A DNA stretch of 64,000 nucleotides, from the NCBI RefSeq assembly GCF_011045215.1, contig NZ_CP049201.1; one strand, written 5' to 3'. Below the pieces are notes generated by a model. It did not search any database and had not been told where the DNA came from. It saw only the letters and a program-made list of their open reading frames with translations. Made by a program: the position numbers and the translations under genes. Positions 1 to 64,000 of this stretch are shown one piece after another. The stretch is from Escherichia coli (lineage in GTDB: Bacteria; Pseudomonadota; Gammaproteobacteria; Enterobacterales; Enterobacteriaceae). Position 1 is the first letter of the stretch, and each line of letters begins with the position of its first letter.

Positions 1-155
1 ATACATGGAATATCCCCGCCCCGGCAATACTCAATTTTTGCAGCAAGATGAGTGTCACGCGGATAGAACTCCAGACGATACATATCCCCCAGGACATGCA
101 CTTCCTCAACCTGACGGCCATCTTTAGTTACCGTTATTTTTTTCAGTGCGTACAT
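1..155 (-). CDS. hypothetical phage protein, partial (runs off window start)
   Basis: Minus-strand ATG at 153-155 preceded by GGAGG with 5-nt spacer; open to position 1 (MYALKKITVTKDGRQVEEVHVLGDMYRLEFYPRD...); under 60 aa inside window so absent from ORF track. Confidence 0.3.
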   Translation of the reverse strand, partial: MYALKKITVTKDGRQVEEVHVLGDMYRLEFYPRDTHLAAKIEYCRGGDIPC

Positions 156-222
156 ACGTACCTCCGTTCTTTCGTTTTTTGAGTAATAAAAAAGGCCGCC
201 ACAGCGACCTTTGCCAGTACGT

Positions 223-768
223 TTACAAACCAACGCGCGCTTTCATCCAGCCATAGACAAACGACTCATTGGCCTCGCGTTTCTCTGCCAGCTCCAGATA
301 ACGCTCGCCCTGCGTACAGTTCAGGGCTTTCACCAGTACCAGTTCACCATCCCTGCTGCGATTTTTCAGATATGCCCGTAACGCATTAAGAGTACGCGGT
401 CCGATGCGTCCATCTGCATCCATATCCGGATAGAGTTTCCCGCGCAGGTTAAAAACATTCAGCCAGCGCTGAAGCATTCTGGACGCCACGGCTGGTCCCA
501 TGTTCACGCCCGTGTCGCACAACTCTGCGGCAATATCCGGAGACAGATTCTCAACCTGGTCGAATCGTGGTCCGTACCAGTAGTCCGCCTCGAGTATTTC
601 CAGCGCCTGCCCACGCGTCAGGTCACGCATATCGCCCTGATAACCGTGTGCACGGGCAACTTTTTCAGTGATGCCCCATTTAGTCGGACCACCTTTATCA
701 TCCGGGTGATTGACGTAACCGCCCTCTTTTCCCAGAATTTCGTCAAAAATTTCATCTTTCGACTTCAT
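223..768 (-). CDS. phage endolysin, GH108-like lysozyme with peptidoglycan-binding C-terminal region
   Basis: ORF-track protein carries the IFDEILGKEGGYVNHPDDKGGPTKWGIT motif typical of GH108 lysozymes; start placed at internal ATG 766-768 preceded by GAAGG; last gene of lysis cassette. Confidence 0.75.
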   Translation of the reverse strand: MKSKDEIFDEILGKEGGYVNHPDDKGGPTKWGITEKVARAHGYQGDMRDLTRGQALEILEADYWYGPRFDQVENLSPDIAAELCDTGVNMGPAVASRMLQRWLNVFNLRGKLYPDMDADGRIGPRTLNALRAYLKNRSRDGELVLVKALNCTQGERYLELAEKREANESFVYGWMKARVGL

Positions 769-769
769 A

Positions 770-1060
770 TCAGCGCCTTCGTAATACAAGGATTTTTGAT
801 ACGTTCCCGCGTGCTCGTATCACCAGCACGCAGAACACCAGGTTAATCAGGACGACCAGCCAGTTACCGGGTGGAAAGCGACCACACAGATAACAAAGCG
901 GCGCAAAGGCATAAAGCAGCATCAGCAGCCAGGCCAGCCACGACATCAGCGGTTTATGTCTCGACTCACCACGACGATAAAAAAAGAGCGTCAGCACGAT
1001 AACCGTGCTTAACACCACATTCAGTAATCCGGGAAGGTTACTTAACATTACCGCCTCCAC
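770..1060 (-). CDS. small hydrophobic lysis-cassette membrane protein (holin/antiholin-like accessory)
   Basis: 96-aa ORF with two long hydrophobic stretches, wedged between the putative holin and the endolysin with short overlaps. Confidence 0.45.
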   Translation of the reverse strand: MEAVMLSNLPGLLNVVLSTVIVLTLFFYRRGESRHKPLMSWLAWLLMLLYAFAPLCYLCGRFPPGNWLVVLINLVFCVLVIRARGNVSKILVLRRR

Positions 1061-1427
1061 CCCGCAGACGGGAGAACAGCCCGGATACCAGCGATGCGAT
1101 ATCCTGCTGGTGGATGAATGAGAGAATCTTCACTGACACCACCGATACCAGTACCGCACAAAGCGCGTCGAGAGATGTGCTGTGGAGATTCAGTTTTTCA
1201 ACCAGGTAAGACGCCATCACATCCGCCCCCAGCACGCCAACAATGAACGACACCAGAAAATGCGCTGCCACACGCCAGACAGAAATCTTCTGTGGTATCG
1301 TGGCCACAAACAGCGCCCCTGCGAATGCACCAAACACAATCCCGAAATCCGTTCCGGTAAACAGCCCGAATACCGTCGCCCCGCCGAGCGCCGCAGCCGT
1401 GCCGGAACCGGATAAGGGTTCAGACAT
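1038..1427 (-). CDS. putative phage holin
   Basis: Track ORF 1038..1640 trimmed to ATG at 1425-1427 preceded by AGGAGA; 129 aa, glycine-rich hydrophobic segments (GTAAALGGATVFGLFTG...), directly upstream of endolysin. Confidence 0.6.
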   Translation of the reverse strand: MSEPLSGSGTAAALGGATVFGLFTGTDFGIVFGAFAGALFVATIPQKISVWRVAAHFLVSFIVGVLGADVMASYLVEKLNLHSTSLDALCAVLVSVVSVKILSFIHQQDIASLVSGLFSRLRGGGGNVK

Positions 1428-1443
1428 ACTTTTTCTCCTGTAA

Positions 1444-1468
1444 ATAAAAAAGGGCCGCTGTCGGCCCG
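1444..1468 (-). terminator. hairpin plus T-run on minus strand, immediately upstream of holin (tR'-like)
   Basis: GGGCCG-ctgt-CGGCCC stem at 1453-1468 flanked by A-runs on plus strand, so T-run follows hairpin on minus strand. Confidence 0.4.
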
Positions 1469-1597
1469 TAAAAAAACACCCCGTCAAAGGCACCCGCAGA
1501 TGCCTTTTGTGTGGTGTTATCTGGTGTTTTCTGATGTGGTGTGTGCAGGACACAGATGTGAAAAAGGTCCGCCGGTACGAACCCTGTGTATGGATAA

Positions 1598-1625
1598 AAA
1601 AATGCCCGTCATGAGACGGGCTAAC
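1598..1625 (-). terminator. second hairpin plus T-run on minus strand
   Basis: GCCCGTC-atga-GACGGGC preceded on plus strand by AAAAAAA (T-run after hairpin on minus strand). Confidence 0.35.
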
Positions 1626-1675
1626 GCATTCATCATGCAAGAGTTAAGCAGGATTACCTGTATCGAATTATCGGT

Positions 1676-1751
1676 ATCAGAATGAGTCGTCAACCTGCAA
1701 CGCAATTCTGACGAATCGTAGACCCCGGTTCAGGCGACGACTCATTCTGAT
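1676..1751. repeat. 16-bp perfect inverted repeat with 44-nt spacer
   Basis: ATCAGAATGAGTCGTC at 1676-1691 and GACGACTCATTCTGAT at 1736-1751 are exact reverse complements. Confidence 0.7.
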
Positions 1752-1906
1752 AACGCATACCATTAACAATGTAAAAAACACAGCACTGAAACTGTAACCG
1801 GCCAGGCATTACAGAATGAAGAAAATAAAGTGTCCGCAACCAGATTCTTCACGAAAATTCGTCAGTGCTGATAAAGCTATGACTCATCAGTTTTACTGGA
1901 GAACGG

Positions 1907-1982
1907 TGGCGGGAATCGAACCCACATCATCAGCCTGGAAAGCTGAGGTAATAGCCATTATACGATACCCGCATACTGTGCT
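1907..1982 (-). tRNA. tRNA-Gly(UCC)-like pseudo-tRNA; acceptor 3' strand not complementary
   Basis: Minus strand reads GCGGGTATCGTATAATGGCTATTACCTCAGCTTTCCAGGCTGATGATGTGGGTTCGATTCCCGC, near-identical to E. coli glyT through D, anticodon (loop TTTCCAG) and T arms, but then continues CACCGTTCTCCA, which cannot pair with the 5' GCGGGTA. Confidence 0.4.
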
Positions 1983-2190
1983 GGCTTCCGGAATCACACG
2001 AATTACCGGGAAAGCCAGCACTGGTCTTTCCGGTGGCAAGCAACACCCCTGTGAACATAAAGACAACCACCTTCCGGACCAGTCAGAATACTAACGACAG
2101 TTTTTCAGACATCAAAAATATATTTGGTGTTCAGTTTTAAATATGTGTATACATCTGTATCAGAAATATACAACTTATATCATCACTGAA

Positions 2191-3237
2191 TTAAAAATCT
2201 TTCGTTATTTCTCTGACCGTCTGATTAAAACGTTCCTCTTCCAGTTCCACGCCAATCGCCCTGCGTCCCAGCAACAGTGCCGCTTTTATCGTGGAACCTG
2301 ACCCCATAAAAAAATCTGCGACCAAATCGCCTGGACGGCTGCTGGCAGTAATTATCTGACGCAACATATCCGCCGGTTTTTCACAGGGATGTTTGCCCGG
2401 ATAATACTGCACGGGCTTGTGCGTCCAGACATCCGTATAAGGAACGACAGCCGATACGGAAAAATAACGCCGCAGTGATTTGTATTCCTCCAGCAGGCTG
2501 ACATATTGCCGGTTCAGTTCGCTGTATGTGCTGACCAGCTGGTGATGTGGCTGCTCCAGTTCACCGCGCTGGTGTTTTTCTGCCGCCACACGTGCAAACA
2601 GCGCCTGCAGTTTACTGTAATCGGCCTCATTCGGTAACTGCCACTGACTGGTACCAAACCAGTGCGAAACCATGTTTTTCTTTCCGGTGGCTTCAGCTAT
2701 CTGTTTTGACGTTATCCCCAGTGATTCACGCGCATCACGGAAGTAAGAAATCAGCGGGGCCATCACGTGCTGTTTAAGCTCGCGCCCCTTTGCCGCATAG
2801 CCGTCATTTTTTGGCTGGTATGGCCCCTGATAATGTTCAGCAAACAGAATGCGCTCTGTTGCCGGGAAATACGCCCGCAGGCTTTCCTTGTTGCACCCGT
2901 TCCAGCGTCCGGACGGCTTCGCCCAGATAATGTGGTTCAGCACATTAAAGCGCTCACGCATCATGATTTCGGTGTCAGATGCCAGGCGATGACCACAGAA
3001 CAGGTAAAGACTTCCGGCAGGCTTCAGTACCCGCCAGAACTGCGCCAGACATCGGTCCAGCCATTGCAGGTAATCATCGTCGCCCTTCCACTGGTTATCC
3101 CAGCCCTCGGGCTTCACTTTAAAGTATGGCGGGTCTGTGACTATCAGATCGACAGAGTTTTCCGGTAATGTCCGGATAAATTCCAGGCAATCCGCGTTGA
3201 TTAACTCACAACTGGATATTTTTACAGTATTAGCCAT
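2191..3237 (-). CDS. DNA methyltransferase (N6-adenine or N4-cytosine type), orphan
   Basis: 348 aa with DPPY motif near N-terminus (LIVTDPPYF) and FxGxG AdoMet motif near C-terminus (FFMGSGST); no nuclease recognised alongside. Confidence 0.85.
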   Translation of the reverse strand: MANTVKISSCELINADCLEFIRTLPENSVDLIVTDPPYFKVKPEGWDNQWKGDDDYLQWLDRCLAQFWRVLKPAGSLYLFCGHRLASDTEIMMRERFNVLNHIIWAKPSGRWNGCNKESLRAYFPATERILFAEHYQGPYQPKNDGYAAKGRELKQHVMAPLISYFRDARESLGITSKQIAEATGKKNMVSHWFGTSQWQLPNEADYSKLQALFARVAAEKHQRGELEQPHHQLVSTYSELNRQYVSLLEEYKSLRRYFSVSAVVPYTDVWTHKPVQYYPGKHPCEKPADMLRQIITASSRPGDLVADFFMGSGSTIKAALLLGRRAIGVELEEERFNQTVREITKDF

Positions 3238-3387
3238 AGATCAATAAGCACTTCTCTGATAGGCTCATACCGCTTTTGCGCAAAGCAGATGGGCCTGAGG
3301 TTTGCTTGTGACCCCAACGCATGAGCAGATGGCTGGCAGGTGCCGCTAACACCCACCAGCCGCCCATTACCACAAATTAAAAAGCCT

Positions 3388-3585
3388 TCACTGCGAAAGG
3401 CGTCTGTAACAACCGAACTGATAATCTGCCAGACCCGCCATAACAAGCTGGGTCAGTATTAACTGGCAGCGTTCGCGTGAAAGGTAAGTATTCTGCGCAA
3501 TTTCCCCGACGGTCGCCGGTTCGGTGACGCTTAATTCATTAAACACCACTCTGGCGGTTTTGGTCATATCCTGCTGTTTTAGCAT
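3388..3585 (-). CDS. small putative DNA-binding protein (winged-helix-like)
   Basis: Track ORF 3388..3807 trimmed to internal ATG 3583-3585 (AGGGA upstream); the N-terminal extension looks non-coding; residues TVGEIAQNTYLSRERCQLILTQL resemble an HTH recognition helix. Confidence 0.35.
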   Translation of the reverse strand: MLKQQDMTKTARVVFNELSVTEPATVGEIAQNTYLSRERCQLILTQLVMAGLADYQFGCYRRLSQ

Positions 3586-3902
3586 GTCTTTTTCCCTATT
3601 CCGGTTAACGTGACATACCAATAACTCTTGTCTGAAAAGCCAGCAAGCTGAAAAACCGGTATTCGTAACCACCAGCGCGTTTAACGTACTGCACCACTTT
3701 TCGGGCACAAAAAACCCGCCTAACGGCGAGCTTAAGCTGTGTAGCGAAGTAACCACTCTTAACACACTAAGCGAAAAAATGCGGACCGCGTTAGTGATTT
3801 TTAGCAAGTTTTGCTTTATTTTTCCTACGTACAGTAAAAATAAGAAATCAATTCCAGCCAGGCTGGCTGAGTTAACACAGGTCTTAGAATGAGGGAACTT
3901 CT

Positions 3903-4913
3903 TTGTACGAAATACATTACGACGTTGAGTCTGAACAGCAAGCTTTTGAATTACTTGAACGTTACCTAAACGGACAAGCTTTACCCGAAAAAATTAGTTT
4001 CAATGGTTGGCCAAGTCTAACCATCAGGTTGACTGGTGAAAAATTCAACAAATCACTCACACCTTCAGTTATGAAAGGATTTGTTGAAATGCAATCGCAA
4101 CTCAATAAGTCTTATGCGCTAGCAAAGTTCGGAACTCCTGATGTCCGCAGGCTAACAAAAGAAGAACTTGATGCTTTAGAAATTGAAGTTACAGTAGAGC
4201 AAGGTTCATCTCTTGTAGAGATTAACATTGATGGCTTCCTAAGCAAGCTTACGCACGAACTGGTAGGGAAAATGAACGCCACAGAGATTGTATTTACGGT
4301 TCTCGGTGCTGCCGTTATATGGGGCGGTGTAACCGTCTTCAAACGCTATCTGGATAACCGTAAAGATACTCGGTTGGCTGAAATTGCTAAAGAAGGCGAC
4401 AAAGAACACCTACGCGCAATGCAAGTGATGACACAGGAGGAAACAAAACGCCTCCAAATCATCTCAGAAATGGTGGCTAAAAAACCTCTACTCGACAATA
4501 TGGATCGAATGTCTTATGACGCTAAAACCACCATGGTTAAATCTTTCGTGCGTTCAGATTCAGCAGAAATTGACGGTGTCACAATAGATTCAGAAACGGC
4601 AAAAGAGCTAGTAACAAATGCTCGTCGACGCTCAGTTGAAATGAGAATAGACGGTATATACCGTATCGAAGAAGTGAATAATACCGACCCCGAAAGCTTC
4701 AAAGTTAAGGTTCGAAAGGTCGATTCTGATCAACGTTTGACCTGCGTTGTTCAGGATATATTCCTTGATGAATCAGGGAACAAAGAAGCCTTACAGCGAG
4801 CTGAATGGGAAAGAAAGCCTGTGCATTTAAGCATCAATGCCAAACACATTGATGGAGATATCAAGTCCGCCGTAATTTTACATGTGAAAGATGTTGAAGA
4901 TAAGCCCGAGTAA
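3903..4913 (+). CDS. hypothetical protein with one central hydrophobic segment; AT-rich cargo gene, family not recognised
   Basis: 1011-nt ORF opposite to the late genes; TTG start 6 nt after GAGGGA (in-frame TAG at 3885-3887 excludes an upstream ATG); 36 G+C in first 100 nt by hand count; hydrophobic stretch EIVFTVLGAAVIWGGVTVF. Confidence 0.7.
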   Translation: MYEIHYDVESEQQAFELLERYLNGQALPEKISFNGWPSLTIRLTGEKFNKSLTPSVMKGFVEMQSQLNKSYALAKFGTPDVRRLTKEELDALEIEVTVEQGSSLVEINIDGFLSKLTHELVGKMNATEIVFTVLGAAVIWGGVTVFKRYLDNRKDTRLAEIAKEGDKEHLRAMQVMTQEETKRLQIISEMVAKKPLLDNMDRMSYDAKTTMVKSFVRSDSAEIDGVTIDSETAKELVTNARRRSVEMRIDGIYRIEEVNNTDPESFKVKVRKVDSDQRLTCVVQDIFLDESGNKEALQRAEWERKPVHLSINAKHIDGDIKSAVILHVKDVEDKPE

Positions 4914-4928
4914 TCGGGCTGTCTGGTT

Positions 4929-5309
4929 TCAAGATTCCACTTCGGCATCCATTTCTAAACTTACATCCAACATACTCAGGCAACCGTCGATAAACCCTTC
5001 AGCCATCTGTATCTCTATACGTATCAATTTCTCATCCTTCCAACGCGCCTTTGCAATCTTGCGCTTGGATATCCTGTATAAATAATGTGCCACAAGAAGC
5101 GAATGCTCATAAGGCCTTTTTTGCTTTAAACAAGCAAGACAACCTTCAATAATTAATGCGTCACTATCTGAACAAGCCAGGCGTTTCTTACTGGTATAGG
5201 GCAGAAGTCCCTTAAACCCGGCAGCTATAGGTGAATAGTCCACACCCGAGCTATCACTAGCCGCCCATGCCCCCCAACGCTCAAGAACCATCTGAATATC
5301 ACGCGCCAT
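4929..5309 (-). CDS. late-gene antiterminator Q (QuuD/DLP12-type)
   Basis: MARDIQMVLERWGAWAA...IAAGFKGL...LEMD matches the remembered QuuD sequence; sits after rusA as in lambdoid nin-Q regions. Confidence 0.75.
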   Translation of the reverse strand: MARDIQMVLERWGAWAASDSSGVDYSPIAAGFKGLLPYTSKKRLACSDSDALIIEGCLACLKQKRPYEHSLLVAHYLYRISKRKIAKARWKDEKLIRIEIQMAEGFIDGCLSMLDVSLEMDAEVES

Positions 5310-5670
5310 CGTTACCACCTGTAATTTCGTAAATCTTCACACCCAGCCGACCACCAGGTACGCGCTGACCGCGCACAATATTAATTTCATCAAACTGCTC
5401 GTCGTCGATAAGCAACCCCGCATGTGTCAGTGCATCCAGTGGTGCTTTCAGAATATTGTCCAGGTCACGACGGCGCTTATCCGGTGGCTCTGCAGTAATT
5501 TTTATTGCCAGCCTTCCGGACAGATTTAATTTCAGCCGCTGCTGGCGAACAATGAGCGCCACATCACGGCGATAACGCTCACCGGCTTTTGATACAAAAT
5601 ATGTGCTGCCACGACGTCGCCAGTAGGTGTTTACCGTCGGCGGGTAAGGCAAAACAAACTCTATACGCAT
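5299..5670 (-). CDS. rusA: RusA-family Holliday junction resolvase
   Basis: 123 aa; PPTVNTYWRRRGSTY and RRRDLDN motifs match RusA. Confidence 0.85.
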   Translation of the reverse strand: MRIEFVLPYPPTVNTYWRRRGSTYFVSKAGERYRRDVALIVRQQRLKLNLSGRLAIKITAEPPDKRRRDLDNILKAPLDALTHAGLLIDDEQFDEINIVRGQRVPGGRLGVKIYEITGGNDGA

Positions 5671-5682
5671 CAGTAACCTCTT

Positions 5683-6732
5683 TTACCCGAGCACGCCGGT
5701 TGCAAAGGCGTGATCAAGAAAACGAAAAATTAAATCAACCTGGGAACCATGCTTTTCTTCGAACGCCAGCGGATCCGCATGAAGTTCGTTGTGATGTTCC
5801 CGGCATAACGGTAGCGTGAAAATATCGTGGGATTTTGTTCCCATTCCGCCCTGACCATGACCAATCAGGTGATGGGGATCGTCGGCTGGCTTACCACAGC
5901 ACGCACACGGCTGTGTCTTTACCCAGCGTGTATATTTCTCATTTATCCAACGGCGACGTTTAGGTCGCTTCATGAAAGATTCCGGAGACTCCGGATCTAC
6001 GGCAATGCTGACCACCGTCTTTTCCTGTGGTGCGTTCTGTTGCTGGTGGGCGTGAGGTGGTAGCGCAATATTTTTTGTGCGCTGCTTCAGTATGCTGGTA
6101 GCTGTCTGCTCTCCCGGTACGATGTCGCTTTCGCGGTATACTGAGTGGATTTTTTCACCCGGAAGCTTCAGGATTCGACGCGCCATATTTTCGGTCATGG
6201 CATCCACTACATCATTTACAGCAGCCCAGCAGTACAGTTCAGCCAGCGATAATTCCCGCTCCTGTGTACCGCTTATTGCGTGACGTATGACGTCAATCAT
6301 CCAGGCTGTCAGATTTTGTTGAGCAAGCTGCCCGAGTGATTCGGAGGTCTGGTCACGCAGCTGGTTGTCGCAGTGCCAGCACAACACCATCGCGCCGGTG
6401 CCGTAACGATGTATGACGGTTTCACTGTGATGATAGTCACCATGAGGCCACTGGCAGGATTTGACATGACGCAACAGCCAGTCAGACAGTGCGCCAGCGC
6501 CGCCAGCAGCACGAATCACCCGCTCATCGCTGAAAAATGGCAGTAATGATTTATCTTCCGCCAGCGGCTGGCGAACAGCAGGAACAACTCCGAACGGCAG
6601 ACCGCGCATGCTTTTCGGTTCCGGTTCCACCAGCACTCGAGGGTTATGAAATACCTGCATGGATTCACGACCAGGCTTAAGGACCACCAGCCCGAGTTCC
6701 GGTACCGGAACAGGTCGAAGTAATACCCGCAC
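5683..6732 (-). CDS. DUF968/YdfU-like protein with C-terminal HNH-type motif
   Basis: 349 aa, same length as Qin YdfU; C-terminal CACCGKPADDPHHLIGHGQGGMGTKSHDIFTLPLCREHHNELH. Confidence 0.75.
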   Translation of the reverse strand: MRVLLRPVPVPELGLVVLKPGRESMQVFHNPRVLVEPEPKSMRGLPFGVVPAVRQPLAEDKSLLPFFSDERVIRAAGGAGALSDWLLRHVKSCQWPHGDYHHSETVIHRYGTGAMVLCWHCDNQLRDQTSESLGQLAQQNLTAWMIDVIRHAISGTQERELSLAELYCWAAVNDVVDAMTENMARRILKLPGEKIHSVYRESDIVPGEQTATSILKQRTKNIALPPHAHQQQNAPQEKTVVSIAVDPESPESFMKRPKRRRWINEKYTRWVKTQPCACCGKPADDPHHLIGHGQGGMGTKSHDIFTLPLCREHHNELHADPLAFEEKHGSQVDLIFRFLDHAFATGVLG

Positions 6733-6733
6733 G

Positions 6734-7006
6734 TTACCTCCAGATGCGTTGCTGGAATGTGCGGGATGGACGCGGTGGGCGTTCGGAATAAGGGAGCCTG
6801 ACTGAAATTATCCAGTGTCGGAAGTCAGGGCTGAGGTCTTTCTGAAACTCGTACCCACGTCTGCGGTAGTTCTGTATCAGCCATTCGGCCTGTTCTTCAG
6901 TGCAGGGGTCATGCTGATACCAGTCATATTTGAATGTGTGAGAACGCCGCCCGTATCTGCTGGCAGGGGCGGCATCAGAATTGTTAATTTTCTTGTAATG
7001 CACCAC
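6734..7006 (-). CDS. hypothetical nin-region protein
   Basis: 90-aa ORF abutting the DUF968 gene on the same strand. Confidence 0.4.
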   Translation of the reverse strand: MVHYKKINNSDAAPASRYGRRSHTFKYDWYQHDPCTEEQAEWLIQNYRRRGYEFQKDLSPDFRHWIISVRLPYSERPPRPSRTFQQRIWR

Positions 7007-7072
7007 TACTATCCTCGTAATGGTGCGACAGACGCCAGTTGTTCAGGCTGGCTTTAACTACAACATTATAAT

Positions 7073-7267
7073 CTAGTCTTTCTTAATGCTGAAGTGACTG
7101 ACCGAATCCGCATGTGATTCTTTGGTGATCAGAATAACATCGGATGGCAATGGCATTACGATAAACTCACCATTCTCAAGAACTATTACTTCATAATTAC
7201 CTGGTATAGAAAGCGCAGCAATTAATTCCTTATCGTTCATAACCAAAATCCCGTGAACTTTAAACAC
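7073..7267 (-). CDS. hypothetical small protein
   Basis: 64-aa ORF co-oriented with the early-right operon. Confidence 0.35.
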   Translation of the reverse strand: MFKVHGILVMNDKELIAALSIPGNYEVIVLENGEFIVMPLPSDVILITKESHADSVSHFSIKKD

Positions 7268-7400
7268 CTCCCCTTAAGGGGACCATCCTTCTTCTCCCTG
7301 CGCGCCAATCAAGTAATGAGATTCTATTTCCCCCGTAATTAGCCTCAAGAACAACAAATCACAAAAACACAAAAAGCCTGTTTGATTAAAAATAATCGTA

Positions 7401-7424
7401 ACAAAAAACCCGCCGAAGCGGGTT
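7401..7424 (-). terminator. rho-independent terminator downstream of hok
   Basis: AACCCGC-cgaa-GCGGGTT hairpin at 7407-7424 preceded on plus strand by AAAAAA, so T-run follows on minus strand. Confidence 0.45.
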
Positions 7425-7492
7425 AAGTGCGGGTGCGTTGAGGATGCCTGACACATCAGAGGTGGCGAGGGATTTCTCCCCCGCCAGGTCTC

Positions 7493-7648
7493 TTACTCCT
7501 CAGATTCGTAAGCTGTGAAGACAGCGACCTCCGTCTGGCCGGTTCGGATTCGTACCTCGCAGAGGTCTTTCCTCATTACCAGTGCCGTCACTATGACGGT
7601 TAAACAGATGACGATCAGGGCGATTAACATCGCCTTTTGCTGCTTCAT
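7493..7648 (-). CDS. hok: Hok/Gef-family type I toxin
   Basis: MKQQKAMLIALIVICLTVIVTALVMRKDLCEVRIRTGQTEVAVFTAYESEE is near-identical to remembered HokD; AAGGAG 7 nt upstream. Confidence 0.85.
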   Translation of the reverse strand: MKQQKAMLIALIVICLTVIVTALVMRKDLCEVRIRTGQTEVAVFTAYESEE

Positions 7649-7705
7649 AGCCTGCTTCTCCTTGCCTTTCGGCACGTAAGAGGCTAACCTACGTTTGTGT
7701 AGCAT
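7493..7705 (-). CDS. mok-like overlapping reading frame
   Basis: In-frame N-terminal extension (MLHKRRLASYVPKGKEKQA) upstream of the hok ATG, as in hok/mok/sok loci. Confidence 0.45.
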   Translation of the reverse strand: MLHKRRLASYVPKGKEKQAMKQQKAMLIALIVICLTVIVTALVMRKDLCEVRIRTGQTEVAVFTAYESEE

Positions 7706-8102
7706 AGATTGGGCCTCAGATTAATGTTAAGCGTCTTGCCGGACGCGTAATGTTAACTGGGGCTTTTCTCTGTCTGCCTTACAGTGGCATGCCCGAGGCA
7801 GACAGCCTCAGGCACCCGCAACAATCTTACCGACACCGATAAGAAAACGCTATTTTTTATTGCCAGAACCTTCTGCCCAGGCTAATGTATCCGCGTCAGA
7901 ACGGCGCAATGCGCTCGCCTGAGATACGTTTACTTGTCATTGGTGGCAACAGATAACGGCAATTGTTGTTTCTGTTTGTTTCCTTCAAAAACCCCGGACC
8001 ATCAATCCGGGGTTTTTGTTTGTTATCCCCAGCGGCAAATCGAATACACCATCAGCGCCACCGCCATCGCAATTCCTGCCGTTGTGAATGCTTCAGGCCA
8101 GG

Positions 8103-8465
8103 TCATCGTAAAATATCCTCCACGCTTATCAGTCCGTTTCGCTCCAGGTAGTCCATCACCTTATCCGGCAGTTTGCAGTCCGGCTTCGCTTTCCTCAGTT
8201 GCCAGGTTAACTGCTTTACCTGCATGGTTAACTCGTCGACCAGACGCTGATACCCCACTGGTTTGTATTCATAAAATTTACCAACTGGCGCTGCTGCCAG
8301 CGATTGCAGTGCAATTTCCAGAACAGCAATATCCATCTTATATGCGCGAATGAGGTCATGGTCGATTGTACCTGGTATGCACAGTCTCTGTGATTCAATA
8401 GTCTCCTCTGCGTGGGCTATTAACTGCTCTTTGGTAAACCGTTCTTCTTTGGTCAAAGTCGCCAT
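8103..8465 (-). CDS. hypothetical phage protein
   Basis: 120-aa ORF in early-right operon; starts 1 nt after stop of upstream small ORF. Confidence 0.5.
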
Positions 8466-8466
8466 T

Positions 8467-8640
8467 TTATTCTTCCTCTTCGTCTTTTATTTCGTGATAT
8501 GAGTAATTGCAGTGATTAAAGAAAACATCAATTGCCTCGTTTTCTATTTCCTCAGGAATCGCGTCATCATCCACTTCAAATACATCTTCACGCACGCCAC
8601 CAACAATCCTCGTTTCGATAACTATTTTGAATTTTCGCAT
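8467..8640 (-). CDS. small acidic hypothetical protein
   Basis: Hand-translated 57-aa ORF ([57 protein letters not shown]), GGTGG upstream, tightly coupled to next gene; below ORF-track cutoff. Confidence 0.35.
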
Positions 8641-8730
8641 TGTCTTACCACCATTTCTGGCAGTCTCCTGATGTTCTGAGGGTGCAGAAATCCCTCCGGT
8701 TAAGGATTTTATTTTCGATAATAATATTGG

Positions 8731-9087
8731 TTATTCTGGTCTGGTTTTTGTCGCCCTGCGTATCCGCGCTTTCACATTGCGCTCAATCTGAATTAGCTTT
8801 TCTATATTTTTACGTCTTTCCCGTTCCTCCTGACGCAATTGTTTTACATCATCTGCCAGTCTGGTTTCTCTTTTCGCCACAGAGAGCATCCAGTCAAATG
8901 GCTCCACAACTGCACCGCAGATTTTACAACGGACCTGACGCTCTTTTTCATCAACCCTGACAGAGGCGTGATGGCAATATGGTTTCTCCGATGACTCATA
9001 AAGAAAATTAACCTGATTACGTGGGTCATCCTCTTTTACCGGAAATAAAACAATATTACTTAACTCATCTTCTGGTTTTATTTCCAC
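8731..9087 (-). CDS. hypothetical zinc-ribbon protein with basic coiled-coil tail
   Basis: Track ORF trimmed to GTG at 9085-9087 with AAGGAG 6 nt upstream, overlapping upstream TGA; contains CHH...CKIC. Confidence 0.45.
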   Translation of the reverse strand: MEIKPEDELSNIVLFPVKEDDPRNQVNFLYESSEKPYCHHASVRVDEKERQVRCKICGAVVEPFDWMLSVAKRETRLADDVKQLRQEERERRKNIEKLIQIERNVKARIRRATKTRPE

Positions 9088-9088
9088 G

Positions 9089-9418
9089 TCACTCTCCTTT
9101 GATGCGAATACCTGCCACACGTAGTGCATGCTCCAAATCAGCCAGATAAAGCCAGCGTCCATGCTCTCTGGGCATCATGACATATTGCTCATCGGCATTT
9201 ATCGGATGACCCCTTCGAAGGTCATAGCAAGTCGGTAACTGCACTGTCCTTGCTTCCAGCTCTGCAATGCGTTTATCTCTGGCTTCCAGTTCGTCCAGTA
9301 ACGCCAGCACAACCTGCGGTGTGACTTTCATGCGAAACGCCAGCAGTTTCTGAGGTGTGGACACTGTTTTTATTGCCTCTGCCACATCACGCAACGCCTG
9401 GTTGTTAATCTGATTCAC
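9089..9418 (-). CDS. hypothetical phage protein
   Basis: 109-aa ORF, start overlaps stop of upstream gene. Confidence 0.5.
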   Translation of the reverse strand: MNQINNQALRDVAEAIKTVSTPQKLLAFRMKVTPQVVLALLDELEARDKRIAELEARTVQLPTCYDLRRGHPINADEQYVMMPREHGRWLYLADLEHALRVAGIRIKGE

Positions 9419-9756
9419 TGCATCACCTCACGATTCCTCAACCAGATACAAACCGGTCCATCCTCGGTGTCATGAATGGAGCCAATAAACCAGCCCTCAC
9501 CCTCTGGTCGTTCAGGTTCCCATGCGGAAATATCGGGACCATCTGCATCCGGGTTAAAATCATCTTCATCCATACTGCGAATAGTCCACTGAAGATTATT
9601 TACCTTCATCCAGGCGTTAAATTCTTCCGTCGAAATATACTCCCGGCCATCACAAAATTTTTCATATTCAGGATGCGTCCAGCAGCCATATTCATCACGT
9701 TCTACCGGCAGTTCTTTGATTTCAATCAAAACATTAACTCCATTAAGATAATGCAA
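9415..9756 (-). CDS. hypothetical phage protein (acidic)
   Basis: 113-aa ORF in operon register. Confidence 0.5.
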   Translation of the reverse strand: MHYLNGVNVLIEIKELPVERDEYGCWTHPEYEKFCDGREYISTEEFNAWMKVNNLQWTIRSMDEDDFNPDADGPDISAWEPERPEGEGWFIGSIHDTEDGPVCIWLRNREVMQ

Positions 9757-9925
9757 AACAAATTAACCACACCACGACAACCGATGCTATTAACACCCTG
9801 ATTGCAAACAGCGGGCTGATATGTCGAAAAGGATTTTCCCAGATAATAAAAGCCGCTGCCAGAAATGCACTGATAAGTAAAACAATAACAAACAGCTCAA
9901 TTTTGATTATCCAGAACATATTCAC
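9743..9925 (-). CDS. small hydrophobic membrane protein
   Basis: 60-aa ORF, almost entirely hydrophobic. Confidence 0.35.
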   Translation of the reverse strand: MNMFWIIKIELFVIVLLISAFLAAAFIIWENPFRHISPLFAIRVLIASVVVVWLICFALS

Positions 9926-10212
9926 TGCATCGCCTTCTGTAAAATAACCGCATGCCCCAGCTTCTCCGCCAGCGCCAGTTCTGCCTTAGCACCCGCCGAC
10001 CGCTGCCAGCCATTCAGCATGTAAATCGCATCCACGCAACGTATCATCGCCATGCAGATATCCATGTACTGCGACTGAGTCAGTCCGTCCGGAAGTACTG
10101 CCGGGTTTAAGACGGTATGCCCTTCCCGTTTCAGTTCCTCTTCCGCTTTGTGAAACGCCTCACGGTTGAAGTTTTCATGGCCAGTCATCGGCCCTGCGAC
10201 ATAAACCTTCAT
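9922..10212 (-). CDS. DUF4406-like protein (nucleoside 2-deoxyribosyltransferase-like fold)
   Basis: N-terminus MKVYVAGPMTG is characteristic of this family. Confidence 0.55.
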   Translation of the reverse strand: MKVYVAGPMTGHENFNREAFHKAEEELKREGHTVLNPAVLPDGLTQSQYMDICMAMIRCVDAIYMLNGWQRSAGAKAELALAEKLGHAVILQKAMQ

Positions 10213-10658
10213 ATCGTTTTTACTGTCCCTTTATTGTCCCTGTAAAACATCAAAACCCGCTGCATAACATCGCTATTCCGGCACTCACGACAGATTATGT
10301 TCTGACGCCTGTCATAGCGGCGTATTTCTCCATCTGGTAATGAATAAATCAGGTCTGGGTCGCTCTTTTTCTTCGCTCTGTTTTTCTTCACTCCCCCTTT
10401 CGCGATCTTTTGGTGAGCCCTTTCCCAGTCCCTGTGCGCCTGCTCAGACGGAAATACCCCGTAGTCAGAGTTGTACACCTCACCGCTGGCAGCAAGCTCT
10501 CTGGATAAGCGACCGGTAGTGACTCTGCTGACACCCGTTTTATCTGCCAACTGCTGATGTGTTTCTCGCCCACTCTGGCGTACGAGCTCCACAATGCGCG
10601 CCTTCACTTCTTCCCGTTGTTCGTGTGTGAAAGGTTTTGCCATAAGCGCCTCCGGCAA
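10209..10658 (-). CDS. hypothetical phage protein, possible DNA-binding
   Basis: 149-aa ORF, basic, overlaps neighbours by 4 nt. Confidence 0.5.
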   Translation of the reverse strand: MPEALMAKPFTHEQREEVKARIVELVRQSGRETHQQLADKTGVSRVTTGRLSRELAASGEVYNSDYGVFPSEQAHRDWERAHQKIAKGGVKKNRAKKKSDPDLIYSLPDGEIRRYDRRQNIICRECRNSDVMQRVLMFYRDNKGTVKTI

Positions 10659-11429
10659 TCACTTTTCTGATGCAACACGGCGGGAAGAATCAGTCATCTG
10701 CCGGAAAATATCCCGGTGCTTGTTCAGCTCCCGCAGCGCAGCGCAGACACGTTCCCACTTCCGGATATGACTTTTTGCCCGGCGCAGTTCACGGTTTGCC
10801 ATATGTAGCGATGGCAGCATTACATAGTCGGTATGTTTTTCGGTGAACAATGGCAGTGACTGCACAATATCCGCCACCGTTTCTGTTTTAATTTCTTCCT
10901 GTGTTGCAACCTCCTGTACTGGTAACGCAACCCCCGCTGGCTGAGGAAAGGCTTTACCATCAGTTTCCGCTACCGATGCGGCTTTCAGTTCTGCTGGTAA
11001 ATTCTCGCCTGGCATGCAGTAACGAAATTTACCGTTCTGATTAACGCGTGCCAGTCGCCCTGTTGAGGTTACTACCGCCAGCGTGGAAGCAACCTTGCGA
11101 ATGCTGACACCGAACTTACCCGCCAGTTCCTCACACGTTTTAGCCCCCTCCTGGCCGATAAACTCAATCATCATGTCAGCGGTAACTTTTTGTTCGCCCA
11201 CCCCGGTTAGCACATCCGGTGCTTCAGATTGTACTGGCTGCTCTTCGGTTACCCCGGATTCACCTTCGCCAGCCAGAAACCAGGTGTGGCCAGTTTTATC
11301 AACGACGCCATTTCTTTTGAGTTCCCACAGCTCGTTCAGAACTTCTTCACGACTGATTTCAAGTCGTGCGACCAGTTCCACCGACGTGGCTTTTCCCATT
11401 GCTTTCAGTGCATCAAAAACGGTCTCCAT
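10659..11429 (-). CDS. hypothetical phage protein (DUF1627-like)
   Basis: 256-aa ORF following the helicase loader. Confidence 0.5.
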
Positions 11430-11468
11430 TAAAATTTCCTCCCGGTAAAATTATTTCTCAATTCCTGG

Positions 11469-12197
11469 CTAACCAACATTTGAACGCCAGCTCTCCCAGT
11501 TAAAATTCACCCAGCGACCACCGTTCATGGTCATGCGGTCCATCACGCGCTCGCCAAGCAGCGTATTCATTGCCGTATGGTTCAGGTTCGTCAGCATCCC
11601 GACGCTGTGCATCGAGGCTGTTCTGCGATCGACTATCTGGTTCAGTGTGACCTGTTCGTTACGCGTATCCCGCTGCATACCAATTTCATCCAGGACAAGC
11701 AGGTCAACTTCACACAACCCCTGCAAAAATTTTTCGCCCGAGTTTTTGTTGTCGTAGTTGCCGTGTAACGCCAGCATCACATCCGCCACCGTCACCACAA
11801 TCACGCTGCGACCTTTCGCCAGAAGATGGTTGCCAATGGCTGCTGCCAGATGATTCTTTCCGGTACCCGGCTTACCGCTGAACACGAAATTTGTGCATCC
11901 GGTCATCATTTCTTCCGCGATGGATTTTGCCTGGCTCAGCGCGTGGCGTTGGCCATCGTTCTTCACCTGGTAATTCGCAAACGAACACTTCTGGTGCAAC
12001 AGTTGGATACCGGAACGCTTCATAATTTTCTCCACCCGGATCTGGCGATTCTGGCGGTTAATTTCCTCACTACGCTTTCGCCCTTCTGCAAGCTGCCACT
12101 CTCGCCACTCGTCCACTGTCCGGTACGGCGCGGTTACATGCTGCGGGGCCAGCTTACGGATACGCTCAAGAACACCACCTGCCGCAATATTTTTCAT
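11469..12197 (-). CDS. DnaC/IstB-like replicative helicase loader
   Basis: Walker A FSGKPGTGKNHLAAAIG and Walker B LLVLDEIG; position equivalent to lambda P / Rac YdaV. Confidence 0.85.
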   Translation of the reverse strand: MKNIAAGGVLERIRKLAPQHVTAPYRTVDEWREWQLAEGRKRSEEINRQNRQIRVEKIMKRSGIQLLHQKCSFANYQVKNDGQRHALSQAKSIAEEMMTGCTNFVFSGKPGTGKNHLAAAIGNHLLAKGRSVIVVTVADVMLALHGNYDNKNSGEKFLQGLCEVDLLVLDEIGMQRDTRNEQVTLNQIVDRRTASMHSVGMLTNLNHTAMNTLLGERVMDRMTMNGGRWVNFNWESWRSNVG

Positions 12198-12203
12198 AAC
12201 CCG

Positions 12204-13313
12204 TTACCCCCTGAATCCCGGCGGAATTTCGGTATCCGGTTCAGAAATATGATTCACACAACGCTGGTTGTTCGTGCCGCTTACCGGGAGCAACCAGGGG
12301 TTTTCAAAATTCCGGTCCGGTCCAAAAAACGTCGTCGCTCGCTGAACAAATTCCGTTCCCGCTTTCCCGGTCGCCGCCAGGTATCTCGCGTAACGCCTCA
12401 CACCATCCAGCATGGTCTCTGGTGGCACCCCCTCGCGCAATCTGGCCTTCCAGGCACTGAATGCGGATTTCTTCGGGTTTGCCCCGGCACGCAACGGGTA
12501 TTCCCGCCAGACCTGTTCGAACACATCCGGATAATCCACTCGTCCCACAGGCCGCCCGGTGTTTTCCGGGACTACCCGATCGGCTTCCCGCTGAATGGCG
12601 GAATCGGCTTCAGGCTGCTGCAGTTGGTGTGATTGCTCCGACCCTGCGGTCATCACCTGCTGCACAGCGCCCGAATCGGTTTTCAGCGCATACGCCGAAT
12701 CGGCTTCCGGTGTCGTGCCTGCTGGCTGACCAGAATTTACGGTCTGAACATCCCCTGCCTGGTTCGTGGTGTTTTTTTCGCCATGAGCTATAGTGTTTTT
12801 GTCCTGTTCTTTCTCCTGCTCCTGTTCCTGTTCTTGGCTTCGAAGCCCCTTAAAAGCCCCTTCGAAGCCCCTTACCGAATTTCGGCTATTATTCCGCCTC
12901 ACATCCAGATGGAAATCCGTTTTATATCTGTCGTAAAACGCTGACAGAAAAGCGTTTTCAGGTAATGATGCATACTCATTCCTGACACCTGCACAACGGT
13001 TATCGCCAGGCTTCAACGTTTCCCCAACCTGCCAGGCTGCCATTTCATGGACCCAGACCATCTCGGCATCATGGTCATAGCTACAAAAACCAGCTTCAAC
13101 AGCCCTTTTAAGCCCCTTTGAAGCCCCTTCCAGACCAAGCCCGGTTTCATGAGCAAGGTATAAAACTGGCAGGTAATACAAACCCAGCATATTTGCGTGA
13201 GGGGATGTCATCAGGTAAAAAGCAACAACTTGCGCTTCTGCACCCGCCTTTCTAAGTTCTCTCCCCGTTTCTCCCAGCCAGAATCGCGGAGAAACTTTTG
13301 CGTAATCACGCAT
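12204..13313 (-). CDS. replication initiator (O-like / YdaU-like) with internal iterons
   Basis: Track ORF trimmed to ATG 13311-13313 preceded by GAGG; immediately upstream of the helicase loader; contains iteron-like repeats and an acidic QEQEQEQEKEQ linker. Confidence 0.65.
   Translation of the reverse strand: MRDYAKVSPRFWLGETGRELRKAGAEAQVVAFYLMTSPHANMLGLYYLPVLYLAHETGLGLEGASKGLKRAVEAGFCSYDHDAEMVWVHEMAAWQVGETLKPGDNRCAGVRNEYASLPENAFLSAFYDRYKTDFHLDVRRNNSRNSVRGFEGAFKGLRSQEQEQEQEKEQDKNTIAHGEKNTTNQAGDVQTVNSGQPAGTTPEADSAYALKTDSGAVQQVMTAGSEQSHQLQQPEADSAIQREADRVVPENTGRPVGRVDYPDVFEQVWREYPLRAGANPKKSAFSAWKARLREGVPPETMLDGVRRYARYLAATGKAGTEFVQRATTFFGPDRNFENPWLLPVSGTNNQRCVNHISEPDTEIPPGFRG
12843..12873. 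repeat. iteron-like direct repeats, three AAGCCCCTT copies at 11-bp period
   Basis: Copies at 12843-12851, 12854-12862, 12865-12873 inside the O-like gene. Confidence 0.6.
13101..13129. repeat. second iteron cluster (AAGCCCCTT x2 plus a degenerate copy)
   Basis: AGCCCTTTT at 13101-13109, then AAGCCCCTT at 13110-13118 and 13121-13129. Confidence 0.5.
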
Positions 13314-13530
13314 GGCTACCTCATCTGGTGCCGAACCTTCCTCCGGATATAATCTGTGGTTCCCAATCGACAGAACCAGAGGAGGTTCGACATGTATTTT
13401 TTGAAAAGCCTTTATCAGGCTCATGTATTAAATGTTGCAGCAACAAACCGCTGGTGTAACAGCCCCGAAATGCTCCCGGATTACAGAGCCTGGCTGCGCG
13501 CCGAAACATACCTTCGTCTCGACATATTGA

Positions 13531-14040
13531 TTAGCGAACTTCAAAAAGAGACTGCATCCATTCATAACCTTCAGGGTATCGACGCTGTTCGCATTCTGGT
13601 ATCGCGCCATAGTGCTCTCTCAATAATTGAAGTGCGTCATCTCTCTTTTTCTGAACTGATTTTCTTGCTTCAACCAGCTCTGGAATCAGCGAATATCCCA
13701 CCGAAAGTGATCCAATACCCACCTCATGTTGACGAGCAGTTACAAGATGTGCCATACAACCAGCGTGCTGGATTGACTCCCTGCTCAGAGGCTGAATGGG
13801 ATCACTCTCTGCTGAAGAAATACCAAGATTTGTATAATCCTCAATAAGCCCGGCACACGCTTCTGCATCAGCCAGCTTTATTCTGGTTTCCTTGCGCTGC
13901 TCTCTGGCTGACAAACGCCAGAGCAGCGCATTAGCTTTATGTATCAACCACTCTGCCAGCTCCACATCAGATAAACCGCCACGCCAGATGTGCGGACTGT
14001 TTTCGTAAACGCTCAGTGTCAATTTTTTGTCATTACTCAT
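13531..14040 (-). CDS. hypothetical protein between YdaT-like and O-like genes (strand ambiguous)
   Basis: 169-aa ORF from ATG 14038-14040, 13 nt after the YdaT-like stop, weak RBS; overlaps a plus-strand ORF that has a strong SD. Confidence 0.4.
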   Translation of the reverse strand: MSNDKKLTLSVYENSPHIWRGGLSDVELAEWLIHKANALLWRLSAREQRKETRIKLADAEACAGLIEDYTNLGISSAESDPIQPLSRESIQHAGCMAHLVTARQHEVGIGSLSVGYSLIPELVEARKSVQKKRDDALQLLREHYGAIPECEQRRYPEGYEWMQSLFEVR

Positions 14041-14053
14041 ATTTATTACCCAA

Positions 14054-14479
14054 TTAATGCACAGCCAGAGTGTTTCCTGCCGGGCCACCACGATTCATCT
14101 GATCGAACAGAACGATCGCTGATGCAACGAAATCATCAATATCTTTCACCAGCCGTTCCTTCGTCTCTACCAACTCCCGAAAATAAGCGGAACTGTGGCT
14201 GCGCATTCGGGCCACCAGCGGAGGCGGCATTGCTTTTTCGATCGCTGGTAACAACGCCTGAATTTTTTTAACCGCATCAGGGGTGTCTTTATCCAGCCAA
14301 CGGAAAATTTTCTGGGTATTACGAGCCAGCGCTTCCGGATGCCTGTCGTCATATAGCTCCGGGAACGTCATACCCAGCTCAAAATAAGCCTGGGTTATTT
14401 CAGCTGCCGGAACTTTTTCACCGTCCGGATGCGCCCAGGCATTCATCGCCATACGGATGTGTTCATGCTTGATTTTCAT
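14054..14479 (-). CDS. YdaT-like regulator (CII-like position)
   Basis: 141 aa; N-terminus MKIKHEHI and length match remembered Rac YdaT; follows the Cro-like gene with a 17-nt overlap. Confidence 0.7.
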   Translation of the reverse strand: MKIKHEHIRMAMNAWAHPDGEKVPAAEITQAYFELGMTFPELYDDRHPEALARNTQKIFRWLDKDTPDAVKKIQALLPAIEKAMPPPLVARMRSHSSAYFRELVETKERLVKDIDDFVASAIVLFDQMNRGGPAGNTLAVH

Positions 14480-14738
14480 GAATCAACTCCGGTGTATTTG
14501 GTGTGTTAGCCTTATCTCCAGCAGGCAACCCGTCAGTTGGATTCGGGTATAAATCTGGTCGCAATTCATGAGGAGTCACCCCAGTTGCAATATAAATTTG
14601 ACGAACCCGTTCCCCCGTCGGAACTCGACCATTGTATTCATTTGCCCATTTGTGTATTTGAGATGGCCAAGCCCCTATTGCACGCCCTAGTGGACGAATA
14701 CCACCAGCAATCTTTATTGCTTTGTCCAATGCTGTCAT
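14463..14738 (-). CDS. Cro/YdaS-like HTH regulator
   Basis: 91-aa ORF divergent from the repressor gene; GGAGG upstream; helix-turn-helix-like segment GIRPLGRAIGAWPSQIHKW. Confidence 0.65.
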   Translation of the reverse strand: MTALDKAIKIAGGIRPLGRAIGAWPSQIHKWANEYNGRVPTGERVRQIYIATGVTPHELRPDLYPNPTDGLPAGDKANTPNTPELIHENQA

Positions 14739-14807
14739 ACAACCTCCAGTTCAACTAATCATAACAATTGTTCACTTAAAACGAACATAAGTCAACACCT
14801 CGAGGAA

Positions 14808-14835
14808 TTGTTAGTGTTCACTGAACGGTTATAAT
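14808..14835 (+). promoter_or_regulatory. sigma70-like promoter for the repressor gene; transcript probably leaderless
   Basis: TTGTTA (14808-14813), 16-nt spacer, TATAAT (14830-14835); ATG at 14842, only 6 nt after the -10; palindrome GTTCAcTGAAC (14816-14826) in the spacer. Confidence 0.4.
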
Positions 14836-14841
14836 TGCTAA

Positions 14842-15231
14842 ATGGACATGAGAAAAAAGCAATACGACACCCCGCTAGCAGAAAGGTTAGATGCGATCTC
14901 TCAACAGCATCATTTAAGTGGTTCAGATTTAGCGCGTATCGCTGGTGTAGGTCGTTCATCAGTCAACGCATGGAAAAAAAGAGGAACAATCAGTAAAGAT
15001 TCCGCAGCCAAAATTGCAGAAGCCACAAACGTTTCCCTTTCTTGGCTACTGACAGGGAAAGAAGAGACAAATAGAGAAGCGCTTGATGATGACGAGAAGG
15101 CCCTGCTTGATGTTTACAGAAACCTGCCACCTGTAGAACGTAGAAATATGCTGGCAGCTTTTCAAATGCGACTTCAAAAACTGACCGAATTTTACTCAGA
15201 ATACGTCGACCCAATAACACGACAAAAATAA
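14842..15231 (+). CDS. prophage repressor-like HTH protein (XRE family, no peptidase domain)
   Basis: 129 aa; HTH segment LSGSDLARIAGVGRSSVNAWKK; divergent from the Cro-like gene across a 103-bp operator region. Confidence 0.65.
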   Translation: MDMRKKQYDTPLAERLDAISQQHHLSGSDLARIAGVGRSSVNAWKKRGTISKDSAAKIAEATNVSLSWLLTGKEETNREALDDDEKALLDVYRNLPPVERRNMLAAFQMRLQKLTEFYSEYVDPITRQK

Positions 15232-15399
15232 TTCTTTATTTTACAGAATCATACCGCCGCAAGGCGGTTTTTTTTACCTTTTACGTATTCATAATGTTGA
15301 CTTTTGTTCACCCAAAGAGAACAATGTATTCCATCAAAGCACAACGGTGCGACAGGTCTTAGTTCCGCTACCCCGGCGTTAAGGGGAAATGAGGTCAAC

Positions 15400-15555
15400 A
15401 TGGATACTATCGATCTTGGCAACAACGAATCTCTGGTATACGGCGTGTTCCCCAACCAGGACGGCACGTTCACCGCCATGACGTATACCAAAAGCAAAAC
15501 GTTTAAAACCGAATCTGGCGCGCGTCGCTGGCTGGAAAGAAACTCAGGTGAGTGA
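15400..15555 (+). CDS. small protein, YdaF-like
   Basis: 51 aa from internal ATG of the track ORF; resembles remembered Rac YdaF and occupies the same position next to the repressor. Confidence 0.45.
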   Translation: MDTIDLGNNESLVYGVFPNQDGTFTAMTYTKSKTFKTESGARRWLERNSGE

Positions 15556-15556
15556 T

Positions 15557-15685
15557 ATGGATTTCGACACAATCATGGAAAAGGCTTACGAAGAATACTT
15601 CGAAGGCCTTGCCGAAGGCGAAGAAGCTCTCAGCTTCAGCGAATTTAAACAGGCGCTTTCCAGTTCGGTAAAATCTAACGGCTGA
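15557..15685 (+). CDS. small acidic protein, YdaG-like
   Basis: Hand-translated 42 aa (MDFDTIMEKAYEEYFEGLAEGEEALSFSEFKQALSSSVKSNG); ATG 2 nt after the upstream stop. Confidence 0.45.
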   Translation: MDFDTIMEKAYEEYFEGLAEGEEALSFSEFKQALSSSVKSNG

Positions 15686-15714
15686 TAAGCGAAGCGGCAC
15701 CGCGAGGAATCAGT

Positions 15715-15933
15715 ATGCAGAAACGAGAACCCCTCATCATCGCACCAGACTATACCGATGATGAACTTTATGAGTGGATGCGCGGGAAGATACGCGCCAT
15801 TAATGACCTGAAGCAGGCCACTGACCACAAAGAGCGCCTCTCTGAAACACTGACGTCAGTGACGCAGGATATTATCGCTCTGGCAAAAAGCGCGGCATTA
15901 AACGTTTCGCGACCGGTAAAAACAACTGACTAA
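15715..15933 (+). CDS. hypothetical early-left protein
   Basis: 72-aa ORF with GAGGAA upstream. Confidence 0.4.
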   Translation: MQKREPLIIAPDYTDDELYEWMRGKIRAINDLKQATDHKERLSETLTSVTQDIIALAKSAALNVSRPVKTTD

Positions 15934-15944
15934 TGAGGTTAACC

Positions 15945-16103
15945 ATGAATGAGGCAGAACTGAGACACGTTATAGCATTGCTTCTGGAAGATGCAAAACG
16001 TCTACATGAACTGGAACCAAATGCAGGCACAGGGGCCCGTATTTTGTTAGCAAAAAAATGTCTTGCTTCACAAGTGGTAAAAGCAACTGAACAGCGAGGT
16101 TAA
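15945..16103 (+). CDS. hypothetical small protein
   Basis: Hand-translated 52 aa; TGAGG 7 nt upstream; stop overlaps next start (TAATGATG). Confidence 0.35.
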   Translation: MNEAELRHVIALLLEDAKRLHELEPNAGTGARILLAKKCLASQVVKATEQRG

Positions 16104-16741
16104 TGATGGAATTTAAAGATTTACCGCTATCAATCCAGGGGATTGCAGCACACACACTACGTCAACGTCTGAACGAAGCTATGGCTGAATCTGCAACGAA
16201 AGAAACCATTGATAACATGGCTCGTAATGTGCACGATGCGTTTACCGGATTGTATTTCTGTGCGTCTGTAAATAAACACGACCCAGAGAGTGTGGCAAAG
16301 AAAATTGCAGAAACGACAGTGCAAAACATCAATACGAAACCAACCGAAGACGAAATTGACCAGCCTGCCAGTGAACAAAAGAAAGAAAAATCGCCATATG
16401 CGGGGAACATGTTTGTTTATGACAAACTTATCCGAATTCGTGGCGAAATTCCGACTGAATACCTGGCAAAAATTCACCAGGCATTACTTAAAAATCTGGA
16501 AACGGAAGTATTTGATGGCAACACCAACGGCTCCTTCGTGGTGTCAGCCCTCACAAAAGAATGGGATACAGATAATCGCCGGAATGTTGCTACATGGTTA
16601 TTCAGCAACAAAGCTGCTGCCCTGGAAGCTGCGGCCTGTATTTGCGACCTGCTAAGGACAGACCGCAAATACAACCTGGATGTGTATAGCTATATTTATG
16701 CTGAACACTATCCACTCTGGATTGACTGGTTTAAAGGGTAA
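16103..16741 (+). CDS. hypothetical early-left protein, family not recognised
   Basis: 212-aa ORF translationally coupled to upstream small ORF. Confidence 0.55.
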   Translation: MMEFKDLPLSIQGIAAHTLRQRLNEAMAESATKETIDNMARNVHDAFTGLYFCASVNKHDPESVAKKIAETTVQNINTKPTEDEIDQPASEQKKEKSPYAGNMFVYDKLIRIRGEIPTEYLAKIHQALLKNLETEVFDGNTNGSFVVSALTKEWDTDNRRNVATWLFSNKAAALEAAACICDLLRTDRKYNLDVYSYIYAEHYPLWIDWFKG

Positions 16742-16903
16742 CACCTGCGGGACCGAGCCGACCAGCACCACGATTATTTTATCCTCCATTAAGGGGTGAA
16801 TTAAAAATGGAGACCAACACGCTGCTACGTGTGGTCGTGCGCCGGACACGGATAACCTTCCGGCATGCTCTTTAACAATCTGGATATCCACAACAGCAAT
16901 AAC

Positions 16904-17539
16904 CTACGGATTGCTGCTCAATGCTCTACCTATCTCTTCTTCAGATGGGGGCGGTATATAGTCATCATTGCGTTCAAATTTAAAGCGCGAATCACATTTC
17001 AGGCATTTAGAAATATGGAACTTATCATGCTCACCAATTTCAACAGGTTGAAGTATTGCTATTACACCATGCTGATAGCAATTGGGACAGGCATAGTGAA
17101 AACATGTGTCTTCTTCGTCGAGGCTGTTCCTGAAAGCATAGACAAAATGCCCAAAACCAGTTTTGTGTATCGTATAGCATTCAAGTTTTCGATTACGCTC
17201 GTCAATTTCATGACATTTTTACTTAAGCAAGAGTATTTCCTCGTACTGAAGCGCGAGCGTTTTCGCTAGCTCTGCGTTCTGTATTTGTAAGTCTGCCAGT
17301 TGGCGACGCATTTCGTAGACAGCCTTTTCACGTTCAGATTGGCTTTTTGCATCAAGTATTACCTGTAATAAATCAATCGAGACTTTAATTGCCGTTATTG
17401 ATGAAGTTATTCCAGATAGCATTCTTAACTCTCTTTGTTGTTGGGGTATCCGGATTATACAAAATTCTTGTTGTTGGGGAACAACAGGAACCACCTCGCC
17501 TGATGTGGTTAAAAGCAGGCACACAACACGAAAGCGCAC
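16904..17539 (-). pseudogene. coiled-coil/zinc-ribbon gene interrupted by an in-frame TAA
   Basis: Track ORF 17219..17539 ends at TAA (17219-17221); the same frame continues 104 codons to TAG at 16904-16906 with no ATG/GTG start and CPNC...CLKC zinc-ribbon motifs. Confidence 0.4.
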
Positions 17540-17984
17540 GGCGAAGGTTTCTTTTCCTTAGAAGGCTTGTCGTTAGATTTCTTCGGCCGTGCGCTTCCGG
17601 TTGTGGCAATCCGCGAAATGGCGCGGCGGTAAGTATGGCGGGGTTATCCTTACCCCCACTGGTAGCACCGGGTTGTCAGGTTGACCATACGCTTAAGTGA
17701 CAACCCCGCTACAACATCTCCATGTTGAGGCTTGTGTGAGACCTTTGGCGGCATCAGTTTAATTGCTGGCTGATGTCCGCCCTTTTTAAAGTGAATTTTG
17801 TGATGTGGTGAATGCGGCTAAGCGCACGCGGAACAGTTAAAAGACCATTTGTTCTCCGTATCAATACTTATGGGTAGGTACTTGCAGGCGGGTCCCTGTA
17901 TTCCGGCGTTAATTGTTAACTGGTTAACGTCACCTGGAGGCACCAGGCACCGCATCACAAAATTCATTGTTGAGGACGCGATAA

Positions 17985-18172
17985 TGGAAACGTTATTACT
18001 CAATTCCACTACGCCTGAGACTCGTTTTGAAATTGGCGTTATCACTGGCGATAAAAACTTTATTGAGGATGCCATTAATCAGATAAAGCATGAGCCAGAT
18101 TCATCAAATGAGATATGCATTGCTTCAATGCTGGCCCGTTTACGCCCGACGCAAAAAGGATGCTGGCAATGA
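17985..18172 (+). CDS. hypothetical small protein
   Basis: 62-aa ORF from internal ATG with GAGGA 7 nt upstream. Confidence 0.35.
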
Positions 18173-18372
18173 ATACCACATTTGCACTTGTTCTGACGGT
18201 TTTTCTTGTTTCCGGTGAACCAGTTGACATGGTTATTGGCGTATACAGCTCAATGAAAGAATGCATGGCTGCCGCAGATGAACAGAAAATTCCCGGTAAC
18301 TGTTATCCGGTCGATAAAGTTATTCACCAGGATAATAACGAAATCCCGGCAGGACTTAAAACAGCGCCGTAA
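18169..18372 (+). CDS. small protein with N-terminal signal/lipoprotein-like segment
   Basis: 67 aa (MNTTFALVLTVFLVSGEP...); ATG overlaps upstream TGA. Confidence 0.4.
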   Translation: MNTTFALVLTVFLVSGEPVDMVIGVYSSMKECMAAADEQKIPGNCYPVDKVIHQDNNEIPAGLKTAP

Positions 18373-18449
18373 TTGATATTCGGTTTCATTTTTATATGTC
18401 AGCAATGACAGGGATTTGTTCACCCTTAAATCTGTAATGAGGTTTATCA

Positions 18450-20885
18450 ATGAGCACTGATAAAGAAGAATTTGCATTATATTGTGAAGCAAAAAATGAC
18501 AAAGTCAGAAAACGCCTTGGAATTAAAGGTGGTTTTTACTGGACTACAGCAAAAAAATTATCTGTTGCCATCTCCCGCTGCATTACCGCAATGGATGACA
18601 ACGATTATGATGAAGACGACTTTAAAAAACCCGTCCGCGTCCATTTACCCGTTGTGAATGACCTTCCACCTGAAGGCGTGTTTGATACTGAATTCTGTAA
18701 CCGTTACGAAAAAGGCGGGGAAGATGGCATCACAATGGTATTTATCGCGCCCTCACCCTCTGCGCAGGACAAACCAGCCAACATTGACAATACCAACGTC
18801 AACGGCGAAGACATGACTGAGATTGAGGAGAACATGCTCCTGCCGGTTTCAGGTCAGATTCTGCCTGTTCGATGGCTGGCACAGCACGGCAGCAAAAAAC
18901 CGATCACACACGTTTCGCGGGACGAACTGCGCGCATTACATAACGCACAGGATGAAAAACTTCCCGCCGTTACCGCGCTGGCTATCTCAAATAAAGCAGC
19001 GCAACTCGAACCGCTGGAGATTCGCGATCTCCACAAACTGGTGCGAGACACTGACAAAGTTTTCCCCGCCCCCGTAAATTCGGACCTGGGACTGATAACC
19101 TCTTTTATCGAAGCATACCTAGACGCCGACTACACCGATCGCGGTCTGCTGACAAAAGAGTGGATGAAAGGAAATCGTGTTTCGCGTATCACCCGTACGG
19201 CTTCCGGTGCAAATGCCGGTGGCGGGAACAAAACCGATCGCAATCCGAATTTAGTACACACCTTCGATACGCTGGATGTGGAGATTGCAACAGCCACACT
19301 TCCGATGGATTTTAATATTTATGAAATTCCGGGCAGCGTTTATCGTCGCGCAAAAGAAATCGTCCTGAAAAGAGAAAGTCCGTTCAAAGAATGGTCCGCA
19401 GCACTTCGCGCAACCCCGGGTATTCTGGATTATTCCCGCGCCGCTATTTTTGCACTTATCCGGAGCGCTCACCCTGAGTTTTATCACTACCCGGGACGCC
19501 TTCAGGGGTATATCAACGCCCACTTAACGGAGACTGATCACGAGAACCCCAGCAAGGAAACTCTCACTGCTGCACGACATACACCGGAAAAAGACATCCT
19601 GGAAGAAGTTAACCGCGAACTGGCTGCTGAACGCGAAACAGAAGAAGAAAAAAATAATGAGGAAAAATCACAACCGTCTGACGCAATGGCAGATGAACAG
19701 GCAACGACTGAAGCAATGGGACAGGATACAACTGAATATCGCCAGGACACACAATCGCTGGATACTCAGGCACAGATAAATCCGGTTAATCAGGTAAAAG
19801 TTACCGCTGACGAAGTAAACAAAATTATGCAGGCAGCCAATATCAACCAGCCTGATGCCGACAAAATACTGGCAGTCCATCGCGGTGAATTCGTTGACGG
19901 AATTAGCGACCCGAATGATCCGAAATGGGTTAAGGGGATTGAAACCCGCGATTCTGTGAACCAGAACCAGCCCGAATCGGAACAAAACAGCCAAAATGCG
20001 TTACAAAACGAGCCAGAAACGAAACAGCCTGAACCAGAAGAGCAACAAGAACCGGAAAAAGTCTGCACCGCCTGCGGTCAGACCGGCGGCGGCAACTGTC
20101 CTGACTGTGGCGCGGTGATGGGCGACGCAACATACCAGGAAACATTCGATGAAAAAAATCAGGCTGAAGTTCAGGAAGATGATCCGGAGGAAATGGAAGG
20201 CGCTGAACATCCGAACAATGAGAATGCTGGTAACGATCAGTATCACGCCAGCGATAGTGAAACTGGCGAGGCGACAGATCCCTTAATTAATGTGAACGGT
20301 CATCACGAAATCACATCCACCAGCAGTACGTGTGACCATCTAATGATCGACCTTGAAACCATGGGAAAAAATCCTGATGCCCCGATTATCTCAATAGGTG
20401 CAATATTTTTCGATCCGCAAACCGGAGATATGGGACCGGAATTTAGTAAGACTATAGATCTGGAAACAGCTGGCGGAGTCATTGATCGTGACACCATTAA
20501 ATGGTGGCTTAAGCAATCACGCGAGGCGCAATCTGCCATTCTGACCGATGAAATCCCGTTAGATGATGCACTGTTGCAATTGCGGGAATTTATCGACGAA
20601 AACTCCGGCGAATTTTTTGTTCGTGTCTGGGGAAATGGAGCCAGCTTCGACAACGTAATTTTACGCCGTTCATATGAACGGCAGGGGATCCCCTGCCCGT
20701 GGCGTTACTACAACGATCGCGATGTACGCACAATTCTTGAACTGGGAAAAGCCATAGACTTCGATGCCAGAACGGCTATTCCATTCGAAGGCGTACCCCA
20801 CAATGCGCTGGACGATGCCCGTCACCAGGCAAAACAAGTTTCAGCTATCTGGCAAAACCTGATCCCGAGTCAGGCTGATTTTTAA
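18450..20885 (+). CDS. large phage exonuclease-like protein (C-terminal DnaQ/DEDDh-like 3'-5' exonuclease, acidic linker, zinc ribbon)
   Basis: 811 aa; C-terminus LMIDLETMG...WGNGASFDN...HNALDDARH fits DEDDh motifs; CTACGQTGGGNCPDCG zinc ribbon; E/Q-rich low-complexity centre. Confidence 0.7.
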   Translation: MSTDKEEFALYCEAKNDKVRKRLGIKGGFYWTTAKKLSVAISRCITAMDDNDYDEDDFKKPVRVHLPVVNDLPPEGVFDTEFCNRYEKGGEDGITMVFIAPSPSAQDKPANIDNTNVNGEDMTEIEENMLLPVSGQILPVRWLAQHGSKKPITHVSRDELRALHNAQDEKLPAVTALAISNKAAQLEPLEIRDLHKLVRDTDKVFPAPVNSDLGLITSFIEAYLDADYTDRGLLTKEWMKGNRVSRITRTASGANAGGGNKTDRNPNLVHTFDTLDVEIATATLPMDFNIYEIPGSVYRRAKEIVLKRESPFKEWSAALRATPGILDYSRAAIFALIRSAHPEFYHYPGRLQGYINAHLTETDHENPSKETLTAARHTPEKDILEEVNRELAAERETEEEKNNEEKSQPSDAMADEQATTEAMGQDTTEYRQDTQSLDTQAQINPVNQVKVTADEVNKIMQAANINQPDADKILAVHRGEFVDGISDPNDPKWVKGIETRDSVNQNQPESEQNSQNALQNEPETKQPEPEEQQEPEKVCTACGQTGGGNCPDCGAVMGDATYQETFDEKNQAEVQEDDPEEMEGAEHPNNENAGNDQYHASDSETGEATDPLINVNGHHEITSTSSTCDHLMIDLETMGKNPDAPIISIGAIFFDPQTGDMGPEFSKTIDLETAGGVIDRDTIKWWLKQSREAQSAILTDEIPLDDALLQLREFIDENSGEFFVRVWGNGASFDNVILRRSYERQGIPCPWRYYNDRDVRTILELGKAIDFDARTAIPFEGVPHNALDDARHQAKQVSAIWQNLIPSQADF

Positions 20886-20949
20886 TGTTCAACCCCGGTC
20901 GTCGCCCACTAGCTATAGTGGTGGCGACCATGATTAGCGAACGACGCTC

Positions 20950-21198
20950 ATGGCAAGACTTATTCTGCTCACTGAGTGGGCAAAAGAGGAATTCAGCGAT
21001 CCGGTCCCTACTCCGGGCACGTTAAGTAAATACGCTAAAGCCGGAATGATATTTCCTCTCCCCAAAAAAGTTGGAAGACACTGGCGAGTGGATCCACGAG
21101 CTCGCTTTGTCGGAATGGTAAACAAGCCGGAGGTGATCGCCACAGATCACCCTGCTTTGAAGAGGATACTGGAAGATGGCGCGCCCGCGAAAATATAA
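20950..21198 (+). CDS. xis: excisionase (lambda Xis-like)
   Basis: 82 aa, overlaps int start as in lambda; GMIFPLPKKVGRHWRVDPRARFVG resembles lambda Xis. Confidence 0.7.
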   Translation: MARLILLTEWAKEEFSDPVPTPGTLSKYAKAGMIFPLPKKVGRHWRVDPRARFVGMVNKPEVIATDHPALKRILEDGAPAKI

Positions 21199-22306
21199 AA
21201 CCGAAGTTCCGGGACTATCTCCGTATTTTGACAAAAGAAATAACAAAGTTTACTGGCGTTACAGGCATCCCATAACAGGCAAAAATCACGGTCTCGGCAG
21301 TATTGACCAGAAACTGGCAGAAACTATTGCAGCAGAAGCGAACAGCCGTCTTGCCAGGCAGCAAATGGAACAAATGCTCAGTCTGCAGGAGAAAATTATT
21401 AATGATACCGGCGGTTCATCAACCGTTTCCATTTTTCTGAATAATTACAGAAAAATTCAACAGGAAAGATATGAAAACGGAGAGATCAAACTCAACACGC
21501 TGAAACAAAAAGCGGCCCCTCTCAGGGTATTTGATGAACGTTTTGGCACCAGACCGTTAGATGCCATAACTGTAAAAGATGTGGTATCGGTGCTGGAAGA
21601 GTACAAGGCCAGAGGACATAACAGAATGGGGCAAATTTTCAGGAAGGTACTGATCGATGTTTTCCGGGAAGCTCAGCAAACAGGCGATGTTCCGCCAGGC
21701 TTTAACCCTGCAGAATCGGCAAAAAAACCGCAGGTGCGGATATCAAGACAGCGACTGACTTTTGATGAGTGGATGATGATTTATAACGCAGCGGAAAAGG
21801 ATGGTTACTTTTTACAGCGCGGCATGCTGCTGGCACTGATGACAGGCCAGCGCCTTTCAGATATTTGCAAAATGCAATTTTCGGATATCCGGGATGGTTA
21901 TCTTCATGTCGAACAGCAAAAAACAGGAACCCGGATTGCCATCCCTCTTGCTCTGCGTTGCAATAAATTAAATCTCACCCTGGATGATGTGGTGTCATCC
22001 TGTCGCGATTGCGTTCTTAGTCCGTGGCTATTGCACCACCATCATGCGAAAGGGACAGCCAAGCGCGGCGGGATGGTTAAGCCAGCAACGTTAACAGTTG
22101 CATTTAAAAAAGCGCGGGATTCTGTGGATTACAACTGGCGTGCTAATGGCACCCCACCCTCTTTCCATGAGCAGAGATCTTTATCAGAGCGATTGTTCAG
22201 AGAGCAGGGAATTGATACCCAAATTTTGCTGGGTCATTCGAATCAAAAAATGACCGATATTTACAACGATGCACGCGGCAAGGAGTGGAAAAAACTGGTC
22301 ATTTGA
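21176..22306 (+). CDS. int: tyrosine integrase (lambda Int family)
   Basis: 376 aa; LTFDEWMMIYNAA...LALMTGQRLSDICKMQFSDIRDGYLHVEQQKTGTRIAIPLAL aligns with remembered lambda Int catalytic region. Confidence 0.9.
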   Translation: MARPRKYKTEVPGLSPYFDKRNNKVYWRYRHPITGKNHGLGSIDQKLAETIAAEANSRLARQQMEQMLSLQEKIINDTGGSSTVSIFLNNYRKIQQERYENGEIKLNTLKQKAAPLRVFDERFGTRPLDAITVKDVVSVLEEYKARGHNRMGQIFRKVLIDVFREAQQTGDVPPGFNPAESAKKPQVRISRQRLTFDEWMMIYNAAEKDGYFLQRGMLLALMTGQRLSDICKMQFSDIRDGYLHVEQQKTGTRIAIPLALRCNKLNLTLDDVVSSCRDCVLSPWLLHHHHAKGTAKRGGMVKPATLTVAFKKARDSVDYNWRANGTPPSFHEQRSLSERLFREQGIDTQILLGHSNQKMTDIYNDARGKEWKKLVI

Positions 22307-22313
22307 TGACCAG

Positions 22314-22347
22314 TTTTGCAGAGGAGTTTTGCAGAGATTTTGCAGAG
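22314..22347. repeat. three direct TTTTGCAGAG repeats between int stop and ompW stop (att arm region)
   Basis: Copies at 22314-22323, 22327-22336, 22338-22347. Confidence 0.6.
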
Positions 22348-22351
22348 AAAA

Positions 22352-22990
22352 TTAAAAGCGGTACCCGGCAGAGAACATAAACACCCACGGATCCAGTCGT
22401 ACCGCGTCTTTCACGGGTGTTCCGTTAGATTTATAGCTGGCTGTGGTATCGATATCCATGTACCACACTGACATGTTAACCAACCAGTCACGGTTAATCA
22501 GATAATCAACCCCCACCTGCCCGGCAGCTCCCCAGGAATCTTTCAGACTGAGATCGGAAAGCCCCGCCTCTTTGCCATGATCGTTAAATCCATTATCAAA
22601 GAAGGTGGTGTAGTTAATACCTGCCCCAACATAAGGACGGAATTTGCTGCTGGCATCACCAAAATACCACTGCGCCATCAGTGTTGGCGGCAGATGATGA
22701 ACGGTTGCAATATCGCCGGTCGCCCGGGTGCCGATTTTATGGCGGAACGGCGTCGCTGCCAGTAATTCCACACCAATGTTGTCGGTCGCCATATAAGTAA
22801 ACGTCAGGCCCAGTTGAGTGTTATTGGTCACGCTGAATCCACCCAGACTTCCTAACGTACCACCAGCACCTTCTGTTGGACGTACGGTTGCAGAACCTGC
22901 ACGCATAAAAAATTCGCCTGCTTCATGCGCAAAGGCACTGCCAGAGAGAAGAGTTGTTACTGCCAAAGCCGCCACTGTTAACTTTTTCAT
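22352..22990 (-). CDS. ompW: outer membrane protein W
   Basis: 212 aa with signal peptide; matches E. coli OmpW. Confidence 0.95.
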   Translation of the reverse strand: MKKLTVAALAVTTLLSGSAFAHEAGEFFMRAGSATVRPTEGAGGTLGSLGGFSVTNNTQLGLTFTYMATDNIGVELLAATPFRHKIGTRATGDIATVHHLPPTLMAQWYFGDASSKFRPYVGAGINYTTFFDNGFNDHGKEAGLSDLSLKDSWGAAGQVGVDYLINRDWLVNMSVWYMDIDTTASYKSNGTPVKDAVRLDPWVFMFSAGYRF

Positions 22991-23346
22991 ATCCGCTCCG
23001 TCGTTATGGTTATAAAAACGTGACGAATATACCTACATTGGAGTAACAAATGATCCTACATAGATCACATTACATATGATAATTCACCATTTATTGATCT
23101 GGATTAATTTAGAAGTTGCATTGAGAATCCTGGTTAACGTGATTTAAATCAATTTTTAAATATTTTCGCTACGCAAATATTAACTCGTTCGCCACTTGCC
23201 GCGGTTTGCCCACGCCTGAAGGCCAGCAATTACCTCCGCTTTACAAAGATATGCTTTTCCATACAAGACCTGATGCTGCCACCCGAGGCTTAACCAGGGT
23301 ACAATTGCCCGCTAATTAACACCTGCATAAAACTCAAGGAGAGTGC

Positions 23347-24090
23347 ATGTCTATCACGGCGCAGTCCGTATACCGTGACACCGGAAATTTCTTCCGTAAT
23401 CAATTTATGACCATTCTGTTGGTATCGTTGCTATGTGCGTTTATCACAGTGGTGTTAGGGCATGTTTTCTCACCCAGTGATGCACAGCTTGCGCAGCTCA
23501 ATGACGGCGTGCCCGTTAGCGGCAGTAGTGGGTTGTTCGACCTGGTTCAGAATATGTCACCGGAACAGCAACAAATTTTGCTGCAGGCTTCAGCGGCGTC
23601 CACTTTTTCAGGATTAATCGGTAACGCCATTCTCGCCGGAGGCGTAATATTAATTATCCAGCTGGTGTCTGCGGGTCAGAGAGTCAGTGCGCTGCGAGCT
23701 ATTGGTGCCAGTGCGCCGATATTGCCAAAGTTATTTATTCTGATTTTTCTGACTACCCTTTTAGTACAGATTGGCATCATGCTGGTGGTCGTTCCGGGAA
23801 TTATCATGGCCATATTACTGGCCCTGGCACCGGTGATGTTGGTACAGGACAAAATGGGCGTTTTTGCCTCGATGCGTAGCAGTATGCGGCTGACTTGGGC
23901 GAATATGCGTCTGGTGGCACCCGCAGTACTGAGCTGGTTGCTGGCAAAAACACTGTTGCTGCTTTTTGCCTCTTCTTTTGCCGCATTAACCCCGGAAATT
24001 GGTGCCGTACTGGCGAACACCTTGAGCAACCTGATTTCAGCCATATTGCTCATCTATCTGTTCCGCCTGTATATGTTGATTCGCCAATAA
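23347..24090 (+). CDS. yciC: UPF0259 inner membrane protein YciC
   Basis: 247-aa polytopic membrane ORF in conserved position. Confidence 0.9.
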
Positions 24091-24119
24091 CCTTAAGCAT
24101 TTGATTACGGAATCGTAAA

Positions 24120-24659
24120 ATGAAGCAGTTTCTTGATTTTTTACCGCTGGTTGTCTTTTTCGCGTTTTACAAGATTTATGACATCTATGCGGCTACTGCG
24201 GCGCTGATCGTCGCCACGGCGATTGTGCTTATCTATAGCTGGGTTCGCTTTCGTAAGGTTGAGAAGATGGCCCTGATCACTTTTGTTCTGGTGGTCGTCT
24301 TCGGTGGCTTGACGCTGTTCTTCCACAATGATGAGTTTATAAAATGGAAGGTTACTGTCATTTATGCCCTGTTTGCGGGTGCCCTGTTAGTCAGCCAATG
24401 GGTGATGAAAAAGCCGCTAATTCAGCGGATGCTGGGTAAAGAACTCACGCTGCCGCAACCGGTATGGTCGAAGCTGAATCTGGCCTGGGCTGTTTTCTTT
24501 ATCCTTTGCGGTCTGGCAAACATCTACATCGCATTCTGGCTGCCGCAAAATATTTGGGTCAACTTTAAAGTCTTTGGCCTGACCGCCCTTACCTTAATCT
24601 TCACATTGTTAAGCGGTATCTATATCTACCGCCACATGCCGCAGGAAGATAAATCCTAA
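24120..24659 (+). CDS. yciB: inner membrane protein YciB (intracellular septation protein A family)
   Basis: 179-aa membrane ORF in conserved synteny. Confidence 0.9.
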
Positions 24660-24763
24660 CCAGACTGCCAGTCCTTCGGGGCTGGCGCTGTATCTCCTCT
24701 GTTCTCCTCAGGAAAATCATAGTAGCATCGCGCCTGTGATTTTCCTTTTAAGTCGGTTTTACC

Positions 24764-25162
24764 ATGTCTACAACACATAACGTCCCTCAGGGCGATCTTG
24801 TTTTACGTACTTTAGCCATGCCCGCCGATACCAATGCCAATGGTGACATCTTTGGTGGTTGGTTAATGTCACAAATGGATATTGGCGGCGCTATTCTGGC
24901 GAAAGAAATTGCCCACGGTCGCGTAGTGACTGTGCGGGTTGAAGGAATGACTTTCTTACGGCCGGTTGCGGTCGGCGATGTGGTGTGCTGCTATGCACGC
25001 TGTGTCCAGAAAGGGACGACATCGGTCAGCATTAATATTGAAGTGTGGGTGAAAAAAGTAGCGTCTGAACCAATCGGGCAACGCTATAAAGCGACAGAAG
25101 CATTATTTAAGTATGTCGCGGTTGATCCTGAAGGAAAACCTCGCGCCTTACCTGTTGAGTAA
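24764..25162 (+). CDS. yciA: acyl-CoA thioesterase YciA
   Basis: 132-aa hotdog-fold thioesterase in conserved position. Confidence 0.9.
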   Translation: MSTTHNVPQGDLVLRTLAMPADTNANGDIFGGWLMSQMDIGGAILAKEIAHGRVVTVRVEGMTFLRPVAVGDVVCCYARCVQKGTTSVSINIEVWVKKVASEPIGQRYKATEALFKYVAVDPEGKPRALPVE

Positions 25163-25201
25163 TAGTCAAAAGCCTCCGGTCGGAGGCTTTTGACTTTCTG
25201 C

Positions 25202-25921
25202 TTACTGAATTTCGGTGGTGCCGTTAATTTTAAACAGGATATTCACCACAATCCCACTGCCTGGCTTACCCGGCTCATAACGCCATCTGCGCATCGCATT
25301 TTTCACCTCACGCTCAAACATGTTCGCAGGCTTGGCTGAGAGGATTTGTACGTTATCCACGCGACCATCCGGCGTGACGTCAAATTTAACTTTAACCTGC
25401 CCTTCAATGCGCAATGCCTGTGCTCGTGCCGGATACTGCGGCTGATTACGGCTTAATGCGCGTGGTCCTGAAGCCACACTGGTAACCGGCTTGCTGGTTG
25501 CAGCCGTTGCTGTACTTGATGTCGGGCGTGCCGGTGTCGTATTTTCAAACGGTGATGCCGGACGCGACTCTACGGGTTTGACATCGCGTTTTGGCTGCTC
25601 CTGTACCTTTTTCACCGGCTTCGGTTTTGGCTTAGGTTTCGGCTTCGGCTTTTCAATGACCACCGGTGCTTCTTTTGGCGGTTCAGGAATCGGCTCAGGT
25701 TCCGGTTCTGGCTCTACCACCGGCTCCGGTGGCGGCTGAACGGCTTGTGGCGGTTCGAGATCAGCAGGCGCAACCATCGTGACAGAAATCGGCTGCGCAG
25801 GCGCAGGTAGTTCAATAACCTGATGTACCGAGGTATAGAGCAGACCCGCCACAACAGCACCATGAATGCAGACCGAAAGTAACGTCGGCCAGGGGAAGCG
25901 GCGAGGTAAATCAAGGGTCAT
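25202..25921 (-). CDS. tonB: TonB energy transducer
   Basis: Track ORF trimmed to [11 protein letters not shown] start; (EP)n and (KP)n proline-rich repeats. Confidence 0.9.
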
Positions 25922-26144
25922 TGAAGTCATAATCATTTCAGTAGAAAAACCAGGTCTCGATTTTAAATGCAAATAGCAATCATATTCAATAAGGCAAGAC
26001 GATCAGGATCAGTGAAAATGTCATTTTTGGCGTAATTGACCTTACTTTATGCATGGTCTTAACAAAGACATCATCTTTCCGTTGCAGATCTTCGCCCTTT
26101 CAAATAACGTACTTTACAACTTTCCCGAACAAGGAGTTGTGCCC

Positions 26145-26441
26145 GTGTTGTATGTTATTTACGCTCAAGACAAAGCTGATAGCCTCGAAAAACGCCTTTC
26201 CGTTCGTCCGGCACATTTAGCACGTTTACAGTTACTGCATGATGAAGGTCGTTTGTTGACAGCTGGTCCAATGCCAGCGGTAGACAGTAACGATCCAGGG
26301 GCTGCGGGATTTACTGGCTCAACCGTTATTGCTGAATTTGAATCGCTGGAAGCAGCTCAGGCCTGGGCCGATGCTGACCCGTACGTAGCGGCAGGAGTCT
26401 ATGAACACGTTTCAGTGAAACCATTTAAGAAAGTGTTCTGA
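26145..26441 (+). CDS. yciI: YciI-like protein
   Basis: GTG start 8 nt after AAGGAG gives the expected 98-aa product. Confidence 0.8.
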
Positions 26442-26741
26442 GTAGAGATCCAATATTTAAGGGCACGGTTTTTGCAACCGTGTTCTTGTTTGGCCTTTCC
26501 TTATAGGTCGGTCATTGCATTCACCACCACAAGCAGATAATAACTTTATCTGTATTTCTTTATATGATGTGAGCATGTTCAGGAAAAATGCCCTTTCCTG
26601 ACGCAGAGTTGCTCACTCAAAACCTTTGATTACTGCAGATAAAGTCATCTACTATTGTTTAACACATTCACGTGTCGCATGTATGTTCAGAAAATGTGCA
26701 CGTTAAGATAATTAAACAAAATTGTGGTTACAGAGGTATCA

Positions 26742-27995
26742 GTGAGTCACTGGGCTACATTCAAACAAACAGCAACAAATTTATGGGTGACCCTACGGCA
26801 CGACATTCTCGCGCTGGCCGTCTTTTTAAATGGGTTGCTTATTTTTAAAACAATCTATGGTATGTCGGTCAATTTGCTTGATATTTTCCATATCAAAGCA
26901 TTTTCAGAGTTGGATCTCTCCTTGCTGGCAAACGCCCCACTATTTATGCTCGGCGTCTTTCTTGTCCTGAACTCCATTGGCTTACTGTTCCGGGCAAAGC
27001 TCGCATGGGCAATCAGTATCATTTTGTTGTTGATAGCGCTAATTTACACCCTGCATTTTTATCCCTGGCTGAAATTTAGTATTGGATTTTGCATTTTTAC
27101 GCTGGTGTTTTTACTGATACTGCGCAAAGACTTCTCCCACAGTAGCGCCGCAGCCGGGACAATTTTTGCATTTATTAGTTTCACGACATTACTGTTTTAC
27201 TCAACCTACGGTGCGCTTTATTTAAGCGAAGGTTTTAATCCGCGAATAGAAAGTTTGATGACCGCGTTCTATTTTTCGATAGAAACCATGTCAACCGTCG
27301 GCTATGGAGATATTGTCCCTGTTTCTGAATCAGCACGATTGTTCACTATTTCGGTCATTATTTCCGGCATTACCGTTTTTGCCACATCTATGACCTCAAT
27401 TTTTGGTCCGCTTATCCGCGGGGGATTCAACAAACTTGTAAAAGGAAACAATCATACAATGCATCGTAAAGATCATTTTATTGTTTGCGGACATTCGATT
27501 CTCGCTATCAATACGATCCTGCAACTGAATCAACGCGGACAAAACGTAACGGTTATCAGCAACTTGCCTGAAGATGATATCAAGCAACTTGAGCAACGCT
27601 TAGGCGATAACGCTGATGTTATCCCCGGTGACAGTAATGACAGTTCAGTATTAAAGAAAGCGGGAATCGATCGTTGCCGGGCCATTCTGGCGCTGAGTGA
27701 TAACGATGCAGATAACGCGTTTGTTGTACTCTCGGCAAAAGATATGAGCAGTGATGTCAAAACAGTTCTCGCCGTCAGTGATAGCAAAAACCTGAATAAG
27801 ATTAAGATGGTACATCCGGATATCATTCTCTCACCGCAACTGTTTGGCAGCGAAATTCTGGCGCGAGTTTTAAATGGTGAAGAGATTAATAATGATATGC
27901 TCGTTTCAATGTTGTTGAACTCAGGTCATGGTATTTTCAGCGATAACGATGAACAAGAAACGAAAGCTGACAGTAAAGAATCGGCGCAAAAATAG
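26742..27995 (+). CDS. kch: voltage-gated potassium channel Kch
   Basis: GTG start (..SHWATFKQ) after GAGGT; pore motif TVGYGD. Confidence 0.9.
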   Translation: MSHWATFKQTATNLWVTLRHDILALAVFLNGLLIFKTIYGMSVNLLDIFHIKAFSELDLSLLANAPLFMLGVFLVLNSIGLLFRAKLAWAISIILLLIALIYTLHFYPWLKFSIGFCIFTLVFLLILRKDFSHSSAAAGTIFAFISFTTLLFYSTYGALYLSEGFNPRIESLMTAFYFSIETMSTVGYGDIVPVSESARLFTISVIISGITVFATSMTSIFGPLIRGGFNKLVKGNNHTMHRKDHFIVCGHSILAINTILQLNQRGQNVTVISNLPEDDIKQLEQRLGDNADVIPGDSNDSSVLKKAGIDRCRAILALSDNDADNAFVVLSAKDMSSDVKTVLAVSDSKNLNKIKMVHPDIILSPQLFGSEILARVLNGEEINNDMLVSMLLNSGHGIFSDNDEQETKADSKESAQK

Positions 27996-28049
27996 AGTTT
28001 AAAGACGGAAGAGTAAACTTATTGGGCACCGCAATGGTGCCCAGTACAT

Positions 28050-28223
28050 TTAGATATTGTAGATCGCAAACAATAACGAGTTACGCTGTTTGTTTAGAAT
28101 GCACTTCCTGATGCTGTGGATACGCATATTTCGGCGCGATTGCCCCTCAAGCCAACGCGATTTACGTCGGCTAGCCTGACGCTGCATGCGCCAGCGCCCC
28201 ACTTCCGTTCTACTCCGCTTCAT
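28050..28223 (-). CDS. yciY: small protein YciY
   Basis: 57-aa internal-start version (MKRSRTEV...) of track ORF. Confidence 0.5.
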   Translation of the reverse strand: MKRSRTEVGRWRMQRQASRRKSRWLEGQSRRNMRIHSIRKCILNKQRNSLLFAIYNI

Positions 28224-28365
28224 GTTAACTACTCTATGCAATAACAGAATGGTCATTATACCCCCGCCCCCGACGCTGACCAGTGGTTTTCCCGCGTTTT
28301 TATTTGCCAGATGAATCCATATGCGTAAACTCATAACAATGCGCTTTCAAAAGGATTTCTAATCT

Positions 28366-30190
<1,825 letters not shown>

Positions 30191-30242
30191 ATAATCACTT
30201 TCGGCGTGAAAAAGGGCTGACAACTGTCAGCCCTTTTTGTGT

Positions 30243-31247
30243 TTAAAGCGGATCGACTTTCAGGCAAGAAACGGCGTGTCTGAAACTCCCCTCCAGCACA
30301 GGACGTGTTTTGGCACACTCCGGACCGGCAATCGGGCAACGGGTACGGAAAACACAACCGGAAGGCGGGTTGATCGGCGACGGTAATTCTCCTTCCAGTA
30401 ACTGGATGGTTTTGTTCTTCTCCAGATCCGGATCAGGTATGGGGACTGCCGACATCAATGCCCTGGTGTAAGGATGTAGTGGATTGTGGTAGACCTCATC
30501 ATAGGTCCCCAGTTCTACCGCATGGCCGAGATACATCACTAACACACGATCGGAAATGTGTTTTACCACGGCCAGGTCGTGAGCGATAAAAATTAATGAC
30601 AATCCCATCTCACGTTGTAACTGCTGGAGCAGGTTGACCACCTGCGCCTGAATTGACACGTCCAGCGCCGACACCGGCTCATCACAGATAATCAGCTTCG
30701 GTTCAAGAATAAGAGCACGAGCAATCCCGATACGCTGGCACTGCCCACCGGAGAACTCATGCGGATAGCGGTTAATCAGGTTAGGCAATAACCCGACTTT
30801 CAGCATCATCGCCTTCACGCGCTCGCGAACTTCCTGGCGTGACATTTTCGGATGATAGGTACGCAGCGGTTCAGCGATAATCTCGCCGATGGTCATACGC
30901 GGGTTTAGCGATGCCAACGGATCCTGGAAAATCATCTGAATATCACTGCGAACGGCACGCCATTCATCGGGCTTCATGCCCAGCAACTCTTTACCTAACC
31001 AGGCAACATGACCGTCGGTCGCCTTGACCAAACCGATGATGGCGCGAGCAAAGGTGGACTTACCGCATCCCGATTCCCCTACCACACCTAATGTTTCCCC
31101 TTCATACAGGCGAAGAGTTACACCATCGACGGCTTTGAGAGTTTTCGGCGGTTGCCAGAACCACTGTTTGCCATCTTTGATTTCAAAGTGCACTTTCAGA
31201 TCGGCGATTTCGAGGAGGACTTTTCTTCCTTCGGTTACAGCATTCAT
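30243..31247 (-). CDS. oppF: oligopeptide ABC transporter ATP-binding protein OppF
   Basis: Walker A GESGCGKST, ABC signature; opp operon order. Confidence 0.95.
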   Translation of the reverse strand: MNAVTEGRKVLLEIADLKVHFEIKDGKQWFWQPPKTLKAVDGVTLRLYEGETLGVVGESGCGKSTFARAIIGLVKATDGHVAWLGKELLGMKPDEWRAVRSDIQMIFQDPLASLNPRMTIGEIIAEPLRTYHPKMSRQEVRERVKAMMLKVGLLPNLINRYPHEFSGGQCQRIGIARALILEPKLIICDEPVSALDVSIQAQVVNLLQQLQREMGLSLIFIAHDLAVVKHISDRVLVMYLGHAVELGTYDEVYHNPLHPYTRALMSAVPIPDPDLEKNKTIQLLEGELPSPINPPSGCVFRTRCPIAGPECAKTRPVLEGSFRHAVSCLKVDPL

Positions 31248-32257
31248 AACAGTTCCTCCACCGGTTTAAAGCAAGCACGCAGACGGCCAGGCGTAAACTC
31301 TTCCAGCGGCGGTGCGCTACTACAAATTTCCATCGCATGCGGACAACGTGGCTGGAACGGGCAACCTTTCGGTAATCGCAGCAAGTTTGGCGGATTACCC
31401 GGGATGGTCAACATTGTTTCACCTTCCGCATCAAGACGCGGCACCGCGTTGAGCAAACCGATAGAATAAGGATGAACGGGTTGATAAAAGACATCGCGCG
31501 CATTGCCATATTCCATCGTGCGCCCGGCGTACATTACCAGCACTTTGTCGCAGATCCCCGCCACCACGCCAAGATCGTGGGTGATCATAATGATGGCGGT
31601 ATTAAATTCCCGCTTCAGTTCATTCAATAGCGTCATGATCTGCGCCTGTACGGTGACGTCCAGCGCAGTAGTGGGTTCATCTGCAATCAGCAGCTTAGGT
31701 CGACATAGCAATGCCATCGCAATCATGACTCGCTGACGCATGCCGCCAGAAAATTCGTGCGGGTACATTTTCATGCGTTTACGCGCTTCCGGCATTTTAA
31801 CCGCATCGAGCATCCGCACCGACTCTTCAAACGCCTCAGCTTTGCTCATGTTCTTATGCAGCCTCAGCACTTCCATCAACTGCTCACCGACGCGCATATA
31901 GGGATTCAACGAAGTCATTGGGTCCTGAAAAATCATTGAGATTTGTTCAGCGCGCAGTTTATTGAGTTCACGCTCTGGCAAATTGAGGATTTCACGCCCA
32001 TTGAAGGTTGCCGATCCGCCAATGCGTCCGTTGGCAGCCAACAGGCCCATCAACGCAAATGCAGTTTGCGATTTACCCGAACCAGACTCACCTACAATGC
32101 CCAGCGTTTCTCCGGCACGTAGGGAAAAATTTAAATCATTGACCGCCGTGACGTCGCCGTCCGGGGTACTAAAGGTGACACGCAAATCTTTCACGTTCAG
32201 CAGTGCGTCAGCCTGTTGTTGTGCGAGCGGCACAGTTGCAGTTTCAATTACGCTCAT
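31244..32257 (-). CDS. oppD: oligopeptide ABC transporter ATP-binding protein OppD
   Basis: Walker A GESGSGKSQ; overlaps oppF start. Confidence 0.95.
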   Translation of the reverse strand: MSVIETATVPLAQQQADALLNVKDLRVTFSTPDGDVTAVNDLNFSLRAGETLGIVGESGSGKSQTAFALMGLLAANGRIGGSATFNGREILNLPERELNKLRAEQISMIFQDPMTSLNPYMRVGEQLMEVLRLHKNMSKAEAFEESVRMLDAVKMPEARKRMKMYPHEFSGGMRQRVMIAMALLCRPKLLIADEPTTALDVTVQAQIMTLLNELKREFNTAIIMITHDLGVVAGICDKVLVMYAGRTMEYGNARDVFYQPVHPYSIGLLNAVPRLDAEGETMLTIPGNPPNLLRLPKGCPFQPRCPHAMEICSSAPPLEEFTPGRLRACFKPVEELL

Positions 32258-32268
32258 GGCTGCACTCC

Positions 32269-33177
32269 TTAACGATCTTTCGGGTCGAGGGCATCACGCA
32301 AGCCATCGCCGATAAAGTTGAAACAAAACAGCGTCACCACGAGGAATCCCGCTGGGAACAACAGTAACCATGGAGAGACTTCCATCGAGTTCGCGCCATC
32401 ACTCAGCAATGCACCCCAGCTGCTTAACGGCTCTTGCGTACCCAACCCCAGGAAGCTAAGGAAAGATTCAAAGAGGATCATGCTGGGCACCAGTAGCGAT
32501 GCGTAGACCACCACCACACCGAGTACGTTCGGCACAATGTGGCGAATAACAATGCCCGGCGTCGATACACCGCCAACTTGTGCCGCCTCAATAAACTCTT
32601 TGCGCTTCAGACTCAGGGTTTGCCCACGCACAATACGAGCCATATCCAGCCAGGAAACCATGCCAATCGCCACGAAAATCAGCAGAATGTTTTGGCCGAA
32701 AAAGGTCACCAGCAAAATGACGAAGAACATGAATGGGAAGGAGTTGAGGATTTCCAGCAGACGCATCATTACCGAATCCACTTTACCGCCCAGATAACCG
32801 GAAAGCGAACCATAAAGTGTCCCCACGACCACTGCCACCAGTGCCGCAGCAACACCGACCATGAGTGAGATACGCCCGCCAATCGCAACGCGCACAAGCA
32901 GGTCGCGACCGGATGAGTCAGTACCAAAGTAGTGACCGGACTCCATATCCGGGGCGCTGGACATCATCGCCCAGTCAGTATCGTCATAGGCAAACTGCGA
33001 AAGCATCGGTGCCAGGATTACAAATAACGCGATCAGCACCAGCACTATCAGACTGGCAACCGCCGCACGGTTATGCATAAAACGTCGACGTGCGTCCTGC
33101 CACAAGCTGCGCCCTTCGACCTCCAGCTTTTCACTGAAATTTTCCAGCGTCTCGCTGTTTTTCTTACTTAACATCAT
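32269..33177 (-). CDS. oppC: oligopeptide ABC transporter permease OppC
   Basis: 302-aa permease in operon. Confidence 0.95.
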   Translation of the reverse strand: MMLSKKNSETLENFSEKLEVEGRSLWQDARRRFMHNRAAVASLIVLVLIALFVILAPMLSQFAYDDTDWAMMSSAPDMESGHYFGTDSSGRDLLVRVAIGGRISLMVGVAAALVAVVVGTLYGSLSGYLGGKVDSVMMRLLEILNSFPFMFFVILLVTFFGQNILLIFVAIGMVSWLDMARIVRGQTLSLKRKEFIEAAQVGGVSTPGIVIRHIVPNVLGVVVVYASLLVPSMILFESFLSFLGLGTQEPLSSWGALLSDGANSMEVSPWLLLFPAGFLVVTLFCFNFIGDGLRDALDPKDR

Positions 33178-33191
33178 CGCGAGCTCCAGTA

Positions 33192-34112
33192 TCAGTAACG
33201 GATTTTCGGGTCGATAACCGCATATAGCACATCGACAATGGCATTAAACAAAATGGTTAAAGCACCAACCAGGATGGTCAGGCTTAACACTAAGGAATAG
33301 TCACGGTTCAATGCGCCATTAACGAACAGTTGTCCAATCCCCGGCAAACCATAAATGGTTTCGATAACCATAGAACCGGTAATAATGCCGACAAATGCGG
33401 GGCCCATATAAGAGAGCACGGGTAACAGAGCAGGTTTTAATGCGTGACGTAAAATGATCCGCCGCATAGGTAACCCTTTCGCCCGGGCAGTACGAATAAA
33501 ATTGGAGTGTAATACTTCAATCATAGAGCCACGGGTAATACGCGCAATACTGGCGATATAGGCGAGTGACAACGCCACCATCGGCAATATCATGAATTTA
33601 AGCGCCCCACCATTCCAGCCACCGCCCGGCAGCCAATGCAAAATGATCGCAAATATCATGACTAATAATGGCGCAACCACAAAACTGGGGATAACAACCC
33701 CGGTCATTGCCAGCCCCATCACGGTATAGTCCCATTTGGTGTTTTGTTTTAATGCGGCAATAACGCCAGCACTAACACCCAGTATTACCGCAAGGAAAAA
33801 TGCTGCGGCTCCCAGTTTGGCAGAAACGGGAAAACTGGATGCAACCAGGTCATTGACCGAATAATCTTTATATTTAAACGATGGACCGAAATCGCCATGC
33901 GCCAGTTGTTTCAGGTAGCTGAAATACTGTGTCATGATCGGATCATTAAGATGATATTTCGCTTCGATATTGGCCATTACTTCCGGCGGTAAAGTACGTT
34001 CGCCGGTAAAAGGGCTTCCCGGCGCGAGGCGCATCATAAAGAACGAAATAGTAATAAGAATAAATAGCGTCGGAATCGCTTCCAGACAGCGACGTAGAAT
34101 AAATTTTAACAT
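33192..34112 (-). CDS. oppB: oligopeptide ABC transporter permease OppB
   Basis: 306-aa permease in operon. Confidence 0.95.
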   Translation of the reverse strand: MLKFILRRCLEAIPTLFILITISFFMMRLAPGSPFTGERTLPPEVMANIEAKYHLNDPIMTQYFSYLKQLAHGDFGPSFKYKDYSVNDLVASSFPVSAKLGAAAFFLAVILGVSAGVIAALKQNTKWDYTVMGLAMTGVVIPSFVVAPLLVMIFAIILHWLPGGGWNGGALKFMILPMVALSLAYIASIARITRGSMIEVLHSNFIRTARAKGLPMRRIILRHALKPALLPVLSYMGPAFVGIITGSMVIETIYGLPGIGQLFVNGALNRDYSLVLSLTILVGALTILFNAIVDVLYAVIDPKIRY

Positions 34113-34197
34113 TGCCCTACCTTCTGGCCTGTGCCTTCTGTAATGCGATAAAAATCAGACACCGTGGAGCAGGACACTCCTGCCCCACGTATTGCCA

Positions 34198-35829
34198 TTA
34201 GTGCTTCACAATGTACATATTCCGGGTATAGGTATTATCCAGCGGATCTTTGCCGGTATAGCCACCAACCCACGGTTTCACCAGACGCGCATTCACGTAG
34301 TAATAAACAGGAACAATGGCCGAATCCTTATCCAGCTGTTGTTCTGCTTTAGTGTACAGAGCTGTGCGCTGCGCCTCGTCAGTCACTTTCAGCGTTTCCG
34401 CCATAATGCTGTCAAAGGCCGGGCTCTTATAATGCGCCGTATTCATCGAGCTGTTCGACAGCATGGTGTTCAGGAAGGAAGTTGGTTCGTTGTAGTCTGC
34501 ACACCAGCCTGCACGGGCCACATCAAAAGTGCCCTGGTGACGGGTGTCGAGGAACGTTTTCCACTCCTGGTTAACCAGTTTGACGTTTACACCAATGTTT
34601 TTCTTCCACAATGAAGAGGCTGCAATCGCCAACTTTTTATGCAGATCGGAGGTGTTATACAACAGGTTGATGGTCAACGGTTTGTCTGCGGTATAACCCG
34701 CTTCAGCCAGCAGTTTTTTTGCTTCTTCGTTACGTTTTTCCTGGCTCCAGCCAAACCATTCCGGCTGAGTCAATTTTGCGCCATCAGTATACGGTGGAGT
34801 GTAACCATAGGCGGGCATGTCGCCCTGCGCTTTCACTTTATTAACAATGATATCGCGGTCCATACCTAGTTTCAGTGCGGTACGCACACGCACATCGTTG
34901 AATGGCGGTTTCTGGTTGTTAATTTCGTAATAGTAAGTGCACAGGTATGGATCAACGTGAACTTCGTCCGGGATCTCTTTTTTCAGCTTCTGGAACAATT
35001 CGATCGGCATATTGTTATACGTCATGTCGATTTCACCACTACGGTAGCGGTTGACATCGGTAACTTCAGAAGCAATAGGCAAATAGGTTACCTGGTTAAT
35101 AACGGTTTTCGCGTTGTTCCAGTAGGTCGGGCTGCGTTCAAGAACGATTCGTTCGTTTACGACCCAATCTTTTAAGGTATAGGCACCGTTGGTGACGATA
35201 TTACCAGGCTGGGTCCATTTTTCGCCGAATTTCTCGATAGCGGCTTTTGGCACCGGTGAAGTTGATGGGTGAACAAGTAATTTATAGAAGTACGGAACGG
35301 GTTCACTTAAGGTGACTTCTAATGTGTGATCATCAATAGCTTTCACGCCGAGATCGGTAATCGGTTTTTTCCCTTCAAGAATTTCATCAATACCGGCGAT
35401 ATGCCCATATTGCAGATAACTGGCATACGGAGAAGCAGTGTTCGGATCAACAGAACGTTGCCAGCTATACACAAAGTCTTGTGCTGTGACTGGCGTGCCA
35501 TCAGACCATTTCGCATCTTTACGCAAATGGAAGGTCCAGACTTTCGCGTCTTTATTATCCCAGGATTCAGCGACGCCAGGTGCTGGATGACCGTCAAGAT
35601 CGCTGACCAGTAAGCCTTCAAACAGGTCTCGGCTGATATTAGACTCCGGAACACCTTCAATTTTGTGCGGATCTAATGACTGAACTTCTGAACCATTGTT
35701 ACGTACCAGCGTTTGTTTTTCCGCCAGTGTGACGCCTGCGGGTACATCAGCTGCCAGCGCGACATTCCCTGCCATTAGCGCAGCCAGAACGCCAGCTGCT
35801 ACTAAACTTCTCTTGGTGATGTTGGTCAT
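34198..35829 (-). CDS. oppA: periplasmic oligopeptide-binding protein OppA
   Basis: 543 aa with signal peptide. Confidence 0.95.
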   Translation of the reverse strand: MTNITKRSLVAAGVLAALMAGNVALAADVPAGVTLAEKQTLVRNNGSEVQSLDPHKIEGVPESNISRDLFEGLLVSDLDGHPAPGVAESWDNKDAKVWTFHLRKDAKWSDGTPVTAQDFVYSWQRSVDPNTASPYASYLQYGHIAGIDEILEGKKPITDLGVKAIDDHTLEVTLSEPVPYFYKLLVHPSTSPVPKAAIEKFGEKWTQPGNIVTNGAYTLKDWVVNERIVLERSPTYWNNAKTVINQVTYLPIASEVTDVNRYRSGEIDMTYNNMPIELFQKLKKEIPDEVHVDPYLCTYYYEINNQKPPFNDVRVRTALKLGMDRDIIVNKVKAQGDMPAYGYTPPYTDGAKLTQPEWFGWSQEKRNEEAKKLLAEAGYTADKPLTINLLYNTSDLHKKLAIAASSLWKKNIGVNVKLVNQEWKTFLDTRHQGTFDVARAGWCADYNEPTSFLNTMLSNSSMNTAHYKSPAFDSIMAETLKVTDEAQRTALYTKAEQQLDKDSAIVPVYYYVNARLVKPWVGGYTGKDPLDNTYTRNMYIVKH

Positions 35830-36565
35830 TGTTTTTGGACTCCCTCATTATAATTACTGGTATTAACCAGCATGTGTAATCCCGGATTGGGACCCTGCAC
35901 AGGCTCGGAGACTTTCTGCTGTCAGGTTACTTTATCGTTACGGATTGCTATCACCGACTTTATTTATTCTGGTGATTCAGACGATCACCTTATGTCGATT
36001 CGTACTGTGTCTCCCCTGTCGAGACACATTATTCTTTCGCGACGCTCTTTAATTGTTAATTATTCTCATTACCAATAAAGAATCGCCTGACGGTTGCCCG
36101 GAAAGTACCAAATGCGGTTCTTACTCGCCAATACATTTTGCAAAATTGTTAAGCAATTCTCTTTTATTGACCGTATCAGAATCTATAGCTTGCATCCATG
36201 TCTTAACAAACATCTTTAAATTCAATCAAATAGAGATTGGTTAAGCATGTCTATCTTTTCTGATTACAGTTCCAGTAGTGAAATGCACAATAATTTAACA
36301 ATTGATTATTATTTAGCACTTTCCTCTACCAAAGGCAGTGGAATTACTAATATCATTTCAATTATTCTTCAGCAAGCCCAGGATTATGATGTGGCGAAAA
36401 TAACATGATGGTGAGGAGAAGCAGTTAAGGAAATCCTTATAACTAACTGTAATTTGAGAAGAATATTTTTACCTATTCCTTTTGCTTTTGATAACTGCGC
36501 GGGAACAAAGTAAAAATAATGACGAAGTAAACGGAGCATGGCAGCTCCGTTTCATTTGAAAGGAA

Positions 36566-37213
36566 TTAATTAAGCAGGCCGGGGAAAATCCCCTTAATAC
36601 CAGTAACGATAAATTCAATCCCCAATGCCATCAGCAATAGCCCCATAATACGCGTAATCACGTTGATGCCGGTCTGGCGTAAAACCCGTACCAGCCACGG
36701 TGCCATGCGGAACAATCCCCAACAACATAAAGCGAACAATGCAATAGCCACAAAGAAACCAAACAGATAGCTAATGCTGTGATAACGCGTACCCCAGACG
36801 ATGGTAGAACTGATCGCCCCTGGCCCCGCCATCAACGGCAACGCCAGTGGCACCACACCAATGCTTTCACGTACCGCGGTTTCTGATTTTTCTTGCTTGT
36901 TCTGTTTATCCTCTCCAAGCTTGCCGCTGATCATCGACATCGCTATCGTCACCACCAGGATGCCCCCGGCGATACGGAACGAATCAATTGATATACCAAA
37001 AAGTTGTAGAATCGTGTCGCCGAGAAAAAGCGAGATCCACAAGATAATGGCCACAGACAGGTTGGCTGTAAGGTTAGTTTTGTTTCGCGCTGCCGCTGTC
37101 TGATAACTGGTCATGCTGATAAAGACGGGAATAATCCCTACCGGGTTGACCAGCGCAAATAACCCGATGAAAAATTTGAAGTAAACGGGAAAATCAAAAA
37201 GGGTCTGAATCAC
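36566..37213 (-). CDS. ychE: MarC-family inner membrane protein YchE
   Basis: 215-aa polytopic membrane ORF upstream of opp. Confidence 0.9.
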   Translation of the reverse strand: MIQTLFDFPVYFKFFIGLFALVNPVGIIPVFISMTSYQTAAARNKTNLTANLSVAIILWISLFLGDTILQLFGISIDSFRIAGGILVVTIAMSMISGKLGEDKQNKQEKSETAVRESIGVVPLALPLMAGPGAISSTIVWGTRYHSISYLFGFFVAIALFALCCWGLFRMAPWLVRVLRQTGINVITRIMGLLLMALGIEFIVTGIKGIFPGLLN

Positions 37214-37689
37214 GGTTAGCTCCGAAGCAAAAGCCGGATAATGTTAGCCATAAATAAGGTTGAAAAGACGCGCTGACAATACGCCTTTTGACAGCATTTT
37301 TCACCTCCTAACTACTTAAAATTGCTATCATTCGTTATTGTTATCTAGTTGTGCAAAACATGCTAATGTAGCCACCAAATCATACTACAATTTATTAACT
37401 GTTAGCTATAATGGCGAAAAGCGATGCTGAAAGGTGTCAGCTTTGCAAAAATTTGATTTGGATCACGTAATCAGTACCCAGAAGTGAGTAATCTTGCTTA
37501 CGCCACCTGGAAGTGACGCATTAGAGATAATAACTCTAATGTTTAAACTCTTTTAGTAAATCACAGTGAGTGTGAGCGCGAGTAAGCTTTTGATTTTCAT
37601 CGGTTAAGCAAATCATCACCGCACTGACTATACTCTCGTATTCGAGCAGATGATTTACTAAAAAAGTTTAACATTATCAGGAGAGCATT

Positions 37690-40365
37690 ATGGCTGTTAC
37701 TAATGTCGCTGAACTTAACGCACTCGTAGAGCGTGTAAAAAAAGCCCAGCGTGAATATGCCAGTTTCACTCAAGAGCAAGTAGACAAAATCTTCCGCGCC
37801 GCCGCTCTGGCTGCTGCAGATGCTCGAATCCCACTCGCGAAAATGGCCGTTGCCGAATCCGGCATGGGTATCGTCGAAGATAAAGTGATCAAAAACCACT
37901 TTGCTTCTGAATATATCTACAACGCCTATAAAGATGAAAAAACCTGTGGTGTTCTGTCTGAAGACGACACTTTTGGTACCATCACTATCGCTGAACCAAT
38001 CGGTATTATTTGCGGTATCGTTCCGACCACTAACCCGACTTCAACTGCTATCTTCAAATCGCTGATCAGTCTGAAGACCCGTAACGCCATTATCTTCTCC
38101 CCGCACCCGCGTGCAAAAGATGCCACCAACAAAGCGGCTGATATCGTTCTGCAGGCTGCTATCGCTGCCGGTGCTCCGAAAGATCTGATCGGCTGGATCG
38201 ATCAACCTTCTGTTGAACTGTCTAACGCACTGATGCACCACCCAGACATCAACCTGATCCTCGCGACTGGTGGTCCGGGCATGGTTAAAGCCGCATACAG
38301 CTCCGGTAAACCAGCTATCGGTGTAGGCGCGGGTAACACTCCAGTTGTTATTGATGAAACTGCTGATATCAAACGTGCAGTTGCATCTGTACTGATGTCC
38401 AAAACCTTTGACAACGGCGTAATCTGTGCTTCTGAACAGTCTGTTGTTGTTGTTGACTCTGTTTATGACGCAGTACGTGAACGTTTCGCAACCCACGGCG
38501 GCTATCTGTTGCAGGGTAAAGAGCTGAAAGCTGTTCAGGACGTTATCCTGAAAAACGGTGCGCTGAACGCGGCTATCGTTGGTCAGCCAGCCTATAAAAT
38601 TGCTGAACTGGCAGGCTTCTCTGTACCAGAAAACACCAAGATTCTGATCGGTGAAGTGACCGTTGTTGATGAAAGCGAACCGTTCGCACATGAAAAACTG
38701 TCCCCGACTCTGGCAATGTACCGCGCTAAAGATTTCGAAGACGCGGTAGAAAAAGCAGAGAAACTGGTTGCTATGGGTGGTATCGGTCATACCTCTTGCC
38801 TGTACACTGACCAGGATAACCAACCGGCTCGCGTTTCTTACTTCGGTCAGAAAATGAAAACGGCTCGTATCCTGATTAACACCCCGGCTTCTCAGGGTGG
38901 TATCGGTGACCTGTATAACTTCAAACTCGCACCTTCCCTGACTCTGGGTTGTGGTTCCTGGGGTGGTAACTCCATCTCTGAAAACGTTGGTCCGAAACAC
39001 CTGATCAACAAGAAAACCGTTGCTAAGCGAGCTGAAAACATGTTGTGGCACAAACTTCCGAAATCTATCTACTTCCGCCGTGGCTCCCTGCCAATCGCGC
39101 TGGATGAAGTGATTACTGATGGCCACAAACGTGCGCTCATCGTGACTGACCGCTTCCTGTTCAACAATGGTTATGCTGATCAGATCACTTCCGTACTGAA
39201 AGCAGCAGGTGTTGAAACTGAAGTCTTCTTCGAAGTAGAAGCGGACCCGACCCTGAGCATCGTTCGTAAAGGTGCAGAACTGGCAAACTCCTTCAAACCA
39301 GACGTGATTATCGCGCTGGGTGGTGGTTCCCCGATGGACGCCGCGAAGATCATGTGGGTTATGTACGAACATCCGGAAACTCACTTCGAAGAGCTGGCGC
39401 TGCGCTTTATGGATATCCGTAAACGTATCTACAAGTTCCCGAAAATGGGCGTGAAAGCGAAAATGATTGCTGTCACCACCACTTCTGGTACAGGTTCTGA
39501 AGTCACTCCGTTTGCGGTTGTAACTGACGACGCTACTGGTCAGAAATACCCGCTGGCGGACTATGCGCTGACCCCGGATATGGCGATTGTCGATGCCAAC
39601 CTGGTTATGGACATGCCGAAGTCCCTGTGTGCTTTCGGTGGTCTGGACGCAGTAACTCACGCCATGGAAGCTTATGTTTCTGTACTGGCATCTGAGTTCT
39701 CTGATGGTCAGGCTCTGCAGGCACTGAAACTGCTGAAAGAATATCTGCCAGCGTCCTACCACGAAGGGTCTAAAAATCCGGTAGCGCGTGAACGTGTTCA
39801 CAGTGCAGCGACTATCGCGGGTATCGCGTTTGCGAACGCCTTCCTGGGTGTATGTCACTCAATGGCGCACAAACTGGGTTCCCAGTTCCATATTCCGCAC
39901 GGTCTGGCAAACGCCCTGCTGATTTGTAACGTTATTCGCTACAATGCGAACGACAACCCGACCAAGCAGACTGCATTCAGCCAGTATGACCGTCCGCAGG
40001 CTCGCCGTCGTTATGCTGAAATTGCCGACCACCTGGGTCTGAGCGCACCGGGCGACCGTACTGCTGCTAAGATCGAGAAACTGCTGGCATGGCTGGAAAC
40101 GCTGAAGGCTGAACTGGGTATTCCGAAATCTATCCGTGAAGCTGGCGTTCAGGAAGCAGACTTCCTGGCGAACGTGGATAAACTGTCTGAAGATGCATTC
40201 GATGACCAGTGCACCGGCGCTAACCCGCGTTACCCGCTGATCTCCGAGCTGAAACAGATTCTGCTGGATACCTACTACGGTCGTGATTATGTAGAAGGTG
40301 AAACTGCAGCGAAAAAAGAAGCCGCTCCGGCTAAAGCTGAGAAAAAAGCGAAAAAATCCGCTTAA
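37690..40365 (+). CDS. adhE: bifunctional aldehyde/alcohol dehydrogenase AdhE
   Basis: 891 aa; ALDH and Fe-ADH domains. Confidence 0.97.
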
Positions 40366-40390
40366 TCAGTAGCGCTGTCTGGCAACATAA

Positions 40391-40417
40391 ACGGCCCCTT
40401 CTGGGGCCGTTTTTTTG
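40391..40417 (+). terminator. rho-independent terminator of adhE
   Basis: ACGGCCCC-ttct-GGGGCCGT followed by TTTTTTT. Confidence 0.7.
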
Positions 40418-40665
40418 TTTTCCTAATGCAACTATTCCATAAACCGACAGCATTAGCCTTCATCATAATTGCAGCGATGTATAACGCCTACACACAGGGA
40501 TATTGTACTTTACAGGTCACAAGTCAACGTCGGTGCTTAAGCGCTCTGTGAGGCGTATAGCGGCGTTAAAAACTACCGCGAAGGGTGTATAACCCAGAAG
40601 AAGTGCGTAAAACGAACTGACAGGATAAAAACGCCCTGCTCACCCTGTCAGTAAAGAAATTCTTA

Positions 40666-41283
40666 TTAATCGTGGCGATGCCTTTCCTGAATAGCCGTTA
40701 ATGAGCCGACTTCTAACGCCTCTTTATAGTGTTTACGGCATACAGAAACGTAGCGTTCATTACCACCAATAACCACCTGCTCACCTTCGTTATAAGGTCT
40801 GCCTGCTTGATCAAGACGCAGCACCATGCTTGCTTTACGGCCACAAAAACAGATGGTTTTTAATTCAACCAGTTTGTCGGACCATGCCAGTAAGTATTGG
40901 CTGCCAATAAATAATTCACCTCGAAAATCGGTACGTAAACCATAACAAAGTACGGGTATATCGAGTTGATCGACAACCTCCGATAATTCATATACTTGTT
41001 GTCTGGTTAAAAACTGGCATTCATCAACCAGTACGCAATGAATTGCCTGCTGTTCATGTTCCGCACGAATCTCATCAAATAATGATGAATTTTGGTTAAA
41101 TAATTTTGCAGGCGATGACAAACCTATACGCGAACTGACTTTCCCGGCACCAAAGCGATCATCAATTTCTGCCGTATATACGACAGTGCGCATGCCGCGT
41201 TCCTGGTAATTGTATGAAGATTGCAACAATGCTGTAGACTTACCCGCATTCATTGCGGAATAGTAGAAATATAGCTGTGCCAT
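40666..41283 (-). CDS. tdk: thymidine kinase
   Basis: 205 aa, P-loop MNAGKST. Confidence 0.95.
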
Positions 41284-41886
41284 CAGCCACAGGCCCTCAA
41301 TGATATGAAATAAAGTTGGCTGGAGTTTATCATAATTCGTCAGTTTTTCAGCTCAACAGTATGCACAGAAGTGGTATATGCGTTCTCCCTTACGAAGCCT
41401 TGCATAATCCTTCTGAGCTATCATTACAACTGCCTCGCTTGTTATAAGCGGGTAAATGACTGCTGGTAACTATTCACAATCTTTAACCTGTTGCGCAAGT
41501 AATAGCCCTCTGTTGACCTCCAGGAGATAGTGCAATACTAAGTCCCTGCTCTTATTGCGACTGTTCTACTTTTCATCATTCGCTTAATAGGGAATTCTCG
41601 TAAACACGACTAATACAGAAGACTGAAAGGTCGTCAGCCTACGATGATCTCCCCATAAAATGTGACATGAATCAGGAAGTTTTAACCTCACGTGCTGCGA
41701 AATCATCGGTGCAAATAGGGCTATATGCCGCGTCTTTTCTGGCTAATTTTATGAAAAGATATTTATTGGCGGCACAAAATAAAGAACAATTTTGAATTCC
41801 TTACATTCCTGGCTATTGCACAACTGAATTTAAGGCTCTATTATTACCTCAACAAACCACCCCAATATAAGTTTGAGATTACTACA

Positions 41887-42300
41887 ATGAGCGAAGCACT
41901 TAAAATTCTGAACAACATCCGTACTCTTCGTGCGCAGGCAAGAGAATGTACACTTGAAACGCTGGAAGAAATGCTGGAAAAATTAGAAGTTGTTGTTAAC
42001 GAACGTCGCGAAGAAGAAAGCGCGGCTGCTGCTGAAGTTGAAGAGCGCACTCGTAAACTGCAGCAATATCGCGAAATGCTGATCGCTGACGGTATTGACC
42101 CGAACGAGCTGCTGAATAGCCTTGCCGCCGTTAAATCTGGCACCAAAGCTAAACGTGCTCAGCGTCCGGCAAAATATAGCTACGTTGACGAAAACGGCGA
42201 AACTAAAACCTGGACTGGCCAGGGCCGTACTCCAGCTGTAATCAAAAAAGCGATGGATGAGCAAGGTAAATCCCTCGACGATTTCCTGATCAAGCAATAA
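41887..42300 (+). CDS. hns: nucleoid-associated protein H-NS
   Basis: 137 aa, [20 protein letters not shown]... Confidence 0.97.
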
Positions 42301-42326
42301 TCTTTTGTAGATTGCACTTGCTTAAA

Positions 42327-42351
42327 ATCCCGCCATCGGCGGGATTTTTTA
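42327..42351 (+). terminator. rho-independent terminator of hns
   Basis: ATCCCGCC-atc-GGCGGGAT followed by TTTTTT. Confidence 0.7.
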
Positions 42352-42387
42352 TTGTCCGGTTTAAGACAATTTAATAAGAATAAGCTA

Positions 42388-42418
42388 TAAAAAAACGGCG
42401 TCGATTGCTCAACGCCGT
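42388..42418 (-). terminator. rho-independent terminator of galU
   Basis: ACGGCGT...ACGCCGT hairpin with T-run on minus strand just downstream of galU stop. Confidence 0.55.
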
Positions 42419-42443
42419 TTCGTGGATAACACCGATACGGATG

Positions 42444-43352
42444 TTACTTCTTAATGCCCATCTCTTCTTCAAGCCAGGCTTTAAATTCCGTGCCAAGGGT
42501 GTTATGACGAATACCGTATTCAACGAAGGCCTGCATGTAACCTAATTTATTACCGCAGTCATGGCTCTTCCCTTTCATATGATAGGCTTCAACCGTTTCT
42601 TTTTCGATTAGCATATCAATTGCGTCGGTGAGCTGAATTTCATCACCAGCTCCCGGAGGGGTTTTTGCCAGCAACGGCCAAATATCCGCACTAAGTACGT
42701 AACGACCCACAATAGCGAGATTAGACGGCGCAACATCCGCTTTTGGTTTTTCAACCACGCCAACCATCGGTACGCTTTCACCCGGCGCTAATTCAACGCC
42801 TTTGCAATCCACAACGCCATATGCGGTCACATCAGCAACCGGTTCAACCATGATCTGGCTATGACCCGTTTCATCGAAGCGGCGGATCATCTCTGCCAGG
42901 TTATCCTGTGACAAATCGGATTCATATTCATCCAGAATAACGTCAGGCAAAATAACAGCCACAGGTTCATCACCCACTACCGGGTGAGCACACAATACCG
43001 CGTGTCCCAGGCCTTTCGCCAGCCCCTGACGAACTTGCATAATAGTTACGTGCGGCGGACAAATAGACTGCACTTCATCAAGCAGTTGACGTTTTACACG
43101 TTTTTCCAGCATTGCTTCCAGTTCAAAACTGGTATCAAAGTGGTTTTCAATAGAGTTTTTAGATGAGTGTGTAACCAGCACAATTTCAGTAATGCCAGCC
43201 GCAATACATTCATTCACGACGTATTGAATTAAAGGCTTATCGACAAGTGGCAGCATCTCTTTCGGGATGGCTTTCGTCGCCGGCAACATCCTGGTTCCTA
43301 ATCCCGCAACGGGGATAACGGCTTTTTTGACTTTCGTATTAATGGCAGCCAT
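42444..43352 (-). CDS. galU: UTP--glucose-1-phosphate uridylyltransferase
   Basis: 302 aa, nucleotidyltransferase motif [15 protein letters not shown]. Confidence 0.95.
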
Positions 43353-43553
43353 TTAAATTCTCCTGGACTGTTCGTGTTTTGAACGTGTTCATATTTCTGT
43401 ATCGCATCCCAGTATATCAGCACCCCAGAGGGGCTAAGTTCTGAAAAGGATGCGAGTTAGCATAATTAAGACAATTACTTATACGAATGGCGACGATAGT
43501 ACCACCAGCCGACATTAGCTGGTAATGCAAATTTAGCCCGCGTTATCGTTTGC

Positions 43554-44567
43554 TCATTCTGCAGACAACATCAAGCGCAGCCGACCACCGGTTCCCCATA
43601 TTTGGCATTGCCAGGCATCGCATCGCTGGCTCAATTGATTCAAATAAGCGTTACCTAAAGTGCCTAACGGAACACCATTACTGATTTGCACCTGGTGTTC
43701 GCCGGTATTTAACGTCGCATTCAGACCCGCAGAAACCAGAATGAGATTTTTCAGTTCGCGATGATAATAGCCAACTAATAGCGGAAACTGCCCCGGCAGA
43801 TTGGCCTGACGGAGTAAATGGTTTACCTGCTTCAATAACGCGCCCAACTCTGGCAACCGTTGATTTTGGTGTGCAAGCTGTTCCTGTAATAATCCGTTAA
43901 ACAATGCGCGTAATAACAAGGCAGCAAGTACGCCATTATGTCCAGCTCGGGTTACATCAAGGCAATAAAATGCCAGATCGTTTTCCGAAAGTGCGGCAAT
44001 ATCAAGCACCAGGCCGGGTTTGTCCGCGGCAACCAATTGACGATAATTAACCCGGCAATGGGAAATCACCTGCTGAACCGGCGGTTGTAGTTCCTGTAAT
44101 AATTTCGCCGCTGCGGCAGGGTTATCAACCATTGCATCCCAGTCGCGAAAAAGCCTTTCCTCTTCCTCAACGCGCGAATTAAACATGCTGGGATAGAGAC
44201 AGGCAAAAACCATCTCGCGCAAGCGATTCAGATCTTTAACTGGTTTCAGCAAAACATCTTCAACGCCCAGACGTAACGCTTTGGCAATATCTGCCATATT
44301 TTCAGTGGCAGATATCACCAGAACTGGGGTCTGGTCGCCTCTGTTACGTATATGCTCCAGCAGTTTAAGCCCGTTCATTCGTGGCATCGCGATATCACAT
44401 ATCATCAGGTCTGGAGTGAAACCTCCCAGCAACTCAAGGGCATCCACCCCATCAGCCGCCAGTACCGTTGTCGCTCCCAATGAGGAAAACCACGAATCCA
44501 GAAGCGAGCGAAATACCTGCTCATCTTCAACAATGAGAATCTGTTTTCCGACCAATGGCTGCGTCAT
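43554..44567 (-). CDS. rssB: RpoS-degradation adaptor response regulator RssB
   Basis: 337 aa with receiver domain (ILIVEDE...). Confidence 0.95.
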   Translation of the reverse strand: MTQPLVGKQILIVEDEQVFRSLLDSWFSSLGATTVLAADGVDALELLGGFTPDLMICDIAMPRMNGLKLLEHIRNRGDQTPVLVISATENMADIAKALRLGVEDVLLKPVKDLNRLREMVFACLYPSMFNSRVEEEERLFRDWDAMVDNPAAAAKLLQELQPPVQQVISHCRVNYRQLVAADKPGLVLDIAALSENDLAFYCLDVTRAGHNGVLAALLLRALFNGLLQEQLAHQNQRLPELGALLKQVNHLLRQANLPGQFPLLVGYYHRELKNLILVSAGLNATLNTGEHQVQISNGVPLGTLGNAYLNQLSQRCDAWQCQIWGTGGRLRLMLSAE

Positions 44568-44658
44568 GTTCTCTCCCCTGACTGGCTTTACTCAATAGTG
44601 GCATGCTATTGCCACCTGCGCCTGTCAGAATTAACTTAAGTGTAGATAAAAATTCTGG

Positions 44659-45564
44659 TCAAATGTTGGTGCGTACCAACGGCAAAAGTTCGTCCATTTT
44701 CTTTTCCACTGCCAGCTGCCCGGCCGCAATGGCAGCGTGCGCGCGATGGAAATCAAGCGTAGATATTTGCGGGCAAACAGGTTGAATCAGAATATCGGGC
44801 GGATCACCTGCCATGCGGTTCCTTTTAAGGCGGTTCTCCAGCACCTGGATAGAAGTGGTCATAATCTCTGTTGCCGTTGGTGCTGTCACCGCCCGACGTG
44901 TCGTTATGCTGCCTAACCTTTCTTTCAGACGCGCATGCCACGGCAGAGAATCACCATTCTCGCTATTTTCTTCACTGACATTAAAGGAGAGCAAATCTTG
45001 TTGCATCAAATGAGCATCGTGCTGCAGGTCGACCGCTATCACAATGTCAGCACCCAATGCACGCGTGAGCGAAATAGGAATTGGGTTAACGACTGCCCCA
45101 TCAACCAGCCAGTAGCCGTTATGCGCAACGGGTGCCATTAGTCCTGGAATACTGCATGATGCGCGAATAGCAAGATGGAGATCGCCTTCAGTAAACCATA
45201 ATTCACGCCCCGTACTTAAATTGGTGGCAACAGCCGCGAAGCGACGGGAACAATTTTCGATCTCTGTTTCCGGCATTATTTCGCGGTATTGATTGAAGAC
45301 ACGCTCGCCGCGCAGTAACCCACCGCGCTGCCAGGAGAGATCCATCAGGCGTAAAACATCCCAATAACTGAAAGAGGTTACCCAATCTTCCAGCGCAGAT
45401 AATCGATCGCATGCATAGGCCGCGCCCACCAGCGAACCAATTGAACATCCTGCAACGATATCAATTTCAATACCCACTTTTTTTAGCGCATTAATAACGC
45501 CAATATGCGACCAACCTCTCGCCGCGCCAGATCCCAGCGCCAGCCCTATTTTTATCTTTCTCAT
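44659..45564 (-). CDS. rssA: patatin-like phospholipase RssA
   Basis: Trimmed to MRKIKIGLALGSGAARGWSHIGV start; GxSxG motif. Confidence 0.85.
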   Translation of the reverse strand: MRKIKIGLALGSGAARGWSHIGVINALKKVGIEIDIVAGCSIGSLVGAAYACDRLSALEDWVTSFSYWDVLRLMDLSWQRGGLLRGERVFNQYREIMPETEIENCSRRFAAVATNLSTGRELWFTEGDLHLAIRASCSIPGLMAPVAHNGYWLVDGAVVNPIPISLTRALGADIVIAVDLQHDAHLMQQDLLSFNVSEENSENGDSLPWHARLKERLGSITTRRAVTAPTATEIMTTSIQVLENRLKRNRMAGDPPDILIQPVCPQISTLDFHRAHAAIAAGQLAVEKKMDELLPLVRTNI

Positions 45565-45676
45565 TATTCCCGCAAGATTCCCCTGGAATGCAATCGTAGC
45601 CACATCGCTACTGCTCGGTTAACATAGTGCTACTCAGGCGGTTAATACGCCGTTATTGTTTCCAGGGAGATTATTT

Positions 45677-46135
45677 GTGTCTCAGCTTTGTCCCTGTGGT
45701 AGTGCTGTCGAGTATAGCCTATGTTGCCACCCTTATGTGTCTGGTGAAAAGGTTGCACCTGATCCAGAACATCTCATGCGTTCGCGTTACTGCGCTTTTG
45801 TGATGCAAGACGCAGATTATTTAATAAAGACCTGGCATCCATCTTGTGGGGCAGCGGCGTTACGTGCCGAATTGATTGCCGGATTTGCGCATACTGAATG
45901 GTTGGGATTGACCGTATTTGAACATTGTTGGCAGGACGTCGACAATATCGGATTTGTCAGTTTTGTTGCTCGATTTACCGAAGGTGGCAAAACAGGTGCA
46001 ATAATTGAACGTTCGCGATTTTTGAAAGAAAACGGTCAATGGTACTATATTGACGGTACACGTCCGCAGTTTGGCCGCAACGATCCCTGCCCTTGTGGTT
46101 CAGGTAAAAAATTTAAAAAGTGCTGCGGCCAATAA
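45677..46135 (+). CDS. ychJ: SEC-C motif protein YchJ
   Basis: GTG start after GGGAGA; two CPCGS-type metal-binding motifs. Confidence 0.85.
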
Positions 46136-46184
46136 TGGTTGACGGTACGGTTTAGCAAACACTCTCAACAAGGTTTTTCCAGCA

Positions 46185-47027
46185 ATGCATTCACTCCAAC
46201 GTAAAGTTCTGCGTACTATTTGTCCGGACCAAAAAGGTCTGATCGCACGTATTACCAATATTTGCTACAAGCACGAGTTAAATATCGTACAGAACAATGA
46301 ATTTGTTGATCACCGTACCGGGCGCTTTTTTATGCGCACGGAACTGGAAGGGATTTTTAATGATTCCACCCTGCTGGCGGATCTCGATAGCGCATTGCCA
46401 GAAGGCTCCGTGCGTGAGCTGAATCCTGCCGGTCGTCGCCGGATAGTGATTCTGGTCACTAAAGAAGCGCATTGCCTTGGCGATTTGTTGATGAAAGCCA
46501 ATTACGGCGGCCTGGATGTCGAAATCGCGGCAGTTATTGGTAACCACGATACTTTACGTTCTCTGGTTGAGCGTTTTGATATACCGTTTGAGCTGGTAAG
46601 CCATGAAGGGTTAAGCCGCAACGAGCACGATCAAAAGATGGCGGATGCCATTGATGCTTATCAACCTGACTACGTGGTGCTGGCGAAGTATATGCGGGTA
46701 TTAACACCGGAATTTGTGGCACGCTTCCCGAATAAAATCATCAATATTCACCATTCATTCCTGCCAGCGTTTATCGGCGCACGTCCTTATCACCAGGCCT
46801 ATGAACGTGGCGTGAAGATTATTGGCGCAACAGCTCACTATGTGAATGACAATCTGGACGAAGGCCCAATCATCATGCAGGACGTTATTCATGTCGATCA
46901 TACCTACACAGCTGAAGATATGATGCGCGCAGGTCGTGACGTCGAGAAAAACGTCTTAAGTCGCGCGCTCTACAAAGTACTGGCGCAGCGCGTCTTTGTT
47001 TACGGTAATCGGACGATTATTCTTTAA
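46185..47027 (+). CDS. purU: formyltetrahydrofolate deformylase
   Basis: 280 aa, ACT domain plus formyltransferase core. Confidence 0.95.
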   Translation: MHSLQRKVLRTICPDQKGLIARITNICYKHELNIVQNNEFVDHRTGRFFMRTELEGIFNDSTLLADLDSALPEGSVRELNPAGRRRIVILVTKEAHCLGDLLMKANYGGLDVEIAAVIGNHDTLRSLVERFDIPFELVSHEGLSRNEHDQKMADAIDAYQPDYVVLAKYMRVLTPEFVARFPNKIINIHHSFLPAFIGARPYHQAYERGVKIIGATAHYVNDNLDEGPIIMQDVIHVDHTYTAEDMMRAGRDVEKNVLSRALYKVLAQRVFVYGNRTIIL

Positions 47028-47186
47028 TCGCCAGCAAAAATAACTGGTTACCTTTAATCCGTTACGGATGAAAATTACGCAACCAGTTCATTTTTCTCAA
47101 CGTAACACTTTACAGCGGCGCGTCATTTGATATGATGCGCCCCGCTTCCCGATAAGGGAGCAGGCCAGTAAAAAGCATTACCCCGT

Positions 47187-47271
<85 letters not shown>

Positions 47272-47430
47272 TCACTTTCAAAAGTACCTGAACTCTCAAG
47301 CGAATCCGTAAATAAATATTCTGCCCAAGCGGGGAAGGACGAGAAGCTTCGACCAAGGTTCGACTCGAGCGCCAGCGAGAGAGCGTTGCCGCAGGCAACG
47401 ACCCGAAGGGCGAAGCGCGCAGCGCTGAGT

Positions 47431-47449
47431 AATCCTTCCTCCACCACCA
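47431..47449 (+). repeat. direct repeat of the tRNA-Tyr 3' end (tyrT downstream repeat unit)
   Basis: AATCCTTCCTCCACCACCA matches the tRNA 3' terminus with one mismatch; an AAGGTTCGAcTC partial copy lies at about 47357. Confidence 0.6.
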
Positions 47450-47632
47450 TTTCTTCCTGAAATACTCAAAACCTGTTACTCCGAGCTAATTTTGCCCGAT
47501 GGCACCGCGTTTACCGGACCTACAATATCCTCCCCTGTAGGTCGGATAAGCGAAGCGCATCCGACAACTCACCCCGCACCGTGCCCATAAAAAAACCCCG
47601 CCGAAGCAGGGTCTATGTGAACTAAAATTCGC

Positions 47633-48310
47633 TTAGTGACGAGCGCGCACCAGCTGGTACTTACGTGTCAGATACTCCACCGGTACGCTCCAGATGTGTA
47701 CCAGACGCGAGAACGGGAACAGCAGGAATAACGTCATCCCCAGCACCAGGTGTAGACGGAAGATAAACGCCACACCATCGAGGTGTTGAGAAGCGCCACC
47801 GTGGAAGGTCACCACCGACTGCGCCCAGCCAACCAGTTTCATCATCTCGCTACCGTCCATATGTTGGGCGGAGAACGGAATGGTCAACAGGCCCAGCGCG
47901 CACTGGATAACGAGCAGCGACAGGATCAGGATATCCGCTCCGGTAGTGGTTGCACGCACGCGTGGGCTGAACAGACGACGCTTAAGCAACAGTAGGCCGC
48001 CAATCAGACACAGCACGCCGCTGGCACCACCAGCAAACATCGCCATTTTCTGTTTCACTTCAATCGGCAGCCAGGCTTCATACATCCAGTGCGGCGTCAG
48101 CATACCGAAGAAGTGACCGACAAAAATCCCCAGAATACCGATATGGAACAGGTTCGACGCCAGGTTCATCCCTTTGCGATCCAGCATCTGGCTGGACGCC
48201 GCGCGCCAGGTGTACTGCCCGTAGTCATAACGCAGCCAGCTACCAATCAGGAAGACCGCCCCGGCTATGTACGGGTAGATATCAAAGAAGAACATATTCA
48301 GGAATTGCAT
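47633..48310 (-). CDS. narI: respiratory nitrate reductase gamma subunit
   Basis: 225-aa membrane cytochrome b; last gene of narGHJI. Confidence 0.95.
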
Positions 48311-49020
48311 TAGTGCTGTCCTCCGGTGGTGATATTCAGATATTGCGGCGCGACGGCACCGGCAAAGCGACGCTGATGAGCAGTGATTGCTGAATCACCG
48401 CAGCCTTTGTCAGCAAAGAATTTAACCTGCTCTTCTTCCCAAACAGCATCCAGCGCCTGCGGCGTATCATCGCGCGCTTCGTCGGCAATTTTTTCCGCCA
48501 CTTTGTCGCTGTCGATAGCGGTATTGGCCAATTTCAGCAGCAGATCAAACAGCACGGCATAACGGCTTTCACGCTGTTGCAGACGCGCGCTCAGCAATGC
48601 CAGAATTGGCGCGATATCTTTCAAACCTTCCACGGCTTCGCTTTGCGGCAGCTGCGACAGGTACTCCAGATACAGCGGCAGATGATCCGGCAATTCGCGG
48701 CTGTTTAACTGCAAGCCGTGCTGCTCGTACTGCGCCAGCAGGTCCACCATCGCCTGGCCGCGGTCGCGGGATTCGCCGTGCACATGTTCAAACAGCAACA
48801 GTGACGTGGCGCGGCCACGGTCGAACAGTTCGCTGTACTGCGCCTGGGCATCGAGCGGATCCATCGTCGTTAAATCGCGCAGGAAAATGCCCAGCGCATG
48901 GGCATCCTCTTTTGGCAGATTTTTCGACGCGGCAATCGCCTCAAACATCTCTTGTTGATGCTGCCATAAGGCAGCATCCGGATATTCAAGGAGACGCGAT
49001 ACAATCACGAGTTCGATCAT
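48310..49020 (-). CDS. narJ: nitrate reductase molybdenum cofactor assembly chaperone
   Basis: 236 aa, operon position. Confidence 0.95.
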
Positions 49021-50555
49021 GGATGCGGCTCCGTTTTGCTGGTCACATCGATGGCATCGATACGACGGCTGTTGAACAGATTGAATTTGGTATCTGAACC
49101 GTGGCAGCCATCACCAAAGGTAAAGCCGCAGCCATTTTTCTCCGGGAAGGCTTCCCGTGCCAGTTCACGATGACTACTCGGCACCACAAAGCGATCTTCG
49201 TAGTTAGCAATCGCCAGATAACGGTACATCTCCTGTGCCTGGGCTTCGGTCAGACCGACCTCTTCCAGCGCACGGGTATCAACTTTACCGTCAACGGTTT
49301 CAGCACGTTTGTAATGACGCATCGCCAGCATACGTTTCAGCGCGCGCAGTACCGGTTTGGTATCACCGGCGGTCAGCAGATTCGCCAGATACTGTACCGG
49401 AATACGCAGGCTTTCGACGTCTGGCAGAATGCCGTTGCTACCCAGCTCACCCGCGTCTGCTGCAGACTGAATCGGAGACAGAGGCGGCACGTACCAGACC
49501 ATCGGCAGTGTGCGATATTCTGGATGCAGCGGCAGCGCCAGTTTCCATTCCATTGCCATTTTATAAACCGGCGACTGCTGTGCAGCTTCAATAACGCTCA
49601 GCGGAATACCGTCTTTAATCGCCTGCTCGATGACTTTCGGATCGTTCGGATCGAGGAACACCTCCAGCTGACGCTGGTAGAGATCTTTCTCGTTCTCGGT
49701 GCTGGCTGCACGTTCAATCGCGTCGGCATCATACAGCAGCACGCCAAGATAACGGATACGACCGACACAGGTTTCTGAGCACACGGTCGGCTGACCCGCT
49801 TCAATACGCGGATAGCAGAAGATGCACTTCTCAGACTTACCGCTCTTCCAGTTGAAGTAGATTTTTTTGTACGGGCATCCGGTGATGCACATACGCCAGC
49901 CACGGCATTTATCCTGGTCGATCAGGACGATGCCATCTTCTTCACGCTTGTAAATCGCACCGCTCGGGCAGGTCGCCACACATGCCGGGTTCAGGCAGTG
50001 TTCGCACAGGCGCGGCAAATACATCATGAAGGTGTTTTCGAACTGGCTATACATCGCCTTCTGGATGTTGTCGAAGTTCTTGTCTTTCGCCAGCTTGTCA
50101 AACTCACCGCCCAGGTCATCTTCCCAGTTCGGCCCTTTTTCGATTTTCGCCATCCGTTCCCCGGTAATCAGCGAACGCGGACGGGCAATCGGCTGCGATT
50201 TGCTGCCTTCCGGCGCGGTATGCAGGTTCTGATAGTCAAAATCGAACGGCTCGTAATAATCGTCGATCCCCGGCAGATGCGGGTTAGCGAAGATTTTACC
50301 CAGCAGCATGGCACGGTTACCCATGCGCGGTTGCAGTTTGCCGTTGATTTTACGGATCCAGCCGCCTTTGTATTTTTCCTGGTTTTCCCAGTCAGTCGGG
50401 AAGCCCTGGCCCGGCTTGGTTTCCACGTTGTTGAACCACGCGTATTCCACGCCTTCACGGCTGGTCCAGACGTTTTTACAGGTAACTGAACAGGTGTGGC
50501 AGCCGATGCACTTATCGAGATTCAGCACCATGCCGACTTGTGAACGAATTTTCAT
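49017..50555 (-). CDS. narH: respiratory nitrate reductase beta subunit
   Basis: 512 aa with Cys clusters for Fe-S. Confidence 0.95.
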   Translation of the reverse strand: MKIRSQVGMVLNLDKCIGCHTCSVTCKNVWTSREGVEYAWFNNVETKPGQGFPTDWENQEKYKGGWIRKINGKLQPRMGNRAMLLGKIFANPHLPGIDDYYEPFDFDYQNLHTAPEGSKSQPIARPRSLITGERMAKIEKGPNWEDDLGGEFDKLAKDKNFDNIQKAMYSQFENTFMMYLPRLCEHCLNPACVATCPSGAIYKREEDGIVLIDQDKCRGWRMCITGCPYKKIYFNWKSGKSEKCIFCYPRIEAGQPTVCSETCVGRIRYLGVLLYDADAIERAASTENEKDLYQRQLEVFLDPNDPKVIEQAIKDGIPLSVIEAAQQSPVYKMAMEWKLALPLHPEYRTLPMVWYVPPLSPIQSAADAGELGSNGILPDVESLRIPVQYLANLLTAGDTKPVLRALKRMLAMRHYKRAETVDGKVDTRALEEVGLTEAQAQEMYRYLAIANYEDRFVVPSSHRELAREAFPEKNGCGFTFGDGCHGSDTKFNLFNSRRIDAIDVTSKTEPHP

Positions 50556-53500
50556 TTTACGCTCTCCTGTACCTGGTCATTGCCTTCGCCATCTAACCAG
50601 TCAATGTTCTTCATCTTACGCACTACAACAAACTCATCGCGGTTAGAACCTACGGTGCCGTAGTAGTTAAAGCCGTATGCCAGATGGGCATAGCCGCCGA
50701 TCATATGCGTCGGTTTCGGTGTGATGCGGGTGACCGAGTTATGGATACCACCACGCTGTTGGGTAATTTCCGAACCAGGCAGGTTAACGATACGTTCCTG
50801 CGCGTGGTACATCATGGTCATCCCTGCCGGAACACGCTGGCTGACAACCGCACGGGCAGTCAGCGCACCGTTGCTGTTGAAGACTTCAATCCAGTCGTTA
50901 TCGGCGATACCCAGATCTTTGGCATCGGCTTCGCTCAACCAGACTACCGGACCACCGCGACCTAAAGTCAGCATCAGCAGGTTGTCGCTGTAGGTGGAGT
51001 GGATACCCCACTTCTGGTGCGGCGTCAGGAAGTTGAGCGCTTTTTCCGGGTTGCCGTTGGATTTCTGGCCTATCACTTCTTTCACCGAACGGGTGTCGAT
51101 CGGCGGACGATAAACCAGCAGGCTTTCACCGAAATCACGCATCCACTGGTGATCCTGATACAGTTGCTGACGACCAGAGAGCGTACGCCATGGGATCAGC
51201 TCGTGAACGTTGGTGTAACCGGCGTTGTAAGAAACGTGTTCATCTTCCAGACCAGACCAGGTCGGGCTGGAGATAATTTTGCGCGGCTGTGCCTGAATAT
51301 CGCGGAAGCGGATCTTCTCGTCTTCTTTATTCAGCGCCAGATGCGTATGGTCACGACCGGTAAATTCGCTCAGGGCAGCCCAGGCTTTCACGGCTACCTG
51401 ACCGTTGGTTTCCGGTGCCAGTGTCAGGATCATCTCTGCCGCATCAATTGCGGTGTTCAGCATCGGCTGGCCTTTCGCCGGACCTTCCGCTTTGGTGTAG
51501 TTGAGCTTACGCAGCAGATCCATCTCGCTCTGGGTGTTCCAGGCAATCCCTTTACCGCCGTTACCGATTTTCTCCATCAGCGGGCCGATAGAGGTAAAGC
51601 GTTCGTAAGTTGCCGGATAATCGCGCTCTACGACCATAATGTGCGGTGCAGTTTTGCCTGGGATCAGGTCGCATTCGCCTTTTTTCCAGTCTTTCACATC
51701 CAGCGGCTGCGCCAGTTCAGCGGCAGAGTCGTGCTGGATAGGCAGCGTGACGATGTCGGTTTCTTTACCCAGATGGCCGACGCACACTTCGGAGAATTTC
51801 TTCGCGATGGCTTTGTAGATTTCCCAGTCGCTTTTCGCTTCCCAGGCCGGATCGACCGCCGCAGACAGCGGGTGAATAAACGGATGCATATCCGAAGTAT
51901 TCATGTCGTCTTTTTCGTACCAGGTCGCCGTCGGCAAAATGATGTCGGAATAGAGACAGGTACTCGACAGACGGAAGTCCAGCGTAACCACCAGATCCAG
52001 CTTGCCTTCCAGACCATTGTCCTGCCAGTCCACTTCTTCCGGCTTCACGCCGCCCTGCTGCCCCAGATCTTTACCCTGGATACCGTGCTCCGTCCCCAGC
52101 AGGTACTTGAGCATAAACTCATGACCTTTACCGGAAGAACCGAGCAGGTTAGAACGCCAGATGAACAGGTTGCGCGGGTGGTTTTTGCCGTTTTCCGGCT
52201 GTTCCGCAGCGAAACGGATAGAACCCTCTTTCAGGGATTTCACCGTATAGTCCACCGGATTCATCCCGGCTTTTTCTGCTTCGCCAGCGATAGTCAGCGG
52301 GTTAGTGCCTAACTGCGGCGCAGACGGCAGCCAGCCCATGCGTTCTGCACGGACGTTAAAGTCGATCAGATGTCCGGTATAGCGGGATTTATCCGCCATC
52401 GGCGACAGCAGTTCTTCCGCAGTCACGGTTTCATAACGCCACTGGCTGGAGTGGTTATAGAAATAAGAGGTGCTGTTCATGTGACGCGCCGGACGCTGCC
52501 AGTCGAGGGCAAACGCCAGCGGCTGCCAGCCGGTTTGCGGACGCAGTTTTTCCTGACCTACATAGTGCGCCCAGCCGCCCCCGCTCTGACCGACACAGCC
52601 GCAGAAAATCAGCATGTTGATCAGACCACGATAGTTCATATCGAGGTGATACCAGTGGTTCAGCCCCGCACCGACGATAATCATCGAACGACCGTGCGTT
52701 TTATCAGCGTTATCGGCAAATTCACGGGCGATGCGAATAATCTGGCTGCGAGAAACGCCGGTAATCTGCTCGGCCCAGGCCGGGGTATAAGCTTTCACAT
52801 CGTCATAGCTGGTTGCACAGTTAACGTCGTTCAGGCCACGTTCCAGACCGTAGTTTGCCAGCGTCAGATCATAAACGGTGGTCACCAGGGCGGTGCTGCC
52901 ATCAGCCAGTTGCAGGCGTTTCACCGGCAGTTTGTGCAGCAGCACGTTTTCCAGTTCCACTTTGTTGAAGTGTTCCGTGCCGTCGCCACCAAAGTACGGG
53001 AAGCCTACCTCAGCGATCTCATCCTGGCTACCCAGCAGGCTCAGTTGCAGCTCGGTTTCTTCGCCAGTTTTGCCGTCGCGCTGCTCAAGATTCCATTTGC
53101 CCTTCTCGCCCCAGCGGAAGCCAATAGAACCGTTCGGCGCAACCATTTCGCCATTGGTATTAAAGGCGACAGTTTTCCATTCCGGATTGTTTTCCTGGCC
53201 CAGCGCATCAACCAGATCAGCAGCGCGCAGCATACGACCTGCAGCGTAGTAACCGTCGCGTTCTTCCAACATCACCAGCATCGGCATGTCGGTGTAGCGA
53301 CGCACATAGTCGGTGAAATACTGGCTTGGGTTGTCGAGATGGAATTCACGCAGCATTACGTGGCCCATCGCCAGCGCCATTGCCGCATCGGTGCCCTGTT
53401 TCGGTGCCAGCCACAGATCGCACAGTTTGGCGATTTCAGCGTAGTCTGGTGTGACGGCAACAGTTTTGGTGCCTTTGTAACGCACTTCAGTAAAGAAGTG

Positions 53501-54295
53501 AGCATCTGGGGTACGCGTCTGCGGCACGTTTGAACCCCAGGCGATGATGTAGCTGGAGTTGTACCAGTCAGCAGATTCCGGTACGTCAGTCTGCTCGCCC
53601 CAGGTTTGCGGCGACGCAGGAGGCAGGTCGCAGTACCAGTCGTAGAAGCTTAAGCAAGTACCGCCAATCAGCGAGAGATAGCGTGCACCCGATGCGTAAG
53701 AAACCATCGACATTGCCGGAATTGGCGAGAAACCAGCAACACGGTCCGGGCCGTAGTTTTTGATGGTGTAAACGTTAGATGCGGCGATCAGTTCGTTCAC
53801 CTCCTGCCAGGAAGAACGAACAAAACCACCGCGTCCACGCGCCTGCTTAAAGCTTTTCGCTTTATCGGCGTCTTCAATGATAGAAGCCCATGCCTCAACC
53901 GGATCGCTATGCAGCGCCTTCGCTTCACGCCACATTTTCATCAGGCGTTTGCGCATCATCGGGTATTTCAGGCGGTTGGCACTGTAAAGATACCAGGAGT
54001 AGCTGGCACCGCGCGGGCAGCCGCGAGGTTCATGGTTTGGCAGATCCGGACGGGTACGCGGATAGTCAGTCTGCTGGGTTTCCCAGGTGACCAGACCGTT
54101 TTTGACGTAGATTTTCCAGCTGCAGGAGCCGGTGCAGTTTACCCCGTGGGTAGAGCGGACGATTTTGTCATGCTGCCAACGCTGGCGATATCCATCCTCC
54201 CAGTCACGGTTGGTATTGAGAAGCTGGCCATGCCCATCGGCAAAGGTTTCACCCTTCTGTTTGAAGTAGCGAAACCGGTCCAGGAATTTACTCAT
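50552..54295 (-). CDS. narG: respiratory nitrate reductase alpha subunit
   Basis: 1247 aa molybdopterin oxidoreductase. Confidence 0.97.
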   Translation of the reverse strand: MSKFLDRFRYFKQKGETFADGHGQLLNTNRDWEDGYRQRWQHDKIVRSTHGVNCTGSCSWKIYVKNGLVTWETQQTDYPRTRPDLPNHEPRGCPRGASYSWYLYSANRLKYPMMRKRLMKMWREAKALHSDPVEAWASIIEDADKAKSFKQARGRGGFVRSSWQEVNELIAASNVYTIKNYGPDRVAGFSPIPAMSMVSYASGARYLSLIGGTCLSFYDWYCDLPPASPQTWGEQTDVPESADWYNSSYIIAWGSNVPQTRTPDAHFFTEVRYKGTKTVAVTPDYAEIAKLCDLWLAPKQGTDAAMALAMGHVMLREFHLDNPSQYFTDYVRRYTDMPMLVMLEERDGYYAAGRMLRAADLVDALGQENNPEWKTVAFNTNGEMVAPNGSIGFRWGEKGKWNLEQRDGKTGEETELQLSLLGSQDEIAEVGFPYFGGDGTEHFNKVELENVLLHKLPVKRLQLADGSTALVTTVYDLTLANYGLERGLNDVNCATSYDDVKAYTPAWAEQITGVSRSQIIRIAREFADNADKTHGRSMIIVGAGLNHWYHLDMNYRGLINMLIFCGCVGQSGGGWAHYVGQEKLRPQTGWQPLAFALDWQRPARHMNSTSYFYNHSSQWRYETVTAEELLSPMADKSRYTGHLIDFNVRAERMGWLPSAPQLGTNPLTIAGEAEKAGMNPVDYTVKSLKEGSIRFAAEQPENGKNHPRNLFIWRSNLLGSSGKGHEFMLKYLLGTEHGIQGKDLGQQGGVKPEEVDWQDNGLEGKLDLVVTLDFRLSSTCLYSDIILPTATWYEKDDMNTSDMHPFIHPLSAAVDPAWEAKSDWEIYKAIAKKFSEVCVGHLGKETDIVTLPIQHDSAAELAQPLDVKDWKKGECDLIPGKTAPHIMVVERDYPATYERFTSIGPLMEKIGNGGKGIAWNTQSEMDLLRKLNYTKAEGPAKGQPMLNTAIDAAEMILTLAPETNGQVAVKAWAALSEFTGRDHTHLALNKEDEKIRFRDIQAQPRKIISSPTWSGLEDEHVSYNAGYTNVHELIPWRTLSGRQQLYQDHQWMRDFGESLLVYRPPIDTRSVKEVIGQKSNGNPEKALNFLTPHQKWGIHSTYSDNLLMLTLGRGGPVVWLSEADAKDLGIADNDWIEVFNSNGALTARAVVSQRVPAGMTMMYHAQERIVNLPGSEITQQRGGIHNSVTRITPKPTHMIGGYAHLAYGFNYYGTVGSNRDEFVVVRKMKNIDWLDGEGNDQVQESVK

Positions 54296-54638
54296 CGGTT
54301 TTCTCCTGTGGGAGCCTGTCGGCCCTCTGATAAATCGACATTGCTAATGTTTAAGGGCAAGGTAACGCTCTGAAACAGCGTGGGAATTGATAACGATCAA
54401 GAGTGATGGGGATGAAAAATAAAGTAAATTCCTAAGATACCCCTTTAGGATAATTAACAGTTACAGCATAACATGCTGTAAATTAAGACGTTTTATACCT
54501 GTAGTTATTTAAACTATTAAGATTTTTATGCAAATGGGTATTAAGGAGTATTCCCCATGGGTAACATATTAATGGCTCTTAATGAAATCCGGCGAAATAA
54601 ACCATATAACATTAGTATGTTGTAACTAAATGACGCAT

Positions 54639-54665
54639 AAAAAAAGCGCGACATCATGCCGCGCA
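54639..54665 (-). terminator. rho-independent terminator of narK
   Basis: GCGCG...CGCGC hairpin with T-run on minus strand about 25 nt downstream of narK stop. Confidence 0.5.
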
Positions 54666-54687
54666 AAGGATAATCAAATATTAAGAT

Positions 54688-56079
54688 TTATTTTTTAGAA
54701 TGCCGACCATATACCGCCCAGGTAATCACTACGCAGGCGATATAGAAAATCAAAAATACCTTCATTGCGCCGACTGGCGAACCCGTTAATGCCAGCGAGC
54801 TACCAAATGCTTTCGGGATAAAGAAGCCACCAATCGCGCCAATCGCAGAGATGAAACCCAGGGCCGCCGCCGTGTCGGTTGCCGCTTCACGCATCGCACG
54901 CTCGTCAGAACCCCCTTCTGCTTTCACGCGATCCATTGTCAGTTTACGGAAGATCACTGAAATCATCTGGAAAGTGGAACCACTACCCAGCCCAGCTGTC
55001 AGGAACAGCGCCAGGAAGACCGCGAAGAACGCCATGAAGCTTCCGCCCTGCCCGTCAGTCGGTAAGGTCAGGAACAGCAGGCCGCTGAAAATCGCCATCA
55101 GAATAAAGTTCACCAGCGTGACACGAGTTCCGCCCAGACGGTCAGATAATGCACCACCTGCAGAACGCGCCAGCGCACCAATAAACGGCCCGAAGAAAGC
55201 GTATTGCAGAATCTGAACATCCGGGAACTGCGTTTTTGACAGCATCGCAAAGCCCGCGGAGAAGCCGATAAAGGAGCCGAAGGTTGCCAGATACAGCAGG
55301 CTCATAATCCACAGATGACCCCGTTTGAGTACCGGCAACTGCTCCTTGATGGAGGCTTTCGAGGTAGCAAGATCGTTCATGCCAAACCACGCCGCAATGG
55401 TGAAGATGGCAAGGAACGGCACCCATATCCAGGACGCATTCGCCAGATACAGCTCAGTCCCATCCGGCTGTTTGACGCCCTGGCTACCAAATACTGCGAA
55501 AATCGACAGTGATACCACCAGCGGAGCAACCAACTGCATGACGCTGACGCCCATGTTGCCCAGACCACCATTCAGACCCAGCGCGCCACCCTGCTTCTGT
55601 TTCGGAAAGAAGAAGCTGATGTTTGCCATACTGGAAGCGAAGTTCGCGCCAGCAAAGCCGCACAGCAGAGAGATGATGATGAAGACGCTATAAGGCGTGG
55701 AGGTATCCTGCACGGCAAAACCCAGCCAGACACAAGGAATAATCAGAATACCGGTGCTGAACGCCGTCCAGCGACGACCACCGAAGATAGGAACCATAAA
55801 GGAGTATGGAACACGTAATAACGCGCCAGAAACCGAAGGCAGCGCAGTCAACATAAATAGCTGATCGGTCGTAAAATTAAAACCGACTTTCGGTAAGTTC
55901 ACCGCAACAGCGCTGAACAACATCCATACGCAAAACGCCAGCAGCAGACAGGGAACGGAAATCCACAGGTTGCGGCTGGCAATACGTTGACCGCGTTGTT
56001 GCCAGAACGCAGGATCTTCCGGTCGCCAATCTGTAATGACAGCTCCAGTAGCCCTTTCGGGGGCGGATGAGTGACTCAT
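54688..56079 (-). CDS. narK: nitrate/nitrite transporter NarK
   Basis: MFS transporter; ATG at 56077-56079 preceded by GAGGTG gives the 463-aa product; track ORF begins two codons earlier at GTG. Confidence 0.9.
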   Translation of the reverse strand: MSHSSAPERATGAVITDWRPEDPAFWQQRGQRIASRNLWISVPCLLLAFCVWMLFSAVAVNLPKVGFNFTTDQLFMLTALPSVSGALLRVPYSFMVPIFGGRRWTAFSTGILIIPCVWLGFAVQDTSTPYSVFIIISLLCGFAGANFASSMANISFFFPKQKQGGALGLNGGLGNMGVSVMQLVAPLVVSLSIFAVFGSQGVKQPDGTELYLANASWIWVPFLAIFTIAAWFGMNDLATSKASIKEQLPVLKRGHLWIMSLLYLATFGSFIGFSAGFAMLSKTQFPDVQILQYAFFGPFIGALARSAGGALSDRLGGTRVTLVNFILMAIFSGLLFLTLPTDGQGGSFMAFFAVFLALFLTAGLGSGSTFQMISVIFRKLTMDRVKAEGGSDERAMREAATDTAAALGFISAIGAIGGFFIPKAFGSSLALTGSPVGAMKVFLIFYIACVVITWAVYGRHSKK

Positions 56080-56417
56080 AGACACCTCTGATACTCGTTT
56101 CGATGTCTGCCACCTTAGTGTCTGTAGCTAAAGGCAATTTGATGTAAATCAAACGATAAGATAACTTTATCTATCATTGATATTTATCATTACCCATAGT
56201 GAGTACAGTGATTTCATAAAAATTATGAGATTTTTCACGGTGCTGTAGAATCCCTACCCTTACCGATGTAAAGCGACTAACCACACGGCAAATAAGGAGT
56301 AACTCTTTCCGGGTATGGGTATACTTCAGCCAATAGCCGAGAATACTGCCATTCCAGAATGTATCGTCACATTCATTAAGGTTATTGCTCATTTAAAGCC
56401 TGAAGGAAGAGGTTTAC

Positions 56418-58214
56418 ATGCTTAAACGTTGTCTCTCTCCGCTCACCCTGGTTAATCAGGTTGCGCTTATTGTGTTGCTTTCTACTGCTATTGGACTGGC
56501 AGGGATGGCGGTTTCTGGCTGGCTGGTGCAAGGCGTTCAGGGCAGCGCCCATGCGATCAACAAAGCGGGATCGCTGCGCATGCAAAGTTACCGTCTGTTG
56601 GCGGCAGTTCCATTAAGCGAGAAAGACAAGCCCTTAATTAAAGAGATGGAACAAACGGCATTTAGCGCCGAGTTGACTCGAGCAGCAGAACGAGACGGAC
56701 AACTGGCGCAATTACAAGGTTTACAAGATTACTGGCGTAATGAACTGATCCCTGCGCTGATGCGTGCACAAAACCGAGAAACGGTGTCAGCGGATGTCAG
56801 CCAGTTTGTTGCCGGGCTTGATCAGCTGGTATCTGGTTTTGACCGCACCACGGAAATGCGCATTGAGACAGTGGTACTGGTCCATCGGGTAATGGCGGTA
56901 TTTATGGCACTTTTACTGGTGTTCACTATTATCTGGTTGCGGGCGCGACTGCTACAACCGTGGCGGCAACTGCTGGCAATGGCGAGTGCCGTCAGCCATC
57001 GCGATTTTACCCAACGCGCAAACATCAGCGGGCGCAACGAAATGGCGATGCTTGGAACTGCGTTGAACAATATGTCTGCAGAACTGGCCGAAAGTTATGC
57101 CGTACTTGAGCAGCGGGTTCAGGAGAAAACCGCCGGGCTGGAGCATAAAAATCAGATCCTCTCTTTTTTATGGCAGGCTAACCGCCGTTTGCATTCCCGC
57201 GCCCCGCTGTGTGAACGCCTGTCACCTGTACTCAACGGCTTACAGAATTTAACCCTGCTACGTGATATCGAACTGCGGGTGTATGACACTGATGATGAAG
57301 AGAATCATCAGGAGTTTACCTGCCAGCCAGATATGACTTGTGATGATAAAGGCTGCCAGCTCTGCCCGCGCGGCGTATTACCCGTTGGTGATCGCGGCAC
57401 GACCCTGAAGTGGCGGCTGGCTGACTCTCATACGCAGTACGGTATTTTGCTGGCGACCCTGCCGCAGGGGCGTCATCTTAGCCATGATCAACAACAACTG
57501 GTGGATACCCTGGTTGAACAACTCACCGCCACGCTGGCGCTGGATCGGCATCAGGAACGTCAGCAACAGTTGATCGTGATGGAAGAGCGTGCCACCATTG
57601 CGCGCGAACTGCATGATTCTATTGCCCAATCTCTCTCTTGCATGAAGATGCAGGTGAGTTGTTTACAGATGCAGGGCGATGCGCTGCCAGAAAGCAGCCG
57701 CGAACTGTTAAGTCAGATCCGTAACGAACTGAATGCATCCTGGGCGCAGTTGCGTGAATTGCTCACCACATTCCGCTTGCAGCTCACCGAGCCTGGATTA
57801 CGTCCGGCGCTGGAGGCGAGTTGCGAAGAGTACAGCGCCAAATTTGGCTTCCCGGTGAAGCTGGATTATCAATTGCCGCCTCGTCTGGTGCCTTCGCATC
57901 AGGCAATCCACTTGTTGCAAATTGCCCGTGAGGCATTAAGTAACGCCCTCAAACATTCGCAAGCGAGTGAAGTCGTGGTGACGGTGGCGCAAAACGATAA
58001 TCAGGTCAAACTGACCGTCCAGGATAACGGCTGCGGCGTGCCTGAAAATGCCATCCGCAGCAATCACTACGGCATGATAATAATGCGCGACCGTGCGCAA
58101 AGTTTACGAGGCGATTGCCGCGTCCGCCGTCGTGAATCAGGTGGCACCGAAGTGGTGGTCACCTTTATTCCCGAAAAAACTTTCACAGACGTCCAAGGAG
58201 ATACCCATGAGTAA
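56418..58214 (+). CDS. narX: nitrate/nitrite sensor histidine kinase NarX
   Basis: 598 aa, HAMP and histidine kinase regions. Confidence 0.95.
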
Positions 58215-58857
58215 TCAGGAACCGGCTACTATCCTGCTGATTGACGATCACCCGATGCTGCGAACTGGCGTAAAACAGCTTATCAGTATGGCACCAGATA
58301 TCACCGTGGTTGGCGAAGCGAGTAATGGCGAACAGGGTATTGAACTGGCGGAGTCTCTTGATCCCGATCTGATCCTGTTAGATCTCAATATGCCCGGCAT
58401 GAACGGTCTGGAAACGCTGGATAAACTGCGCGAAAAGTCCCTCTCAGGGCGCATTGTGGTATTCAGCGTCTCTAACCATGAAGAAGATGTGGTCACCGCA
58501 CTGAAACGCGGCGCGGATGGCTATCTGTTAAAAGATATGGAACCGGAAGATCTGCTGAAAGCATTGCATCAGGCAGCTGCTGGCGAAATGGTATTAAGCG
58601 AAGCATTAACGCCTGTTCTGGCCGCCAGCTTGCGCGCTAACCGTGCCACGACTGAGCGCGATGTTAACCAGTTAACCCCACGCGAGCGCGATATTCTCAA
58701 GCTGATTGCCCAGGGTTTGCCGAACAAGATGATTGCCCGCCGCCTGGACATCACCGAAAGCACAGTAAAAGTGCACGTCAAGCACATGCTGAAGAAAATG
58801 AAGCTCAAGTCTCGCGTGGAAGCAGCGGTATGGGTGCATCAGGAGCGCATTTTCTGA
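58207..58857 (+). CDS. narL: nitrate/nitrite response regulator NarL
   Basis: 216 aa from internal ATG ([19 protein letters not shown]), overlaps narX stop. Confidence 0.95.
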
Positions 58858-60252
58858 TTACGGTTCCCAGCGCAGTTCGTCGTTTGACAATGCGTCGAAC
58901 GGTTCGACAAGCGTTAGCGTGATCTCATTGGAGGAGACACGCTGCCCCTGGTTATCTTCCACCACCACCGACAATCGCCAGTGATTGCTCGCCCCTTCCC
59001 CGTTCTGCCAGTCAGGCATGATCAGCGTCCAGCCCTCCGCGCTGTTGGCTTGTGCGCCCGGCGTCAAACTTAATATCTGCGTATCGCCCTGCCAAATCAG
59101 TTGCCGAATACCGTAACGACTGCGGATTTGTAATTTCAGCGGCACTGTTTCGCCAGGTTTTAAATCCCACGGCGGTGTCGCCAGAAACACCGTTAACGTT
59201 TTTCGCTGTCGGTACTCAAGAGTCGGTAGATTATTTCGCTGCGGATTATCATAGCGACTACCACGTAACGACTGACTTTCGGCAACCTCGCCCGCAGAAA
59301 GTTGTTTTTTGAGCGGTACACCAAAGCGGTAATTAAGATTCAGCCCGAGGTTATTTTGATTCTCGCCACTTTCACCCTGTTTATGCTGGGCCGTCACAGT
59401 GACTAATGGCACAGGGGTGTAATTTAATCCCAGACTCAACGCGACGGGATTGTGATAACCCGTACCAGAGTTAAACAAATCAACACGATCACCAAAATAC
59501 TGTTCTACGCTGACACTGGTATTGAGGTGTTGATAGAACGGCATGCGCATCCGGGCTGTCAGGTCGTACCCGCGCGCCATCCGTTGTTCCTGCGTGGCTG
59601 TCTGTTCATGCCATGCAGCAAATGGCTGATAAAAGTTTGCCGATAGTCGCAAATATTCGCCCCACGCTTCGGCACCAAAGCCCGCTCGCTGAAGATTTTC
59701 GTCCATCAAGTTGTCATAAAAAGTGTTATAACCCACCAGCCAGTTGCCGCGCGCCCAGCGTTGCCCAACGCCCACATTGCTCACCAACCCATCATCCTGC
59801 TGAGTAAGACCAAGCTGGCTCCAGGTGAGATAACGATCATTATCTTGTAACGGCACAAACCAGCTTCCACGACTGCCGGTAAAATGACCTTCGTTATCCA
59901 CTTTGACGTCAACACTGGCATTTCCCCACGGTGATAGCCAGGACTCTACGTGCTGATTAACCTGTTGACTAAGCGCGTCGCGGACTTTTCCCAATGCGAA
60001 AGCTTTTGCCTGCTCGCCAGTATCCAGCCCGTTATCATTCATACTGGTTTCGCCGAAATCTTTCACAATTTCAGCAAAGTGTTTTTCCCCATCATGATTT
60101 TCAGGTGCCATGCCTAAATCCGGCAGACCATCATTGTTATTATCAAAGGGATTTGCCGCTTTTTGCTCGAAGGTAGATTGTGCGTTAGCTGTACCGCCTG
60201 CCGCCAGCAAGAGTAAATAAAACGGAATAATGCGAGGAACGAAACGGCTCAA
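58858..60252 (-). CDS. ychO: invasin/intimin-like outer membrane protein YchO
   Basis: 464-aa ORF with signal peptide, conserved position beside narL. Confidence 0.8.
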   Translation of the reverse strand: MSRFVPRIIPFYLLLLAAGGTANAQSTFEQKAANPFDNNNDGLPDLGMAPENHDGEKHFAEIVKDFGETSMNDNGLDTGEQAKAFALGKVRDALSQQVNQHVESWLSPWGNASVDVKVDNEGHFTGSRGSWFVPLQDNDRYLTWSQLGLTQQDDGLVSNVGVGQRWARGNWLVGYNTFYDNLMDENLQRAGFGAEAWGEYLRLSANFYQPFAAWHEQTATQEQRMARGYDLTARMRMPFYQHLNTSVSVEQYFGDRVDLFNSGTGYHNPVALSLGLNYTPVPLVTVTAQHKQGESGENQNNLGLNLNYRFGVPLKKQLSAGEVAESQSLRGSRYDNPQRNNLPTLEYRQRKTLTVFLATPPWDLKPGETVPLKLQIRSRYGIRQLIWQGDTQILSLTPGAQANSAEGWTLIMPDWQNGEGASNHWRLSVVVEDNQGQRVSSNEITLTLVEPFDALSNDELRWEP

Positions 60253-60274
60253 AACGTCGGTAACTTCCGGTAAT

Positions 60275-60314
<40 letters not shown>

Positions 60315-60315
60315 A

Positions 60316-60419
<104 letters not shown>

Positions 60420-60436
60420 GAATACAGGAGTAAATA

Positions 60437-60790
60437 ATGCAAAAAATCGTGATCGTTGCCAATGGCGCACCTTACGGGAGCGAATCCTTGTTTAACAGCT
60501 TGCGGCTGGCCATTGCGTTACGAGAGCAGGAGAGCAATCTGGATCTGCGTCTCTTCCTGATGTCTGATGCGGTCACAGCCGGGTTGCGCGGGCAAAAACC
60601 AGGGGAAGGCTACAACATTCAGCAAATGCTGGAGATCCTTACCGCTCAGAATGTACCGGTGAAATTGTGCAAAACCTGTACCGACGGGCGCGGGATTAGT
60701 ACACTTCCTCTGATTGATGGGGTGGAAATCGGTACTCTTGTGGAACTGGCGCAATGGACGCTGTCAGCCGATAAAGTGCTCACATTTTAA
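60437..60790 (+). CDS. ychN: DsrE/DsrF-family protein YchN
   Basis: 117 aa. Confidence 0.9.
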   Translation: MQKIVIVANGAPYGSESLFNSLRLAIALREQESNLDLRLFLMSDAVTAGLRGQKPGEGYNIQQMLEILTAQNVPVKLCKTCTDGRGISTLPLIDGVEIGTLVELAQWTLSADKVLTF

Positions 60791-60833
60791 TGTTTGAGGG
60801 GGCGTCTGACGCCCCACGATGAGGGAAGTTTAC

Positions 60834-61529
60834 TCAGGCGAATCCCGGCCGTAACACACCATCCGGAAAATTCTCCGCCAGCAGTTTTTTTACCGATACC
60901 AGCAAATCATTCAGCCCATCGTCCTGCATTCCCAGTTTGATAAGCTCCTGTTCCAGTGAAAACAGGTATTGTGCGTTGGTTCCCAGCGGACCGCTCGCCG
61001 CCGCAATCAACGGCGCGATGACCTGAGCGCGAGTGTCAGATTCATATTCTGGATGTCGCGGGTCCATAATAAACACAATGGCGTTTACTGTGCGTCCATC
61101 ATCAAGATCAAGCTGACACCAGGTTGGCAGATAACAGCCGGTAATCATCTCGCGCTTCCACAACAGGGTTAGTTCCTGCTCCAGCGTCTCTTCTGGCAGT
61201 CGATAGGCGACGCCTGTGGTACGTCCGCCCTCTTTCAGTGCAAGCATCCGTCCCGGCTGGTGCGCAGTCCCGCGCCCAGCGGTCAGGCGCAGGCAAAACG
61301 CGCGATGCCATCCAACCAGTGTACCGGTGCACGACTCGGTAAACTCCAGTGCCGGATTCCACATCAACGATCCATAACCGAAGATCCACACCGGTCCCTC
61401 ATCAGGTCGACAAGCCAGCGTCGCCGCCAGCGAAGCCGCCCGTTGTTCTGCTGACCATAAGAGTGATTCTTCAATGGCACCAAATGCCGTTTTACAATCG
61501 GCATTCATCAAGAAATCACGCGTTATCAC
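60834..61529 (-). CDS. chaC: glutathione-specific gamma-glutamylcyclotransferase ChaC
   Basis: GTG start (..ITRDFLMNADCK) gives the expected 231-aa product. Confidence 0.85.
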   Translation of the reverse strand: MITRDFLMNADCKTAFGAIEESLLWSAEQRAASLAATLACRPDEGPVWIFGYGSLMWNPALEFTESCTGTLVGWHRAFCLRLTAGRGTAHQPGRMLALKEGGRTTGVAYRLPEETLEQELTLLWKREMITGCYLPTWCQLDLDDGRTVNAIVFIMDPRHPEYESDTRAQVIAPLIAAASGPLGTNAQYLFSLEQELIKLGMQDDGLNDLLVSVKKLLAENFPDGVLRPGFA

Positions 61530-61686
61530 CTTACACCTCCGCCACTGCATACTTCCCTGCGACAACTATTTGGTGTCTTCCGGACATTTTTACTGCTCAT
61601 TTTGAAACCACTAACGGGACAATATGCAATCCGCGGACCACTTGCAAGGCAACACCGCACGAATAGCTTTAACTAAGCTACCGGTT

Positions 61687-61917
61687 TTACGATTTTTTAT
61701 GCCATTTATCATCATCCCCTTTGGCATATTCATGCTTCACAGCAGCCCAGGCCACTTTATGCGCGGTTTCTTCGCGACTGGCGTCATCACGCCGATCTTC
61801 TTTATCTTTATATTGATCCCATGCGCTGTTGAACGCTTCTTTATAGATATCCTGGGCATGAGACGGTAGAACGTGCTTTACGCTTTCCGGCAGGTCGCTT
61901 TTCGTTTTATACGGCAT
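61687..61917 (-). CDS. chaB: cation transport regulator ChaB
   Basis: 76 aa. Confidence 0.9.
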   Translation of the reverse strand: MPYKTKSDLPESVKHVLPSHAQDIYKEAFNSAWDQYKDKEDRRDDASREETAHKVAWAAVKHEYAKGDDDKWHKKS

Positions 61918-62186
61918 CGTTGACTCCTTTTACAAAGTTGAACATTAAGTGTGGTCAACAATATCTACTCTTGCCAAAACATAAGAATTTTCGTGTCAGA
62001 CTGTTCTTAAGAAACGCTAAAACAAACATTGTCTAAACGTATTACTTATTTTTATGCCCCAATGAGTAAAAAATCGACAGCGGGGTAAAATTTCGTAAAA
62101 TGTTACCGATATCCAGACACTTTCTGTTATTTTTCCTACCTATTTTTTACATTTTCGACAAATTCATCTGCAAAGGGATAACCATA

Positions 62187-63287
62187 ATGTCAAATGCTCA
62201 AGAGGCGGTGAAAACCCGCCACAAGGAGACTTCGCTTATTTTCCCGGTTCTGGCGCTGGTAGTGCTGTTCCTGTGGGGAAGCAGCCAGACACTACCAGTG
62301 GTCATTGCCATCAATCTTCTTGCGCTTATTGGTATTTTAAGTAGCGCCTTTAGTGTTGTCCGTCATGCGGACGTATTAGCCCATCGCCTGGGAGAACCTT
62401 ACGGTTCGCTTATTCTTAGCCTTTCAGTGGTTATTCTTGAAGTCAGTTTGATTTCAGCTTTAATGGCAACCGGCGACGCCGCGCCAACGCTAATGCGTGA
62501 TACGCTCTATTCAATCATTATGATTGTTACCGGTGGGCTGGTTGGCTTTTCATTATTGTTGGGCGGTCGTAAGTTTGCCACCCAATATATGAATCTGTTT
62601 GGTATCAAGCAGTATTTAATTGCGCTGTTCCCCCTGGCGATAATCGTACTGGTATTTCCAATGGCTCTGCCTGCGGCGAATTTTTCAACCGGTCAGGCGT
62701 TACTGGTAGCATTAATTTCTGCGGCAATGTATGGCGTATTTTTGCTGATCCAGACCAAAACGCATCAAAGTTTGTTTGTCTACGAGCACGAAGATGACAG
62801 TGATGACGACGACCCGCACCACGGTAAACCGTCTGCCCATAGCAGCCTGTGGCATGCTATCTGGTTGATTATCCACCTGATTGCCGTTATTGCAGTCACC
62901 AAAATGAACGCCAGCCCGCTGGAGACTTTGCTCGACAGCATGAATGCCCCTGTCGCCTTTACTGGCTTCCTGGTGGCACTGTTGATTCTGTCGCCGGAAG
63001 GTTTAGGTGCATTAAAAGCAGTGTTGAACAACCAGGTCCAGCGCGCGATGAATCTGTTCTTTGGTTCAGTGTTAGCAACAATTTCGCTTACCGTACCTGT
63101 CGTCACGCTAATTGCATTTATGACGGGTAACGAATTGCAGTTTGCACTTGGTGCGCCAGAAATGGTGGTGATGGTGGCCTCTTTAGTGCTGTGCCATATC
63201 TCCTTCTCCACCGGACGTACTAACGTGCTCAATGGCGCAGCGCATCTGGCACTGTTTGCCGCCTATTTGATGACGATATTTGCCTGA
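62187..63287 (+). CDS. chaA: Na+(K+)/H+ and Ca2+/H+ antiporter ChaA
   Basis: 366-aa product from internal ATG (MSNAQEAVKTRHK); polytopic. Confidence 0.9.
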   Translation: MSNAQEAVKTRHKETSLIFPVLALVVLFLWGSSQTLPVVIAINLLALIGILSSAFSVVRHADVLAHRLGEPYGSLILSLSVVILEVSLISALMATGDAAPTLMRDTLYSIIMIVTGGLVGFSLLLGGRKFATQYMNLFGIKQYLIALFPLAIIVLVFPMALPAANFSTGQALLVALISAAMYGVFLLIQTKTHQSLFVYEHEDDSDDDDPHHGKPSAHSSLWHAIWLIIHLIAVIAVTKMNASPLETLLDSMNAPVAFTGFLVALLILSPEGLGALKAVLNNQVQRAMNLFFGSVLATISLTVPVVTLIAFMTGNELQFALGAPEMVVMVASLVLCHISFSTGRTNVLNGAAHLALFAAYLMTIFA

Positions 63288-63691
63288 CAGTTATATCTCC
63301 TCCGATGACGGAAATCGGGGGAGATAATATAAATTCCTGCTTATTGTATTTCTTCATACTACCTGGACAGGTCGTTAATCAGAATTGCGAGCCTGTACCA
63401 CAACCTGCACGAATCCACTGCAACAGCTGTTGAAAAGCCGGAATGTACTCTTCATTGCAAACATTTCAGGGATGAAGTGAAGATGAATTGAGACGTAGTA
63501 TCCACACCAAGCCGGCGTTATCCGGTGAGGCGCAATGTTGCGGGGGCTTTATCCCTGGTGGCATTGGTTGCTGGAAAGAGAAAACCCCCGCACGTTGAGA
63601 GGTAAAACCTGACAACAGAACGGGGGCTAATCTTGAAACCAGACACTTCAAGAATAGCCGCAAAATGTTGTCATTACAACAAGGCGGCTAT

Positions 63692-63799
63692 ATGACGCTC
63701 GCGCAGTTTGCCATGACTTTCTGGCACGACCTGGCGGCACCGATCCTGGCGGGAATTATTACCGCAGCGATTGTCGGCTGGTGGCGTAACCGGAAGTAA
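63692..63799 (+). CDS. ldr: Ldr-family type I toxin peptide (35 aa)
   Basis: Hand-translated MTLAQFAMTFWHDLAAPILAGIITAAIVGWWRNRK; AAGG 7 nt upstream; sits inside a long direct repeat. Confidence 0.85.
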   Translation: MTLAQFAMTFWHDLAAPILAGIITAAIVGWWRNRK

Positions 63800-63957
63800 G
63801 GTGAAAACGGGCGTCAGGCTGCCGTGATGGCAATATGCGCCCGAAACCGGCCGCAGGGGTAACAGCCTGCGGCCATTTTTGTCTTTATCACTTCCACAAG
63901 TAAATATTGGCAACCCGAGCTGGAAGCATCATCCAGAGCACTCATGAAACGACTGTA

Positions 63958-64000
63958 ACAGCTGTTGAAAAACCGGAATGCACTCTTCATTGCAAACATT
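63958..64000. repeat. start of next long-direct-repeat (LDR) unit
   Basis: ACAGCTGTTGAAAAaCCGGAATGcACTCTTCATTGCAAACATT repeats 63424-63466 with 2 mismatches at a 534-bp offset. Confidence 0.7.

Follow-up and report, generated by a model that had tools for sequence, protein, structure and literature searches.

The region between ychE and oppA in Escherichia coli contains a short open reading frame (ORF), and we asked whether this ORF represents a protein-coding gene or is open for some other reason. The window analysed is a 64,000-nucleotide stretch of E. coli contig NZ_CP049201.1 (assembly GCF_011045215.1), and all coordinates are those of this window (Table 1).

Position and length of the ORF

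The ORF was found on the plus strand and consists of 53 sense codons followed by TGA, extending from the ATG at 36247 to the stop codon at 36406 to 36408. An earlier sequence-only reading had placed the frame at 36247 to 36411 with 54 codons; the frame is present and the hand translation then given is identical to the computed one, but the end had been set 3 nt past the stop codon and the sense codons number 53. The same reading described a 736-bp AT-rich interval that mostly serves as the long oppA leader, and both points were borne out, with the interval spanning 35830 to 36565 at a GC content of 0.37 and the 510-nt 5′ untranslated region (UTR) from the P1 promoter occupying 69% of it. The reading was silent on (i) the strand relationship, (ii) the overlap with P1, and (iii) a 98-codon frame annotated by PGAP in most E. 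coli. As ychE and oppA are both encoded on the minus strand, the plus-strand ORF is antisense to both and thus lies antisense to the oppA leader and is not part of it.

The length of the ORF was compared with 2,000 dinucleotide-preserving shuffles of the 736-bp spacer. The view that the frame stands open in otherwise stop-dense DNA did not survive this comparison, as the ORF is only the third longest within the ychE-oppA spacer (68, 63, 53, and 51 aa) and an ORF of at least 53 aa was present in 67% of the shuffles, or in 43% when an ATG start was required. The length is therefore within the chance expectation, where that of a small protein gene might be expected to exceed it. Two further features of the spacer were recorded. 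Its ORFs of at least 49 aa number four compared with a shuffle mean of 1.4, a count of four being reached in 4% of the shuffles. In addition, a hairpin directly after the ychE stop codon is probably the ychE terminator, an assignment that we infer and for which the scanner made no call.

Table 1. Coordinates of the ORF, of the oppA promoter and leader elements, and of the flanking genes in the window.
Feature	Position	Strand	Details
oppA coding sequence	34198..35829	-	annotation
oppA 5′ UTR from P1	35830..36339	-	
RNase E site (+341) and MicF pairing site	35947..35999	-	RNase E site at 35999; MicF +372 to +393 at 35968-35947, AAUAAAUAAAGUCGGUGAUAGC
oppA P2	36094..36131	-	-35 TTGGCG 36126-36131; 18-bp spacer; TGG-TACTTT extended -10 36102-36110; start ~36094 (+246)
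In-frame upstream extension	36112..36246	+	open from ATG 36112 in most E. coli, giving a 98-aa ORF, WP_001211521.1 / WP_001211520.1
Reported ORF	36247..36408	+	53 codons plus TGA, MSIFSDYSSSSEMHNNLTIDYYLALSSTKGSGITNIISIILQQAQDYDVAKIT; annotated in some genomes as hypothetical protein WP_000051910.1
Leader block	36284..36327	-	44 nt, +13 to +56, AGAnGAAUGUGCUAAAUAAUAAcCAAUUGUUAAAUUUU; near-invariant in 76 species; supplies the middle of the ORF
IS5U target CTAA	36313..36316		leader +24 to +27; insertion site in MG1655
oppA P1 transcription start	36339	-	+1 = A, within ~1 nt; deduced from published primers
P1 extended -10, TGATATTAG	36347..36355	-	hexamer 36347-36352, ending 8 nt before the deduced start
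P1 -35 hexamer, TTGCTG	36370..36375	-	position relative to the deduced start site
Conserved block upstream of P1	36376..36408	-	-37 to -69; holds TGTTATTTT and (T/C)CACA
Putative ychE terminator	36530..36551		hairpin AACGGAGC-ATGGCA-GCTCCGTT
ychE coding sequence	36566..37213	-	annotation

The ORF overlies the oppA P1 promoter and early leader

The P1 promoter and long 5′ UTR of E. coli oppA were described by Igarashi et al. (1997), as cited by Carrier, Lalaouna and Masse (RNA Biol 2023; PMC9988348). The published features of the leader comprise P1 (+1), P2 (+246), an RNase E site at +341, and a MicF pairing site at +372 to +393, with the P1 start site and promoter activity determined by primer extension and P1-lacZ fusions (PMC9988348). 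These features were placed on the window through the primer sequences in Table S3 of that paper. The T7-oppA template, which 'starts at the cleavage site (+341)', begins with ATCGACATAAGG and maps to 35999 on the minus strand, so the P1 +1 lies at about 36339. Two constructs agree with this position, as the P1 fusion has its reverse primer ending at 36339 and the construct that carries P2 alone begins at 36336. The elements upstream of the deduced start have the spacing of a sigma-70 promoter (17 ± 1 bp and a proper distance to the start site), with TTGCTG and TGATATTAG separated by 17 bp. The plus-strand ORF, opposite oppA, thus overlies positions -69 to -1 of P1 together with positions +1 to +93 of the leader. 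The published P1 and leader are therefore the same DNA as the ORF locus, with the offsets of P1, P2, the RNase E site, and the MicF site all consistent on the window, although that work was directed at the minus strand, sense to oppA, and the ORF lies on the other.

The -10 hexamer of P1 was found to differ between the window and the K-12 strains of PMC9988348. The window carries the wild-type TATTAG, as do 4,844 of 5,426 E. coli genomes, whereas the K-12 strains carry TATTAT, which is nearer the consensus and occurs in 341 genomes. Among the 25 TATTAT genomes listed, nearly all are K-12 laboratory derivatives (MG1655, BW25113, DH1, MC4100, and NEB5-alpha), and NCM3722 is not one of the 25. 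Judged from this distribution of alleles, TATTAT appears to be a promoter-up mutation that became fixed in the laboratory lineage.

Regulatory proteins have been reported at this region: two strong Lrp ChIP peaks were found at the oppA promoter (PMC10127797) and the spacer is included in a list of H-NS-associated regions (PMC3946193). Upstream of P1, the sequence TGTTA-N6-(T/C)CACA is conserved at 36390 to 36405 on the minus strand, centred at about -58.5 from P1; this CRP-like pattern is a candidate site at a non-canonical distance.

The promoter and leader are conserved across the family, the reading frame is not

To examine the locus in related bacteria, ychE-oppA spacers from 76 species of Enterobacteriaceae (one genome per species) were fetched with a YchE query and aligned with MAFFT. 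The spacer was 664 to 878 bp in length (median 763) and AT-rich throughout the 76 species, and is thus an old, family-wide feature. Conservation extended to P1 and P2 as well as to the RNase E region and the MicF site. The P1 elements in particular were retained in the orthologous loci: the -35 hexamer was TTGCTG in 44 species, TTGCCG in 21, TTGATG in 8, and TTGCTC in 3, while TG(A/T)TATTAG was found in 75 of the 76 and the 17-bp spacing between the two elements in all of them. Within the ORF, the conserved blocks were confined to 36284-36327 and 36340-36408, the latter including the block upstream of P1 that supplies the 'conserved' C-terminus and stop codon of the ORF. The region of the ORF start (36240 to 36279) ranked with the most variable parts of the spacer.

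The reading frame was not preserved across the same 76 species. The homologous ORF was intact in one of them, E. coli. Elsewhere, the aligned segment was 160, 161, or 163 nt in most species, the ATG was absent, and one to six in-frame stop codons were present, with the TGA common only to other Escherichia species. Within that genus, one extra nucleotide (CAGCAAG[G]CCC) shifts the frame by +1 in the four species farthest from E. coli, and in the nearest species the ATG is replaced by ATA. The sequence-only reading had named frame-breaking differences in close relatives as an observation that would weigh against coding, and their presence favours a non-coding ORF.

Searches at the protein level gave a similar picture. 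Among 5.8 billion proteins, 51 matches were detected, which were near-identical and either unnamed or from E. coli, Shigella, or Escherichia, with one labelled Enterobacter hormaechei; many were truncated or frame-altered. Neither the 53- nor the 98-codon version matched a Pfam or NCBIfam family at E ≤ 10. When the ORF was compared with other genera by tblastn, the 21 C-terminal residues were 60 to 85% identical. This cross-genus similarity amounts to the promoter translated as though it were protein. Many species have some plus-strand ORF over the P1 block (50 to 169 aa, with 169 in Raoultella). The long ones of other genera were rejected as homologues, being unshared within a genus, unrelated in their starts and stops, and out of frame with E. 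coli over the leader block. This change of frame stems from a length difference of 1 nt close to the start site; consequently, other genera read the conserved leader nucleotides differently (KFNNRLLFSTFI vs NLTIDYYLALSS) and the peptide is not conserved.

The weak tblastn similarity in other genera could also be taken to mean that the ORF is a decayed remnant of an ancestral gene once located between ychE and oppA. Such a gene is effectively refuted by (i) the similar length of the spacer and the same regulatory blocks in all 76 species, (ii) the lack of a homologous protein outside E. coli and Shigella among the 5.8 billion searched, and (iii) the confinement of the cross-genus similarity to the promoter block, where it is without codon periodicity.

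The ORF has no coding substitution pattern

Substitution patterns were examined within the species by use of nine E. coli-clade sequences. Segregating sites at the first, second, and third codon positions numbered 14, 11, and 15 in the ORF, compared with 7, 0, and 30 in ychE and 10, 3, and 59 in oppA. The pN/pS ratio of the ORF was 0.51 vs 0.02 to 0.03 in the real genes. Differences from the window at the three positions were likewise even for the ORF among Escherichia (0.15, 0.14, and 0.14), and in other genera the conserved part of the ORF gave 0.21, 0.28, and 0.28 vs 0.10, 0.04, and 0.51 for ychE. Hence, neither the concentration of change at third positions nor the low pN/pS of a gene was found. 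The codon-usage score of the ORF was -0.18 bits per codon vs 0.25 ± 0.16 for real genes of the window.

The 53-codon part was intact in all nine sequences of E. coli and its close relatives, and the last 38 codons were invariant. As this invariance extends to the synonymous sites, it points to constraint at the level of the nucleotides and not of the protein. The 44-nt leader block, which also lacks a coding pattern, could be a protein-binding site on the DNA (for Lrp or H-NS) or a site that acts at the RNA level. Over the initial ~70 nt of the leader, RNAalifold predicted no consensus structure across the 76 species, so a hairpin does not explain the block; pairings spotted by hand around the P1 start site were likewise unsupported by RNAalifold.

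Allelic variation of the frame within E. coli

The spacer was detected in 5,423 of 5,426 complete E. coli genomes at an identity of at least 95%. A PGAP 'hypothetical protein' was annotated under the spacer match in 21 of 30 evenly sampled records (about two thirds). The 98-codon version is called, for example, in the K-12 strains NCM3722 and BW25113, where it starts at the equivalent of window position 36112 and shares its TGA with the reported ORF. In BW25113 (NZ_CP009273.1), it occupies complement(1294859..1295155), and the candidate starts are at 1295155 for the 98-aa form and 1295020 for the 53-aa form. In the window, the upstream extension is closed by TAA at 36217 to 36219, which is TCA in K-12 and TTA in some strains; position 36218 is thus A, C, or T in E. 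coli, which gives TAA, TCA, or TTA in the frame of the ORF. By exact-word searches, the codon 36 haplotype with TAA was found in 447 genomes (including O157:H7 and O145) and that with TCA in 4,522, such that about 83% of complete E. coli genomes have the frame open through the TCA allele. In outgroup Escherichia species, codon 36 is TAA and, therefore, the long frame of 98 codons is the derived state. Among only nine sequences, further stops were found at W43 and Q15.

The database records for this frame are WP_001211521.1 and WP_001211520.1 (98 aa) and WP_000051910.1 (53 aa), all identical to the window ORF in frame and stop codon. One genome annotates WP_000051910.1 at exactly the coordinates of the 53-codon ORF, with a single residue difference (I48L). 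These RefSeq/PGAP entries were called automatically and are backed by no family, domain, or experiment, the WP accessions had no match in the literature, and the curated MG1655 record has no annotation at the site.

Insertion sequences also interrupt the frame. In MG1655, IS5U splits the ORF, parts P1 from oppA, and sits in the most conserved part of the leader; it is absent at the leader site in BW25113, NCM3722, and LS5218. The 2023 study of the oppA leader numbered the leader without IS5 and never mentions the element (PMC9988348). An IS1 insertion was found in another strain.

These alleles bear on whether the ORF is a young, E. coli-specific de novo gene, encoding a protein of 98 aa in the majority of strains but of 53 aa in those with the TAA allele, from a transcript antisense to the P1 region. 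The prevalence of the open TCA allele, the existence of PGAP annotation, the derived state of the long frame, and a GGAAAG located 6 nt upstream of ATG 36112 are all in keeping with such a gene. We consider it very unlikely, however, as the flat codon-position profile and the pN/pS of 0.51 indicate a frame that is not under purifying selection, nine sequences contain no fewer than three independent stop alleles, insertions are tolerated (IS5 in MG1655 and IS1 elsewhere), codon usage is poor, and the invariant part is also invariant at synonymous sites. The results on expression (see below) are likewise against a gene. A more specific version, in which the TAA-to-TCA change at codon 36 gave rise to a nascent species-specific gene of 98 codons, antisense to P1 and with expression mechanically coupled to P1 activity, is highly improbable; under this version, the window (like O157:H7) would represent the ancestral split state.

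Search for evidence of expression

A scan for consensus-like promoters on the plus strand identified none upstream of either candidate start (36247 or 36112), and promoter-like matches in the region were at chance frequency (4 found vs 3.0 expected). Candidate ribosome-binding sequences were limited to a GAG 11 nt before ATG 36247 and the GGAAAG before ATG 36112.

Translation was assessed from the published RIBO-seq data of O157:H7 Sakai, in which the ORF, located at complement(1743583..1743744), is intact and differs from the window by a single synonymous change. The supplements of Hucker et al. (2017) gave no match by peptide, DNA, or gene name, and a search by coordinates was used instead. 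The Sakai list of translated intergenic ORFs contains nothing in the ychE-oppA spacer, with XECs164 at 1742550 to 1742657 followed next by XECs165 at 1757510 (PMC5597208). Evidence of translation was thus not found in this one study of a few conditions. Ribosome occupancy had been proposed in the sequence-only reading as a check, and the absence of a translated ORF at the spacer in the Sakai catalogue favours its view of a non-coding frame and argues, together with the lack of an upstream plus-strand promoter in the consensus scan, against the de novo gene. Neither oppA nor ychE is named in the text of the Meydan 2019 preprint. The antisense or overlapping ORFs ano, laoB, and pop of EHEC, reported by the Scherer/Neuhaus group, resemble the window ORF in being short, antisense to a functional element, and of O157:H7-type sequence; unlike the window ORF, which is absent from the Sakai catalogue of that group, they were proposed on RNA-seq plus RIBO-seq signal.

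The region around ychE yielded three further observations on small ORFs and annotation. The gene of the 17-aa small protein YchT lies at 37244 to 37297 on the minus strand, just upstream of ychE, under the PGAP gene name 'ychE'. XECs164 is a translated 108-nt ORF of the adhE-ychE spacer, at about 37334 to 37441 of the window (PMC5597208). Finally, the annotation of Sakai oppA (NC_002695.2, 1744118 to 1745794) extends the 5′ end by 45 nt (15 codons) relative to other records; this start is probably mis-set, as the extra codons would fall in the GcvB/SD region of the leader.

A plus-strand RNA need not be coding. It could be a non-coding antisense RNA, for instance through divergent initiation at the symmetric, AT-rich P1 -10 region and transcriptional interference with P1, with the ORF irrelevant to its role. 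The P1 -10 region reads TAATAT on the plus strand, and a promoter-like TGCACA-17-TATTAT is present at 36284 to 36312 on that strand. Spurious promoters are common in H-NS-bound regions. The spacer has been reported as H-NS-bound (PMC3946193). Such a transcript is putative, with promoter-like sites about as frequent as expected by chance (4 vs 3.0), and any start of this type would be inside the ORF and not upstream of it; we regard an antisense RNA as very unlikely.

Further elements of the oppA leader

The remaining published elements of the leader were also recovered on the window. The P2 start is located 8 nt downstream of a conserved TTGGCG-18-TGGTACTTT. The MicF and RNase E sites are at the published offsets from P1; the MicF site is complementary to the MicF 5′ end in primer EM2982 and falls on the best-conserved part of the spacer, where the block at 35950 to 35959 is 98% conserved and GTCGGTGATAGC is invariant in the variants listed. 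In Salmonella, the homologous oppA leader gives rise to OppX, a 5′ UTR-derived sponge RNA of MicF identified in work of the Vogel lab (as described in PMC9988348). In our alignment, conservation between E. coli and Salmonella includes both P1 and the MicF site, although a stable OppX-like fragment is not observed in E. coli (PMC9988348). OppX is sense to oppA and unrelated to the antisense ORF. A search of Rfam with 35000 to 38000 gave only two matches, both to eukaryotic families and at the level of chance (E = 0.13 and 0.42).

An upstream ORF on the sense strand of the leader was also considered (36251 to 36319, minus strand), which has a GUG start at 36319, 22 codons, and GAGGAAA before the start. 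In most other genera, an AUG is present two codons upstream. This candidate was rejected, since its variable positions are at codon positions 1 and 2 as often as at 3 and its lengths differ.

A probably incidental ORF over a conserved promoter

Overall, the ORF is very probably incidental, its frame being held open by the constraint that acts on oppA P1 and the early leader, and is without a protein product of consequence. With its position over the published P1 start, a conserved promoter, a frame that is not conserved, and substitutions that follow no coding pattern, it can almost certainly be dismissed as a gene, and we infer that it yields no functional protein. The original judgement of 'probably non-coding' is hence supported, with the ORF intact in 1 of 76 species and no translated ORF in the Sakai catalogue.

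How the frame would be kept open can be outlined from the sequence of the P1 block. The P1 and leader DNA is under strong family-wide constraint, imposed on a sigma-70 promoter with an invariant 17-bp spacer and a TGn-extended -10 and on the conserved leader segment. The invariant P1 block places a conserved TAA in two of the three plus-strand frames (within ACTAAT and AAATAACA) and leaves the third free of stops. Given stops in two frames, any plus-strand ORF that crosses the block has to use the remaining one. The open frame across P1 would then be a passive by-product, with the ends of the ORF set by the variable flanks alone; in E. coli, these flanks yield 53 codons (as in the window and O157:H7) or 98 codons (as in most strains), which gene callers sometimes annotate. 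Constraint at the level of the nucleotides accounts for the invariant 38 codons, the PGAP calls, and the tblastn identity. Nonetheless, the intact 53-codon part, the PGAP calls, and the tblastn identity may leave room for translation at a low level.

The biology of the P1 promoter and leader has already been published, and the ORF is not a real feature as a gene. Were the nascent-gene reading true, the locus would show a gene that arose de novo, opposite a promoter, in an event that can be dated. As matters stand, the results call for caution in annotation, as a widespread PGAP 'hypothetical protein' (WP_001211521.1 and relatives) is placed atop oppA P1 with no signs of a gene. The locus also provides a case in which strongly conserved regulatory DNA mimics the conservation of a protein, to the extent of 60 to 85% identity by tblastn across genera.

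What the first reader, a model, noticed from the sequence alone, without database searches (positions are those of the whole stretch)
63400..64000. ldr/rdl long direct repeat units
A 35-aa Ldr toxin ORF (63692-63799) sits in a unit whose 5' segment repeats 534 bp later at the window end. A hairpin of CCCCCG and CGGGGG stems with a T-run on the minus strand at about 63585-63650 is where the antisense Rdl RNA would be expected, opposite the ldr leader.
Basis: partly seen in the sequence, partly recalled or inferred. Interest (0 to 1): 0.3.

Follow-up and report, generated by a model that had tools for sequence, protein, structure and literature searches.

The report
E. coli ldr/rdl toxin-antitoxin repeat
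This is an ordinary, already well-known piece of the E. coli chromosome: one copy of the "long direct repeat", which encodes a 35-amino-acid membrane toxin (Ldr) and the small antisense RNA (Rdl) that keeps it silent, followed by the first bases of the next copy.

Summary
Window 63692-63799 (+) encodes a 35-aa Ldr toxin (Pfam PF13940, 91.6 bits against a cut-off of 27) that is identical to K-12 LdrB. On the opposite strand, 63644->63579 matches the Rfam rdlD model over its full length (91.4 bits against a gathering score of 50) and is 66/66 identical to K-12 rdlB. The locus follows chaA, as in K-12. The window ends about 60 nt into a second unit. The repeat offset is 535 bp, not 534.

Near-identical sequence is present in 5425 of 5426 complete E. 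coli genomes. This is a known type I toxin-antitoxin module, so the interest is low.

I also compared 45 ldr units from Escherichia, Citrobacter, Kluyvera, Pseudocitrobacter and Salmonella:
- All keep a 35-aa toxin, and every unit scanned has a cognate Rdl above the Rfam threshold.
- All keep a transcript of about 370 nt.
- All keep a predicted long-range pairing in which the 3'UTR covers the ldr Shine-Dalgarno sequence and start codon.
- The leader ORF that ends on the ldr ATG in this window (candidate "ldrX") does not keep its reading frame across the family.
- Its apparent conservation is explained by the Rdl promoter on the other strand.

The literature I could read calls Rdl's repression mechanism unresolved. 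The steps I give for it are inferences.

The parts
63406..63940 (+). LDR unit 1, the E. coli-level repeat of about 535 bp, next to chaA
   Evidence: Offset-535 self-similarity. 98.5% identical to the K-12 LDR-C unit and 97.0% to LDR-B. Annotated Ldr family in RefSeq genomes.
63472..63501 (+). Inferred ldr promoter: weak -35 ATGAAG (63472-63477), 18-nt spacer, -10 TAGTAT (63496-63501)
   Evidence: The -10 is kept as TAGAAT, TAGTAT, TAGGAT or TAATAT in all 45 units aligned, and cross-genus conservation starts here. The tool's promoter scan (9/12 threshold) found nothing. The TSS has not been measured.
63508..63881 (+). Inferred ldr mRNA, 374 nt (5' end +/- a few nt; 3' end at the terminator U-run)
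   Evidence: Conserved block 63495-63881. The equivalent stretch is 367-379 nt in all 45 units. MFE -165.3 kcal/mol, z=-5.92.
63512..63525 (+). 5'-terminal stem-loop of the mRNA (CCGG...CCGG)
   Evidence: RNAalifold pairs 5-7/17-19, with GC->CG double changes in 4 sequences. GCCGG/CCGG is replaced by TCCCG/CGGGA in Kluyvera units.
63579..63644 (-). rdl gene: 66-nt cis-antisense antitoxin RNA (5' end 63644, 3' end 63579)
   Evidence: Rfam RF01813 91.4 bits, model positions 1-66 of 66. Identical to K-12 rdlB. Fold z=-4.48. Stem 96.9% paired in 44 homologues against 42-56% for slid controls.
63651..63679 (-). Inferred rdl promoter on the minus strand: -35 TTGTAA (63679->63674), 17-nt spacer, -10 TATTCT (63656->63651), 7 nt before the annotated 5' end
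   Evidence: Hexamers read from the sequence. In 46 units the -10 is TATTCT or TATCCT and the -35 is TTGCAA, TTGTAA, TTGTCA or TTGAAA. It scores 8/12, below the scan threshold.
63632..63652 (+). Leader hairpin CTTGAA-N9-TTCAAG in the ldr mRNA. Its 5' arm and loop are the complement of the single-stranded 5' tail of Rdl.
   Evidence: Seen in the mRNA MFE fold. A hairpin at this place folds in all 37 distinct homologous leaders, with varying stem sequence. RNAalifold pair 134/149 is GC:33, GU:7, UA:4.
63633..63695 (+). 20-codon TTG ORF whose TGA overlaps the ldr ATG (ATGA); candidate for the proposed leader ORF 'ldrX'
   Evidence: Its start lies inside the Rdl-complementary region. The frame is not conserved: fused in frame to ldr in 31 units, ATGA overlap in 8, ending inside ldr in 7. 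No Pfam hit.
63681..63687 (+). ldr Shine-Dalgarno region AAGGCGG
   Evidence: Sequence. Conserved as AGGCGG or AGGATGG. Not overlapped by Rdl.
63692..63799 (+). ldr CDS: 35-aa type I toxin, identical to K-12 LdrB
   Evidence: Pfam PF13940 91.6 bits. Matches the LdrD NMR structure 5LBJ at E=1.5e-10.
63810..63841 (+). Conserved 3'UTR element predicted to pair with codons 1-3 (63694-63699), the SD (63684-63688), the leader (63667-63675) and a 5' element (63529-63534)
   Evidence: 98.2% of cells paired against 29-59% in slid controls. Recovered in the separate MFE fold of 37/45 homologues.
63848..63881 (+). Intrinsic terminator of the ldr mRNA (GC-rich stem plus U-run)
   Evidence: Terminator scan 63849-63874. 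RNAalifold stem with GC->AU changes.
63941..64000 (+). First 60 nt of LDR unit 2, cut by the window end
   Evidence: In the 100%-identical genome a second ldr CDS and a second rdlD hit follow.

Best explanation
This is the chaA-proximal unit of the E. coli long-direct-repeat array, a chromosomal type I toxin-antitoxin module.

The plus strand gives a stable mRNA of about 370 nt (inferred 63508-63881). It encodes the 35-aa, single-helix inner-membrane toxin Ldr (63692-63799). The minus strand gives the 66-nt RNA Rdl (63644->63579) from its own promoter, which lies inside the ldr leader. Rdl is perfectly complementary to leader positions -113 to -48 and does not touch the ldr SD or AUG, so its repression of Ldr synthesis must be indirect.

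The course of events I think most likely is this:
(a) The full-length mRNA is translationally closed, because a conserved 3'UTR element pairs with the SD, the start codon and a 5' element. This resembles the fold-back inhibition of hok mRNA.
(b) Ribosome access, once the mRNA opens, depends on the upstream leader around the conserved hairpin and TTG at 63632-63652. This could be a standby site or a leader reading frame.
(c) The single-stranded 5' tail of Rdl nucleates on that hairpin and zips up a 66-bp duplex. The duplex blocks the upstream entry site and is cut by RNase III.
(d) When the unstable Rdl falls, Ldr is made, inserts in the inner membrane, ATP drops, the nucleoid condenses and growth stops.

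Shown here: the identity, the anatomy, the conservation and the predicted folds. Taken from the literature on K-12 LdrD/RdlD and LdrA: toxicity, repression by Rdl, and RNase III-dependent dsRNA. Inferred: steps (a) to (c).
For: Identity:
- Pfam Ldr_toxin 91.6 bits.
- Rfam rdlD 91.4 bits, full length.
- Peptide equals K-12 LdrB and RNA equals K-12 rdlB.
- Synteny chaA-ldr-ldr-kdsA in an identical genome, against chaA-ldrC-ldrB-ldrA-kdsA in K-12.
- Present in 5425 of 5426 complete E. coli genomes.

Family-wide conservation:
- Every ldr unit in the 17 loci scanned has a cognate rdlD hit above threshold: 20 of 20 units, 52-91 bits.
- All true Ldr homologues found with a toxin-only pattern are 35 aa, except one copy cut to 30 aa by an internal stop (L037).

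Anatomy:
- The Rdl hairpin has z=-4.48. It is 96.9% paired across 44 homologues against 42-56% for slid controls.
- Both promoters have conserved hexamers.

mRNA closure:
- MFE z=-5.92.
- RNAalifold long-range helices.
- 98.2% paired against 29-59% for slid controls, with 7 double-change cells that 0 of 500 shuffles reach.
- At least 20 of the 26 pairs are recovered in 37 of 45 independent single-sequence folds, with mean pair probability 0.72.

Literature:
- LdrD is toxic and RdlD counteracts it, and Rdl overlaps the 5'UTR rather than the RBS (PMC4147584).
- A dsRNA peak of about 21 nt lies in the ldrD/rdlD overlap, and both RNAs are stabilised in rnc mutants (PMC7373196).
- LdrA causes an ATP drop within 2 min, and LdrD causes nucleoid condensation (PMC8309996).
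Against: - No expression data exist for this strain. The ldr TSS and both promoters are inferred from conservation only, and the consensus promoter scan found none at its threshold.
- Both Rdl and the long-range helices are so conserved that true compensatory covariation is thin. Rdl has 2 pairs with double changes. The long-range pairing has 3 such pairs, and most of its variation is G-C/G-U wobble.
- The long-range structure was derived from the same alignment on which it was counted, which favours it over the slid controls.
- The 2021 review states that the mechanism of RdlD regulation is 'currently unknown' (PMC8309996). Steps (a) to (c) are therefore hypotheses.
- Single ldrD or rdlD mutants showed no difference from wild type in the rate of proton-gradient dissipation (PMC11997105).
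Confidence: 0.9

Rival explanations
1. Strict hok/mok-type coupling. ldr is translated only by ribosomes that first translate a defined leader ORF, ldrX (here TTG 63633 to TGA 63695, overlapping the ldr ATG). Rdl represses solely by occluding the ldrX start.
For: - In this window the TTG ORF starts inside the Rdl-complementary region, has GGGGG 7 nt upstream, and ends in ATGA on the ldr start.
- In all 46 units the TTG frame stays open up to or past the ldr ATG.
- The model was proposed by Gerdes and Wagner and is repeated in reviews (PMC4147584, PMC8167048).
Against: - The frame relation is not conserved. In 31 of 46 units, including K-12 ldrD, the TTG is in frame with ldr with no stop between them, which would give a 55-aa fusion rather than a separate ORF. 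8 units have the ATGA overlap and 7 end inside ldr.
- The apparent peptide conservation (SRIAAxxCHxN) coincides with the Rdl -10 and -35 hexamers on the other strand.
- The TTG is part of a conserved hairpin arm.
- Two of the three frames are open here anyway, so openness does not discriminate.
- Reviews say the model is unconfirmed (PMC4147584).
Confidence: 0.2
2. Degradation only. Rdl has no effect on translation initiation. It simply creates a 66-bp duplex that RNase III cleaves, which destroys the ldr mRNA.
For: An RNase III-dependent dsRNA of about 21 nt was captured from the ldrD/rdlD overlap, and both RNAs are slightly stabilised in rnc mutants (PMC7373196). A general statement for type I systems is given in PMC11997105.
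Against: - The stabilisation in rnc mutants was only slight (PMC7373196).
- Reviews describe Rdl as inhibiting protein synthesis (PMC4147584, Table 1).
- A cut at -113..-48 leaves the SD, CDS and 3'UTR intact, so cleavage alone need not silence the message. This last point is inference.
Confidence: 0.15
3. The unit is an inactive relic: a repeat copy that is no longer expressed or no longer toxic.
For: No expression data here. The array has only two units in the identical genome against three in K-12, so copies are gained and lost.
Against: - The ORF, SD, both promoters' hexamers, the Rdl hairpin, the 3'UTR element and the terminator are all intact.
- The peptide and Rdl are identical to K-12 LdrB and rdlB.
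- The whole architecture is conserved across five genera.
Confidence: 0.03

Closest known systems
E. coli K-12 LDR-B / LDR-C (ldrB-rdlB, ldrC-rdlC) between kdsA and chaA
   Same: Same locus next to chaA and the same 535-bp tandem repeat. The peptide is identical to LdrB and Rdl is identical to rdlB. The unit is 98.5% identical to the LDR-C unit and 97.0% to LDR-B.
   Different: By position it is LDR-C, but it carries the three LdrB-type coding differences and the RdlB-type base, so it is a B/C mosaic. The 100%-identical genome has two units in the array, not three. This is consistent with unequal crossing-over or gene conversion between repeats.
ldrD-rdlD of E. coli K-12, the experimentally studied member (Kawano et al. 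2002; Rfam RF01813; PDB 5LBJ)
   Same: 35-aa toxin with FWHDLAAP and a basic C-terminus. Rdl lies at the same leader position. The two share the mRNA length, the leader hairpin, the 3'UTR element and the terminator.
   Different: A different chromosomal site (bcsG-yhjV) and a single copy. The peptides differ at many positions (alignment). The leader TTG is in frame with ldrD, whereas here it is in the +1 frame with an ATGA overlap.
hok/mok/sok (plasmid R1 and chromosomal copies)
   Same: Works alike in outline: a stable, highly folded toxin mRNA; a short unstable cis-antisense RNA aimed at the leader upstream of the toxin SD; RNase III cleavage of the duplex; and a predicted 5'/3' fold-back that closes the full-length mRNA (PMC4147584, PMC8167048).
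   Different: Not a member. There is no Hok domain. The Rfam sok model gives only 29.3 bits against a gathering score of 59, and on the sense strand. A frame-conserved mok-like ORF is absent. Activation of ldr mRNA by 3' processing has not been shown.
Fst/RNAI-RNAII (par of pAD1), Fst/Ldr toxin superfamily
   Same: A small single-helix toxin with a charged C-terminus, and nucleoid condensation on overexpression (PMC4147584, PMC8309996).
   Different: In the Fst system the RNAs are convergent and pair at direct repeats and the terminator. The host range is Gram-positive. I ran no sequence comparison here.

Membership tests
Ldr toxin family (Pfam PF13940) | Profile match above the curated cut-off over the whole 35-aa peptide | tested here: met
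   91.6 bits against a cut-off of 27, residues 1-35 on profile positions 1-35 of 35.
Ldr toxin family (Pfam PF13940) | 35 aa, a hydrophobic helix and a basic C-terminus; related to the solved LdrD structure | tested here: met
   The sequence ends in RNRK. It matches 5LBJ chain A at E=1.5e-10 over residues 1-35. All true homologues found are 35 aa, except L037, which is cut to 30 aa by an internal stop.
Ldr toxin family (Pfam PF13940) | Toxic when overexpressed | not testable with these tools
   Known for LdrD and LdrA of K-12 (PMC4147584, PMC8309996). This peptide is identical to K-12 LdrB.
Rdl antitoxin RNA (Rfam RF01813) | Covariance-model score at or above the gathering score, full length | tested here: met
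   91.4 bits against 50, model positions 1-66 of 66, E=3.4e-19. Sequence identical to K-12 rdlB.
Rdl antitoxin RNA (Rfam RF01813) | Encoded antisense to the ldr 5'UTR, not overlapping the SD or AUG | tested here: met
   63579-63644 (-) corresponds to -113..-48 relative to ATG 63692. The spacing is the same in K-12.
Rdl antitoxin RNA (Rfam RF01813) | Own promoter and intrinsic terminator | tested here: inconclusive
   A terminator-like site was found. The promoter TTGTAA-17-TATTCT is conserved in 46 units but scores only 8/12, and the promoter scan did not report it.
Rdl antitoxin RNA (Rfam RF01813) | Transcribed, unstable, and represses Ldr synthesis | not testable with these tools
   Reported for RdlD (PMC4147584, PMC7373196). 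rdlB is annotated as a putative antisense regulatory RNA in K-12.
LDR (long direct repeat) array of E. coli | Tandem direct repeats of about 530 bp between chaA and kdsA, each with one ldr and one rdl | tested here: met
   Offset 535. chaA lies upstream. The identical genome shows chaA-ldr-ldr-kdsA with two rdlD hits. Only the first unit is complete inside the window.
hok/sok family | sok covariance model at or above its gathering score, and a Hok/Gef peptide | tested here: not met
   29.3 bits against 59, on the sense strand. The only Pfam hit of the peptide is Ldr_toxin.
hok/sok family | A conserved overlapping leader ORF (mok) that couples translation | tested here: not met
   The candidate ORF changes frame relation among 46 units: 31 fused, 8 ATGA, 7 ending internally.

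The most novel reading that the evidence does not exclude
The ldr mRNA family carries a conserved, hok-like fold-back in which a 3'UTR element (63810-63841) clamps the SD, the start codon and a 5' element. Full-length ldr mRNA would therefore be inert until it is processed or opened. The textbook 'ldrX' leader ORF would not be a conserved coding unit. Its apparent conservation would instead reflect the embedded Rdl promoter and a target hairpin. I found neither point in the literature I could search, and reviews up to 2021 call the Rdl mechanism unknown. However, Kawano 2002, Kawano 2012 and Gerdes & Wagner 2007 were not readable here and may already contain parts of this.
Probability: 0.3. 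Interest if true: 0.35.

Novelty: already known. Interest (0 to 1): 0.1.

Why it matters
For the scan, it does not matter. The finding is a correct recognition of a textbook E. coli type I toxin-antitoxin repeat that is present in essentially every E. coli genome.

The by-products have modest value for specialists. How Rdl represses a toxin whose ribosome-binding site it does not touch is still described as unknown. The cross-genus comparison makes two concrete, testable suggestions: the 3'UTR clamps the SD, and the proposed leader ORF does not keep its frame across the family. Both can be settled with a handful of reporter constructs.

Tried and rejected
- The repeat finder did not report the 535-bp repeat, so I verified it with a script.
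I replaced it with a degenerate DNA pattern for FWHDLAAP. That returned 4 chance matches (L020, L023, L029, L045) and one probable contaminant contig (L047), all set aside.
- The sigma-70 scan found no promoters in 63250-64000. I proposed promoters from conservation instead.
- I first took the +1-frame TTG ORF that ends in ATGA to be the conserved ldrX. I rejected that when K-12 ldrD and most other units showed a different frame relation.
- I considered the fact that this ORF is never closed before the ATG as evidence of selection. I rejected it as non-discriminating, because two of the three frames are open in the leader and only about 5 codons follow the indel site.
- Covariation support for the Rdl hairpin is weak because the stem hardly varies. 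I therefore do not claim covariation for it, only conservation.
- Kawano 2012 (RNA Biol) and Fozo 2008 (MMBR) were not held in the library, so the published ldrX coordinates and the mapped TSS could not be checked.
- I assumed the window was collinear with strain OkiPb01695 at its far end. That proved wrong.

Full report
**Observation**

The region 63400-64000 was read directly. The ORF ATG 63692 to TAA 63799 gives MTLAQFAMTFWHDLAAPILAGIITAAIVGWWRNRK, 35 aa. The last 49 nt of the window (63952-64000) match 63417-63465 at 46/49 positions. With the last 60 nt as query, offset 535 gives 52/60 matches and the next-best position 27/60. The repeat finder did not list this pair. CCCCCG (63585-63590) and CGGGGG (63621-63626) flank an inner stem, and an A-run at 63580-63584 is the U-tail of a minus-strand hairpin.

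**Identity**

- The peptide matches Pfam Ldr_toxin end to end, 91.6 bits against a cut-off of 27. It also matches the solved LdrD structure 5LBJ at E=1.5e-10.
- Rfam rdlD (RF01813) matches 63579-63644 on the minus strand over all 66 model positions: 91.4 bits, gathering score 50, E=3.4e-19 (repeated on the whole window).
- This RNA folds at -26.7 kcal/mol, z=-4.48.
- The upstream gene is the antiporter chaA.
- A 711-nt query is 100% identical to E. coli OkiPb01695. It matches 5425 of 5426 complete E. coli genomes, with a median of 4 places per genome.
- In OkiPb01695 the order is chaA-ldr-ldr-kdsA. In K-12 it is chaA-ldrC/rdlC-ldrB/rdlB-ldrA/rdlA-kdsA.
- The window's peptide equals K-12 LdrB and its Rdl equals rdlB (66/66). 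Over the whole unit with its flank it is closest to LDR-C: 98.5%, against 97.0% to LDR-B. It is therefore a B/C mosaic in a two-unit array, as expected from recombination between tandem repeats.

Its own refutation criterion, no Rdl covariance-model hit, is not met.

**A wider set**

The toxin was too short for the search for related loci. I therefore scanned one genome per species with a degenerate DNA pattern for the peptide motif FWHDLAAP, which does not depend on Rdl.

- Forty loci from Escherichia, Citrobacter, Kluyvera, Pseudocitrobacter and Salmonella enterica subsp. arizonae and diarizonae carry an Ldr gene that starts MT (MP in the probable contaminant contig L047). All are exactly 35 aa, except one copy cut to 30 aa by an internal stop.
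- Four hits were chance matches.
- In the 17 loci scanned with Rfam, all 20 ldr units have an rdlD hit above the gathering score on the opposite strand.
- Cross-genus conservation starts sharply at about 63495 and ends at the terminator U-run at 63881.
- The equivalent stretch is 367-379 nt in all 45 units.

**Anatomy inferred from conservation**

- A -10 hexamer at 63496-63501 (TAGTAT here; TAGAAT, TAGGAT or TAATAT elsewhere) is kept in all units. A weak -35 lies 18 nt upstream. This places the ldr 5' end near 63508.
- A 5' stem-loop follows, with compensatory changes.
- Rdl's annotated 5' end at 63644 is preceded on the minus strand by TATTCT (63656->63651) and, after 17 nt, by TTGTAA (63679->63674). 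Both are conserved in 46 units. At 8/12 they fall under the threshold of the promoter scan, which found nothing.
- A hairpin CTTGAA-N9-TTCAAG (63632-63652) straddles the Rdl start. An equivalent hairpin folds in all 37 distinct leaders. Its 5' arm and loop are the complement of Rdl's single-stranded 5' tail.
- The ldr mRNA ends in a GC-rich terminator at 63849-63874.

**Mechanism**

Rdl covers -113..-48 and does not reach the SD (63681-63687) or the AUG. Reviews describe the action as inhibition of protein synthesis by a mechanism that is unconfirmed or "currently unknown". They cite a proposed leader ORF, ldrX, coupled to ldr by analogy with mok/hok (PMC4147584, PMC8167048, PMC8309996). RNase III-dependent dsRNA from the ldrD/rdlD overlap has been captured in vivo (PMC7373196).

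In this window a 20-codon TTG ORF (63633-63695) starts in the Rdl target and ends in ATGA on the ldr start, which fits the ldrX idea. Across 46 units, however, the same TTG is in frame with ldr and unbroken in 31, including K-12 ldrD. It has the ATGA overlap in 8 and ends inside ldr in 7. The apparent amino-acid conservation of this stretch coincides with the Rdl -10 and -35 hexamers on the other strand and with the hairpin arm. So a defined ldrX peptide is not conserved. Translation or ribosome loading through this region remains possible.

The predicted full-length mRNA folds far better than shuffles (z=-5.92). In that fold a 3'UTR element (63810-63841) pairs with:

- codons 1-3 (63694-63699);
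- the SD (63684-63688);
- the leader (63667-63675);
- a 5' element (63529-63534).

RNAalifold on 45 units gives the same four helices. Counted on the alignment they are 98.2% paired against 29-59% when slid. Most variation is wobble-compatible, and 7 double-change cells occur, a number that 0 of 500 shuffles reach. Single-sequence folding recovers at least 20 of the 26 pairs in 37 of 45 units.

There are caveats. The structure was derived from the same alignment on which it was counted, the helices vary little, and I could not check whether the older primary papers already describe it.

I therefore favour the following course of events, all of it inference:

- The message is closed when full length.
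- Ribosome entry depends on the upstream leader.
- Rdl occludes that leader, starting from its 5' tail on the leader hairpin.
- RNase III cuts the resulting duplex.

**Comparison and novelty**

This is a member of the Ldr/Rdl family by every feature that could be tested. It works like hok/sok but is not a member of that family. The sok model scores 29.3 bits against a gathering score of 59, and on the sense strand. There is no Hok domain and no frame-conserved mok-like ORF. The finding is already known, so interest is low.

**In passing**

- The window also holds a hok/sok-type module at 7493-7817.
- A phage-type tRNA-Gly next to a methyltransferase lies near 1900.
- A tRNA-Tyr with one RtT element lies at 47187-47449.

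Noticed in passing
window 7493-7817 (-): A second type I toxin-antitoxin module. Rfam sok scores 109.2 bits at 7643-7817 (-). A Hok-like peptide (MKQQKAMLIALIVICLTVIVTALVMRKDLCEVRIRTGQTEVAVFTAYESEE) sits inside a 70-aa mok-like ORF at 7493-7705 (-). Homologous places are annotated hokD. The surrounding 1.4 kb is present at 80% coverage or more in only 18 of 5426 E. coli genomes, so it lies in a variable, probably prophage-derived segment.
   Followed up: partly
window 1902-1972 (-): A weak Rfam tRNA hit (36.4 bits) that ARAGORN does not call. Homologous DNA in other E. coli is annotated tRNA-Gly next to a DNA methyltransferase and occurs in only 431 of 5426 genomes. It is probably a phage-borne tRNA in a prophage remnant at the start of the window.
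   Followed up: partly
window 47187-47449 (+): A tRNA-Tyr (anticodon GTA) followed by one RtT element (Rfam 129 bits), that is, the tyrT/rtT locus. Salmonella diarizonae locus L046 likewise has a tRNA and two RtT elements about 8 kb from its ldr unit, so the neighbourhood is syntenic.
   Followed up: no
window 63542-63694 (+): The Rfam 'sok' model (RF01794, 157 positions, ending in AUG) gives a sub-threshold hit (29.3 bits, E=0.001) on the sense strand of the ldr leader. This suggests the model partly describes the toxin-mRNA leader, and that the hok and ldr leaders have a loosely similar layout. It is not evidence of membership.
   Followed up: no
window 63406-64000; L001 4100-5130; L002 2080-3530: Array copy number and mosaicism. 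The genome identical to the window has two LDR units between chaA and kdsA, and K-12 has three. The window unit sits where LDR-C sits but has the LdrB peptide and the RdlB RNA. Across complete E. coli genomes there are 1-12 matching places, median 4, and 29 of the places are on records labelled as plasmids.
   Followed up: partly
L001 4823-5046 (unit 2 of the identical genome, just beyond the window end): In the second unit a 1-nt insertion in the loop of the leader hairpin puts the leader TTG in frame with ldr. The potential product is a 55-aa extended protein, instead of the ATGA-overlapping ORF of unit 1. The two neighbouring units of one array thus differ in the 'ldrX' frame.
   Followed up: yes
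L047 (NZ_JABWSY010000055.1, 503-bp contig of 'Bacillus sp. EB106-08-02-XG196'): A very short, low-coverage contig in a Bacillus assembly encodes an E. coli LdrD-like peptide (MPFAELGMAFWHDLAAPVIAGILASMIVNWLNKRK). This is most likely contaminating enterobacterial DNA rather than a Gram-positive Ldr.
   Followed up: no
L043 6600-8000 (Kluyvera sichuanensis); L007, L039 (Escherichia): Tandem ldr/rdl arrays also occur outside the chaA-kdsA site and with LdrD-type toxins: three units about 500-530 bp apart in Kluyvera, and two units 484 bp apart in Escherichia L007 and L039. Tandem amplification is therefore a recurring property of the module, not of one locus.
   Followed up: no
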